In this document: one piece after another, positions 1 to 64,000 of the stretch
How the letters are laid out: the number at the start of each line of letters is the position of its first letter
Numbering within the stretch: the first letter of the stretch is position 1
Origin: Ascidiella aspersa
Taxonomy: Eukaryota
Direction of reading: 5' to 3'
Assembly (NCBI GenBank): GCA_963924565.1
Contig: OZ004614.1
Coordinates: 20,274,001 to 20,338,000 of the forward strand
Length of the DNA: 64,000 nucleotides
The notes under the pieces: model-generated
The model's input: the letters and a program-made list of their open reading frames with translations, nothing else
Told to the model about the DNA's origin: nothing
Databases searched by the model: none
Program-made: the position numbers and the translations under genes

Positions 1-656
1 TGGCTCATGGCTATACCTATAGTAGGGAAACCCAGTTTTACAGCCACGTTTATTTGCTGACAAAGTCCGTTCGTCCACAGTCAAATTCACAGAGTTGTAC
101 TGGTTTGTAATGTGCCCGGAGTGGCGTGTGCAAAACCATGAAACGGATACATTTTCACATCGCACTTGATTGTGGCGAGCTAAAATATGCTACCTATATA
201 CCTACATGAGATTCAAGCCAATCAATCACTTCTATTGTGGTCATATTGGATTGACGTTGATGCATTTTCTTTTCTGACGTTCGTTTTTAGAGCTGATTAA
301 CAAGGAATTACAAGTTTTTTTTTAATTCGTGAATCAGCATTCGCGTGAAGGTTACTTGTCGTGACCACCAGCCTGTTTGTCATCTGATTCATCGCGGCTT
401 TTGACTTGTGTATATTGCAACTAAGTCGACCAGAACAACTCGTTTATAATCGTTATGTGCTTACTTCGGCGGTGGGTTTCGTGCTATTAACTACAACAGT
501 GCTCACGAAATGACTCATTGCGTTTTTTAAGCTCTATACGACATGTACGAACAGCCGCTTTAACCCAAAATTCAATCATCCTTGCGGCCGCAGAATGTTG
601 AGGATTGTATGAAGTTGTTTTGAAGCGAAATAGTGCTGTTTTACAATGGAGAAATC

Positions 657-1056
657 CAGTGTTGTAAACAAGTCATTTTGTAATGACTTCAGTACTAGTC
701 AAGTCATTCGTAAAATAACTTAAGTCTAAGTGTTTTTAAATAAGCAACAAGTCAAGCCCCAACCAAGTCATCAGTTGCCCGAGTCAAAAAAAGTCAATTG
801 TTGAGAAATTCAACTTCAAGTCAAGTCCTTGTCATAAAAATAAAACGCCAAACTACTAAAACTGGTAGCACGTAAATATAACACCGACGTTTGGTATGGC
901 AAGTCAATTTTTTATGTTAAAAAAATAAGATAAATAACCCTATTGTATAAAAAAAGGTTCATAAAAACCCCTGATTTCGGTCAAAGTCATTTAAAGATCA
1001 GTGACGTAAGTGCACTTAAGTCAAGTTGGTCATTGACTTAAGTCATTACAACACTG
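657..1056. mobile_element. AAGTCA-rich non-autonomous DNA element (family B)
   Basis: 11-bp TIR cagtgttgtaa / ttacaacactg; many aagtca/tgactt motifs; related copy at 10209-10680; no clear TSD. Confidence 0.65.
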
Positions 1057-4000
1057 TGAACCCCACTCGAGCTAAAAATCCGCGTGGGGAGAATTGCGAA
1101 TCTTTCGCTCACGCCCGGGTAGGAAAGCGGTGGTAAGGAAGAAAAATGCCCGGGTAAGAAAGAAAGTAACTCTAAAAAAACACAGAAACAAAAAAAGCGC
1201 GTTGACGTTTCGCGACCCTTTAGCACAAAGAGATCGGCGAGGGCCTGTCAATCAAACGCTGGGCGTGGCAATCTGCTGTTCCGCCTCGTCGCAAGTGAAC
1301 TGGCAAATAAGACGGTCGTGATTCGCCGTACTTTTTCCGCGCCCTCACTGACCCGGATTATAGATTGGACGGTGGCGGAAATTCCAATTTTCTCTTTGCG
1401 CGTTTAATTCCAAATATTGGCCTTACTGTCGTAACACGTGACGTTTGGTTTAACTTTAGTTTAACTTCACGCAGATAGGTCACATATTAAACACGCCACT
1501 CCATTAACGCCGCTTTCACACAGGCTGTATAAGGTGTTACTCTGATTGCGGGAAGCATTAAGTTGACAGATTTCAGAAACACACGATAGCATGATTTGAA
1601 ATTTCTATTTAGTTGCAAACGTTTAGACATAAGTTAAACGTTATGCCATTTGGAAAACATACTTTTGCATTATTTATGCCTCTGACGAATATCTTACGCT
1701 ATCCATAACATTATATTTTGGATATATGCTGATACCAACATTTTTGTCTGTGTTGTTCGTTTTAGGATTTTAATTTTGTATTAAAAAACGCCAAGTTGAG
1801 GTCACTGAAAGCAACCGTAATTTTTTTGCAAAGCATTTGCAAATTTGTGGCCGTTTGCGTTTCAACTTATTGCCTTGGAAAATGAAGGTTTGTTACTGAA
1901 CAGTTTAATGAGTCAGCCAAAGTTTTCATAGCTGCTGCTTTAAATAGTATGGATCCTGTGTGAAATATGATGCGAACCAAGTACCAAAGCCCGCAAAGGA
2001 TAAATGTGCTCCCCCAAATTAATTTTATTATGTTGGCGAATCGTCACGACCGCCCGCACCCCCTCAATTAATTTTAACGCCGCAAAGCTGCATGTTTATT
2101 GATCTTAGCTCTGTCGTACGGGCGTGGCGATTCGCCAAGTTCAGAAATCGGTAAATCATCGGCACCCAGCAGGGTCGAGCTACTCATGGTCGAGTGAAAA
2201 TTAATCTGACAATGTGGGGCCGAAAAGTCTTGCCGATGCCATGGCTATTATAAATTTTGTGCCACCACTAATTAAATTTTTATTCACCCTACACACCCAG
2301 TTGAAAGGTATTTCGGGCTGGCAGGTGTTTTCATTAAGTATCTTGATTTGGCCACAGTTTGATAAACGTCAACATTAGAGGGACTAAAAATGAATCTTTA
2401 CAGCAATTATTGAATCTGAGTTTTGTGTTCCTCCGTTCGTAGCGGATATTAGAAAAAAATACTATGGCATATATATGCAGTTCGTAATATTTGTAAATCA
2501 TTTGGGAAATTATTCTTTAATAAGTGGAAAAAAGCCAAGTCTCACCACAGATATTAAATTATGAAAATTTAATGGCATGTGCAGAAGTCGGTCAGGTTAC
2601 CTTGTTAGCATATTTGTGACGGATATGGATAGTGGGAAAGTATCTAAGACAAACGAGCTAACCGCAAAATTTTGCAGACAAAATTGGAATCAACCTTTAA
2701 CGCAAAAGGAAACACTTCAGACAAATTAGACAAAGTTGTGCAAGGAGGTGTTATAGATTAGTTTATTTCGGGCGTCTGCGCCTCAACAACCCGTATGGGT
2801 CTATTAACCGTCACTCAGCGGCTATAATTCAAGTGGTTTTCCAACAATTTCCGGCGGCCGTATTAAGTGAACGCCGAAATTGAAAGATTAGGAAACCGCC
2901 CTAACGTGTGCGTCTGCTGCCTGCTGCTGTGGAGTGTCTTTCGTTCGCACAGAATGCGCCAGTGCCTATAGAGTCTGCTGCAAAACTTTCAAATTCAAAA
3001 GACGCGCAAAGCCAAACAACGTCACGGGCCTTTGCCACGTCACAATGGGACGGTTAAAACCGGGTTTAACCTCGGTTAAACCTAAACCCAGACAAAGGAA
3101 TTTTAACCCCCAGTCGCCCGAAAGCGACAGCTGAGACGGATGGCTTCCGTGTATTTAGGAGATCGGAATCCTGTTAATGCTCGAAATTCACCTTCCTCGT
3201 ATCCGCTTTTCTTTCGGCATTGCAGCTAGATCCACTTACGTCCACAAAGCGAGGTTCTGTTGTTCTTGTATACGGCTGGCGTGCAAGGCGCTGGTGGGAA
3301 ACTTAAACTTACCCCGCAGCCGGGTAATGTTTCACCCTTTAATCCGTTCTCACTGTGCTAGTTTCACCCGCGGGGTCTGCTGGGGCCGCCACCTGGGTTT
3401 TGGCACTCGAAAGCGGCCGTTTTGGGTTGTTGACGTTTCCTTTTTGTCGAGAGCTTGCACGAACACTTAATTTTCACCATGCAATAACGTTTAATGTTAT
3501 ACGTTTTTCGTCTTGACAGTATAATTGTTTTTCTCATTAAAAAAAATTACCTTCTTGCAAATGTCATATAAGTAAAAATAATTTATTTTTGTCACTTAAA
3601 CATATACTTGATCATTTACTTGCAGCAATTAGCGCAATCAAAATATTGTAAATTATTTTAAACCTCTCAAACACCAAGATTTTTTAATGTTTTTTTGATG
3701 ACGTAATTTTTTTCCTATTTTTTCCCTCCCGCCCCCGAATTTTTCACATGCACACGAATTATTTAGCCACCAAAGAACGTCTAATTGCCCCAAGCGCGAT
3801 TGCAACAACAGATTGGATTTTGGGGTAAACAGAGAACCCGCGGAGCCTCGCAGATGGGGCGTTGGGTAACTTATAGGGGGTAAACAAAACACCAACGCCA
3901 CCAAAGCGGGAAAAACATTTACCAAATTTCAAACTGGCCCGCTGGTCCACGATGATTGATTAAGGGATTAATCGGTCCGCTGATTTTATTTCGTTGTGCT

Positions 4001-4123
4001 GCCTATACACCAAATAAGAATCTTGCAAAAACACTTTGTGTTTCACAAATCTCTTCTCGGTGCGTTTGAAATAAAAACGCTGTTTGTGCAAGGGTAAAAA
4101 TCTACAAGGAAACAATAAAAACC

Positions 4124-4287
4124 TAATAAGAATATCAAAGCCCATACAGAAGTATAGGTATCATTTTGAACGGTAAAGTTAATAATGAACAAAGAGTTAT
4201 TCGAAACGTTCAAAATGCTAACTACATTTGTATGGGCTTTGACATTCTTAATACGTCTTACTACAACCTTCAACCATTATGCTCCAA
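4124..4287 (+). mobile_element. Foldback/Penelope-like element copy
   Basis: Same sequence family with an intermediate-length inverted arm; flanks aataaaaac / aataaaaaaac resemble a TSD. Confidence 0.7.
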
Positions 4288-6150
4288 AATAAAAAAACAT
4301 GTTATGTTACAGTTGCAAGTAAGATAATTGACAACCGCAAGTAACTCTACAAAGCGGCGTAAATATAGCAAATTATTTTTAGTATAAGGCTATTTTCCAA
4401 GCATACTTTGGCATAAAACAATTTGCTAGCTTTATTTGTCATATTTTGTGGTTATTGCGTGGTACAATGTTCGAAATCAAATGAGTTAAATTGATTGTTC
4501 ATGTTTAAACATTACATTTTGATTCTAAGTGACTTGGTAATTTTCTAAGTGACTTGGTTATTTGGCCGAGGCCCGCCTGATTCGCAGTTGTACTAACCTT
4601 TTAATAACACAATTCTTATGGTTAAAATTTTTGTGCGGCCCACAGAGACGTTTCTGAGTTTAATTTTGGCGTGCGGCTAGAAAAAGGTTGCCGACCTCTG
4701 CTATAGCAGCTGTTGGAAAGATACGGCCCGCGGACCGGATCGGGCCTAAATCATTCGGTGGGCAATCTCTTTTACAAACTGAGCACAAGAGATGAGATAT
4801 TTTAACTACACGTAAATGCAAAACAAATGTTAAAAAATCTGATTGGTCTTTTAAGTACAATAGCATTGTAACTGAACGTTATCAGCCCAAACTAGCTCTA
4901 GTAAATTAAATGTTCATAATTTAAGCTAATCAAACGCATTTAAAAAAAAAACGTTGTCTGCCTTTTTATAATAATTAAGCTCAGTTTCAATGACATAAAA
5001 ATCATATGAACTGCTGTGATTCAGAAATTTAATTCTAAAACGCTTAAAAGTCGCACGTTTTTCTAACAAAATTTTTGGTGAAAATGTATTACGACTCGTC
5101 AAGACCTTGTAGCGTTTTGGTTTTACATACTATATAATAGCAATCATTTTGACTTTTTATGGGACTTTTCACTTGAATTTTTTATGGGGCTTTAATCAAA
5201 TTCATATTGATTTGTTTACAACACTAAAATTTTGTTCAACGAGTTTAAGCTTATAATAAATTCCACCTTCTGGGACAAACACTTGAAGCTATGTGCTGTT
5301 TGTTTTGAAATTGCCTTAATGCATTAGCGTGGCGCGTGTGCCCACGACCATTATCACCTTAAACACACCCAAAGTCCCGATTCCCGGAATTCTTAATCTC
5401 GCGTTTTCTCGAAAGAGCTCGCGTTCCTTAGACTTAATGCGATAAACAACTGTACATTAATCGCTTTTTCGGACAGCAGTTTTCATCGGGAACGCATCTT
5501 CCTCATATATGTTGACCGACATTGATTTTTTAGATTTATTTTGCTGGCCATTTCGCGTAGAACATGCTTCAAAGCAACTTCCAAAGTTATGTTGCTTGAA
5601 ACCCAATTTAACATACAAATTTAACAGTTTACTGTCACTTTATTTTTTTTGCAGTTATTTTGTCAAGTTACAGTTTACCGATTTAGGTTTTTAATATTAT
5701 AATATAGACTACCTGTAAATTTAGAATGTTCGTTAAGCCTTTTATTCCGATCACCGGTAGTTTAGGCATAAAAATATCCGTTGATCTGGCGTTATTTCTT
5801 CGAACAATTCAAAAAACGTTATTAACAAAATCAATAACGTTAACAGAATTTAAATATGCTAAGCCATATTACAAGTTACACCGAGGAAAAGTAACAGTTA
5901 AAAACGTTTCCGTTCTGACGCGTTCTTATGTAACTCTCGAGGTGAAAAACGCAAAGCTCGGTCCTTTGCCAAATACAGTGTGAGGTATTAAACATGTTCC
6001 GTGTTAGCGTTAAAAGGTAAGGTGAATAACTAATTATGAAACTGAAATGAGAACACATTTTCAATGTTTTGTCTTTAGGTTGACATTGTTCTTTTGCAAC
6101 AAACTATACTCCCTTTCGTGAGAAAGCCCAACGCAGTGTTGGCATCTCTT

Positions 6151-6675
6151 GGTGATCTCCAAATTCCTGGTGTCTTCTTGACCATATTCGTTTTAAAGGG
6201 ACAAAACTTTATCGGTTGTTTTCAACATAGCATCATCTATTTCCGTTTCTAGTATTTTTCAGAGTACATCGGAGTCATTTTTGACTGTTATGTTTGTTGA
6301 AAATCGGTTTAGCATGCCACAACTATATAGTTAAGCGATGATCTTCAATTTCCTAAAGGCACCTTCTTGACCGTACATCGTTTTAAAAAGACAGTACTTT
6401 ACCCGTTTATTTTCAACAGATATAGTTTCATCTTACCGTTGCTAGTATTTTTTAAGTACTCTGGGGGCATTTTTGACTGTTATGTTTGCTAAAAAGCTGT
6501 GTAAGTATGCCTCTATGTATAGCAAAGTCGGTGATCGCAAAATTACGTGTTTTTAACCAAAGGCCCTTTTAAAGAGCCAATATTTTATTGTTCTGTTTTC
6601 AAAAGATAGTGTCATCTATTAAATGTTTCTCTTGCCAATATTTTGTTGAAATACTTGAGTGTTATTTTCGCTGAA
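6151..6675. repeat. Diverged tandem repeat, ~190-bp unit, ~2.7 copies
   Basis: Units start at ~6151, ~6337 and ~6530; blocks tgatc, ttttaaa and ttttcaa recur in all three, cttcttgacc and tttttgactgttatgtttg in the first two. Confidence 0.75.
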
Positions 6676-7904
6676 AAGCGCAAACATCACATTCCAAAGC
6701 GAGACTTTGAACCCCGGTATCTGCTCTCGAGTGGCATTGCAAACATTCGAGAGAAGGAGTGTCTAATAAAGCCACATGCCGTCATTTGTTTGCCGTACAA
6801 CGACGTGCACCGCGGCAACGTACGTTACTACACTGCTGGTTGACACGATCGCGAAACGACTTCACCGAGAAAAGACCTTCACCTCTGGGACTCGGTCGCC
6901 AAATGACTGACGACCAAAGTTGTCCTCCTCAAATCTAAAAGTAGGTATAGAAAGCAGCAAAAACCAAATGACGGTATAAAAGACACCGAGGGCAAATAAC
7001 TCGACAGTTAACTGACGCGTGGGATAAACGACTACCATTAAAACAGCACCCTGTAAAAAAAGACGGAAATGACCAGTTTTTGCCGATTGCAGCATCTTAA
7101 TCACGTAAAGACATACTCCGCGCATTGCTTATGGCAGATATCGTGTATAGTATCGCATCTCATGCGGATCCGATACTGAAAATGTTGAATACCCAGCCTA
7201 AGGAGATATATTGGCCAGTGTTAGACGTTTCCAGACAATGTTTTCGAAGAGGCTAATCACGTTTACGGTTTAAATTTCACGCATGAAAACAAAGTATTAG
7301 TGGTTTGTTCGACCGTTCGCCAGCGAAGGTCTTATTGGCGCGCAAGTTTACACCAAAACAGTCGAGTGAAAAACAATTTTCCAGTGCTGTTGCCAACCGA
7401 AACACACGGTGCTTTAATCCTCGCCGTGCGTCGCACTCAGGCCGATCGCGAAGGAAAAAAACAAGGCAAGAAATGTTAATGTGTGCTTTACGCTCCACCG
7501 CCCATTTTTTGGTTTTATTTTACGGCCAACTGGAGACGAGCACTTTAATTTTAGGGTTGTCACCTTTTGGGGCACTTTTTTCAGGGGAGGGGAGCGACAC
7601 CCGTGTGTGATATTTTTCACCTAATCAGGAAGTTGTTAGAAGTATATATGCTTTGCCGATGGCATGAAACGCATCTTGTGGTGCGCTATCACAGAAGACC
7701 ATGAGAAAAGGTACGAATTGCGTTGCTAAATGTAGTTTGGGTATTTCCTATGCTTTGGAAAATCACCTAAAATATTTCCACGCTGGGAGCGAAGAAGGTC
7801 AAGCCTTTATTGGTACACATTCGCACCACTCTATCAATGTAAAAGTATTATACGAACTTAACCAAATGCACATATAATTTTAGTTGATTCAGCCAGTTAT
7901 AACG

Positions 7905-8184
7905 CAGTGGTCTGCAACCTGTGGGCCGCGACCCCGAGAATGCAATTTACCGTTGAAAATTGAAATTTTTGTGATCGCTCGTTTGTTAAATTCAAATATA
8001 TACATTCGAACATGTGCAGCCACAGTTCTCTGGAATTGTGTTCAATTTACGCATATTCGATCGTGTTACTTTGTTCCATTGGAATATTTTTATTCGTATC
8101 TGACACAAAACGGGGTCGCAATGTAAATTCTGATTTCATTTTATTCAAATTGGGGCCGCTTGCTAAAAAGGTTGAAGACCACTG
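7905..8184. mobile_element. hAT-type MITE
   Basis: TIR cagtggtctgcaacc / ggttgaagaccactg; 8-bp TSD ttataacg / atataacg. Confidence 0.8.
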
Positions 8185-10208
8185 ATATAACGAATGCAGC
8201 AACGCACGCGCATTTTTGTCGAGTCACGATGTTCTGCGTAACACTGACTGTTGTTGCACGGATTATTTTGATCGTTTGTGCGTGCGTTGTTGTTTCTCTA
8301 TTTTATATTCTAAGGTTTGTACGTCTGTTGTTCTTGTTTTTTTTTCTCGCTCACGTATCTTATATCGCTTTTTCAGTTCTGTACCCCACCGTTCACGTTG
8401 TATTCCTTATCTTATAGTGTTTTCTGTTGGCACTTAAAAAAGGTTACATTCGGCACTGGCACCTTTCGTTATATCGTTGTGGTTGTTTGTGGAACTGAGG
8501 CGTTTTATTGTTTTACGCCTTCTATTGTTTTTTTACATTTCGCCTATATGTTATACAGTTGTAAGAAACTTAGTATAGCGCTTGGTATCCGACAGGCTTT
8601 TAAGTAAGGCTCCATAGGCACCAGAATATCCCCGTAAAGCGGTAACAAATATCTTCTACACGGAATTTCCACGTAGCAACAACAACACTAAAGCTATTGC
8701 AACCACGCACAAAAGCATGTCACCGCCAACGCCCCAGCAACACCCCCGTTTACCCTCCCGATAGCGCCAAAACCGCAACAATTTGTCAAAAAAGCCTGAA
8801 ATATTGACAGAGCGGCGACCCAGCAAGGCAGTGTGCTACAGCGGGCAAACGCTACCACAGGATCTTATCGGTTTCCGCGCCGTGCGGCAAAGGCATGGGT
8901 CTATTTCGGGAGGTGCTCCATTGCGATTGAGCAAATGACCGCTTAACTAGAACCGACGACTGGTCAACAGGACAATAGCGGCGCGTAATTGCCCCGAAAG
9001 TGCGACGCCGTTACCTCGTTGCGGAGACAATACTCCACCAGCGGGGCTTGGCAGCGGCAATAACACATCATCAGAGTACCTTTTAAGGTCTTGTTTGTTT
9101 GGGTTTGAAAGGCCAGTCGGAATAGGCAAATTATCCGGAACCTGAATGAGAGGCTTTGCTCTTTCCTACTTGTCTCTTGTGTTACCGTTTATCGGAGAAC
9201 ATGGACGCTGGACGGATTGCATAGGGTTTTGAGATGTTTCCGGGTTGTTGAAGCTGTCAAAGCTTCGGCAAACTTCGATATAAACTTATTACAACGGTGA
9301 AGTTTGAACGCATGAACTACTTAGGCAATATAATTTGTATGCTCCAAAAAGTTGCATGATACATTATTTGCAGTGTGCTGCTATTGTTTGGAGCTTAGTT
9401 GTACGCAAACTGAAATTTCTAAAAGGGGGGCTGTTTTAGCGTTTTATTTCCAAAATATGATTGCGTGGTTCAGGCGATACATACGAGTTAATCCATTGGA
9501 CTGGGTCGTTTCTACTGTTGTCTAAGTTCCCCCATTTTTAAACGGTTTTATCCTTATTATTGTATACGACAGAAATCTATTTGAGTCATGTTTTATTTAA
9601 CACTCAAAATGTCAAGAACCTTCACCTCAACAGAATAATGCAGTAAATCTCGTTATTTCAATGGGCAATTGTCGTTGATACTCTTGTCAGTAAACTGTAC
9701 CAACGTACTGTCAAACTTGAATAAACTAAAGCGTCTGGCCGTTTTCCTTTTGCAGCCAAGGCCCGGTAAATATCCACGTGGTCTGCGCGAAAATACTGAC
9801 TCACACTTGTTTTGCGCAGAACGAGCCTCATTGTCGCGATCTCCGGACAATGGATTCGGCCTCCCACTGTCTGGAAAGCCACATCGGGCTCGAGTCGGTA
9901 AAACGATCGATGACCGTTCTTGCCGTATACGGCCAGCAAACGTGATGTAACCTGTTTTCGAGTGCTTTCGTTCTTGTGTATTTGCGGCCGAAAGGAATCC
10001 GACGGTTTATCTTTTTCCAGTCGCTCAATATACAAGCGCCACGCCGCCTAAGCGTGGATTAGCTCCACCCGTCCATCCATCACGCTGTGCACGTCTTATG
10101 TAATTTAATTTTACAGTAAAGAGGTGGTACCTCCGTGAAAGACATAATCTTGTTCGTTGTTTATATTCCATTTTTTTGCCCTAATTATTAACCGTCAAGC
10201 GTGCAATC

Positions 10209-10680
10209 CAGTGGTGCAAACAAGTCATTCATAAAATGAATTTAAATTAAAAGTCATTCGTTGCCCCAATCAAGTCAAAGCCAGATAGAAGTCATTACTA
10301 GAGCAAGTCACCTCCAAGGCGGCAAGTCTTTGTCATAAAAATAAGACATTAATCTTTTGAAACTGGTAAACTCGTCCTATTCGGACAATAACTTCACTCA
10401 AATGCCAAAAACGCCACATAAAGCAAGTTAAACTTAAAAGTAGAATTAGCTCCACCAGGCAAAAAATCTTCGTTAACACCATAAGAGCGATTTCTATCTA
10501 TTGATAAAGCAAGTTAGTTGTTTAGTATGCTAAATTGAGGCGAATAAATCAACTTTAAAAACAATGGTTGAATGAAAACACTTTTCAATTTAAGTCATTT
10601 TATTTTTATAAATAACGAAGTCAATTCACTTGTAAACAGCGACTTAAGTCAAATTATTACCTTAGATCATTTTAACGCTG
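10209..10680. mobile_element. AAGTCA-rich element (family B), diverged copy
   Basis: Starts cagtggtgcaaacaagtcatt; shares aagtcattcg, ttgtcataaaaataa, aaactggta and gacttaagtca blocks with 657-1056. Confidence 0.6.
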
Positions 10681-10775
10681 CCATTTACCCCATGGACAGT
10701 TATGTCATCCTTCAAAATGACCCTTTCTTCCAAGGGTTTCCTAAACACCCTGTCTGGCATCACGGGGCACAGTTA

Positions 10776-10822
10776 CCCCCCTCCCCCCCCCCCCTCCCCC
10801 CTCCCCCCCCCCCTCCCCCCCC
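10776..10822. repeat. Poly-C/G tract (G-quadruplex potential on the minus strand)
   Basis: C-runs separated by single T over ~47 nt. Confidence 0.85.
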
Positions 10823-11970
10823 AACAAAGACGATGGACGTCCCATTGTTCCGTTTTCCGTTTTCTCTGACTCAGCCTATTACGTCTTGTTTGATGTCAAC
10901 GCGATCTTTATGTGGCATATGTGCGAATTATGCCTTGGACTCAATGCCCTCGACCGCCCTTTCGAATTGGCCACTGCGCTTTTATTTCTTTCCACATGTT
11001 AAGTGACTAATGTGCTGTGATCCCTCCCTTTTATATACGATTTAAAATATATGTTTTTGATTATACTAAAAATCTCGTCATGTCAGCCCTGCACGTGTAA
11101 CTATAGGCGCTGTACAACTTATATAAACATTATGTCCAAGATTTTAAACGTAAATTACCTTTTCATTTTTTGAAGCATAAAGCGATGCTTAGGGGGGAAA
11201 CGTCTTCTGCCCACCCCAAACGAATTTCTCAAGAATATATTTCGATTTAACTTTATCATACCAATCTTTTACCGTAATTGTTATTTACTGTGAACCAGTT
11301 TTGTCTAGCAAACATTTATTTTAAAATGATTTAGGTGTCACTTAAGTGTTTTGCAATTTAAGTCAATCTCAAATAACACAATTAAATCTCAGTTTAAAAT
11401 CTCATGTCCTTACAAATGTTTAAAACTTATTGATCAAATAGCAAACGAAGACTGTTTTACTCAAACAAATTAAATGAATACCAATTTTAGTAGCAAACAT
11501 GTATTTTGCTAAAAATATTCGATAAAGTTAAGTAACTTTACACAAACGACCAAACTCGAGTTATATAATTTATAAACAGTGATCGATTGGCTTATATAGA
11601 CATAAAACTTGAAGTCCTATACAACAACAGAAACAGCAGCTTAACCAAACCGGGAATGCCGCGCCCGAATCTACGCAAAAGCCGCCTAAGTAAATTCCTC
11701 CCCTTTGCCGCTGAGCGATGCGAGCGAAATAGGGGTAAACAGGAAGGACCCCCCGCGCCCCACCCAATCGTGGAACCCCCATTTGGATCCTTTGACGTCA
11801 CAATCAATCGAGACGCCGGTGAGCGCGATTTTTGCGACAGACGGAAAGAGATTGGCTGTGAATGCTGTCTATCACGTGGCTCACGCGACTGTTTTGTCTG
11901 ACAAAATGATTGGCAAACCTTGTTAAAGACGTTTTTCTCCTCCGTATAGAGTCAGATCCAACTTCTAAAC

Positions 11971-12287
11971 CAGTGGTTCTCAAGCGGGGTGCCGCGACAC
12001 CCTGGGGTGCTAGTTCTAATGCTCAAGGGTGACGCGAAATATTTGTGGATTTTGATGAATTTGAATTTTGCTCGCATTGGTAAGCCTTTTGATGCAACTA
12101 CTCTTTGTGCATGATTAGAGTACAATAAGTCAAAATGGATTTTCCGACATGTCATTTTGTACTTCCATTTTGGTTTATAGTGACATTACACTATACCAAC
12201 CAACGAAAATTGTAGTAAGGGTGTCGCAGACTATTTATTTTTTAAAAGGATGGGAACCACTGTTCTGTAAAAGGTTGGGAACCACTG
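11971..12287. mobile_element. hAT-type MITE with tandemly duplicated right end
   Basis: Left TIR cagtggttctcaa; right end gggaaccactg present twice (ending 12262 and 12287); TSD ttctaaac / ttctgtac (imperfect). Confidence 0.7.
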
Positions 12288-15200
12288 TTCTGTACCTTCG
12301 CGTCCCCCCATTGGGTTTATGAAGCTTGGACCAGGCCCCTCGTATTAGTCATCACCTACCATTTGTTGCCTATTTTGTTAGCGGCTCCGACGATTTTCAG
12401 ATGGTCTTGGTCGTTTGGTCGAATTTGGCGCCTCGCGAAAATGTCACGTATAGCTTCTAAAGTCGTAATTCGGGCGCCTTTTTGATGTTAAATGTCAGTC
12501 TTTCCTAAAAGTGGTAAACAGATATTCTTGGAAAGGAAGTGTGCGGTGCCACGAAAAGCTACACGCCCACTCAAAAATATTGCCATCCATTTGTGTTACG
12601 TGAAAATTTTGTTGCCTTTTATTTTGCGTGGCAGTCAATAAAGCTTGTTTGCGTTTTCTGATAAAAGCGTCCAGATAACAGCAGAGTCAAAAAAGTGACA
12701 CCGTCTTTCCGCCGCGGAATCAAGCCATCTTGACCCACTTCCTTCATTATAGCGTTTTGCCAATAGCCAAGACTGTCAGTTTTCCAAAAGTCCAGCACTC
12801 AAAACCAACGTTTGCAAGCTCATGAAAAAGTGGTTTAACTTGTATTTTTCGTGGTACGCTTTATTCGCTCGCCCAGGTTAAGTCGCTCGGTACACACAGG
12901 TTTGGGATTGGGATACTTACCGTAATACTTTTCTGGATGCTTATAAAATTAGGTAAACAGGTTTTCGTAATTTCCTTAACTTGTCAAATTCTATTTTTTT
13001 ACTTATTAAAGGTTTAACATGGTTGATCGAAAAAGTTGTATTGCTAGAATGGAGTAAGTTATGTTGTTGCGGCGGTCACAAATGGGACATGTAAATTACC
13101 AGTCCAGTTTTGTTTAAGGAAGCCCTATATAGGCTCAACCAGCAGTGAGAACCCTAGGCCGAACCGACGATGTTCAGTAAAACCAAGTGAAACTCACTTC
13201 AAAGTTAAAACAGACGAATTTGCACGTGACTCATTTTTCGTCCGAAAAAGATGATATTTTACACAAAACCCTTGATGGCACAGAAAAAAAACACGGAATG
13301 CGTTATGCCGAAAGTCTCTGCTGCAGGCCAGTAAACAACACCGAAAAAGACCTGCTGCTGTACCCTCAAGCATAAGCGGGCGTTTTATTTTAAGGTCAGG
13401 CAGCGTCAACGAGCTTATATATCGCAGGTTGAGGTCTATTTACAGGCGACGTCGAATGAGTAATCTAATTGCCACGTGAGCCTAAGGCTTGCGTTTACGC
13501 ACTCTACAGCGTCACAACTTTGCTCCAACGTCAGAACTATATTATAGGGTACAATCTTTAGATCAAGTGTTTATTTTTCAACGTATTATGACAACGTACA
13601 ATGCCCGATTTTTCTTTACCTATTTTCTTTAACGCGTTTAACGAACAACCATGAGTTTCCCTGCTATTTTAATGAACAGCGTGCTATTTAAGATCAACTT
13701 TCATAAGTAATGGAAAGCTAGAACCATGCAACATTTCATCAAATATTTGCAATTAGCACTTGAGACCACAACCATGTTGTGATACAATCCTTATAGCATT
13801 AGAAACCAAATTCGTTTGACACAATAAATAGATTTGCTGTATAGGAATGTCTGATTATATCGGATTGGAGCCGATACCCAAGTAATAGCGTATGTACTCG
13901 TACTAGGGGAATATCTGTCCCGATCTAATACCAAATTGATTTGTGCATTTCTGCCATGTTTTGCAATATAATTTAGCTATTCTATTTAACATGGTAAATT
14001 GGGAAAAAAAACATTAGAAGTTTGACAACTCGAAGTAACTAAACTTGTTGGCGCTCAACATTTTGGTCTAACAACAGCACAAACATATCTTTGATTGTTT
14101 CAACTTTATCTAGTTTGCTTGTTTTGGCATAGTATTGATGTAGTTTTGTATCTATAGTCGATTCGCGATATTTTGTCCTTTAAATATGGTAAATCGGTAT
14201 CAGAATAAATATCGCACACCGTTATTGCTGTATATATAGATTTGGTAACTCTATATTTGTTCCTAATATTTGTTCGAATTGCATTTTTCAAAACTAAAAT
14301 TAAATTGTCTTCATAAACTTATTGGTTACCAGCCAAGGCCATTATTATTTGTAGAGAGATTCAGCATTAAAATTAGCTTTAATATTAGTATCTTTGCCAA
14401 TCTTGTAGTTGATAAATGTAATAAAATCTACCTTAAAAAATTGGTCATGAGTAAGCAAGATAATGGTTCAAAGTGGTACGACCAGAATGACAACCTGTTA
14501 CCAGAGTGACAACCTGTTATTTTTTTTTCACTACTTTATCGCCGAAATAGGCTAAACGCCGCCTTGAGTTATGAATGTTCGCGAGTAAAAATCCCTTTTC
14601 GTATCCAGCAGCGTCACCTAATCCCTGCGGTCGTGTAGTAAGGTGCCACTATGTTCCAGTCCCGGCGTTTTGCGAACTACCCGTAGCGCTTCCCGCTTTG
14701 CACTACAGCCAACTGTCGTAGTTCGTCACCACAAGATCTCCACGTATATCGACATGGAATCCATTAGATCTTATCGTTTTATCGAGTTAAGCGACGACGG
14801 TTTCTGTTAAACATAACGTAACGAAAGCGCCTTTATACTAAGAAAATGGAATCTGAACAATTGATGTTAATGGTATAGCGGACTTTTTCTACATGTGTTT
14901 TTTAAGTTTCAGGTAAAATACGATTTTTTCGCGAAAATCTTATTTGAAAGGTGCTACACTATTAAACACACGCATTACAAAAGCAAAATAGGTCCCAAAC
15001 AGACTACAAAAGTAAATAATGTATAGTATAAATCGTTTTAGGTTGATTGCCATATGCCAACAGCAAAAGCAGTTCTCAGCGTTTCTATTTCAATTGCCGT
15101 TTGGCATTTCACTCTTTCACATATTTTCTTCTGGCATTCCTCGAGAAGGTATGTCCACTTCGCATTTCTCCGGAAAAAGCGTCTGGAATTTCCGTTTGAG

Positions 15201-18200
15201 CGATTTCCCTTACTTCGATAAACTGTGGGGATGTGCACCTGGCAGGCTATTATTAACCACCATTGTTAAACATTGTCGAGCATTGTCGTTTCATAATCGA
15301 AAGGCGAATATTGGAACGCGTCGATTGTTGAGCGATTCACCCTTGTCCGGTCACAATGGAATCTATTTGCGTTAAGAGATCCCAAAATGGACTTCGAGTG
15401 CTGTTTATACGAGCGACATATTTAAGGGTACTGGACACGAAAGCGATTAATAATGGGTTGTATTTATCGCCGGTTCGAATTTGTTTCACGATGAGTAATC
15501 TTTAAGATGCACAATCATTTCGTTTTAATAAAACTTGCGTGTAATTGGCTAGAAAGTCAAACCTAAATTTACCGGAAAATGCGGAAAAACTGGTTTTATA
15601 GGTCAATATGGTTTAATGGGATCATTAATTAGGAATAATTTACAAAACAGAGTCTTGATGATTTAAACTATATTTCTCATATACTGCTTTGCAATGGTTG
15701 GACCTTTAGGCTGAAATATAATAACTAATTAGACGCATATATATTTGGTAATTATCGCTATTTGAACTGCAAAAAAAAAAAAAAACTAAAAAGTTCACCA
15801 TATTTCAAAAAATACGAAAACGTTGGTTAAAATAACAAAGCGATTGGTGTTAGTTTGTTAGAATTCTATATATATCTAACGGATTGATTCATCAAGGATC
15901 GCTTGTGATATGTTTACTTGGCAAGCGTTAGGCTACTATCGTTATACATACGCCCAGAAAGCGATTAAAAAAACTTTCACCCGCAATCGGATACATCCGC
16001 TTTTTCTTCGCCGCCTTTTCCATTGATCGCACTTTACATGCTCGTCATAAAGGCGACATGTGTGACATCACAAAGGGCCAGTGTTGACACTTACAAGTGG
16101 CCAGCATAAAGGCCCAAACAACCTGTATTGTGAAGGGACAGGTTTAATCCAGAATTAAGCGGCGACTGTTGAGGGGCCGAGGTGTTTGGGGACTTTCTCG
16201 ATACTCGCCGCAAATGAAACGCAAACAAACCACCTTTGTGAAGGGATAGAAGAGATTTGGCCAACTCTTTTCCGAATGAAGTTGGAAAGTATAGGGTCAC
16301 GTTAGGAGAAGAGGAAAAACCTGAGGATTTTTCGGTTTATTCCAAAAATTACGAGACATCTGTGAAATTGTTTTGCCGTTTCAACTTGCCAGCAGTTGTT
16401 TTTGTTCGGAATCCTGCTCTTTTAACAAAGCACCGTGTTTTAAGGCTGGGTTATCCAAAGTCAGGTCATCGGTAATATTTTATCGTGGCGTCTTTTTTAT
16501 TGTCTGCGAAACGTTGTTTAATTCACGCATCGCCAATATTTATTCTGTTTGCGTCCAATTAGACTAATTCAATCAAGGATGAGTTGTCTAAGAAGAGCAA
16601 AAACATTTTAATTGTTTGGGCATGGTTTTAAAATGTAATGTTAAAATATTAATTAAACTTTTTACGTTTCCTAGCCCTCATGCAACCTACTGTATGTGGC
16701 CCGCGAACAACACGCAAACTATTTTATTGCCCGCGAAGATGGCAATCTTTGACCACCCTGTTTATCGGTTGTAGCGCTTAGAGAAAAAAATTGCGGTATA
16801 TAATAACCTTTCGCAAACGAGCTTTCGTCGTTGCTCCACCGGTTTCCAGCCAATGCGAAAACAACAAAACCCGTCCAAAGTGCTCTCGCGATTAATAAGA
16901 GCGGTCCTCCGCCCTTTCCCGCTCGCTGTCAAGTTGCTTCGGTGAAAGGCTGATGGAGGGGCACCTGATATGATAATTGTTGACATAATTCCCCGGGGTG
17001 CGCGTAACGCCTGGGGGGTAGGGGGGTGGCGAGACGTGCTGGTGCATTTCGAGTGCCCTCCTTCGCATTCGTTTCTATTCCTGTAATCTCTGTCCTTTGT
17101 CCTTTACACAGCTCCTCGGGCGATATAGGGGCGACAATCTGATAAGGGCATTCCAAGGATTCCAGCTTTTCCAGCAGTGCGCCTATACGCGCTGTGCCCA
17201 TTGCTAACCGGTCTTACTTATCTTGAGCTAACTGCCTAAGGAGCCTATCTCGGTGTGCCATGTGCTGCGACATTGCTTATCTTGTAATGTCTCGCCGCTT
17301 ACAGTCGAAGTCCCCAAAGAGCCTATTACAGGTCATACCTCCACCGTATATTTAATCAAATATTTTACACATAAGTCAGGTTCTTTGTTTCGATTTTCAG
17401 GTATGCGCTTATCACATCTTTTCCTAAAATGGTTGACCTTTTTACAAAGAAAAAACGTAACCACCAACAAAGTTTGACGCGGAATTCCTTGTTTCCATAA
17501 ATTATAGGTTAAACTGTCGGCGGCTTACAGCTAGTCATGCTTTTTAAGTATAAACGTCCTCCCCAATTTGCTCCAAAATCCTTACAAGGTCACCGGGGTG
17601 TGCAGTTCCCCGCCTGGGCATCTGACGACTGCCAACCGCGATATTTCAAGTGCCTGTTTGTGTTATTACACCCCATACAGGGGGAGGGGTAGAAGTGAGT
17701 ATAAGAGGCAGCTTTCGGTTCGGAATTTTGAACAGGAAATTCCGACGTCGCGGCAATAATACGCAGTGCCACGAAATTCAGACGTCGGTATTTCCGCGAC
17801 GACCTTACAAAACCTATCAGCCGCTCATGGCTTGGCTCTATGTGTTTACCCATAACAGTGACGGACGGCGTCGGTTAGCATATTTAGGAACGTGTGTTAC
17901 GGCAACATAACCCATGGCGCGTTTTTCTTTCTGCTGCGGGCGGGTAATTCAAGATGTCGGCACCCTGCCATGTAGTTTATCTCACAAAACATACCCTTTG
18001 ACGTTTGGTAAAAAAATGCCTATACTGTTACACAAATCGTTGATACTGGTCCAACAGACATTCGGCCTGTATAGAAAGCAGTTATGCCAGACAAACACCT
18101 TCGCCAAGCGTATCTCATGAAGAACCCATACAACTGGGGTCCACTTGCCCCAAATAGATTTTGTAATAAATAAAGTTCTCAATTTCGGTCTAACGATATA

Positions 18201-18485
18201 CACCGATTTTATTTTAAATTGTACTCTCTTTCCTTCTAATGTGTTCCAATTACCTTGTCGACCTGGCGCATTTTCGACAATTAAACTTCCAAGTTTATTG
18301 GTTTTCGTAACGCTTTGTCGCTGTCTGATTTATTTGGTAGTAATTGAGTTTATCAAAATTTTACCGGTATCGCGAGAATAATTTTGAAAGATTATATTAA
18401 ACATGATTCATGTAATTTAGATTACTACAGTTAACCGATTTGGACCATTTAACTGTTCTGCACGCCTGACACTTTTCTTCTAAGG

Positions 18486-18822
18486 CAGGGATTCTTAAAC
18501 TTTTTTTACCGTCGACCCGTAATTTGTTTTTGTTTGCGTGGACCACGGTGAACGAGTAATTTTCAAAAACATCACGTATTTAATTTGCAATACAAATAGA
18601 CTTTCAGAAATATGCTGATGATTTAGGTAAAATGGAGTCTAAATAAATTCAGAGCAAAAACGTTTTATTTTTCTAATTAAACTCTTTTCTTTAAAAATTT
18701 GTTTATGTCTTAAACATACACCAACCTAAACATACACTAGTCTCAATTTGGCCTTCAGGGACCCCGTAAAATTAGTTCACGGACCCTCAAGGGGTCCATG
18801 GACCCCGGTTTAAGAACCCCTG
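18486..18822. mobile_element. hAT-type MITE (family A)
   Basis: TIR cagggattcttaaac / gtttaagaacccctg; perfect TSD ttctaagg; subterminal palindrome ggggtccatggacccc. Confidence 0.9.
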
Positions 18823-20956
18823 TTCTAAGGTCTGCTTTACGCTGCATAAGTGTGCAATGTTGCTACTTTGACGCCGTGAAGTCTCGGATTTCAACGACCA
18901 CCACCCGTTACAAGTTTACAATCACCCACTGGCGTGTTATTTAAATGGAAAGGCAGCATTGCAATCACTAAACTAAATTGTTTTCCAAGAAACTTACACT
19001 CACGCACGCGAATTTGACATATTCTTTGCAGCTGTGATGACTTATTCGCTACACAGCTGTGGACATATTGATATGAACTCATTAACAAAACCTTGTTCGA
19101 CATCCAACTTGTGGAAATATTCCAGCTCCGTAAATAGAACGACCTAAATGTAAACGTTTAAGCGACGTGGTGACATAAGAGCAGTGGTTGTCAAACTTTT
19201 CCTTACTGTGATTCACTGGGAAAATAAACAAATCCACCCGCACTTTCTGCAAAACAAATTCTATTCTTCTACGCGGTAAAGACTAGGTATAAGTAAGGAT
19301 TGTAAGTTATATAATGGTTATAGGAAAAGCATCGCGCATGCTTAACTGCATCCCAATTCCAATACGAATATGCTGTTGTCAAAAATTAGAAAAATGTCCT
19401 GACAGTTTAAGGACCCCTATTTTAAAGTTTAATTTAGCTTCAAAACGGGTGCAAGACAAACTGGTCGCATCATATATTGCATGCTCAAAAATATTAATAT
19501 AATCAATAATTTAACATGAAAAACTCAAAGGCAAAGGCGTAAACCAAAGTGCAGCATCGCGTAATGAGTTTGGCTTAGAAAACGGGGCTAACAAGGCGAC
19601 CCTCTGTTTGTTGTATTATGTTTCCTGAATTCTTTTCTCTATCTTTACCAAACAAGGTTTTGTTTGTGCTTTGCGTCCATGAGCAACAAGATCACATTCA
19701 GCGTAAACAAAAGTGCGGCAAAATTCTTCAAAGAGGGGGGCAAATGAACTCGGGTCCAATGGGTCACATGCGCCTTTCCCCGTTGTGAGCTCACAATTGT
19801 TGTCTTGTGACGTCACAACAACACGTCTCTCGGATGGATTGCCTACCTATCCAGATAGCGGGACTGTTGTTTCGACGAAAAAATAGCGTATTGTAGCGCG
19901 ACTTCGATTGTTCGGTCGCGCGCTTCCGGCGACAATGAAGTTGCAGAACACGCGGGCATTGTTGGGTGTGCGGGGGGTTATGGCACGCGGCGCGAAACAC
20001 GTACAGCGCGCGAAATCGAAGCCCTGGCCCCGCCTCACGACACAGCCGGTCCCCGAGCGCCGTCCGTCCAAGCAACAGAACAGCTATAGCGTGAGGAGCA
20101 ATTAGTAACCGCGCACTTACGGAAAAGGTCGAAGAATGGATTTCTCCGGGGTAAAACAAGCCGTCCAGTCGCGCGTCATTTCGACTAGGGAAGACGAGGG
20201 TCCTACACCGTCCCAGGAGTATTCGGTGACCGGCCGCAATTGTTTCGCGGCCGTGTGGATTCTAGAGTTTCGCGGCCGCGACATTGTTTGCGCATACTCG
20301 CCCGAAAGGAAGGGCGCTGCTGCTGTTTTACCGCGCGCCTCTTTTGCCTTGCTCAGTCCGGGGATGATTAGAGGTTTATTGTGTTACACAGTGGTGACGG
20401 CGCGTGAAGCCAAAATAGCTTTCCTGTACACAATGCTGATCGGCGGACAAGCGCAATCGCCGTGTTGATTGCTTGTCGGGCTTGTTTTGTTTGTACAAGT
20501 AATCAAGTGCTGCCTCTGACAAACATTAGACGCCCGTTCCACAAAAGTAAGTGCGTCCATCGTGACAGAATCCGATCGCACAACTTAGCGGTCTACTGCA
20601 TTATACTGCTGTCCGAAAACGCTAAAGATCGATTTCTGATGAAAAACAGCGCGTTGATTGATCGACTGTTTTTTATTTGTTATTTAGAAGCGTTTTGTCT
20701 ATAAAATTGCCAAGTTTTTTTCAAACTTGTTGATCAAATTGTATACACTTTTTTAAATCTCAACCAATCTATTTTTTTCAATTCAACATTGTGTTTTTCG
20801 TTTGTAAAGGCTGTTACAAAACAGAAATCTTATTGGATTCTTTGTGTTTTTACTTTGGTTTTACTCTTGTATCTGCCTGTTATGTTGGATCTAACCCTGC
20901 TTTTGCTTTCAGCGGTCTTATAAAGGCACGACTTTGAACTTCTTTCCGACAAAAAC

Positions 20957-20962
20957 TTTATT
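20957..20962 (-). other. Candidate CCN polyadenylation signal AATAAA (alternatives at 22195-22200 and 20672-20677)
   Basis: AATAAA on the minus strand at the end of an AU-rich, TGTA/TATA-rich stretch typical of a distal 3' UTR; implies a ~1.9-kb UTR. Not verified by transcript data. Confidence 0.45.
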
Positions 20963-22854
20963 TTGCAACGAAATCTCGGGTTTACGTTTGAATACAAAAA
21001 TATCGCACACTCTGAAATAATGAAGTCTGAAGTACAAATGGTTTAAATATAGAAAGAACAAAAAAACAAGAACAAGGACATGAAAAACCGACAGTTCATA
21101 TGAAAAGGGTACATTTCCGAAAACGGTTGTGTATATAACGGTATGATACTGACACGAATTTCGTTGAGAGTTGAATAGCGGCTGTTGTTTTAGGCATGAA
21201 CTTCATTGTATATATATATATGGCAAATTTAAATCTAAACAATTCACGCATTGGAAAACCATTACTACCGAAAAATACGGTTTAAACTTAAACGAAAAGT
21301 TTCTACTAGGGCTAAAAGACATCTTCGTGGAAACAAAGACGTTTGTTTGACAAGGAACTGGCGGCCATAGCAAGTACAGTCGGCAGTTCCGAGCCGGGTC
21401 GACATTTTTAGCGCAAGGGCAGGTCACTATTGCGACTGCCTATATAGTTAGTACATCGTCGTCAGTGGCAAAGGAGGGGCACAGTTCTACATCTAAGACA
21501 CACGCGCAAAAAACACACACACACACAGAAAAAAGGTCACCTTGTTAGCAAGACCTGAAGGCCGATTTGGCCCAAGCCTTTAACCGGTGTTGTCACAGAA
21601 ACACGACTTTCACTCAATAAAATAGTAGATACGCAAGAAAAAGGGGCAATACGGCAAATGCTGAAAACAACATTAGTTGCGGGGGAAATATCCGATCAAT
21701 GACGTACGACCGCCAAAAAATATTTACGAAAATTTTAATTTCAATGGTTTCATGTGGTTTTTCAGTTTCGCCTTTCGAACTGCCGAGCGTTTCGGTTCGC
21801 AGAGCAACGAATTAGCGACCGCGGTCAAAACCTTTTGCCCGAGAGAGAGCGAGTTGTTTATGGCCGACAGGCGCCGAAAGCTGTTCAGGCGAGGAGTTAT
21901 TGGAAACGCTCGCCCGGCTTGGCTCGGCGGCGAGACGGCGCAGGTCAACGCGGTAGACGCCGTAAACAGGCGAAACGGCAGGGCTGCTAAGGTCTTCGCA
22001 CGCAGGTCGAATACCTGATAAATAGCGCATCACTCTTAGCCGCGGGTGCGGGTGCCAGCAAGCTGTTTTACAGCTCGGGGAGCCATAATAACACGTCTGA
22101 CTCGCCAAGGCCGCGCCGCTTAGATGCCTGGTGTGATTTGCGCCTGACAGGCCGCCAAGGGAAGCTATAACAGATCGGCGCATACCGGGTTTGTTTTATT
22201 GTCGACCCGTTGTGGTTCGGTCGCATTCTTGGCGGTTAAATGGCGGCTTTTAAACTCTCGCGCTCGGCTTGGTGGCAGTTAATCAACAGGACGACGTCTA
22301 ATTGCGGCTTTGGCGAACGCTAAGTCTCGACGCGACACAAGATCGGATTCGAGTGGTTTAAAACAAAATTTCCGAGCGACTTTTAAGGTCTTTGGGCGGG
22401 ATTGGTCATTTCGACGAAAAAGGTGAAAACTGTGGCGGGATTTTCGCCGCGAAACAGGTTTGTGTTGTGTCGATAGCAACAGGTGAAAGCGGACTGGTTT
22501 CCAGCGCGTGTAGCATGTTCGCTCACACACAGCATACACACACGGGAACATAAGTGTTTTGGGCGCGATTTGCCCAGAAATCGGCCTTTTTGTTGTTTCC
22601 TCGCTAATTCGAGTCTTAAAGATTTCAACCCATCAGGTTGTCGTTGAGGCGCCGGGGGGCGCTGTATCCATTGCACATTGAGATCACTTACAGTGGACTA
22701 AGTCGGGGCCCTTTGCAGGGCGGCGCGCGGCTCATGTGGTTCCACTTTGGATCAACCCAGGTGACATATCCTCAAGTCACTTATTCTACTCCTCATTCGA
22801 GCGGCAGTTGGCAGCAAATCGCTTGCAGCGATGCGGTGGTTGGGAACAGCCGTC

Positions 22855-23151
22855 CTACGACTGCCAGGTGTCCTTTCCCATCTGCCTGTAGTTGTGGAAG
22901 ATGTCGTTGTGCGATTCGGCGCACTTCTGGTTGCACTGGCACGACTTGACCATCATCATTCGCTTCTTAAAGCGATAGCCGTTGTCGCAGGTGAAGGCGA
23001 CTGCCTTGGTGACAGTGCGCTTGGGCACACAGCAGCGTCCGTCCTTGCACGAGCCACAATACTTGGGCGAGTAGACGCGGCTGTGGCAGCCGGAGAAGGC
23101 GAACCTGACTCGGCGTTTGGGCTTCATGGTGCGAACACAGCGCTTGCCCTT
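22855..23151 (-). CDS. CCN2: CCN exon 6 (C-terminal cystine knot), stop TAG
   Basis: Acceptor ttcgcag; KGKRCVRT...[25 protein letters not shown]...FTCDNG...[13 protein letters not shown]...TWQS*. Confidence 0.97.
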   Translation of the reverse strand, partial: KGKRCVRTMKPKRRVRFAFSGCHSRVYSPKYCGSCKDGRCCVPKRTVTKAVAFTCDNGYRFKKRMMMVKSCQCNQKCAESHNDIFHNYRQMGKDTWQS

Positions 23152-26100
23152 CTGCGAAAAGAACAAGAGAAATCGTTTAGTAAGCTGTTAGGCGTGTTTA
23201 GGCGGTTAGCTTGAAAAGTCATGAAGTCACCGCAAGGTGTTTTTACGTTTTTTTAGATTACTAATATAAGCTTTGATGTCACACTTTTAACGAAGCTAAT
23301 AAAGCTTAAAATCAAACTATCCCTCTCTCAGCTTACCTTGATGTGAGAAGTAGGGTCGACGTTGCAGGGGCGCAACTGGCAGAGTCGCTTCTCCTTGCGC
23401 AGTTTGCAGCCCTTGTTGTCGTTGGTCACTCTCTCGGACACCCCCCAGCCACATGTGGTCGTGCAGGATGACCACTCGGTGGTCTGGACTGGACAGCCCT
23501 CGCGGAACTCGACTTGGATGGGTCGGTCGACTTTGGCTGCAAACGAGAAGAGAAATAGGGTTTAATTGATGTGTATAGAAACTTGTAGTTGAACAAAATG
23601 CAGAAAAAATGATTAAATTGATGTGTCGAAACTTGTGCTTGAAAAATGCATTCAACGCCGGATTTGGTTTGCGCAAGATTTCAACAGACTTGCGTAAACG
23701 CACGTGTTCTGAAGGAGAGTTTCGAAAACGTTCTAGCGCTTACACTCTCTAGCCTCCTAGTTAAGCCGCTGGCCAAATCCGTGCCGAAAAGTCGCCCGAA
23801 CGGTCGAAGCGAAGCGGCGCGCGTTTTTTTCCACCTGCGTCTGGCTGGCTTATCGCGCAGCGCCCGCAGGCCCATATAAGGCAATAAGCGGGCCGCATAC
23901 CGCACAAGGCAAGCGCAAGTATTTTTAGTCGCCGCCGCGCACGCGACCTGCCGACTTGGTCGAGAGTTATTTAGCGCTTTGCCTTTCGAGAAAGTCCACT
24001 TCGCAAGGCGGTCACGGCGCTCTTGCCCCAAGATACTGTTGTTGTTTTTATTTTTATAACAGGCCCGACATTTTTTCGCCACACTGCGACACGCTATCGT
24101 CTAATCCTCAAAATCCGTTATGTCATTTAAATTTACCTATCTATACAAGTTTTGCAAAACTTGTTTTCTTTTTGAGTGACATTTGGGTTCCAGTTGTGTT
24201 TCGTCGCGCTCGTTTTACTTCCGCGCTCCAAAGCACTCACCCAATGGGTGTGGCGGGGGTTCGGTGAGCCCTGGGGGTGACCCCGCCGTTTCCGGGGGGT
24301 CACGCGAAAGGATCCCGCACTGTAAAGTTTGGAGAAGCGCGACCGACCCTTGGAAATCGTTTTTGCACGCGGAGGAATCCATTGAAAACGCTAATAAACC
24401 GCCTCCAAAAATTGCGCATTTAAAACCCAAGAGAATTCAAAACTCAAACGAATTTAAAACTCAAGCTCTACGGTTTCTGACAGGATCTCGGAAACCCCCA
24501 AATACGTAAAAGCCCCCGAAAGAAACTAGGAACGCTCGGAATGCAGAGGGGCGACGATAGCGTGTGCGACACTTGCCTGCTGTCTCTACCGACCATCGAC
24601 AGCAGCAGCAAGCGAGCACACACGAGTTATGATAACCCCGGGCACCCGCAGCAGCAACCCTTGTTTGACGAAGGGCACTGACGGAGCGTCGCTTCGCACG
24701 ACAGCCCGACTTATTATCGGGGTGCTGCTGCTGGTGTTGTTTGGGGCCTTTACAAATCGACGAGCGGCGACGACGGAGCGGCGATGAACCGAGGATAAGA
24801 TTGTGGCCGCGGGCGAGGGTCGGCGAGGTTTGTTTACGCGTCCGCGCGACCCCTTTGTTTGCTTTGCCCTCCGTGCAGAAGCGAGCGGACTGCTGTTTAA
24901 CCGCGCGGTTTGCGAATTTTTAATAATATGTTTTTTGTTGTTTTTTTTTTGCGAAAGACGCCGCTGCGGAACAAGGCGTTTATACCAAGCACATTGAAGT
25001 CAATTTTTTTTTTTAGTTTTTTTTTATTTGAAGGATTCTTTTGTTTTTAAGACAAACAAATTATATGCTCACCGGGTAGAATGTTGGACTCGTGTCGGAT
25101 CGGTCTTCCGGTGGGGAACTTTCCCTGGGTGGCGCCGCCGTTCTTGCTGCGGCCCCCGGGGCATACCCACTCGGGGCAGCATTGTCCCGGCTTGGTCACC
25201 AGTCGTGGGTGCTTGCAGTGCTGCAAAGGAAACGACAACACGCGTTAAAAGTGCGCTCTATCGGTCAGTCGGTTTTAATGCTGCGTTTGAATGGACGCCG
25301 AAAAGGTAAGTTGGCGATTCATCGCGTCTGACCAGCGGAAAATGGTGTCATGTCGGCCATTTGGACCGTTCTGGCCGGTTATTTACAGTTGGCTCCTACG
25401 GGAAACGCTTGTCAGTTTGAGCACAAGCAGTTCATAATAGCATTTTCGTCTATTTTAGGCGCCCAAGCGTCCTTACAACGCCCTTCAATGCAATGTTGTA
25501 TAGGACGTCGAAACGTCGATTGATTATATTAAAACTGCTGGATGAGCAACACTCGGTTATACATTACGCATGGGCAGCAATAGCTTATTTCAGTGTTGTG
25601 TTACTTGAAATCGAAATTGTGTGCTTACCTTGGGTGGCAGTGCTGAGATGGAGATTGGGCATTTGGGCTGGCAGCCGATGTTTCCGTCGATACAGAGACA
25701 GGTGGCCTTACAGCCGAGGTCAAAGGTCTCGCCGTTGGCGTAGGTCTTGCTGTTTGAGAAGCAGGCGCGTCCCGGTTTCGCTGTAACGAAGATCGTGGAA
25801 TTCGTGAATTTCGTGTTCGGGCCGCGCGCGGACAAAAGCAGCGGGTGTCAAAAAGCTGTGTTTCCGCTCTCCGGCCACAATAGGGCCGTCGCGCGAACCG
25901 TTTTAAAGGCCCCAAGGATTGTCGACGGGCTTCTAGACTTTCACCCCGTCGTCTACGTCACAATAAGCGCCATTGTTTCAAGCCCCCGAGTCGCGAGATG
26001 GCATGCGCGCGCGCTCGGCACCGCTCTGTTGACTTAGATGCAACCCGAGAGCCAGAATCACTTGTGAGTCTTTTCACCGCGCTACGCTCGTAACGCGAGA

Positions 26101-28883
26101 TTTTAATTATTGGCGCGGAAAGAATTGGAACAAGGGCACGCGCCCAATGCGCAACAACTCAATACAAGGTATGAGCATATCTAGGCGTTCACCCCATACG
26201 CTGGCTACGTTCGCTCAAGGCCTAAAAGTTGTGCATTTCGGGTGATTTTTTGCGGTAAAGGAGTTTGTTTTTTCGGTGTAAACTTCACCTTATGGTAAAA
26301 ACAATGTATTACTGTAATTTATTTATTTGCTCAGTTAAAAGAAGAGTTAACTCTTATTTTGGTAGTGCGTTACTGTGCTATCAGTTCCGACTAAAAATAA
26401 AACTATACTAGTTAGGTTATTTGAGCATTTCTAGAAGGGGTTGCGACAATTGTTCGGTGATTTTGAAGGGAGTGTAGCAAGAAAAAAGGGTTAACAACCA
26501 TTGCTCTAAATTATTCGCTATATCAATATGAGAATTTTCGCTCACCAACGCATATTCCGCTCTTGACGTCCACGTCGCTGTAGCTGCAGTAGAGCTCCTT
26601 GTGGTAGTCGCACATGCGCGACTCGTCGCAGCTCTGTCCCAGTTGACGGGCGCAAGTCTTGCAGCAGCCGCACTCGTCCGTTACCATGGAAACGCCGGAC
26701 GGACAGGCGGTCACCTTGGGGCAGTTGGCGCACTTGCGTCGGCACTCGGGCGACGGTGTCGTGATGGCCTTGATTTTGCCGGCTTCCGAAAGCTGCAAGT
26801 TAAACAAAAACGGGTTTAATTTTTTTGGTAAACGCTTAAAGTGATTTCGGACCATTTTGAAGAATATCAAAGCTCATATAGAAGTATAAGTATCATTTTG
26901 AACGTTTCGAATTTCGGACTCTTTTGAAGTTGCCCCGAAGTAAAAAAAAACTGGACGAATGCTTGGAAACCGAAGCACTCGAGCTCTTGGTAATGGATTT
27001 CGTCCATTTGAGGCGAAAACGCGTCGGCGTTTGCCTTTGATACGCGCCCGCGCAGTTTTATCGCTTAGCGCGCACGGCGTGGGTCCGCCGAGATAAATCC
27101 CTTTGCGTGGGGCATTCCAACTCAGCGAGCTTAGCGCTCCGAGTTGGTCTCGCACTCCCCACTTACAACTTTATCTAAATTCACATGCCAGAGCGCGTGA
27201 TGCATTAGCTATACTGGCAGGTATCTAAAGAGAAATACAAAAAATACCTTTTCGGGTTGAAGAACTGTGCTGAGTAACAACTTGGCCACAATTCGTTAAG
27301 ATTTCGAAAGCTATAACTTTAATTCCTTTTTGAACCACAGTTTGCGGGCCATTGACAAGTTACGGTGTCGTTCGGTTGCCTGAGTCGCGATCGCTCGGGT
27401 TAGCGACTTGCGCGCCAAAGAAGCCGCTGCCCGGCATTTTTCGAGCGCGACTCGCGCAGTTTCCTGTCTAGAAGCCGTCGGTGTCTCGTTCCTCTGCGCG
27501 TTTAGGCGAGCGAGCACACGCGACGGCCGCTGTTGCGGGCAGAGAAGATTAGAGAGGCGTAATCTACCGCCTCGAGCCGCCGTCGCCGCCGCTGCGTTTT
27601 TGAACCGCGCGATTTCCAGCCATTCACGCGCTAACCTTGACGCGCTCATCCCCCTATATCCAACCTTGCCCAGCGCCCCAAGCCTGAGCAGCGAACTTTA
27701 AACCTCTCCTTTCGGGGTGCCTGGCGATGAATAGCAGGGGGCGGGGGCCCGGTATTTGATTTCTCTCTTTCGCTTTTACAATGGACGCGCGCGAGTGTAC
27801 CCACTTAGCCGCCTGTTTCGCCGATGTTTTGTCGGAGTTGGGTCTAAATTCCAGGGGCCCGCGCGTCTGTCCTGGGGCGTGTTTGACCGCACAACAGGCC
27901 AACCCGCCCCGCGCCATTCAGACCCACTTATTAAGTCGATTGTCTCGTGTGTTTTTGTGCCCTTTGTACGCGCTGTCGTGCGGCCACCGAGAATAGCAGC
28001 GTCAGGCGCTTTTTATTTCCAAGTAACACGCGCGGCGTCGAAAACAAAATTCCGGTTCTGCTTCCCAGATTGCGCCATCTTGTTAATTGCGACACGCGCG
28101 CGCACGAATATAGAGCGGAGGCGAGCAACGCTAGCTCCAGCGGGCGACCAACACGCATGGCCCGCGGGCAGGAATGTCGCCTAATTCGATAATTTCATGT
28201 GATTTGTGCTTTGCGCTGCGGACGATTTACATAGCGGACCAGGTGCGCTTATCTCGTAGGCTCGGCGCGCGGCCTTGGGCAACTAATGGCTACGTGTGGC
28301 GACAAAGCGCCCGGGCTTAGCCTTAGCGCGTTGCCAGGGCTCTGTGGCGCAACACTGTTGTTGATCGCGTTGTGTGCACTGCGAGCTGCTTGGGCAAACA
28401 AGCCATCGCGAATCCATAAATTCCGCGGCGGTCTTGCGCCAACAGCGCCGGGGTTTACGGATCGGTCTGGATCCCGGGCCGAGTTCCATAAATAGCAGGC
28501 GACGGGCGCGGCGCTGTTTGCCCAGTCAAGAATGATTCCGCTCTACAAACGAGCGCGCTCTGTTGATGTCTGGCCGACTCGACACCTGGCAGTGACTTGC
28601 TCCATAGTTTTTTTAACTTGTGTAACTGTTTTTCCTTATAACTATCTCTTAGTTGCTAGCTGCCGTGAACATCTGACTCTAAGCGTGTTGGTGCAACTTC
28701 ACACATAAAACATTTACGCAGCGTATAAGGATAACCGTGAAAATAATCAGCCAATAATTCCGATAACCACTGAGTGCTACAGCATGTTAAAAAAACTTGC
28801 AAAGTCTCAAACTCACTTACCGTTGCGGCAAAGGCAATTGCGCAGACAAGGGTGGTCGTGAAGTAGATGAAGGAAGTCGACAT
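22855..28883 (-). CDS. CCN2: CCN family matricellular protein (CTGF/CYR61/NOV-like), full gene model, 6 coding exons, 368 aa; orthology to a specific vertebrate paralogue not resolved
   Basis: join(28883-28821, 26792-26546, 25780-25629, 25220-25073, 23536-23337, 23151-22855) = 1107 nt. All introns GT-AG, phases 0,1,0,1,0 consistent. Signal peptide, IGFBP (12 Cys, GCCxxC), VWC (10 Cys), TSP1 (6 Cys, WSxCxxTCG), CT knot (10 Cys) = 38 Cys, the canonical CCN architecture. Confidence 0.96.
23337..23536 (-). CDS. CCN2: CCN exon 5 (TSP1 module)
   Basis: Not in the ORF track; translated by hand: (A)[66 protein letters not shown]. Acceptor ttgcag, donor gtaag. Confidence 0.96.
25073..25220 (-). CDS. 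CCN2: CCN exon 4 (VWC C-terminal part plus hinge)
   Basis: Acceptor ttgcag, donor gtgag; [20 protein letters not shown] followed by a G/P/basic hinge. Confidence 0.94.
25629..25780 (-). CDS. CCN2: CCN exon 3 (VWC module, N-terminal part)
   Basis: Acceptor ttacag, donor gtaag; (A)[50 protein letters not shown]. Confidence 0.96.
26546..26792 (-). CDS. CCN2: CCN exon 2 (IGFBP module)
   Basis: Acceptor ttgcag, donor gtgag; LSEAGK...[54 protein letters not shown]...SGICV. Confidence 0.96.
26861..26912 (-). mobile_element. Foldback/Penelope-like element fragment in CCN intron 1
   Basis: agaatatcaaagctcatatagaagtataagtatcattttgaacgtttcgaat matches the inverted arm of the family. Confidence 0.65.
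28821..28883 (-). CDS. CCN2: CCN exon 1 (signal peptide [21 protein letters not shown])
   Basis: ATG at 28883 in context AAGATG; hydrophobic 21-aa stretch; donor GTAAGT at 28820; phase 0 matches exon 2. Confidence 0.85.
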
Positions 28884-29059
28884 CTTGTTGGTTACAGAAG
28901 TACTCTTGGAACAAAAACTCAGAAAAAACAACTGAAGGAGTCTAAGAACGATGATAAGGCTGACCTGGTGGGTCAGGCTGGTCAAAAAGGTAATCCGCAG
29001 ATTTCTGGCTTTGCCGATTTAGGCAGGCGTTTAACAACTAGCTCGCGCTTTCTCTCGTG

Positions 29060-29340
29060 GCGGCGTTCAGCAAAAGTGAATGCCCGATTCGGCGATCTGC
29101 GAGTATTTATCCTAGCGCTCGCGAAAGGTGGCGCACGAGAAAAAAAGCGCTCGGCCCGGCCATAAACAGATCTCGCGCGCTCTCTCGCCACGAAGAAGTG
29201 TAGTGTCGCCAGCTCGTGACGTCACGGCGGAATTTTTGCGGCCGCCTGCCCCCGCGCTCGCTCGGAATGTTGAAGTCCGACTGGTGCTGGTGCTGCTGAT
29301 ACTGATGCTGGCAGCGATTAGCTCGCCCGGTTAAGGGCCG
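29060..29340 (-). promoter_or_regulatory. Putative CCN proximal promoter
   Basis: GC-rich block upstream of the ATG with TATA-like ATAAATA (29104-29110), perfect CRE palindrome GTGACGTCAC (29216-29225) and TEAD motif GGAATG (29264-29269). Confidence 0.55.
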
Positions 29341-29476
29341 AACTGATGCGAACTTTGCGGAATCAACAGAAGAGAGTCGCTCTTATAGTTGTGAACCGCA
29401 TAATATGAGAACGTTAATGTTGATTTGAATGTTTCGGTGGGAATTTTGCGACGCTAAAAAAACGCGGGCTTCGGTC

Positions 29477-29912
29477 GAAAATTAAAAGTTCGTGTAAAAT
29501 ACTATTTAAAATGTAATGAGAATATCAAAGCACATACAGAAGTAACAGGTGTTGAAAATGAATAAAGAGTTATTCGAAACGTTCAAAATGCTGCCTACTT
29601 CTGTATGGGCTTTGATATTCTTATAACGTCTTACAACAACCTCCAACCATTATGCTCCAAAAACTGTTTAAAATGTTTTAGGGAAAACAAGTCTTGCCTT
29701 TTCTTTAAGACGTTTAATCGAAATTCGTTTAAGGCTAGACATGCTTCTATAAAAAGTAAATCTCAACGCAAAAGACTCTGGCTCAGGTTGAAAATTAAAA
29801 GTTCGTGTAAAATGCTATTTAAAATTGTTTAAGGAAAACAAGTCTTGCCTTTTCTTTATAGACGTTTAATCGAAACTCGTTTAAGGCTAGGTGTGCTTCT
29901 ATAATAAGTAAA
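29477..29912. repeat. Local tandem duplication (~120-150 bp); first unit interrupted by the foldback element
   Basis: gaaaattaaaagttcgtgtaaaat at 29477 and 29790; ggaaaacaagtcttgccttttcttt...aagtaaa at ~29682 and ~29833. Confidence 0.85.
29514..29662 (+). mobile_element. Foldback/Penelope-like element copy
   Basis: Same right arm and tail, shorter inverted 5' arm; TSD actatttaaaatg (29501-29513) / actgtttaaaatg (29663-29675). Confidence 0.75.
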
Positions 29913-32900
29913 CCCATACATACGCGTAAAATTACCCGTGTTTTAGCAACGACTTAGCGTAGTGCATGCCCGTCACAGGGCGTCCAAAAACATGCAGATA
30001 GGTCGCCGCAAGAGGTTTAAAACTTCGCACGGAATCAAGAAACGACCTTTCCCTGAACTGATTCACCTCGAAACGCGAGCGGTCGACATTCTCGGCGTGC
30101 CAGCCGGCCTAACCTATCCCAGTCTGATGACTTGGCCTTGTTTATAGATGCAGATTAATCTGATACGGTTTAAGCGCATAGCTGGCGGACTGTGCCAGTG
30201 CCCGTACCAGGCCGCTCGTCAACTTACCCTCTGATCATCCGTATTTCACTCGCTAATACCCAGCAATCATTCGCGTTCGTTCAAAAGTGAAGGGCGCGGG
30301 CCAGGTGTATGGGTTCTCTGCTGGCAAGAATGCAAATGTAGCGATTTTCCGCCCTTCAGCACGCGGCAGTTTTGCTCGGCAAATTGCTTGAGCACGCAAC
30401 CTGGAATCTTGCGGCACGCCGAAAGGCGCCAATAACACCATAAAAGGCGGTTTTAGGGTCCTGTCGAAAATTGTTATGTTTCAGTCGTTGCCTGCTGAAA
30501 GCAGTTAACCGCGCATTGGAGTAACAACGAGATCTCAGTTTCGAAACATCTCCGACTCTATGCGGACACCTAGCGGATACATTGACCATTGTACTGTACT
30601 ATACAGTGTATAGTAAAAGGTATACATACAATCAACTATCAGCTTGCGTAAAGGTTTATATTGACAGCGAATATGTCCCGCGAACTTGCAGAATATTCTA
30701 CATGTGATTCGATATGAGTGAACATTTTAAAATTTCATGTTTTTTATACATCAAAAAATGTCACGAGATTCATGCAATGAAGGCGTGTAACATTGTGTTT
30801 TGCGAATGAACTTTAATAATTTCACTAAAACGTCTCTTAGCGTGTTTTCGCGGCGATCCAATACTAGGCGAATAAGAGCAAATTTGTCAACCTATCTTTC
30901 TTCACTTTTTTTGTAGGCTTAAAGTGAACACAAGACAATAGAATCAACAAATACAAATTTAATTAATATAAGCCAAGTCTTTGTATTGCGTCCGCAAATT
31001 TCACATTTTTTTTGGAAATCTTGCTGAGCAATATTATCAATCAACATAACAACAAAATCAAACCACAACTTAGGTAATTTGTGTTTCTGCAGGATACTTT
31101 ATCGTAATACATTTCTAAGAGACCTCACCGAGTCACCGATTAAGCATAAAACAAAAAGTGATAACCTAAAAAAAAATTCCACAAAAGGCAACGATTAGAT
31201 TTGACACTGCAGTTTGCGCGTGTGAAGTGCAGTCATAAGAACACGTAACGCAAGTTCTTTGACGGCATACCACTCACAGCTTACTTTTTTGAAATTCTTT
31301 GAACGTTTAAGGTAATAGTGCAGGAAGTCTTTTATTCATGCGCATAGTAACCCCAGCTAACATCCACTAAAATATTTTAGCTCGGATTGGCCAGCAAATT
31401 TGGCTGTAAAAGTACATTACTTTGACTACACTATATGTTGTTTTTTTTAATGACCATGACTATTCTAAGCTTTGGATTCGTAGAACTAATATTAAATTTA
31501 ACCAAAATATCAACAAAATATGGAAGTCTTTCAGATGGGATGTTGTCCTCTGTTGTTTAGATGAATCTTGTTAGACAGTTAATTCAGCAAGTGCTTGAAA
31601 ATCAAATGTTACTTGCGTTAATGATTGCAAAGTTACCCTTTCTTAGAATTTACTGACAAGCCCAAGTAGCAAAAAACGAGCGGTTAATAAAACACCAGAC
31701 TTGTGATTCGAAGCAGACACAGGTCGAGCGTAAATTACCCTCTCGCACAAAATACGCGCAGCACGTTTGCGCCAAGAATGTTGATTGCCCGGCCGCCAAT
31801 TGCAGCCCATGGGGTATAATCCCGCTCGACGCTTGTCCTGGCCGTGACGGACAACAGGGCCGTTGACGCCTGGTCGCCCAAAAACCCACCCAATAATCGT
31901 GCCAGGGCTCTGGAGCCAAATTGGCGCTTCTGTGATAAGTCAGACATCCTTAATTCCACCTCCACGCCCAAACATATCGACATGGTGTTTAGTTGTATGT
32001 TCCAGTTTGCCTTGGCGTCGACATCTTTCGCATTGTTTAAGCCTAGTCTCCGGCACACCAGCACGAAATAATAGGAAACTGTTGTTAGAGTGAGTACAGA
32101 TCACCAGTCAGCGTGGTCACTGTAATGCGGTCAGTTGGCAATCTTTCAACATTTTCTCTTTGCTCCATTTTTCTAGCCCAATCCCAATTGTCCCCTGTGT
32201 AAGACGATCTTTATCCAAATAAAGATCGGTAAATCACATAATATCTCAATGATTCGTGTTAGTTTTACCGCAAAAAACACCATTTCGATAAAATGTAAAT
32301 TAAATTAAGTAACAGTTGTTTTGTGTTTTGGACCGCTTTGTGGACCACGGTAAAACTGTTATTATGAATAATTTCACATTTGACAGAGGCTTGTTTAAGG
32401 GAAATCACGCTACTGGCTTCACCTGTACAGTGAGTAGTTTCAATGGCGCCATTGTGAGTTGTCATGGTTTGTGTTTTACAACGCACCCTTGAGTGGTTTT
32501 AATAAGACTCTGCTTTGTTGCGGACCGCACGGGCTCTATACTACACCCTAAAGCCGTAAAATGAACTATACCTGTGATGAATCGCGATAACATACTTCTG
32601 GCTGTACGTTAGACACCCTTTCAAACCGCTGCGATTAGGGCGCCACTGCGTCCTTGATGAGGTAATTTAAATCATAACAACCATTGTTTGTAAGACAAAC
32701 AATCGGCCCATATATGACGTGAGAGACTTAATTGAACGCTTGTCCATTTGTTCACCCTTGTTGGAAAGTGGAAGAATGATCCGATTGACGGTAACGAGTT
32801 TTTAAATACCGGTGTTTCCAATTTATTTAAAACTTTGAAGTGATCGAAAGACAACAAACCGCGTTGTGTGCATCACATATGGTGCTTCGGGAAATATGCG

Positions 32901-35900
32901 TTATGCTATAATATAAACACAAAACATTTTTCTCCTTTTGGATTAAAGTCGTTGAAGCAAATAAACGTCGAAAAAACGTAACATTAGTACTTAGGCGCAT
33001 GTTTATGGCGTAAATCCGGACATTTATGCTAAATTTTGAAACAACCGGTCTAGAAATCCGAACATTTTGCCAAATTGTTTGTGATCGCCATATATGGTTT
33101 TTGTGTAAGACATCAAAATTGGGGGTTTCGTAGGGTTTTAAAAACTGGAAAGGAGGTCACGACAACAAAAAGGTTGGGAACCATAGTAATATATGAACTG
33201 ATAAACAAAAGTTGAAGTTTGATGGTAAAGATTTAAACTTTAAGTTAAGGCAGTTGAGTGGTTCCGTGAATGATATTTGAATAGTGGTTGATTTTTGCTT
33301 TACAATAAGATCCCAACTTTAAGACGTTACTTTTGTGCCTTTGTATTTCTCTACAAACTTGTTGACATTCATCAACAAAAAACCTGCACCCATTTGACAT
33401 CTGCTGCCCTCATGGTCGCTCGAACATTCCTAAAATTTCATTTTAACTGGCACAAAAGGCGGCATTCTATAGACAACAAACGCAAGCGCATATTTGCCTA
33501 TACACGGACGTCGGACGTACAAGGCCAATGAGCGGGCATTCAGCGGCGGAGAGTGCACGCGGCACTTATTTCCCCGGTGTGTCATCGCGAGAGCTTAAAA
33601 TATAACTTTCAACGCCACAATAAAGTGCATTTTCCGAACCCGGGCCCGGTTACTGAAAGTTTTGACCAAATATGGACTCGTTAACCTAAGCCTGGCGATC
33701 TAGTGCTAATACCGCGGACTTTGCGAAGTCAGGGTACCTTGAAGTAATTGTTTTCGCATCATGTTTGGAATGGTTTTCGGCCTTTGTTTGTGTTCCCACG
33801 CCGCAATCGTTACGGAATATTGGATCCTTCGCTATTGTCGCTTTTGACCTATCCCGAGGATGAAATTGACATTTCGCTCATACTCAGTGTTTGCAGGCCA
33901 ATTTTAGATTCTGTTGTGTTGCACCGAACCTTTCCAATACCTTAATTGCCGGCTGGTTCATCCAAAAAATGCGCTATCATTCGAAATATGTTTTCTGTAT
34001 ATCTACTCGCAAAGGTTAATATTCCACATAATTATCACCTATAGCGAATCAAACTGTTACGTATAAATATAAGATGGTCCATATGTCTATATGTATTTTC
34101 TAATATTTTTTTTATTTTTTATAAGAAATATGTATTAGCTGGTAAGAATTTTCAGTATAAAGATATATCTTTTACAACCTTTTTTTTGTAATATTTGTTA
34201 ATTAAAATGGTTGTCTTGTGTTTGTTTTTTAAGGTATTTAAAGACATGATGTTTCACTTTTTTTGGCATATTTTCCTCCGTTTGGTAATTAATCGTTCTC
34301 CTTGAAAGGATAAATGAAAAAGCTGCGAATCAAAAATTGTGCGAAACATTTGAATAAACCACCATGTTTTATGCCGTGAACAAGGGACTATACTTAAAAA
34401 TGTTTGACAGTCGACCTGGCAATCAAACAGTGACAACACAAGACGTGCGATTTTGACTCGGCAATGCTGCATCGGTATGTTCCCCGATCTTTTGATAACC
34501 GTATTCGGAAACGATCGCCTGTAGTTTCAAGTCCGCCTGGAAGTAACTCAGATTTCAACGATGGCGCTGGGAGCAAGAATTGCAGCTCGCCCGGCCGTAT
34601 TCGGAGCTCGTCGTCGAAATATGCGAACTGCAGCGGCACTCGGGCGCCGAAATTTGATGAGACCTTCTGCTTTGCTTTGGCCTTTTGCCGGCCGTCGCTG
34701 CGAACTTGGCAATTGCGAGAATCGCTGTTTCCTTTTCGGTTATGGTTTTTCACCCGGCTTCCACGTACCCGTATTTTTCCATCTATAGATTCTATACGGT
34801 TGTCTTCTTAATTGCCTGAAAACAGTTAACGCCGTTCGGCTTCTTTTGAATTAGTTTAGACGGCAAAACAACCCAAGAGCCACCAAAAAGAGTCTTTTTT
34901 CACGTTTGACTACAGTGTTTTTCTTAGGGGACTTTTATGTATTGCTCTCGTGAAAATGCATAGCACTTTGTATTCCGCAGAGTTGCAGCTCTGTTACTCA
35001 GTGGGACAACGCGCTGTACCAGTTATCCGATCACCTGTATACCATAGTCTAATGATCTAATGGAGTGCTCAAAACAAATCCCTATCTTCTTGGCCTATCT
35101 TGTTTTCATTGAGTAAAACGAGAACAAACGTGCAAAGCAAGTTAAGTTGAGTTATAAAGAACTGATGACATTTTTGGACACGTTTATACAGCAAAATTAG
35201 CAGCGAAAAAATACACAATAAACAGACAAACTTATTTGGCCGATTCATACCATACATATTTGGTGTATCCCTTAAATTTTCGCTTAAAAGAATACTAATA
35301 ATAAAAATGATTACACACTCAGTCTGCCGCCGAAAAGTCATGATTTAACGTCGGCATCATGCCGAAAAGTCATACATAATATAATTCTGTTAAAAAAGTG
35401 AGTAAGAAAACGCAAATTTAAAAGAGGAGGACAATTTGGTTATTTTATGTGTCCTTGGAGGACCACCAATTTTTATTTAGAAAGAAGGTCGCATTCCGTA
35501 AACAACGACATGTGTTAGCGCTATGTAACACCCATAACAGGCTCCTGTTGAACTTGTTTCGATATGGGTATAGAGTTGTGACGTTCTTATGTTATATGAA
35601 AAAATTACAATTTAAAGTTCTGAGAACGTATAAAGCGGAGGCTATTCTCAATAAATATTACTAAATGATCGAGGCCTAGATAAACCAGCGTTACTGGGCC
35701 TTGCGTAGGATAGCATGAAAACGAACGCCAGCTGATTTTATCACTTTAGTGCTGACTAATGCCTATAGTGGTGACAGGCTATTCCAAGAACCGCGAAATT
35801 TAAGGTGCTCAATGTGCTTTGCGCAAGGGTTTGGTCATATTAACCTTAAAAGGCACGAAGATTGGTGTGATTCTTTCCTAGGACGATTACCATTCTTTGA

Positions 35901-37229
35901 TAGTTAGTGTTTTCGGGCTCAAGTCTTGGGGCTTAAAATTTTAGGCGTTGAGTTAAATCAACAGGTGACATATAACTCTGATTGACGGATGACATAACCC
36001 CAGTCTTTATTGTTTTTTCCGGTGAACATTTGGAAAAATAAGGATCGCAGCCGCTAATTGATCATTTACTCTATTTTGATTCGTTTTCGATCGCGCGCGC
36101 GCGCGTAAAACTAAAGCTCACAAAACAAATTATCCCATTTCGCGGTTTGTTTTTCCACGGGCCTGTCTTCGTTCGGCAGAACAACAAAAGGATTTCACGG
36201 CAAATTTTCTGGTAGTTTCTGTGGAATTCTCTTGTTCGTATTGGCCGGTTTGTTTTCATCGACATGTATGGTCTAGAATTCCAGGAACCGACGGACGGCG
36301 CGACTGCCGTGCCCATGGAACTACGGTTGTTTGTGTGCCCGCCCAGTCTTGGATATTGTCTGGCTCGGCTGCCGAGTGTAAATAAACGGCATTGTTTGTG
36401 TCTGAGCCGCGTATAGTCAGAAGCGCATTTCAAATAAAAGCCGAATAATCTTTCGAAAAACAATCGTTCTCTGTCAAATATGATGATGATAAAATAGCTC
36501 ATGGTTTCTTGGCAGGTGAAAAAAATATTATCTGCTGAAAGAAGTTCTCAAGAACTTATACTTTTCTTTCTTCGTCGTTGAAAACCGTTCTATAAGGTAT
36601 AGATGTCGAAATAAAATTGTATTTTCGTTTATTTTGAAAAACTCCTTGGATGTCTTGGGCATAATAATAATAATAATAATATTTGCACGATCTTTCGCCG
36701 ATTTATATTTGGCAACCGTGTATAATTAAAAAACACTCGCTAAATTAATTTTAATTAAGAAAAAGTGTATTTTTTTTTCGATTGTCTAAAAACTGATGAT
36801 GAAATCATTCCGCAATCCGCAATTCGAAAACCACATAGTAATGGCGACTGCGTTTTTTTTTCTTTTTTATACAATTGTGTAATGTGGGCTAGCTGACAAT
36901 AATATTGTATTTTTCAATATTTTTTTTACTATGTTAAATTGCGATTTTCGTCGTCCATTTTTAATCGCATGTTTTCTCGAAAGAGTCAAGTCAAGCTCGC
37001 GAATTTGTTTTTCAATTTGATTCCACGCTAAACAATCGGCCTTTGAGCGAAAGGTTACACCTCAAAGATGCTTGTCGGTCACGATAACGAGACACACGAC
37101 AAGGTCGCGAGGAAGACAACACGTGTTTGTGTACACAACACACCTCACATATCGAAACAACTAGTAAGTGGTGATCCTGTGGCCGGTGTTGGGTGCAGCC
37201 GATTTAAACACTGAACAACTCTCATTTCA

Positions 37230-37419
37230 TAATAAGAATATTAAAGCCCATACAGAAGTAGGTATCCTTTTGAACGTTTCGAATAACTCTTTGAGTGCCT
37301 TCTCTCTAAGTTGAAAATGAGTAAAGAGTTATTCGAAACGTTCAAAATGATATTTACTTCTGTATGGGCTTTGATATTCTTATTACGTCTTACTACTACC
37401 TCCAACTATTATGCTCCAA
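37230..37419 (+). mobile_element. Foldback element, best copy; probable Penelope-like retroelement terminal-repeat insertion with hammerhead-like motif
   Basis: 63-bp inverted arms (37230-37292 / 37323-37385, 4 mismatches), 34-nt unpaired 3' tail, flanking direct repeat aactctcatttc (37217-37228) / aactcttatttc (37420-37431). Confidence 0.75.
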
Positions 37420-37799
37420 AACTCTTATTTCGGGATGAAAGATTTGTTTCGTTCGTGTCACTACGTTGCTTAGCATTTACCTAAGAAGAATATACTTAGG
37501 ATATCACAAGGATGGAAGAAAAATGAGTAAATTCCTGTTGGTATAGTTTCATGTAGGCGTTGCCCTCAATGCCCATGTTTCTGTGGCAATAATAATATTA
37601 AAAAAAAACGGTTTGCCAATTAATAGAAGAATCAGGTGGCACTGTATAAAGACAAATTGAGTTATCGACAAGCTGTCGCACAACCGTGTTTCATCAGGTC
37701 AAAGTATATCAGATTTAGACAAATACGGCCATTTACACTGATTAATAGAGTGTTTGTCCAACTTTTTGCTGTTTGTGTAGCTTAAGTTATTGCATCCAA

Positions 37800-38460
37800 A
37801 CAAGATATTTCCCGCCGGGCATTGTAGTACGAAAGCGCGTTGCGAAGTAGCCCTGATTTAAACCGTGGTGGGCGCGGTTGTACCAGCTGTTTCTGTTTTC
37901 CAGTCAGACACAGTGCGTCCGGGTGTTTTTCAGCCTTCGTCAAGCAGTCAATCCGCTTTAACGTCTACCCGGCGTCCGCTATAGTAGCCTAAACCCGCTT
38001 TAGGTCTACTAGTGCCATATAAGGAATAGCGCTCGGCAAGATTATTGTGAAAAAGCGGCATTGTGACGTTCGAAAGGGCACCAGCGCGCGCTGGAATGTC
38101 AGGCACGTGCCGCGAGCATTCGGGTTCGACTCTTTTGAACGCTTCAAATCCCCGGGATTAGGGCTTGTGGGAAAGATCGACGAAACAAACCGCCCTTTAC
38201 CAAAATAGGTCAGCCGCGGTCCTTATTCACGCCCATGCCTGCGCTGACGAATACTCGCGCTGCGCATTTTTGACCGCGGTGTCACTTTCCCCCACATGTT
38301 TTTCTTGCGGACGCTCGCATTTCTCGACTTACTTACCCACTTCTTCTGCTGGTGCTGCTGCTGTTGTTGTTGTTTTTTACGTGAACGGAATCGTAGCGAA
38401 ACGCACCCGCCCCTTTTACACCCACGTCGAATGCATTTCGCTAAACTGGCGGGTTTACGG
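37800..38460. promoter_or_regulatory. Candidate distal CCN enhancer (SRF/TEAD/ATF motifs)
   Basis: GC-rich island with two perfect CArG boxes (CCATATAAGG 38015-38024, CCAAAATAGG 38200-38209), GGAATG (38093-38098) and a TGACGT half-CRE (~38064). Confidence 0.4.
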
Positions 38461-38555
38461 GTAGAGCCTTGAAAACAGATTTCTCAGTTTAGATTAAAAT
38501 AACTGCTTTGTTTTATACTGCGTATTATACATGCGCTGTAGTTTTAGATTTAGTG

Positions 38556-38989
38556 CAGGGGTGTCCAACTCAAACATGCCGGCGTGCCACTTTTTATCCT
38601 ATAACTTCTTCCCGTGCCAAAGTTTAGTAATAAAGCGTTTTTTTACAAATAATAAAAACGTGTAGTTAGCGCAGTGCGCATTACTGCATCTAAATTTCCG
38701 TCGGTGACTTTTGCTTTTTGTTTCTTCGCACCAAACTTTATAGTTATGTGAATGCCAGCCTCCACTACAATATAATGTTAGAGTCAGTGTTAAAAGTAAT
38801 TGTAAGTTGTCGTGATTGCAGCGATTGTTTTAATTGTGAATAAACAAATGCCAATTTACTGTATAAAAAATTAGGTATCTTTTTACAATTGGCTGAATAG
38901 CAAATATGTAATTTAGGGGTACTTGCGTGCCATTTTTTATATGGTCGCGTGCCACATTTGGCACGCGTGCCGCTTGTTGGACACCCCTG
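38556..38989. mobile_element. hAT-type MITE
   Basis: 14-bp TIR caggggtgtccaac / gttggacacccctg; perfect TSD atttagtg. Confidence 0.9.
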
Positions 38990-41360
38990 ATTTAGTGCAA
39001 CATGACCGCTTGAACAAATCGGGCGAGAGGTTTACTTTAAACACTTCAGTTTTATTTTATTTTAACTGGATGAAATGGGCGCCCATACTAAATTTGAGAT
39101 GGGGCCCAATATTGTTGGTGGCGGAATCTTTATGGGTTTATATCTTTGTTCACCTTTTAATGTTCACTAATACCAAAGTAATTACCAACATGTATACGAC
39201 AGGCGAATTAAGCATATCGAAAAACTGCATCCATGATTTGGTAAGAACTTTTGTAGACGCAATAAGGAGTGCTGAGTTATCACTTTAGTGGTCCTGAAAT
39301 AAATTTCAAGTTTATTATTCATTCGTGTGATATGACATTTTCGATTTTTGATTCAAAACCACCATTTGAGATCGCAAACAAACTTCTTGGTCTACGTATA
39401 AATTTGGGGAAAATGTTTCTTTTAACTTTACAAAAAAATATTACTAAGATTATAGCAAACAAGTAGAGATTCAATCGATCATCAGCGAATTCCGCAACAA
39501 AACAACCGGCCAATACAACCGTAAGTTGTGGAGTTATTGCAGAGTTTCTCAAAAACTGCGTCGTTGAAAAAGAGTGCGTCGTTTTAGTTTTTCAAAAGCG
39601 TCGCACAATCAGGAGGGGTACCATCGCCACTCGCCACCGAGATATAAGGCACATTCGTGTATTTCGCTTGTCGGGCAGCCCTGCACGACTGGCCCCGATT
39701 ATTACTCTAGTCCCCACACACATCGCGCGGTTTTCCAATCCGTTCACTAAACGCACGGACGATTTCACGAAAGCGCACGTTTCGTTCGGCACGTTTCTCT
39801 CGTTTAACCTCGGATCGGTTGACCTGCTGTGCGCGTAATACACCTCTGCCTGAGGATTAGGCGACCTTTCTCAATTCCACCGCAGTAGCACGACGCTTTA
39901 CGGTCGAACACCAATGCCTGACCTGGCCTCACGCCGAGGCAACGACCCCTTTAAAGTCCATCGCCATAAACGCTCCTTCTGTTTGGACCCGACTTATCCT
40001 CGCATTACATATACGAACGGTCGTGTCGTTTAGCTCGCATTCAAAGTGGGTGGTAACCTGTGGGATGTTGGCATGGTCCTCAAACTGTGGACCATGGCCC
40101 AGTACTAGGCCACCAACACACTTCAATGGGCCACAAAGCCATTTGAACAGATTCTACTGTTTTGTTATAATGTAGATATTACGCGCTTTGTTTCGAAAAC
40201 AATAACTATTTAGCAAGAAAGGTCATTGCCTGGTCCTAATAAAGGGTTTTAGTTGATGTGTTTGAGATAGCAGTACTTGTAAATATGAAGTCCAAGCTGC
40301 GCAACCGTCTTGAAGTTGAGCAAGATATTCGCTGTGCTCTGTCATCAACAGAGCCAAGGATTCCGAAACTTGCAGCCAAATTTCAGGAGCATGTATCACA
40401 TTAAAAATAAATTGATAGAAACCTTTTCGCATGTTTTTAAGTTAAATTTTTATAGAAAAGTTGCACCGTTGTCTATACAAAGACATGCAAGAAATCTTTA
40501 AAATAGCCCTGTGTAAATATATCATGAAAACCATATGAATCTGGACAGTTTTACCTTTGGAAGTTAGAAAGTGAAATTCGTAGCTCTAGCATTGGTAATA
40601 TAAACAACATATAATCTGTGCTAACTGCATGAAAATTATTAAATGCTTGTCAAACAAATTTTATTTATTTGCTATACCCATGGCACCAATATCGAAAATA
40701 TTGATAGACGGTTACCGTTCTTATCCACGCAGTCAAGATTGCAACACAAGTCTCAGTGAAGTGGAATTTACGTTTCGAAAATCCACTAAACCATGCTGCG
40801 ATAAGCTTTGAGAGAAATTCCCCCATTTCATACCGCCTACGGGCGCCGAAATTTTGTCGGTGACTAAAATTGAAACGGACAGCATTTGAGTTGGTGTTGA
40901 TTTTGACGCCAACCGTTTCTCAATATTGCCAGATGTTCGTTTTATTTGGTCTTTTGGCAAAATTCTTCGAATCGCTTCCCAGCCGGTGTTATTAGATTAT
41001 CACTGGCCTGTGTCACAACATCACGGCTCATTGCCACCCCAGCCAAAGTCAGCCCCACTGGGCTTGGCCTTCACCCCCATTGGGACCGGCCTTGACCCAT
41101 GGGTGTATCGTCGACCCCACGCGTGCCCCAAAGTCACAACAGCAAAACCACCAACGATGTTTTCGCATTAGTAGTGCGAAAAGTTAGAAAAACTAACACA
41201 GCGATCGAAGGCGTGGTTTCCTTCCTTGACAGAATACAGTTTTAGGGCTACAGAAAGTGCAAACCGACTTTATGAGGCTAACTCTAGGAACGCGCGATAA
41301 TATCATAGGGAAGCCGGTACACACATTTTTATCGCTGCAGAAAATGCAAACCGACTAGAC

Positions 41361-41638
41361 CAGTGGTTCTTAACCTTTTCCTTGCTGCACCCTTTTCAAA
41401 TCACCAACCAATTCTTGCACTCCTTCTAGATTTGCTTAAATAGCAAAACCGTTGTAATCTGTTTTATACAAGTAACCGATAAAACAGTAACACTAAACCG
41501 CGTATTAAATTTACATTTAAACGAGCAAAGAAAAAATACAGTACTACATTCTGTGTTTCTTATTCAGCATTCCCGCAACTCCTTGAAACAGTTGGCGTAC
41601 TCCTTGGGGGTGCGAGCACCCCCGGTTAAGAAACCCTG
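41361..41638. mobile_element. hAT-type MITE
   Basis: TIR cagtggttcttaacc / ggttaagaaaccctg; perfect TSD gactagac. Confidence 0.88.
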
Positions 41639-42413
41639 GACTAGACATTAGTAATATATTCTAACTTGGTTTGCGGTAAACGTTTTTGTTTTTGGTTTTA
41701 ATTAAGTCATTATTTCTTTGTAGCTAACACTAGGATGCCTGATAATATTAGATTGAGAGCTGGTACACAATGCTAAGTGATAGCATCGATACTTGCCTTA
41801 CTAGAGTGGTATCGATGCCGATCCGATATCAAATTATTGTAGATTTTAGCCATGATCCAAAGCAGAGATTCTACTATGAGAGGTAAATATTTTGAAGGTA
41901 AGAAGATAAAAGGGTAACAACTTTACTGTGTACATAACCAAGCTTTTTAACGCAAAATCAAATGTTTGCCTAATAACCCGAAACAAAAATACATTAGAAT
42001 ACGATAGCAACTTAATGAGAGGAATTTAAACTATAATTTGCAATCCAACGCAGCAGTTCTACAATGAAAAGTAAGTATTGAAAGAAAACTCAGTTATAGG
42101 ACGTGTATTAATTTCATCTGTTTTGCTTTTTGTGCATAGTAATAACATCGATTGGTATGGGTTCAGATTGGGATGCTTTTCATCCAAAACATTCCGCCAT
42201 GATTTTTAATCCAAGCAGCGATTGTACGTTGAAGACGAATCTATCAAATAGTAGGTTAACAACTGGAGGAAACTCAACTCATAAGTGCTAAAGCCATTTT
42301 TTTTAAAAAAATTCAATTTGGAACTTTTAAATTTCTCGTAATATTCTTGTTTGGGCATAGCAGTGACGTCATGTGGTATCGGGGATCGGATCGCGATACG
42401 ATTTGAAAATATG

Positions 42414-42503
42414 CTCTATGTTGAAAATGAATAAAGAGTTATTCGAAACGTTCAAAATGATACCTGCTTCTGTATGGGCTTTGATATTCTTATTACGACT
42501 TAT
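42414..42503 (+). mobile_element. Foldback/Penelope-like element, right arm only
   Basis: ttgaaaatgaataaagagttattcgaaacgttcaaaatgatacctgcttctgtatgggctttgatattcttattacg is near-identical to the other copies. Confidence 0.7.
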
Positions 42504-42975
42504 AGGCCTATTGTTAAATGTGTACGTTAAGCAACACTCTTTTAATTCAAATTAACCACTAAACTATCAGACGGTAACGTTCATCGTGGTGCCTGAAATG
42601 TCTGAAAATATACATCAGCAAATAATTTTTTTCCGCCATATACAGCTACTGTTTACACTTGATTTGTTGAACTGTCGCGACGGCAAGCCTAAATAAGTAA
42701 ATAATCAACAATCAAAATCACGTTCGAAATAATACAACACTGTATTGTCATGACACAATCAATGCTATGACCGTAAGGTGTGTGCTTTGTCTTTGCTTGG
42801 TCAATAATAACAATCCTAACGAATTCCAAAGGTAGTAAACAGCACAAAAGCACTTATTCCCCTATTGAAAGTCATTGTCAAGGTGACAGGGGGTCCTATC
42901 GATTTTACAGCAGCCTTGAGCACCGAACGCCCAATTATTGATTTGAATTTAATGTCTTCGTATACAGTGCATCTA

Positions 42976-43033
42976 TTGATGGTTGCTAGAAAACTGTTTG
43001 ATGGTTGCTAGAATGTGTTAATGGTTGCTAGAA
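42976..43033. repeat. Minisatellite, ~21-bp unit x3
   Basis: atggttgctagaa at 42979, 43001 and 43021. Confidence 0.8.
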
Positions 43034-43289
43034 GCAGAATTGCCTGTTGGCATGCGTGAAGCAAATTGTGTTTGACAGGCCCACACATCACGAGGCCCAA
43101 AGTGTAAGGCTTTGGAAATCAGAGTATTTCCATCTGTTGTTGTTCTTAAAAGCGGCGGCTAGTCAATTGCTATCGGGGTGGCCGGACTGGGAAAGCAGAG
43201 ACTCCAAATTTGTCAAAACACTGTCTTTGCCTTTAAGCTTTTATCTATATTCAATGCCAATTGTAGAAGTATAATCGAGTGCGTTCAAC

Positions 43290-43555
43290 CAGTGTTTCTT
43301 AATCAGGTGAATGGTTTACCCAGGGTGAATATTTTTTTTGCAGGGGTGAAACAATCAAAAGGGGTGAATAAGGGTGAACCGTCAGAAAAGGATGATAGCT
43401 TGCGAGCAGGGCGGATATTCCGGGTGTTCAACCTGTTCAGTAAACAGGTGAGAATTTCCAAAAACAAAATCAATTCTATGTTTTTTCACAAGGGTGAATG
43501 AAATCTGGAGATAGATGCCAGGGATGAACAAACCTAAAAAAAATTAAAAGCACTG
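43290..43555. mobile_element. Probable hAT-type MITE with internal GGGTGAA repeats
   Basis: cagtgtttcttaa ... ttaaaagcactg ends; multiple gggtgaa motifs; TSD poorly preserved. Confidence 0.5.
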
Positions 43556-44111
43556 TCTACAACCATACCAGTGGTTTTAAATCTTCTTTAACTTTCGGCA
43601 GAGTAAGACAAGATCGCTGCACACTTTCATCATTGCTATGTCAATTCAGTACAATTATAACTTGAAAATCTTTCTTACTACACATCAAGGCAATATACTT
43701 TGTTATTATCCTCTCAGATAGTGTGTATTAAGTTCTTGCATGCCTTGGCTTTATGTCAGGTTGTATTTCAATACACTATAATTATACAAGAAGGTTTGCG
43801 GCACAATCAAGAATATTTCGAGGCACATTGTTGTTTTTGAGAGGACCAAAGCTTTAAACAAATCATACGAGCTTGACAGTACAATAATCACTTGACGAGT
43901 AATTTCATCCAGCAGCCAAGATCAAGTTCACTTTGGCTTTAGAGAGTGGAGTGCTCTCTCCAAACTACTTTTCCTATTAATTGTCCAACCATCGGCAATC
44001 TGTAAATTAAAATACCGCCGAATCTAAAATCCCCACTCTATTGTCGCTTTGAATAGTTTGAAGAAGTTAAAAACAGAAATAAAAATTGAAAAATCACTAG
44101 TTGCTTAAGAT

Positions 44112-44700
44112 CAGGGATGGTGAACCACTGTCCCGCGACAGATTTTTAATGACCCACTTGTCTCTCTAGAAATATCGAAATGTTATAAAATATTTTCAGA
44201 AAAGGATAAATTAAAAAAAAAAACAATTCACTGTTTAAATCAGGGCTGCCTAATCTGTGGGTCGTGCAAATGTATTTTAGGGGTGACGAGTAGGGCTATA
44301 TTAACTGCACTTCAAATGTGTGCAGAAAAGCAGACAACTGAAAGCATTTAGTTTATCGCTGTAAAACGTAAAGGGTGGCAAAAGTGAGGAAAATTAAGAG
44401 CTCACAGACTACAAAATTTGAAAACCCTGCTTAAACCATGCTGAAAATCTTTCTGTTGAACTCCTGTAATAAACAATGCTACAACATTTTGTTAGGTTTT
44501 TAATGTTCGTGGGAATCCGAATTTGGAAATCGTCCAAAAACCTTGAATTACCAACCCAGACAATACCACTTAAACTGACGCATCAGCAAAGTTTCGCATA
44601 AAATTAGCATACCATAATTAAGTATATGACCCACTTATGCATTTCGTAAGGATTAAGGCCGTGTTTGTTACCCGCGCGATGAAAAGGTTCGCCATCCCTG
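44112..44700. mobile_element. hAT-type MITE (possibly with a nested element at ~44241-44429)
   Basis: TIR cagggatggtgaacc / ggttcgccatccctg; flanks cttaagat / atttagat. Confidence 0.8.
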
Positions 44701-44708
44701 ATTTAGAT

Positions 44709-45023
44709 CAAGGGTCACCAAACTATACGATCAGCCGTTTAATTCTTCCGGCCGGCATGATATTTCATAAAACAAGGTTATTAATAGTTTTTTGGCATAA
44801 ACGTTTGTCGGATAAAAAACTAAGATATATTGTAATGAAACGACATTTTTATAAAGCGTAATGTGTATTTTGGTGAATATTTGTTTATGTTTGCTAAGTT
44901 TAGCAAAAATTAGGTCAAATAAGGGGAATACAAAGTTTATATCTGGCTCACGATCTGATCAGCGAACGCCATGTAGTTCCTACAATCAACCAGCTCTTTA
45001 TAAAAAAAGTTTAGCAACTTCTG
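44709..45023. mobile_element. hAT-type MITE directly adjacent to the previous one
   Basis: Degenerate TIR caagggtcaccaaact / agtttagcaacttctg; flanks atttagat / ctttagat. Confidence 0.6.
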
Positions 45024-48000
45024 CTTTAGATTGATTGGGCCTATATACTAACTTAAGTTAGTGATATACTACAAAAAGCTCATTCAAAATGTACCAAAAG
45101 AGTTGTTGGTTTTTTAAACAACTATAAGAATATTGCGCCAACATTGTGCTATAGACTTTATTTGGATTGCGTGAAGACTGGTGAATCACCTTCCAAAATA
45201 TTTGCCAGTAAACGAAAAAGGTAATTTTTCATCAAAATCGCTTTGCTAAAATCGAAACTAAAAAAGCCTTAACTTTCTCGGTTCGTTGAAACGTTGCATA
45301 AGGCACCGTACAAAATGTGAAGGTCATGTGACTACAATGATCATGTGACCTATGTGTGGTAGTTTTCCACAGAGTTTGAGTTGAAATGCGAGAAAGTCGT
45401 GCTTGGTTTTTGGGAGAAATTACCATCCACAAAACACGAAAGTTTCTGCTGTCTGCTCGTTCAATTTAATCCGAACGCCTTCGCCACTTTTAAGCGGGGT
45501 TAACAGAAGAAAGCTTGTTGATCTTTAAACAATAAAACACGCTTTAAATCTAATTAGGTGCTCGTGTTTTTCACACTCCAGACAGATTTCTTCGAAGTTT
45601 GAGCTTTATCACACCCTTACATGTCGAACATAGTGTAGAAGATTACACGCTCTGAAGTGCGCAAGGCTATAAATGGATAATTTGAATGTTTATGTTTTTC
45701 GAGCGTTTCCAAGCTGAAGCTATCGTACAAGTTGACGTCATACGTAAACAAGTTAAAAGTTTGTGGAGGTTTGTAAAATTAGGTCGCAGAGGAATAGAGT
45801 TGGTATAATAATATTTGAATGCGAGTAAGTGATACATCCCAAACAAACAATAGGTTCGCAATACATTACCTCATAAATCATTGGAGATCAACCCGTGGTA
45901 TCAATACGGTATAAATACCAGTCAGACGCTCATTTGCTTGCCTTGCCTTTCTCGTACTTTTTAAAAAGAGTTACACTTGACAGCTGCAATCAGATTACAC
46001 CTGTGAATGAGCAATGTGGTTCCGTGTCCGACTGTCCGTGTTGAATGTGTGTGCGCTCCATGCGCGACAAATTTAGATTAACGGGAATTCCCCGTTGCGT
46101 CACTATGGCGAAATAAGGTTGCGAAGCTTGACTATTACCTGTCGACGTCATGCAGGGATAGGCATCCTTATCCCCGCCGGTCGTCACCTATTTTCGGTAC
46201 TTCCACAAATTGTGCTACACTACGGGACGTTCAGCAAAACAGTGGCCTACAATTTGTTTTTATTATAGTGAGGGAGTCCGTAGAAATCTCTCCTCACCAG
46301 TTTGTTTTAACTGCTGATTACTACATCCTAATTAAACAGTTACTGCAAAAGTTCACCGAATCTGCATCATATTACCTCTTTTCCGTATTTTTTCGCAAAG
46401 CAAATGTCGACTTAGAAGTGACGTGTGCTGTGAATTGATTTTAAATTTTATTTACAATAAACAAACACTGGTAATTTGAATTAGGGCAACAAGTGTATTT
46501 CCGCACGTTTAAGAATGCAAACAAACAAACACCCTGATATCATTTGGTACGTTTAGTGTTAGTTTTGTTATTTGACTGAGTTGGGTACCATAAAAAGCAC
46601 GAAAAGCTTTATTCTTAATAAAGTTATATTTTACTACCCTTAAGATATGTTACTTTGTATTTGTGAAATATCTTCGAATTTGCAAAAAAGCATCATCTGC
46701 ATTAATAACGTTCTCCGCCCAAAAAACAAATAGATTGCTAGGGGTAAATGCCAAACCCAAATATTTTTCCGCCAATAAATATAATTTATCGGTATGACTA
46801 CAAACAAATATGTCTTTACACATTTTCCATCGTCTAAAGTTTGTACGACGTATTATTGTACGTTTACTCAACTAACAAACAAAAACCATTTACTTGTATG
46901 TTTACACTGAACGTGGCATAAGGTATTGCCGAAACGTTTATAAACAGCGAAATAACGATTTTATCGAATATATCGAATATAACGGCTTTGGTATTTTTAT
47001 TAAAATTACTAAAAAAACGTGTATTGTGTTCCAAACACCAGCAGTTTATGGCAAAGCTAAAACACGCGGACCACCATAGCCGCCTCATATCCTATTTATG
47101 GAAACCTTAGATAACCAGGACCATGGGCTTGGAATGCAGGAAATAACCATCAAAACCTACCTGGGGAATTGTGGCTCGCTAATAACCTTGACTTTCTGCG
47201 CGGCGACTTTTCCATTGCGTCATTCAAACTTGCGTCGTTTCTAGAACGTGACTAACGACCGAGGTCATTGTGACGTCGTAATTGCTGAGTGCCACTATTG
47301 AAAGGAAGGTGTTTTGGTTTAGCAAAGTCCCATCCCTTATCGTCGTCTATACGTCACCAGTTGCTTTTATCAGATTGATTTTAAGTTGAAGAATTGTTGT
47401 CGTCGATGAGATGTGGTTTTTGTTGCCAACTCAGAGCAAAATGTCTTTTCTATCTTACTCACTATCTATTTCGCGAGCGCTTTGTCGTCACAAATTGTCA
47501 GATCGAATCTATGAAGTGATTCGATAGCTCTTTAAGGTTCCCTTCCGTGAAATTTCTATGATAATAAGATCTGCTTTTTCTCACAAGGGGTACAACCATG
47601 CAGGGCCGCTTTTTGCAAAGGACAACAAAACGCCCAAACCTTTGTATCAGATATTTTCCTCCATTAAGATAAGATATGGAAGAGAAATTTTATCAAATGA
47701 AGATCAACATCAACAAATGACAATAGTGAACATTGTTCACAGCACATTAAAATGAAATGTGTTCAGAATAAATGTTTGAGAGCGTCATTAGTTTCCCAGG
47801 CATAAATGTGGGTGAAAATGATGAAAAGCATACGACATTTTAACTAAAACATGAAAATAATGCTGGACTTAACTGCATGTCACGTATTAACGATTAAAAT
47901 AATCTCAGGTGAAACATAAATGATGTAAGGTATTCGAAGAAAACCTTACTGGATTACTGCCTCCTGTGAAACTTTGTATTGAGTATTGCTTACCCGTTAT

Positions 48001-51000
48001 TTGCTGACTCACGCTGACAAGCATGATTCAGCTTTTCTCATAAGAAAATGTGCATGATTTGTATATTCTTTAGTGAGTGACTATCTTTACAAATCGTGCA
48101 TCATGATTTTATTTAAATGGATTTATATTTACTTTTTTAATACTTCACGATGTTCGGGTTAAAAGGTTAAATTAACACGCACGACTTTCAAAAAAGGAAC
48201 CTAAAAGTAGTTGGCAGAATATCTAATACCAACGGATAAGCACTTAACCTAATGTGCGAAAAATTACCACATCAAGTCAACATATGCCTATGATAGGTTG
48301 TTATTATGATAGTTTGTTATAGTCATTATAACCCCAAAGCATACAAAATACTTCTCCGCTTATTCTGAGCCAATAACGCCTATAGGTGCCATCTTGTTTG
48401 TACTACGTCAATGATTTGACAACCTGCGGAGAGTTGATTGATGATTAGGCTGCTTTGAAATGACAGCCTTACCTGAGAATTTATACAAACGCTTGACTTT
48501 TTCTGGGGCGGTTAATTAATTTTCTTGCGGAATTTTCGCGATTTCGTTCTTTGATAAACAATCGTGACGCATTGCGTGGCTACGCAAGTACGTCAACTAC
48601 CATGCCACCCATAGATTTCAACATTTTCGTAGCCCTTTTTTCTCATAGATTGTCGGAAAGTTTAAAATGTTACTGGTCTGCTATGGTACAATTGTGACAT
48701 TTGGCAAGCATTTTGTTTTGTAATGCCATACTGTAGAGCAAAAAGTTGCGAAAAGTTCGTTTGTGTTGCCGATAAAGCCTAATGCTATTTAGTACCACTT
48801 AAAACAAAGGATTTTCAGAATCATTCAAAAATTTCGGGTACATTACGTCATGCCAAAACGAATATCAATCCATTAGCTGCGATCATCCCAAGCTTATCAC
48901 AGCCTCAGCTTTGAAACACGCGCGGAATGTTTCCCTGATAACACCACGTGACCACTATACGCTATCACGTGGCCGTTACGCCGCTATGACATCATGCAAC
49001 CAAGCTAAAGCCTTTCTCGCGTGACATTCACGACAAATATTCCTTTTCTCATGTGATTGTGAGAGGGTTTCAAAGATAAATGTCGGTTTGACGGTATATT
49101 GCACCAGGGTTTAAAATAAATCAGCTATGTAATTACTTGACCCAGGCCCAGTTTAAAGTCGTTTCTGAATAAATACATATGCAGGCCTCACTTGTTAGGT
49201 TGGATTACGATTACTCACATTTGTAAATATTCTGTATCGTTCTGAAGTTTTTTCAAAAGTCTTCCGTGAAATACCTCGGCCTTTAGTTTTATTTAACGGC
49301 ATGTGGCGTACACAACCTCAATATTAAATCCATTTGCAAAACAAGGACAAAGCATGTAATTTAAAACTAGACTAGCAATTATTATGAAAGCATTATTTAG
49401 CTTGATATTGCGTTTTAGGTGCAACTGCACGATATATGTTAGCTAAACAGTGATGACTACTACCATTGCTTTGCATGTCCGCTTTCCAACGGTGGAAGAA
49501 ACACACTATTAGGCCAGGATTTAGGACCATCTATTTGGATCAATTGCAATTGGCTGTAGATAAATAACCAAACATCACAGAGATTTTTTGAAACAAATTA
49601 GAGCTTTTATAATGTTCTGGTGACAACTCGGAAAGTCCAATAATATTGGATCGGAAATCCAGACCCGATGCCAAGTGGTGTAAATTATTATTAGCACTTG
49701 TCCGATGATATAGTGATATCAGTGCCAATCCGATGACACAGTGGTAGCCGACACGTCGATCGCCACATTTCACTTGGTCGATCGCGGCGAATATGTGTTA
49801 CGTCATTACTGTAGCTGTCGCACACGATCGGAACATTATAATGACCAATTGCTGTCTTGAAAAGCCTAATAAAGTGTTCTGTGACGTAACAAATTAAACT
49901 CCATCGCTGGCTTGGAATACAATTGCCGCTCAAAATAAGTGTTCTTGTGATTTTTTTACCGAACCGGTCGAGCGAGATTCTCTAAAAAATATTTCAGTCG
50001 ATCGCAGTCAAATATAAGTTGGCTACAAATGTATAACAAATTGAACAAAGTACAGTTTAAGTATCCAAGGTTTTCAATCCACTTTGGAAGGTATTTTGTT
50101 TGAAGCAATGGTATGTTAACAATGAAGGTGACTATAACGTTCACAGAGCTAAAGTATCTTTGTGCTTCAGTTAACTCGTTTCAATTTGGTCAAATTGCTT
50201 ATTTGACAATAGAATCACATGATCGGGAACAAATCGGCATGACAGCCCGAAAAAAAAAAATATCGCTACAGGAAATAAAGTACGATGTAACGGAGGTCCC
50301 TTATGACAACGTGGCACCTCTCACGCTTTAACAAACACGACTTTCGGCTATTTGCGGCACTTCACCCTACGTTTACGCCTCACCCCCGTTCGAACCACAA
50401 TTGCCTGCGGCAAAACGAGACAACGTGAAAGTAACTGGCCGTGCGTCAACACCGCCCAGAAACGCCGAGGGACAATTCCCGGCTCCAAATACGGCAGTTG
50501 GTCGTCGGTAACTGTTCCTGTGTGGGTTTGCGGCATGCAGCGCAATCCGCTCGTCGTAAACTCCAAGCCGAATGACGTCGTTATGACGTGCGTCCGCATT
50601 TTTTGCGTGGACGTACCCCCTTTTAGAGACCCTGTTAAAGACAGCCGCATGTACAGTAGGTTTGGGAGTGCATTCACTAAATAGAGCCTTCTTCGCACAC
50701 GCTGTTTGAATAAGGTAAGTTTGCTCCCTGTGGATTCTTGCCTAATTCAGTAGAATCCTGCCCTTTTTTCCAAGGGAAAACTGTTTTTTGGGGGGCAGTA
50801 CAGCTAAATATTAAAATAGTTTAACATTTATCTTACTACTTACATACACTACCACACAAAACAGCACACGCTATTTGGTAGCTCCGACCAGCACTCGATC
50901 GTTTTATGGCTGATCGATTCTTCGAAAAAAAAACTTATTCAGCCTTTACCATTTGTTTCGTATGTAACATGTGTTAATGCCACAAAGCCGTACATTATGT

Positions 51001-52359
51001 CAACATGCGATTAAATTTAACAATTGGATGTTATTATATAGAGTAGACAGAATTTTAGCAGAGCAGAACAACAAATGTTAGAAATTGTGTTAATCCAAAA
51101 TGAATATTAATAACGTTAAAAGTTAAGATACAAAATTTTATACTAATTTTAATAATTTTTGTTCACACGTTAGTAATTGCAACAATATCACCGGATTTTC
51201 TTTCAAAACTGTTGTTTATAGAGATTTAATTTTTTTTTTTTTTTTGCAGATGCGATTCCCGATATATGTGATTAGCATGCTAAATATGCCGGTCGACCAA
51301 TTTGCGGGCTTTTAAAACAGCGGTCCTCAGGCAGTTCATTTAACAGTTCGGCAATCACGATCTTCAAACTAGTTTCTTAAAAACTGTGAAAAAATTAACA
51401 AATAAAAACTGTTAAATCAGAATTTAACAAACTGAGGCCTGCGGCATATTTCCTACAGATGAAATGTTGTCGGATGCCATTCAACACTAACTGTTCATGG
51501 AAATTCAAGTCCTTTCTGATGAGTTCTCATGAAATGATAAAATAGTAGTTTAATCTAAAATACGTGTCAATTGGTTTGACGAATAAAAAACGTCAAAAAA
51601 TTGTACGAAACCGTCCATTGAAATTGGAACTCACTTGTTGCTCTCTGTTGCTTCTTGCCGGATAAAATATAGACAAACCATTTTCGCGAGGAGCGCTGTT
51701 GCATTAACATATGTCACATTCTTTTTGCTTTTATGTACGGCGGTAACAAGACACATTGTTTATCAACTTTAATAAACTGTATATCACTTGTTAGATATAA
51801 GGAGAAATAGTTTGTTTGAACTGGAAAGAATAAAGTAATTCATGTTCGATAAAATTAATAGCAATTCGTGTTCAGGCAAAAACGGGCATTACGCTGTTGA
51901 CAGTAACCCACTGCAAAGGATCATTAAATATGTTTTTGCCCAATCACGTTACCATAAAAAGCAAGCTAGTATATACATAATCACATATAAAATGAAGCAT
52001 TGCAAACAACCACTACTCAGACGCGATACATTTCAAACTTAGTTACGATGCTGATCAATTTGATATCAACCATGGTGCGCAATTTCGTTCTCACATTCTA
52101 TCTATCTCTTAAACTTAAATTACAATTTCAATGGTCTTAATAAAACTTCTGGTCCCTATATTTTATTAAACGAATGGTACTGAACTTAGTATACATGATC
52201 AAAACAAGAACGTAATGTACAAGACATTTTAAAAAATTGATATCCAGTCGTTTGAATAACACAGCCCAAGTCACTTAAGCATATCAAGTAAAGTGTCTTG
52301 TTCTGGAATCTAGAAACTTTGAGTGGTTTTTCACTTAACCGCAACTTCGTCGTAGCGAA

Positions 52360-52491
52360 TCAAACCTCTTCGGATTCTTCCTGATTCCTGAACTCAGGTG
52401 AGAGTTTCAGCAGCTTGGGTCCAGTAAGACCAATGGCAGCTGCTCCAGTGGGTGCCGTTATAATGATCGAAAGAACGGCGATCGTTAGAAC
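52360..52491 (-). CDS. SLC9B2: SLC9B last exon (VLTIAVLSIIITAPTGAAAIGLTGPKLLKLSPEFRNQEESEEV*)
   Basis: Hand translation; acceptor ctctag; TGA at 52362-52360; AATAAA at 52162-52167 downstream. Confidence 0.95.
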   Translation of the reverse strand, partial: VLTIAVLSIIITAPTGAAAIGLTGPKLLKLSPEFRNQEESEEV

Positions 52492-55400
52492 CTAGAGAAA
52501 GAGAATGGACCTGTTACCCGGCGTGAATCTATTTTTTTTTGTTTGTTTGTTTGGGGGGACATGACAATTTTTCAGAAATTACGTTACAAAGTTACGTCAT
52601 AAAGCTAGTCAAAACATGAAATCACAAAGTAAACGTGTCGTCATAAAAAATAACCGAAATACGGCATAGTTTGCTTATTTTGTATAAAATTTGGGTTCGA
52701 GGTGTTGCGTTAAGTACAAAATCTTTTATTACTCGGACAAAGCGCAAAAATGCCCCTACATCGTATAAGTTGCCCATAATTTTTATTTTCGAGGATGCGA
52801 TTGGACGCACGGCGCTTTGAGCTAAAAGGATTTTGCTAAAGTGGGCCATTTTATCAAAAGGCATATAAAACACTGAACACATCTTCAAGGTAGTTAAAAT
52901 GGAAAAAAACTACAGTTTGAGGGTCCATGGCCATGTCTGCCCCCTTGAATTCGCCCCCGCCTGTTACCAACCTTTTTTGCACTCAAGTGTAGCCAAATAG
53001 CCTTTAGATCAGGGGTTATTAAACTGGGGTCCATGGACCCCTTGGGGGTCCGTGAACTAGTTTTAGGGGGTCCATAAAACCCAATTGAAATATTAGTGTA
53101 TATTTAAGAAGTAATATATTTATCAAAAAAATAAAATAAAAACGGCTTTGTACTTATGCATACGGCTCCATTTCACTTTCACATTCACATTTTTCGACCG
53201 AAATCAGCAGATTTATACAGTTTTTTTTTTGTGACGTAAATTTATGACGTAAGTTTTAAAATTTTGCCTACCGGGGTCTACGCGAGACAAAAAAAATTTA
53301 GGGGTCCGCGGTAAAAAAAGTTTAAGAACCCCTGCTTTAGATCGAATAACACTGAAAGCAGACTCTTTCGCATTAATTTCTTGTCTGTAAATATACGTAG
53401 ATAAATACAAAGATTAATATCATTACCTTTGTTGCTAATTCGACAACTTCCTCACTCGATTTGTGTTCTTTGGCGAAGTCCAGTGCTGTTGCTCCAATCG
53501 CCGCCTATATGTGAAAAAAATGATGGTTTAATTGTTATAAATATCCAAATATACAACATAAAAGGGCGTGAAGAAAACGCTTGTATTTAAGAAATGGCTT
53601 TTTTTATTAGGTGTTGCCACTACACTGTGTTCGGTGGCACTTTGATTTCGGGTGTGCAGTGCCAAATTTTAACTTCTGGTGTTTAATCATGTTTTTGCAA
53701 ACCTTAGTTCGTAATTAGCCTGTCACAATTCAACTGTTTCCGATATCTTAAATGCCAAATGTACAAAATGCAAGTGTGCACACAAAGTGCTTAAAAAAAG
53801 TGTACAAAATGCAAGTGTGCACACAAAGTGCTTAAAAAAAGTGTACAAAATGCAAGTGTGCACACAAAGTGCTAAAAAAATTAAAGGTGTGCACCTTACA
53901 CAGAACTCAGACTGGCACCGGTTCCCAAACGTTTTGCTCTCGCGACCCCATTTTAATTTTACAGAAACTTACAAGACCTCCCGATGAGAATTTGGTATGT
54001 TAGACATAAATATAGTCAATAACAATCATATTTATGGTTAAAGCATTCCCACTCTTGACCGATTTTCCAAGATTTGCCATGAATGTAAGTAAATGCACGA
54101 CTTTTAGGCGTCATTCACGATTTTTAGTTTCCAATAGAGAAAAAATATCTTGTACTTATGTATATTAGATTCACGTAAAATAAATGAAACTCATTTCGCG
54201 GTGGTTATCCAGAACCACTGTTGTTTTTTTTTTTTTTTATAAAAGCAACATGCTTTTTTTGAAGTCTATGCTCAGCAAATACTTAAAAACAAGCGTAATG
54301 ATGACGCCATAAATACGATGTTGCTTTAGAGGCGCAAATACCATAAACACATTTTGATAGTTGTGCGTTTTTAGGCTCTATTGCTAAGTTTTATGCTTAT
54401 ATATTTTCCGCTTATGTTTCGTTAAGGCTTCAACTGACTATACAACGTAGCCAATATTACCTGCACTGTTGCTTTGGGAAGCCAGGCCACCGTCATAAAG
54501 ACCTTTTCCTTCATATTGAAGGAAGACGTCCAATACACGGACAGAAATGCGGCAAGGCTGCGAAACGCCAGTCCAATGAGAATTAGAGCTGCTCCCATGC
54601 CTAGAAGAAATGAATGTGCCATGATACATCTTTAAAACCGTATTTACAGAACTTGGTCGGACTAATTAGGACAGTGGTTCTCAAACTGGGGTCCGCGAGA
54701 CAATTTTGTGGGACCGCGAAGCACCTAACAAAAAATCTACAACCCGACGCTCCTGAAGAAGAAAACCTCTTGTGCCAAAAAAAAATCAGAAAACTTACTT
54801 TTCCAAAGCAAGCTGATTAGTTGTTCATTCACGTTATTGTACACTTCGAGTTGAATTGTCCATTGTGACATCATAGTATTACATTGTGCTAATGAGAGTT
54901 ACGTTTTTATCGCTTGCTGCGCTGTCTATGTGGGCTGTACGGTCACGGTTTTAAAACTGTTCGTGATTGCTTCACACAAAAAATTGATAGCCGAGCTCAT
55001 AGCATAGAAGCAAGTACACCCATCTGTAGTGATGATTGATACCATAAAAACAAATGTTATTTTGTGTATATTTTTAAGGGACCGTGAGTAATCTAAAAAG
55101 TTGCTGAGGGACCGTTGCACAATTTTTCTAAAAAAGTTTGAGAACCACTGAATTAGGACGACACAGTCAAGTCGCACGTTTTTTTCTTTAGCAGTTTTGC
55201 GGCTGCATTTCATGTATGTTTTATTATGGGTAACATACCCATTTCCTTTCAGTGTCTGAAATGTCATTCATTTATGATTGACGAGTTGCATGGTGAATTG
55301 TTTCGTGTTAAAATAAAGGTCAACGCCAAAGTGTTAAATTTACAATAAAGATGTTCGATACCTATTTCGGTCGGATTATGATGTCCGATATGGTGGACAA

Positions 55401-58400
55401 AAGTTACATTCGCCCGAACCGATGTTAAATTGACATCATAACTCATGTAAATTAAGCAAAATTAAAACCTGCATAACAACAGTTTCTTCCAGCCCCGGGT
55501 TGTTATGCTGCATGCGTTACAGCATTAGAAATATTTCTTAATTTCGAACCTAAATACAATTTTCTGAAACAATCACCAATGGCTAAAATAGACTAATTAA
55601 TTGCAGATCTGCGTCTACAAGTTAACAGCCAACAGATTGCAACCCCTAATGAATTATGCGGTTGTAAATTTCTTGACATTTATTAGAGAAACCCTACAAA
55701 CGACTTCTGGTTTAACTGACGCTAAGCCTTAAGGTTGGTATACACTATAGACGCGTCCGGAGTTAACGTTAAACGTTTTTTTTTTAAACAACGCTTTCGG
55801 TTGCGAAAAGATGAAATAATTCAACTTTGACGCTTTCGGTTAGAAGCGAGGAAATTCGCCGTTAAAGCTGACAACAAGTTACGTGTGAACTGGACGACGC
55901 TAGCGTTTTGCGCCAGACTCCAACGCTGGAAGCAAAACGCGTCTGTTGTGAACCAACCTTTATCTTGCTGCCTATTTAATCACTACATAACCATAGTGTG
56001 ATTGATAAAAGCGCTTACCGACTGTTGAAGGCTTGAGCGAATCGACTGTGACCGAAGCTCCGATTAAACCAAACAGGAGAGGTTGGAAAATGACCCAAAG
56101 ACCCGCAAAGGTTTTGGCCACCTCTTTCTTTTCGTCTCCCCACCTTTAAACAAAAGTATATGTGCGGTTGGTCAGAATTGAAATGAGATTTTAAGTTTAC
56201 TTTAAAATAGTAGAATCGGTCGATATAACTTTTTTCGACCGATACCATGATGTTAATACACACGTAACAATCAATAACCGATTTTTTTGTGATTTCTATA
56301 CAAAAAATCATTTTTTAGTAGCATACAGTACCTTAAAATACAGTAGGCCTAACTTTGGATAATAAAAACTCTTATAATTATACAACTCCTGTTATAATTA
56401 TACAATTTCATAATTATACAACTCCTAATTTACATACATAGCAAACAACCAAACACTTAAACAAAAAACTTATATCATTGTAATTTACCTTATATCTAAA
56501 TTTCAACACAATATATTTAATCAGAAACGTGGTCACTTATTTTTACTAGTCGACGTCCAGAGTGACTGGCTATGAGCTGTACGACACATCGAACAAAAAA
56601 TGGGCGCTGGTCTGGAACCCAACACAACGAACATCATTTGGGTTAGGGTGCGGGTTAGCGTTTGGGTTTGAGTAGGTTAGGCAATATTATGGAATAATAA
56701 TACTTGGCCCACCCTCACAGGAACACTTACCGACACCCTAACCCAAACATTGTGCGTTGCTTCAATAATTCTTTCAACACTGTCGTAGGATACCAGCGGC
56801 AAAAATGTCCTATGTTGTTGAATTCTGAGCTTTCAGGCCAGTCCAAAAACAAAATAACTTACCTTATGGCAGCAACAAATGGCATCACAAGGCTGGCCAA
56901 AGCGCTCGCGCCTGCAAAGTGAACCAACTTGCTAGCAAACGCACTGAACAGTGCAAGGCCAAGGAGAAGTGCAGACCTGTAGCCGTTCCTGCCTTTCTAC
57001 AGAAGACATATTACACTTACAATTTAACGTGTAAAAATAACCCGATTTTGGCCAAATGTGTAATTTTGTCGTGTCATGAGTCCGGCTGTGACTCTACAGA
57101 CCGTATTTCGCCAATTTGCGTAACTAAATACGGTTGATATTTAGCAATCCACACGATACATGGTTGGAATATATCCACCTTATGCTACTCCGCCTTTAAA
57201 ATTTCCAGTTAACGGCATATCAGTTTCAAAACATCGCATGCGCACGTCGGACTCGGAACTCGGGTAGTTTTACGTAGTCTTACTCGAGTCCGAGTCCGAA
57301 ATCCGACTCTAGCGAAACAAACCAAACCCATCAATGCCCAAGTCCGACTCTAACTCCGCAACCCTAGTAGAAACACCAAAAAAGGGTAAAAACCCGAATT
57401 TAATATGCCGAACAAATTGACTAACTATAATTACGATAATAATATTTAACCCACTTTCGAAGATGTCGATTAGACTTGCAGGATTAAATGATCTACAATC
57501 CGAACTAAGCTTACGTTTAATTAGATCTAAACGAAACCAGAGGAAAACCGAAACATGTTGTTCGATAGCATAAAGTAATTTCTATAGTAACTGTTTGCAG
57601 ATAGCGGTATTGACTTAAAATAATTTAGTGTTCATATTTGCAAATCCTGACATAATTAGTAATATCCAAAGGTTAGTATTGGAAATATTTGGTTTAGATA
57701 CTCATATAAGATATAGTAAAACGTTTTTTTAAACTAGACCTAAGGTTAACTTGAAATGTCACTTAATTTAAACAAGAAATATTCTAATCAAAAACTTAAA
57801 ATGTTGTTTAAGTCAAAACAAGAAATATTCCAATCAAAGGACGAGTTTTTGATTTGTCATACCATGTTTTTTGATGGAAAGTACCACAAAAAAATCCCAA
57901 GAAATACCCCGACGCCGATGCCAAGAATCAACTCCAGTGGGCCGTGAAGAACCTTTTCCACAATATTTCCTGCATAAAAGAATAAAGATCACAAAAACAC
58001 AACCCATGCTATTTTAAACTTTACCTGGTGAAAACTTTTTTTTTAATTTTGTCTTTATATATGGATACAGGTGAAGTGGATTCGAGTAGGCCTAAACAGC
58101 ATAAATCTGCCCCATTTTTTCAGTTGCGAAGAGTAACACAATAACAAAGAGATTTCTATCCTGCAATTATATCTCTACATTGTCCTGATGATCAGGTTTT
58201 CAAAATATCAGTAATATGACTTTCGCTATGCGTTAAGTTATTCTCGTTGATATTGGGCGAGTCGAGTATACCAGTGCTTCCCAACCTTTTTCAGTTCGCG
58301 ACCCACCATTAATGCAAGTTTTATTGTGCGACCCACAATGAGATATGACCAAACGAATGAAAAACAAATTAATGAGACAAATAACAATGTATACACGTGC

Positions 58401-61400
58401 AATACGCACTGAAATAGTTAATGCGACACAACACATTTTATTGTTACTCATTTGTTGTATTGTTGCATCATTGTTACGTAAAGATAACGCAATAATTTCC
58501 CGATATAATAGAAAACGGTAAAAATGCTTCGCAACCCACCTCAAATAGCTTCGCGACCCACTGGTTGGGAAGCCCTGGCTCTTTGAGTATACCATAATGC
58601 CGAAATAAATCTACTACTGGAATCAGTTTGTCTAATTAGGATTAGGCACAAGCAAAGCAAGGCTATAAAAATCCAGCCCGCAGTGAGGTTCGAAGTCACG
58701 ACCTCGGCCATATATACTCCTGTTACTTACCTTCGGAAAAAATCATTCCGAGCACAACGTTAAAGCCCGTAATTCCGATGACGTCATTCAGGGCTGCGCC
58801 TGCTATCAGAAAGGTGGGAATTCCCCCCTCTACCCCGTACCCGTTGTCTTGCAGGTAGAGAAGGGAGGGAACCACAACCGCAGGTGAAACGGCGCATAAC
58901 ACGAACCTGAAACATAAAATAGTTGTTTGGCGTCGTCATTTGTTGCTAAAAAGTCGATCATCGATGATTTTAAATACGGATGTCCGATGATTATTATGTG
59001 AATGGAGGCGATACCCTATGCCAGGGATTCCAACCTTCTTTGCTGCTCGTACCCCCTTGTCAGGTCAGAGCGTTCTTCGTACCCAAAAAAAAATTCTGAT
59101 GGAAATTTTGAGATATACAATGCTTTTATAGCTCATTTAAACGTTAAACCAGTGATCGGCAAACTTTTTTTTTCGCAGGCCCAAGTACTCTTTTTAGAGC
59201 TATTGAAGGCCCGCTTAGTAAAACCACTATTAAAAAGTGGCGTATTCCGGATATTTTATTTTAAGGTGAAATATGCCACAGCGCCTTGGTGCCCAAAACA
59301 GACATACCTATACGAATGTTATTATCGGTACTTTTCTGATATAATAGAATGGTATCGGTGCCGCTTTGATTGCAAATTTATTTAGGTATTATATCTATGC
59401 TTTGTAATCTAACTGAGCGCGTTTTTGAAATTGAAAACATATTGAAAAAAGTGAATATGACCAGTTGACCACATATGTGGCTATAAGCTTAACACTGAAA
59501 AGGCAGTTTTTAAAGAGCAACCCGAAAAACATTACATTTTCACGTTTTCATATTATCAACTTTACAAATTTTACCACTACCGGTACGTTGAACAGTAGAC
59601 TCGTGGGTATATGTGAGTCACATTGGGCATTTTTTAATTTTAAGGCCGAATATGACTGAATATTAATATTCATAAATATAAATGTTAATTTGTTTTAACA
59701 TAAGTTTGGTTGCTCGCTAAGTAAGGTTGCTTTGAGTAATTTGTAAAAATTTCTGATAGTTATCTTGTTCATTTCCGAAAATATTACACGATGAAATTTC
59801 GAGCGTGCTTCCCTTTGGTGTCATTTGGTATACGACCGGATCGACAGTATAGTTTTGCCTAATATATCGACTATCGGAACAAAATAGGAAGTGTTGTACA
59901 TGTTGTACATTTTTATGTATGTATACTCTTTTCTGTTTAGCAGCTTTAAACCTGTCCTTATGTAGTGTTTTTTTAATTATATAAAGTTAAAATTCGTAAT
60001 GCCATTCATCGATGCCCAAGCGACCAAGCGTAGGCCTTGAAAGTGTTGTAAAGAGGTTGTTGCAATACAAATTAAGGGCTTTGTCACAGAAGAATCGCGG
60101 CTCTATGTAGCCACATACAGGTGGTGTCTTTGTATAATGTAACTCACCCGATGACAAATCCCCATTCCCACGGAAAGTTGATCATAACGTTCGAAAAGCA
60201 GGCCACGGCGCAGCATTCCACCACGGTTGTCGAGCAGGCGAAGCCAATCAGAATCCACTTTAGCTTGAACAGCGCCTGTATATAATGTGGCTTGTGGTCG
60301 AAAAACAATTACAAGCAAACTACACATCTGACATTTTTCTTCTCGCATTTTTTTCATATGCATTTGGCGGCGTTTCTCCAAAATATTGCAAGACAAAGGA
60401 AATGTTACATGATTTCAGAGCACCATTAATAGTTTTTAGCTATTGAGGTTGCGACACAATTGCAGTGTTTTAAGTTGTATAAAATGTGTTTTTGTCTTAC
60501 CTGGCATTGTTTTCTCGCGTTTTTTTCACTTGCATTTGGCCGCGTTCTCCAAGCATTGCAAGACAAAGGGAATCTTATATAATTTTCAAGCAACTTTAAT
60601 AGTTTGCAGCTTTTCGGTTTGCCATAAAACTGTAGTGTTTTAAGTTTTACTAAATGTATTTCATTGCTCACCAGTTTATTAAAACGTCCAACCAGTCAAA
60701 TGTTTTAGCCTTAGTTTCACAAAAATTCTAAAACCCTGATTAGGTTTTGGCCCCTTGTACTACCGAACTTGTACATCCACGCCAATAAGTGCCATATAAA
60801 TACATTTGCAAGGATTTTTATTTTGTTAAACTCATGTTTCGTAATTTACCTTCCCGTCCAATCCTATTCCAGCTCTGATTAGTATCACCGTGAGGGCGAT
60901 GAGCCGAAGAGACGACGACCATTTTTGGTTTATGTCCTTTGCAACATCGATGTGAGGAACATTTCGTAGAAGAAATCCCATAACCAACATTCCTAACGAA
61001 AAAATAGGCAAAAAGCCATGTGTCAGAAGTCTATTTAGCGTAACTGTATAATGCCAAAACTTCCGTGATACGTTTTTTCACAGAAATCGGTGAATATTTT
61101 ATCTATCCTTGGAAAAAATAAGCACTTATGTTTAATCGCGCCTAAGGCGCCGAAAATTTGACCTAACGAATTCCTTTATTTTTCAAATTTGCGTTTTTAC
61201 GATTATAACAGACAACATTAAGGGCTTTTAGTAACATATTCAAAAAACTGAAACCTGGCAGTTGTTCTTTTTTTGCGTTAATATTTGTTATTGTAATTTT
61301 TTTGCCTAAGTTATTTTTCGAAACAGCAGCCATGATTTAAACACAAAATCCAACCATACATTGACAATAATACTTTATGGGATTTTTGAGCATGGATAAT

Positions 61401-63316
61401 TAGCCTAAATCTACCTTTTACATTTTGGTATAAACTTTGAAAATAATCACTGTATATATACTCTTGGTAGTTAGTTAAAAAACTAATATTATTTAACTTC
61501 CGGCGACTGAACGTAGCATATAGGTTTCGAAAGTTTTAAATATTGACAAAAGTTGACCAGGCTAATGCTTGATCAAAATACATTTTTTGGCTCGAAATCA
61601 GCATATTTCTGAAGACTATTTATATTTTGACGTCAATTTATGACGTTATATTTGAAAATTTCTTGCCCACCGTGGTCCACACGAAGTCAAAAAAAAATTT
61701 AGGGGTCGGCGGTAAAAAAAGTTTAAGAACCCTTGTTTTAAAGCGACCCCACCGGCAATTTCTTGCACCTACCCAACAAAGGTGGAAGCGGGGGAATTCC
61801 CGGAATCGAAAGCTTGCCAGTGACGTAACCAGCTGCCATGCAGGAGAGCAGCAGTACAATGACCCCGAACAAATTACCCCCTGGAAGAGTCTCCGAGGGG
61901 GCAATACTCCAGGGAACACCCCAGACCAGAAACCCAAGTAGACCTAAACAGCAAAATAGATTTAAACGTTTCTAGTTTAGATCAGTGTTCTTCAACTTTT
62001 TTGGTTTGGTAAACAAGTTGTTGTGACGAACATATGCACCATGTTTACTTAAAACGTTAAACTGAGGTTAAAAACGATATCAAAAACCTTCGACGGCGTG
62101 TCACCGAAAGTTAGTTCACAGCGATTACAGCACCAATGTCTTATAGAAATCGGTAATTACTGGCAAATACGATGCAGCATTAATGGATTATTAAAAGTTT
62201 GTGATGCACCCTTGACCTTGTATACCTTTTCGTACTAGTGCACAGCATGCATATTTTGGTGCACCCTAGGATGCACCTTGAACACCGGTTGAAGAGCACA
62301 GGTTTAGATATCAAATTATATTTATAGCAGTATTTTGGGTACTTATAATTGACGTTAATGTGATCATTAAAAAAAAAAACATTGTTTAAAATCATAAAGT
62401 TATATAAATCGCAAAACTTTAAGGTTTGCAACGTGTCTCAGAAATAAAGAAGACCATATCGTGCACTTCACAATATTAATTAAATAAAAGATTACTTAGA
62501 TTTAGTAAAAGCTAATGTTCCAAAATTTGACAATTCTTTTCATACCGATACCCCAAAATCTAGACAAAGTGTATAGCAGTCCGTTCCGTTGATAAATGAC
62601 ATCAATATTATACTCAAATATATAAAATAAAAACTTGTACATAGTACTAACGCATGCACAAATTAGTTTTGTACGAATCGGCAATAGCAAATTATCGAAC
62701 GAGAAGTATCGGACCCTACATATTACCACCACTTAGTAACGGAACTCGATTTATATGTAAAATCATTCGACATCTCTATTTAGAGCGTGGTAAGGTAAGC
62801 AACTATGACTTTTTTCCTGTCATGTTTGCATCTTACCAACGCTTACAAACTTCGCCAATTTGCCTTGTGGGGGACACAATAGAGACTTTAGGCACTTTTG
62901 CACGCACGGGTCTTCTTCTGTGGTTACGCTGTAACTGCTTGCCATGCAGCAGCTGCAAAAACCCGACAGTCGTGCACATCTTGATTCTAAAAATGTACGT
63001 AACATCGGGAAATTCAAAAGTTTTGAACAGATTGACACAACCAAATGTCAGCATGTCCAAAAGAGCCAATTGAGTTAATTTTATAATGTTTTGTGCTACA
63101 TATAAGTCAAAAAATCAACCCTTTAAGATTAAGCCTACATTTAAAAATGTAATTTTTCATAAAACACTTCATTTTAAAGTTCATTATTATAATGTTGAAC
63201 TGAGATACAATTAATGCAGCAGTGTGTATACTATTACCTCTTGCCATCTTTCTTTTCAGTTTGACTGATTCGAATGATTTTTTGCTTTTTTCTGCATCTA
63301 AATCGTGTGATCTTTC
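52360..63316 (-). CDS. SLC9B2: SLC9B/NHA-type (NHEDC) cation/H+ antiporter, gene model with 11 confident exons plus 1 probable 5' exon; N-terminus may extend beyond the window
   Basis: join(63316-63238, 62986-62837, 61943-61773, 60992-60850, 60275-60148, 58906-58731, 57969-57863, 56996-56863, 56143-56019, 54600-54461, 53504-53427, 52491-52360) = 1563 nt, GT-AG with consistent phases. Motifs CPPxG, LPGGNLFG, PPLPPLLGML, WSSSLR, RAGIGLD, AVSPAVVVP, FQPLLFGLIGA, WLPKATVQAAIG and SIIITAP match NHA1/NHA2 as I know them. Confidence 0.95.
52518..52959. mobile_element. Degenerate hAT-like MITE in the last SLC9B intron
   Basis: 8-bp direct repeat cctgttac at 52510-52517 and 52960-52967; degenerate ends ccggcgtgaatc / gaattcgcccccg. 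Confidence 0.55.
53010..53334. mobile_element. hAT-type MITE (family A, opposite orientation) in SLC9B intron
   Basis: TIR caggggttattaaact / agtttaagaacccctg; perfect TSD ctttagat; shares the ggggtccatggacccc end with 18486-18822. Confidence 0.9.
53427..53504 (-). CDS. SLC9B2: SLC9B exon (AAIGATALDFAKEHKSSEEVVELATK)
   Basis: Hand translation; acceptor atatag, donor gtaatg; phase 0-0. Confidence 0.93.
53760..53880. repeat. Tandem repeat, 41-bp unit x3
   Basis: tgtacaaaatgcaagtgtgcacacaaagtgcttaaaaaaag repeated almost perfectly; each unit contains the palindrome gtgtgcacac. Confidence 0.92.
54461..54600 (-). CDS. SLC9B2: SLC9B exon (MGAALILIGLAFRSLAAFLSV...FNMKEKVFMTVAWLPKATVQ)
   Basis: Within ORF 54422..54622; acceptor ttctag, donor gtaata. 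Confidence 0.96.
54672..55150. mobile_element. hAT-type MITE in SLC9B intron
   Basis: Perfect 16-bp TIR cagtggttctcaaact / agtttgagaaccactg; perfect TSD aattagga. Confidence 0.92.
55732..55959. mobile_element. PIF/Harbinger (Tourist-like) MITE
   Basis: TIR aggttggtatacactatagacgcgt / acgcgtctgttgtgaaccaacct; TTA on both flanks. Confidence 0.75.
56019..56143 (-). CDS. SLC9B2: SLC9B exon (WGDEKKEVAKTFAGLWVIFQPLLFGLIGASVTVDSLKPSTV)
   Basis: Hand translation; acceptor ttaaag, donor gtaagc. Confidence 0.95.
56863..56996 (-). CDS. SLC9B2: SLC9B exon (KGRNGYRSALLLGLALFSAFASKLVHFAGASALASLVMPFVAAIR)
   Basis: Hand translation; acceptor ctgtag, donor gtaagt. Confidence 0.93.
57863..57969 (-). CDS. 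SLC9B2: SLC9B exon (NIVEKVLHGPLELILGIGVGVFLGIFLWYFPSKNM)
   Basis: Hand translation; acceptor atgcag, donor gtatga. Confidence 0.93.
58272..58577. mobile_element. hAT-type MITE in SLC9B intron
   Basis: TIR cagtgcttcccaacc / ggttgggaagccctg; repeated gcgaccca motifs; left flank gagtatac recurs 7 nt beyond the right end. Confidence 0.8.
58676..58708 (-). pseudogene. tRNA-like 3'-half fragment (T-arm and acceptor strand)
   Basis: GCCGAGGTCGTGACTTCGAACCTCACTGCGGGC resembles the variable loop, T-arm and acceptor of eukaryotic tRNAs, followed by TTTTT; no D-arm/A-box found. Confidence 0.4.
58731..58906 (-). CDS. SLC9B2: SLC9B exon (FVLCAVSPAVVVPSLL...GYGVEGGIPTFLIAGAALNDVIGITGFNVVLGMIFSE), ion-binding core
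   Basis: Hand translation; acceptor tttcag, donor gtaagt. Confidence 0.96.
60148..60275 (-). CDS. SLC9B2: SLC9B exon (ALFKLKWILIGFACSTTVVECCAVACFSNVMINFPWEWGFVIG)
   Basis: Hand translation; acceptor atacag, donor gtgagt; PWxWGF motif. Confidence 0.94.
60337..60672. repeat. Diverged tandem duplication, ~172-bp unit x2, in SLC9B intron
   Basis: gcatttggc, ttgcaagacaaagg, ttaatagttt and agtgttttaagtt each occur twice at ~172-nt spacing. Confidence 0.8.
60850..60992 (-). CDS. SLC9B2: SLC9B exon (MLVMGFLLRNVP...KWSSSLRLIALTVILIRAGIGLDGK)
   Basis: Hand translation; acceptor cgttag, donor gtaaat. Confidence 0.95.
61590..61735. mobile_element. hAT MITE family A, partial copy
   Basis: Aligns by eye to 53199-53334 (aatttaggggtc.gcggtaaaaaaagtttaagaaccc.tg); left end not identified. 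Confidence 0.7.
61773..61943 (-). CDS. SLC9B2: SLC9B exon (LLGFLVWGVPWSIAPSETLPGGNLFGVIVLL...PPLPPLLG)
   Basis: Hand translation; acceptor tttag, donor gtagg; phase 1-1. Confidence 0.94.
61983..62301. mobile_element. hAT-type MITE in SLC9B intron
   Basis: TIR cagtgttcttcaac / gttgaagagcacag; perfect TSD gtttagat. Confidence 0.85.
62837..62986 (-). CDS. SLC9B2: SLC9B exon (N-terminal region, ...LLCPPQGKLAKFVSV)
   Basis: Acceptor ttttag, donor gtaag; CPPxG motif characteristic of NHA N-termini. Confidence 0.88.
63238..63316 (-). CDS. SLC9B2: SLC9B probable upstream exon (ERSHDLDAEKSKKSFESVKLKRKMAR); may contain the start codon or be partly UTR
   Basis: Acceptor ttattag, donor gtaata, open frame ending in phase 1 as needed by the next exon; no homology support. 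Confidence 0.55.
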
Positions 63317-64000
63317 CTAATAAAAGTACAATTAAGTTGCATTAAATATGCTATATGACTTCAAAGAAATTTCTAAGACGTCTATTGTCGTTTAAACAAA
63401 TATAAAACCGATTATACGCCTCCACTTAACAATAAACAACAGTCTAGTGTAAGTTATATCAACCTTACTTCACGTTTTCGAGTCTGTATGGCCAAGAGTG
63501 ACTTTACGATAAGCATAGGACAGGTGTGTAAATCGTCTGACTTTTAAATTGCTACAATTAAACGGTCGTAAAACTTACAGTGGATTTTTTTTTCAAAAAG
63601 CTTGTATTGATTGCTGTATAATTTGTACACAAAAAGAGTTTAATCATTGAAGCTGTCCGTGTGTTGTCATTATGACTTTATTGAATTTTTTCAAATCATG
63701 TCTAAAAGTTTAGTCAAACAATAATTATAATTAATGCAGTAATTAATTAGGGCAATATGACAAATCCATTCACTTTATAAATGTCAAAAAAGCTTACATT
63801 TTGTGTCGAAATAATGTGTCTCAGGAGTAAAACTCTACTAAGCGGAAAATTTTTCATCAATAAGAATATGATTTAAGAATATAGTTACACTGCGGTGATT
63901 TCACAAAAAAATGTTTTATTATTGTATATGGACGACAATTTTTAGAATATTTTTTCCCTATTTAACATGGCTCAAACAAAATTTTTATTTTTCCTTAACA

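Follow-up and report, generated by a model that had tools for sequence, protein, structure and literature searches.

The hammerhead-like motif at position 29551 of the 64,000-nucleotide stretch of Ascidiella aspersa DNA analyzed here (the window) is, on well-supported sequence grounds, the hammerhead of a Penelope/Poseidon-type retroelement, and the overall explanation that we favor, with good confidence, is that it is carried, likely as an inactive passenger, in a truncated head-to-head insertion of such an element. Minimal hammerheads of the Penelope-like element (PLE) type are found by the thousands in animal genomes, and the motif itself is ordinary. Its type, the U3-A8 variant of its core and a helix I of 2 bp have each been published already (PMC4209133).

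The motif is a minimal type I hammerhead on the forward strand (29551–29585), in which G2.1 (29551) and the core UUGAAAA (29552–29558) are followed by an extra U (29559), a 6-bp stem II (29560–29565 paired with 29570–29575) with a 4-nt loop, GAAA (29576–29579), the palindrome ACGU (29579–29582), U as the H17 letter (29583) and C1.1 (29584), with the predicted cut between 29583 and 29584. The letters and layout given by the sequence-only reading (a U3-A8 core, an extra nucleotide, a 6-bp stem II, a tetraloop, GAAA and a palindrome) were confirmed, and several features typical of this class are present: the U3-A8 variant of the CUGANGA core along with GAAA and NUH, the extra nucleotide after A9 with a G10.1-C11.1 pair and a long helix II, and the palindromic rudimentary helix III, for which copy-to-copy pairing is predicted at -3.1 to -4.9 kcal/mol. 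The A9-U-G10.1 triplet (29558..29560, forward strand) spells AUG in frame with the ORF of the parent element, and, judging from the reading frame, it is likely the start codon of the intact copies. Further copies of the motif in the window have their U3 at 42421 and 37311, and a fourth, damaged copy is found at 4178. As had been suggested as a check, a generic minimal-hammerhead descriptor was run: it matched the window three times, at the 29551, 37311, and 42421 copies, and matched none of 60 shuffled windows; as the three are copies of one repeat, they were counted as one event. A scan of the window against Rfam gave no hammerhead match at E<=5, the three matches obtained, two to miRNA-hairpin models and one to a short cis-element, all being far under the gathering score. 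The G-U pair earlier pointed out in stem II of the 37310 copy is indeed there, but the copy is decaying and the pair reflects a single substitution, which does not speak for selection.

The minimal hammerheads (min-HHRs) of metazoan PLEs (Cervera and De la Pena, 2014; PMC4209133), as described in the accessible text, are likewise of type I and located in pseudo-LTRs, have an extra nucleotide between 9 and 10.1, G10.1-C11.1, a palindrome at 15.2-16.2 and a long helix II, show the U3-A8 variant in Schistosoma mansoni, and occur as close motif pairs on opposite strands and mostly as single truncated copies. The difference lies in helix I, which usually has 4–5 bp, but has 2 bp both in the 29551 motif and in the intact element, and 3 bp in a sister family, termed family B here. 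The Drosophila virilis variant also has a 2-bp helix I, but with a small insert in helix III, and the combination of U3-A8 with a 2-bp helix I was not found in the accessible text of that paper (PMC4209133).

The parent of the motif is an autonomous element. At two loci (L061 and L062) two copies of the motif, in direct repeats 2666 nt apart and near-identical in sequence to the window copy, flank an intact ORF for an 840-aa protein with reverse transcriptase (RT) and GIY-YIG domains, the motif being located inside the pseudo-LTR and overlapping the ORF start. The RT domain is recognized by RVT_1 (E=1.8e-9), while the GIY-YIG match (E=7e-4, 20.2 bits) is under the Pfam cut-off of 22.6; the GIY-YIG motif is visible by eye, and relatives of the protein share the same domain set. 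By eye, the protein (P0001) also has DKG, CCHH and two cysteines between GIY and YIG, and lacks a CX2-5CxxC linker, a combination described for Penelope/Poseidon (PMC8557442), so that the protein motifs point to an EN+ PLE of the Penelope/Poseidon clade. Nine places in the genome match the N-terminal part of the protein at 99–100%, so that the family is young or active. Four near-intact elements are arranged in tandem with a period of 2671 nt at L251-L254 (G000:C9:23485569-23497139), with C11.1 changed to U in all of them. A 10-nt inverted repeat connects the end of the ORF (L061 2478-2487) with the 5' side of the hammerhead (L061 2634-2643), and it is predicted to pair in a read-through transcript, masking the core.

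Further support for the identity comes from family B (L260), whose protein is 43% identical to that of the window-motif family over 720 aa. Family B carries its motif in the same place, with the same extra U, the same palindrome and an AUG at the same position, but with a canonical CUGAUGA (C3-G8) core and with a 5-bp stem II and a 3-bp helix I whose letters differ and yet are paired. The compensating C3-G8 and the re-paired stems argue that the window motif is a hammerhead by descent. Along with the autonomous element, they bear out the proposal that the motif is a minimal hammerhead of type I, of the Penelope kind, and that its core is the U3-A8 variant. Within the window-motif family, U3-A8 is present in all of the first 100 listed among 832 genome matches, with no C3-G8 subfamily among these 100. 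The covariation suggested as a check is thus present between families, the comparison being one of two homologous families, but among the copies of the window-motif family the core varies as much as its flanks; the latter null result is uninformative, as inserted copies decay neutrally. Two family B loci with long open frames, L260 and L261, are located at G000:C3:20858046-20861597 and C7:11296080-11299631, a 26-letter family B word has 258 matches in the genome, and the outer ends of family B copies cluster at +88 and +121. Two more minimal hammerheads with a long stem II, known as motifs alone, are found on the minus strands of L263 (at ~686) and L273 (at ~71), with a helix I of ~2 and ~4 bp, respectively.

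The insertion that carries the 29551 motif is bounded by 13-bp target-site duplications (29501..29513 and 29663..29675) that differ by one mismatch. Between these, a short inverted arm (29514..29544, reverse strand; BLAST to L061 2681-2718, 89%), representing a tail-less end of the pseudo-LTR that stops before the hammerhead, is joined through 5 nt with no match to the intact element (29545..29549) to a long forward arm (29550..29662; BLAST to L061 2635-2746, 95.5%) that comprises the pseudo-LTR with the first ~37 codons of the ORF, starts 2 nt 5' of the core, and alone carries an AC-rich ‘tail’ of ~33 nt (29630..29662). The window segment 29457-29912 is a local duplication, of which one copy contains the insertion and the other represents the empty site, the flanks of the insertion continuing uninterrupted in the paralogue at ~29799-29850, about 300 nt downstream. 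A second head-to-head copy (37230..37420, forward) has a ~12-bp duplication with one mismatch; as its inverted arm spans most of the hammerhead, a single long hairpin is predicted for its RNA. The remaining copies are a single tail-less forward arm with an intact motif (42414..42502), an older head-to-head forward copy with a damaged core (4124..4288) and, on the reverse strand, an isolated inverted arm that lacks the core (26860..26912). The latter is located in the first intron of a CCN-family (CYR61/CTGF/NOV-like) gene on the minus strand (22855-28883), with IGFBP, VWC, TSP1_CCN, and cystine-knot exons and, at about 28817-28883, an exon that likely encodes a signal peptide. The likely start codon of this gene is ~620 nt from the 29551 insertion, which is upstream of it and whose motif is oriented away from the gene. 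The window also contains a separate family of dispersed repeats in both orientations (18479-18833, 52999-53345, and 61581-61746) and three copies of a 41-nt tandem repeat (53757-53879).

The same architecture is seen across the genome (309 Mb). A search with the 37220-37440 copy gave 2142 candidates, of which 40 were scored, and a 23-letter arm word has 2227 exact matches, one foldback counting up to twice, compared with none for a control word. In aligned copies, the inverted arm is short, the centre varies, the long arm has ~33 additional nt, and duplications flank the whole; their outer ends cluster near L061 2711 and 2746. Target duplications of 12–19 nt, with at most one mismatch, are present in 23 of 25 scored foldbacks (4 of 29 loci were unscored, and the lengths may take in a shared A-run). 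Most insertions of the family are two short arms without an ORF, and direct or inverted pseudo-LTRs, a 30–40-bp tail and a variable target duplication are all found, as is characteristic of PLEs. At one locus (L067), the two short arms are direct. An inverted pair with a 278-nt spacing recurs near several contig ends (e.g., G000:C2:448343/448621, C2:827614/827892, C3:314978/315256, C3:39258462/39258740, and C5:33168/33446), probably as a duplicated subtelomeric segment.

The sequence-only reading had placed the motif inside a ‘foldback element’, and a MITE or a DNA foldback transposon with a chance likeness to a hammerhead would indeed have long inverted arms, a length of ~190 bp, a high copy number and no coding capacity. 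However, the arms are asymmetric, the inner ends and the centres vary, and the duplications are of varying length, as opposed to the symmetric terminal inverted repeats, the shared centre and the fixed-length duplication of such transposons; moreover, the arms correspond to the 5' end of the ORF for RT and GIY-YIG, and the descriptor found nothing in the 60 shuffles, making this origin extremely improbable. The structure is instead an inverted pair of truncated pseudo-LTR copies. As such, it resembles the head-to-head pseudo-LTR insertions of EN+ PLEs (Adineta vaga Pen2a, PMC3846280; Craig et al., 2021, PMC8557442), with which, going by the accessible parts of these accounts, it shares the inverted truncated copy, the optional 30–40-bp tail, the target duplication, the TATATATA box in the pseudo-LTR, and a pseudo-LTR that holds the first codons. 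Unlike those cases, most insertions here are two short ORF-less arms, with more than 2,000 arm matches.

Such insertions likely arose as follows. By analogy with PAc, the Poseidon element of Anolis carolinensis (Frangieh et al., 2024; PMC11167929), the element protein would cleave an AT-rich target on both strands, and reverse transcription of the element RNA would start at two internal sites, ~80 and ~113 nt into the RNA. Two short cDNAs joined head to head would then account for the foldback, for the presence of a tail on one side alone and for the 13-bp duplication. In the available account, PAc likewise has an ORF for RT with a C-terminal GIY-YIG domain, which opens at stem II of its hammerhead and for which the in-frame AUG at A9-U-G10.1 is also reported, and two internal sites of RT start with a tail between them, in an AC-rich stretch ~110 nt from the beginning of the ORF. 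Its targets are AT-rich, its main substrate is uncut RNA and no RNA-seq ends fall at the cut site, while its core, unlike the one here, is C3-G8 (PMC11167929). Self-priming on an antisense template has been proposed for such palindromes (PMC3846280), but the variable centres and the independent inner ends appear to fit two cDNAs better.

As to the activity of the motif, one alternative is that of an efficient ribozyme, whose cleavage would make the RNA ends that are reverse-transcribed, the short copies being retrozyme-like products. The compensating changes between families as divergent as 43% protein identity are in its favor, and so is the H17 letter, which alternates between U (43) and C (15) among 58 arms, both being allowed. 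The inner ends of the copies do not agree with it. These were mapped for the first 100 listed among the 2227 matches, every one of which is from contig 1 and has its anchor downstream of the cut site, with 10 duplicates dropped: of the resulting 90 arms, 78 span the cut site and none ends there, which argues that the template RNA was mostly uncut at the hammerhead, and in family B one of 84 arms ends at the site. A truncation at the cut site first seen in 4 of 100 arms was dropped once the U/C difference at H17 had been allowed for. A targeted search for copies with a purine at H17 gave 94, of which 30 were examined; a script called 8 of these truncated, and by reading 2 break exactly at the cut site, no excess over the neighbouring positions (11/30 and 9/30 called by the script). 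A pile of loose RNA ends at the predicted site (43, then 49 reads) also seemed to speak for cleavage, but it runs on into a hammerhead with a 2-nt insertion, and thus represents an older subfamily and not a cut end. Tandem units with cut sites as their borders were not observed, and in the intact repeat the hammerhead fold is predicted to be 6.9–10.8 kcal/mol above the minimum, as a monomer prediction that ignores dimers and protein. Taken together, an efficient ribozyme is quite improbable. The arms that span the cut site identify the RNA that served as the template and do not imply that cleavage is absent; cut RNA may be left uncopied or uninserted. The non-LTR retrozymes are, as here, non-coding and PLE-related, with a type I hammerhead (bioRxiv 10.64898/2026.07.22.740005; PMC7229834), but, as portrayed in the accessible text, they consist of head-to-tail hammerhead units (bioRxiv 10.64898/2026.07.22.740005), whereas the copies here are truncations not starting at the cut site. 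In the window they are head-to-head or single, with no head-to-tail units containing a full hammerhead, and an assignment to the retrozymes was rejected.

The 29551 motif is likely an inactive passenger. In monomer predictions, the hammerhead fold is 7.0 kcal/mol above the minimum in this copy, stem II forming while the core pairs elsewhere, and 35.7 kcal/mol above it in the 37310 copy. The A+U-rich stem II of the intact repeat has a pairing probability of ~0.02, and in constrained folds neither upstream sequence nor splicing made helix I any longer; AG acceptors are absent within 10 nt of the core, and no splice joints are listed in the RNA run, which is of low depth. The original caveat of a stem I of about 2 bp and of unproven activity holds all the more strongly, given that the intact element also has 2 bp and that no sign of cleavage was seen.

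The intact tandem elements may be a different matter. The accessible text of PMC4209133 reports no activity for monomers and low activity for dimers. By analogy, the motif in intact tandem elements would cut weakly, as a dimer, and probably aided by protein. Dimer cleavage of small PLE hammerheads was reportedly also described by Lunse et al. in 2017. It is for the intact elements alone that another alternative departs from our explanation, namely, that the hammerhead is vestigial and dead throughout the family, kept solely through its overlap with the transcript and ORF start. Consistent with this are the 2-bp helix I of the intact copies, the weak pairing of their stem II, the U at C11.1 in the four tandem elements and the existence of a core-less derivative, a head-to-tail repeat of 92 nt from the pseudo-LTR end (L057 about 491-583, L216 about 1410-1502) without the first half of the core, whose related copies have a 2-nt insertion after H17. 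Against it, U3-A8 is a paired change at two positions, with the other core letters intact and stem II fully paired; the 2-bp helix I of D. virilis Penelope gave low activity with a lengthened helix III (PMC4209133, accessible text), and the Anolis motif is described as cutting only with protein (PMC11167929, accessible text). We therefore regard a dead hammerhead as unlikely, though to be taken seriously, and part of the constraint on the motif may be coding, as it overlaps coding sequence.

Where the inner ends do pile up is just 5' of the core. Of the 90 arms, 22 end at L061 2634 (22 of the 39 that reach it) and 8 at 2632 (8 of 16), 3 or 5 nt 5' of the core, compared with a background of 1.3% per nt downstream, and 23 of these 30 ends, vs. 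8 of 60 other ends, come directly after a G that the reference lacks (p=4e-9). TATA boxes are typically found ~30 nt upstream of transcription starts, and reverse transcriptases can copy a cap as G. Here, a TATA box is present at L061 2602, 30–32 nt upstream of the two ends. It is also at this site that left-hand loose ends are most frequent in one RNA run (178 reads; a run chosen by its species label, with about 6% of reads sampled) and in two contig sets (150 and 18 records), one of which may be from the assembly's own sample, with G as the majority adjacent letter in all three public runs. Two longer copies that extend into the ORF, L256 and L267, begin with G at this same site. The clustering of the ends, the extra G and the TATA spacing suggest a capped start, and the pile-up is likely run-off at such a start, many cDNAs running off the capped 5' end 3–5 nt before the core. 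A capped start in this position would explain why helix I is merely 2 bp. If the RT were to add an untemplated C, the same G would result with no cap involved. Molecule starts do not pile up in the RNA run, at an ORF depth of 0–5x, and 94–95% of its reads continue into unrelated sequence, i.e., derive from embedded copies. In family B, for which 98 arms were examined among the 258 matches (14 long, 84 short), the inner ends are spread, with 6/84 at the mode, a predicted initiator A, and 26/84 between -13 and -3, and the excess of G is non-significant (9/21 vs. 12/57, p=0.08). Neither a start 3–5 nt before the core nor G-marked truncation ends were found in the accessible account of PAc (PMC11167929), and no literature report of a cap-derived G in PLE insertions was found in a search of mainly open-access papers.

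The G-marked ends at 2634 and 2632 could also result from a template switch at the 10-nt inverted repeat, which is present and has, on its other strand, a G at the matching place, or from a G-bearing master copy, T being the commonest letter before the G (22/37). A switch, however, predicts CAG before the end, which is found in 1 of 22 copies, and does not apply at 2632, where the G is also seen; the flanks past the G differ among copies. These origins are accordingly rather unlikely, and run-off at a capped start is preferred. Going further, it is possible, and we propose it tentatively, that the promoter, through the position of the start, limits helix I to 2 bp and so disarms the 5' ribozyme of the mRNA, and that the thousands of tiny insertions preserve, like fossils, the course of the Penelope reaction in vivo, in which cDNAs started at the two internal sites would pass the uncut hammerhead and run off the capped 5' end with the cap copied as G.

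Overall, this family provides a simple genomic read-out on the role of the hammerhead in Penelope elements, a subject of recent accounts (PMC8557442, PMC11167929, as accessible), and the finding that most inserted cDNAs come from RNA uncut at the hammerhead agrees with the in vitro result reported for Anolis (PMC11167929). The intact, near-identical autonomous copies in the genome make the idea of the start site directly testable. If it is true, only read-through transcripts or downstream copies could cut, and the start site would serve as an off-switch of the ribozyme. Mapping the ends of truncated copies would then yield both the start sites and the use of cleavage for any PLE family, from genome sequence alone.

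Follow-up and report, generated by a model that had tools for sequence, protein, structure and literature searches.

An Asn-Asp Site in an Intact Gene

The gene examined here creates a puzzle: How did a protein of the SLC9B (NHA) family, with an intact reading frame, come to have asparagine in place of the first of the two aspartates (DD) that its relatives carry at the ion site, and what would this change mean for transport? It lies in a window of 64,000 nucleotides (the whole stretch of DNA that was analysed, from contig OZ004614.1 of the ascidian Ascidiella aspersa), in which positions 58783-58788 read GTCATT on the plus strand and AAT GAC on the minus strand, encoding Asn-Asp (ND) within FLIAGAAL-ND-VIGITGF. 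The core exon, of 58 amino acids, aligns without gaps (phmmer) to residues 239-295 of human NHA2 and 238-294 of bison NHA2, so that N and D fall on D278 and D279 of the human protein; together with the reading of the strand, this bears out the claim of the initial annotation that ND replaces DD at these positions. Among solved structures, the exon matches only those of bison and human NHA2 (E 1e-17 and 3e-16, respectively). The gene runs on the minus strand from 63316 to 52360 in 12 exons, which form a frame of 520 codons plus stop with no internal stop codon, and GT-AG boundaries are found at all 11 introns. Its parts are as follows, in window coordinates.

63238..63316, minus strand: exon 1 in the window, poorly conserved N-terminal tail, with a boundary predicted solely from splice signals
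62837..62986, minus strand: exon 2, Cys-rich stretch and CPP motif ahead of the first membrane helix
61773..61943, minus strand: exon 3, LPGGNLFG ... LPPLL
60850..60992, minus strand: exon 4, Arg equivalent to the human R177 region (SSLRLIAL)
60148..60275, minus strand: exon 5, Glu201 (human E215), with Thr197 replacing an otherwise invariant Pro (human P211)
58731..58906, minus strand: exon 6, the core exon, with the unwound helix AVSPA and the ND helix, 176 bases
58783..58788, minus strand: ND motif, Asn264-Asp265 in the frame within the window, matching D278/D279 of human NHA2
57863..57969, minus strand: exon 7, coding
56863..56996, minus strand: exon 8, coding
56019..56143, minus strand: exon 9, coding, with Ser393 replacing human E407
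54461..54600, minus strand: exon 10, Arg418 (R432), Trp444 (W457), Lys447 (K460) and Thr449 (T462)
53427..53504, minus strand: exon 11, coding
52360..52491, minus strand: exon 12, the last, coding, with TGA stop

Immediately beyond the window (G000:C8:20338197-20338054) there is a candidate first exon of 48 codons that begins with ATG and is predicted to join in phase, in which case the full protein would have 568 residues. In the RNA run X10, of which ~6/100 was sampled, no exon-exon joint was present among the matches listed, and the core exon was represented by only 2 partial reads that were <90% alike.

The asparagine codon recurs in other sequence data. One contig of run X3 (depth 118.7) spans the whole core exon and keeps AAT, as does a short contig of the metagenome X2 (depth 3.4); the differences of these contigs from the window, at 58789 and 58795, lie outside the Asn codon and both read as synonymous. 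The X1 contig over 58641-59068 has 0 differences from the window (X1 may be the source sample), and no difference is listed for the 3 raw reads of X9 that cover the codon. The motif GAALNDVIG is identical in the orthologues of Ciona and Clavelina and in two further protein fragments. An assembly error (GAT misread) or a decayed gene, to which we give a negligible chance, is ruled out by the other haplotypes that keep the codon, the same motif in two named orthologues and two fragments, the open frame and the canonical splice sites, in keeping with the initial description of this gene as undecayed.

Several other elements were noted around the gene. High-copy short interspersed repeats occupy parts of its introns (window 53010-53334, 54672-54790, 56623-56713 and 57235-57291), where read depth is in the hundreds as against 1-4 in unique bins, and a diverged direct duplication of ~180 bases can be recognised by eye at ~60340-60670, in the intron upstream of the 60148-60275 exon. 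Adjacent genes for tRNA-His and tRNA-Met (L009 3001-3149) lie ~2 kb past the window end, upstream of the predicted first exon, and are followed by an apparent degenerate partial copy of the tRNA-His region. Elsewhere in the window, minus-strand exons at 22858-26873 have the domain order IGFBP, VWC (below cut-off) and cystine-knot, from which the corresponding gene would be CCN-family-like.

Family Placement: NHA2-Like Rather than CPA1

The nearest proteins belong to Ciona intestinalis (XP_002126822.3) and Clavelina lepadiformis (XP_076824736.1), with 75% and 77% identity, respectively, across the membrane domain and no difference at the ion site. Both contain PF00999 and are annotated in databases as sodium/hydrogen exchanger 9B2 or 9B2-like, the motif being left uncommented. 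The AlphaFold2 model that we used, made for the Clavelina orthologue instead of the window protein (96-row alignment, mean pLDDT 84.4), matches human NHA2 7b4l with E 1e-30 and a TM score of 0.92 by target, its scores being 0.88-0.92 to NHA2 versus 0.73-0.78 to NhaP/NapA; the structural alignment, a whole-chain comparison that bears on the extra N-terminal helix (14 TM) of the family, spans 443 columns of a 443-residue NHA2 chain. In sequence and fold the ascidian protein is thus closest to NHA2, and in a tree built without an NHE outgroup it is nested among SLC9B proteins, as proposed initially for an intact but divergent SLC9B paralogue.

Identity to Pan NHA2 is ~47%. Human and bison NHA2 (SLC9B2; PDB 7b4l and 7p1k) share with the ascidian protein, besides the fold, the equivalents of human E215, V244, S245, D279, R432, W457, K460 and T462, including the glutamate (E215) and arginine (R432) specific for NHA, and the partner residues that the initial annotation had listed are indeed retained. 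The residues that set it apart from them are N (D278), A (S276), T (P211), G (A282) and S (E407), with human numbering given in parentheses. Taken together, these features would file the protein as a variant of SLC9B by descent, lying outside the canonical DD type given its ND motif.

The initial view that ND is the signature of CPA1 exchangers (NHE, NhaP) needs to be qualified. ND is not exclusive to CPA1, being found also in CPA2s, and CPA1 exchangers are marked by Glu at motif position 5 in combination with Arg at position 8 (PMC6181914; cited here, like the other PMC articles, from part of the text). The ascidian protein resembles CPA1 exchangers in its ND at positions 6-7 and in its Arg at position 8 (Arg418), which is common to all NHA2-type proteins and hence not diagnostic, but differs from them at position 5, four residues before the Asn, where the marker glutamate is absent and Gly260 is found. 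Its unwound helix has A-V-S-P-A, the same as in NHA2 and with Ser instead of Asp, rather than the P-T-D-P motif of the NhaP-I/NHE clade (PMC6181914); moreover, its arginine would pair with the NHA-type Glu, and identity to NhaP is 18-20%, with lower TM scores. Because the marker glutamate is absent, a switch to a CPA1-type (NHE/NhaP) site is ruled out.

Ascidian Orthologues and DD Paralogues

The three full-length ascidian ND proteins form a single clade with support of 100, placed among chordate DD proteins. Their core exon is 95-97% identical, while the whole membrane domain is 75-81% identical and the same exon has 81-90% identity in five pairs of DD orthologues. Such identity in the core indicates strong constraint and not decay, and a conservation exceeding that of DD pairs would suit a specialised function. 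A search of the same genome for a DD paralogue returned two further SLC9B genes, one at 6.42 Mb of C8 with SSFDD (G000:C8:6421953-6429401) and the other at 15.31 Mb of C6 with SGIDD (G000:C6:15311091-15317621). These group with proteins of Styela and Ciona savignyi, and with a second protein of Ciona intestinalis, all of which are DD; the ND gene is therefore one of three old ascidian paralogues. In the literature search, which left subscription journals mostly outside its coverage, no functional study was found of the Ciona or Clavelina ND orthologues, or of any ascidian NHA.

The core introns differ among the three genes. One of the DD paralogues has an intron splitting the exon before GIPT, and in the other the exon appears to end just after the DD motif, whereas the ND gene has a single exon of 176 bases.

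Distribution and Origins of the ND State

Among the best 150 representatives at 50% identity, DD is present in 113, DN in 16, ND in 6 and other residues in 12, with 3 gapped; hence, 34 of the 147 that have residues at the site are without DD. The whole set of 352 rows gathered, skewed by redundant vertebrate sequences and by having been seeded with an ND protein, contains 297 DD, 20 DN and 15 ND. Beyond ascidians, the named carriers of ND come from limpets (Patella vulgata, P. caerulea and Lottia (two)), a chiton (Liolophura) and insects (Scaptodrosophila XP_030376682.1 and Pyrocoelia). These NHAs keep the equivalents of E215, R432 and K460 where the rows cover them. Unlike the ascidian proteins, they fall in separate clades, have Ser or Thr at the S276 position and maintain Pro at the P211 position, as do all 10 non-ascidian ND rows.

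A single ND clade of ascidian, mollusc and insect proteins was rejected (p-AU 9e-6; 37 rows, motif masked, LG+G4), while a joint clade of ascidians and molluscs was borderline, with p 0.031 for 37 rows with the motif masked versus 0.31 for 70 rows unmasked; the ND groups for these topology tests were named after the first tree had been seen. The fewest state changes on the 70-row tree are 3, and the 348-row FastTree tree places one further ND row apart. On these phylogenetic grounds, ND is a minority state that has arisen repeatedly, at least twice and probably three times or more. The possibility, raised in the initial annotation, that ND might be common across invertebrate SLC9B proteins is borne out by half: ND recurs in several invertebrate lineages, yet its carriers are a minority, with 6 of 150 family representatives.

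Other replacements of DD deserve mention in their own right. DN, in which the aspartate considered the main ion site is missing, is commoner than ND (16 vs 6 of the 150 representatives) and occurs in Porites, Ptychodera, Antedon, Anneissia and Holothuria, that is, in coral, hemichordate and echinoderm proteins, and EN is found in sea stars. Such DN and EN forms of SLC9B may perhaps be stranger variants than ND.

Residues around the Site and Probable Transport Mode

What, then, does the ND protein do? The simplest explanation, to which we would assign a probability of roughly 0.65, is that it is an ascidian NHA (SLC9B) paralogue in which the first Asp has become fixed as Asn, and that it has probably remained an electroneutral 1:1 Na+(Li+)/H+ exchanger. 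The proposed mechanism would have Asp265, equivalent to D279, as the only binding site, occupied by cation and proton in alternation, and a bridge between Glu201 and Arg418 that would neutralise the arginine, thereby making the first aspartate dispensable. In place of the salt bridge between D278 and R432, which can break, Asn264 would offer a hydrogen bond, an exchange that might shift cation affinity or pH response while leaving the reaction unchanged. One point in favour of this proposal is that NHA2 is electroneutral despite its DD, R432 being bridged to E215 (PMC8850199); because of this, ND should not change stoichiometry, and the altered stoichiometry suggested in the initial annotation loses its ground.

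Two engineered proteins offer comparisons. In human NHA1 (SLC9B1), the substitution D258N is the same change from DD to ND and gives activity similar to that of wild type (adjusted p=0.439, n=5), so that in this case ND could not be told apart from DD, whereas the double Asn mutant loses ~60% of activity (PMC13672361). This evidence needs to be tempered, since D259A and D259N keep most activity in the same assay (PMC13672361), which may therefore resolve small changes poorly; furthermore, D258N is a single engineered change in the other paralogue, introduced without the substitutions that accompany Asn in ascidians. The other comparison is with NhaA of Escherichia coli, in which D163N is rescued by P108E plus A160S (Masrati et al. 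2018; PMC6181914). The triple mutant has Asn at position 6 and a compensating Glu of NHA2 type, with indications of electroneutral transport; in contrast, the ascidian protein has Arg and not Lys at position 8 and no counterpart of the serine at the A160 position. A different line of work counts against our preferred reading. D278 of human NHA2 can also bridge R432, and Na+ binding is proposed to sever this link (PMC12072577); simulations and an AlphaFold3 model place D278 in the Na+ shell, with breakage of the D278-R432 link proposed as the gating trigger (PMC8850199, PMC12072577); an ND protein cannot break the bridge in the same way.

The surroundings of the site have changed along with the first aspartate. 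The ascidian ND clade has Thr where all 293 of the 293 non-gap DD rows have Pro (human P211), Gly in place of A282 and Ser in place of E407. Two alanines stand three and two residues before Asn264, the second of them at the S276 position, which is Ser in 269 of 297 DD rows. The E407 position is Glu in 218/297 DD rows and has lost this residue in 3 of the 4 limpet-type ND rows listed; in NHA2, E407 is the salt-bridge partner of R177, the bison equivalent of which, R176, is required for Li+ complementation.

These private substitutions, in combination with a near-invariant core exon, are an argument for a change of substrate or mode, by which the ND paralogue would carry out K+/H+ exchange, discriminate otherwise between Li+ and Na+, or perform H+/Cl- cotransport, the DD paralogues keeping Na+/H+ exchange. 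Such paralogues are available to fill the ancestral role; the E214/R431 swap made bison NHA2 Li+-specific, indicating that the network tunes selectivity (PMC8850199); and insect NHAs are reported to vary in substrate. Yet the unwound helix AVSPA, a segment tied to K+ selectivity (PMC6181914), is identical to that of NHA2, the D258N change is near neutral in human NHA1, and the insect clade that probably holds the reported non-Na+ proteins, by an assignment of our own, is DD in the sample. We regard a new substrate or mode as unlikely. Still more improbable is that the ND protein has become slow or non-transporting and assists a DD paralogue as its regulatory subunit or as partner in a heterodimer. 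It has lost one carboxylate and the neighbouring serine, as well as E407 with its tie to R177, and D163N alone inactivates E. coli NhaA (PMC6181914); but the equivalents of D279, E215, R432, K460, W457 and T462 are all kept, conservation of the protein is highest in the transport core and E407 is not retained throughout the DD rows either. An altered coupling ratio, from electrogenic to electroneutral or the reverse, has very little in its favour, for although the first aspartate is tied to electrogenicity in bacterial CPA2s (PMC6181914), NHA2 of DD type is already electroneutral and Asn is unable to carry a second proton.

Implications for the Two-Aspartate Question

The literature search, with its limited coverage of subscription journals and with alignments unreadable where presented as pictures, found no mention of a natural ND-type SLC9B, and the article supplements searched held nothing relevant, again apart from alignments presented as pictures; nothing on this type is present in the available parts of PMC7941709 and PMC9269769. 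A prior mention is conceivable. The available part of a 2026 structure paper still takes DD as characteristic of SLC9B (PMC13672361), and the question of why an electroneutral NHA2 keeps two aspartates is open in the literature (PMC8850199, PMC12072577, PMC6181914). Strongly constrained ND proteins that occur in nature, in genomes also encoding DD paralogues, offer ready-made comparisons for this question.

In evolutionary terms, one might go further and envisage at least three convergences on ND, in ascidians, molluscs and insects, each following duplication and each beside a DD paralogue, to form a distinct class with shifted pH set point or cation preference. We consider this possible, if on balance doubtful. 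Were it true, the ascidian clade would be the cleanest natural test of D278 and of the D278-R432 bridge of human NHA2, because of its near-invariant core and its private changes of Pro to Thr and Ser to Ala. The payoff is limited, since the direct change is close to neutral in human NHA1 and public databases already carry annotations of the orthologues. Most likely, the gene is a real, conserved and recurrent but modest variant of a known transporter family having the usual family reaction, perhaps with retuned affinity or pH response.

The insect ND protein provides a further connection with function. Scaptodrosophila XP_030376682.1, a drosophilid ND SLC9B, has 36-40% identity to a beetle DD protein of NHA1 type from the main insect clade; Tribolium NHA1 itself has 35% identity to Drosophila NHA2 and 53% to Drosophila NHA1 (PMC10068851). 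The former values being near 35% and far from 53%, the Scaptodrosophila protein is probably the fly Nha2 orthologue. K+/H+ exchange has been reported for Tribolium NHA (PMC10068851), and second-hand reports describe fly Nha1 as performing H+/Cl- cotransport and fly Nha2 as an electroneutral Na+/H+ exchanger (PMC9174904, PMC9644288). Hence, a natural test of an ND-type NHA may perhaps already exist in fly Nha2.
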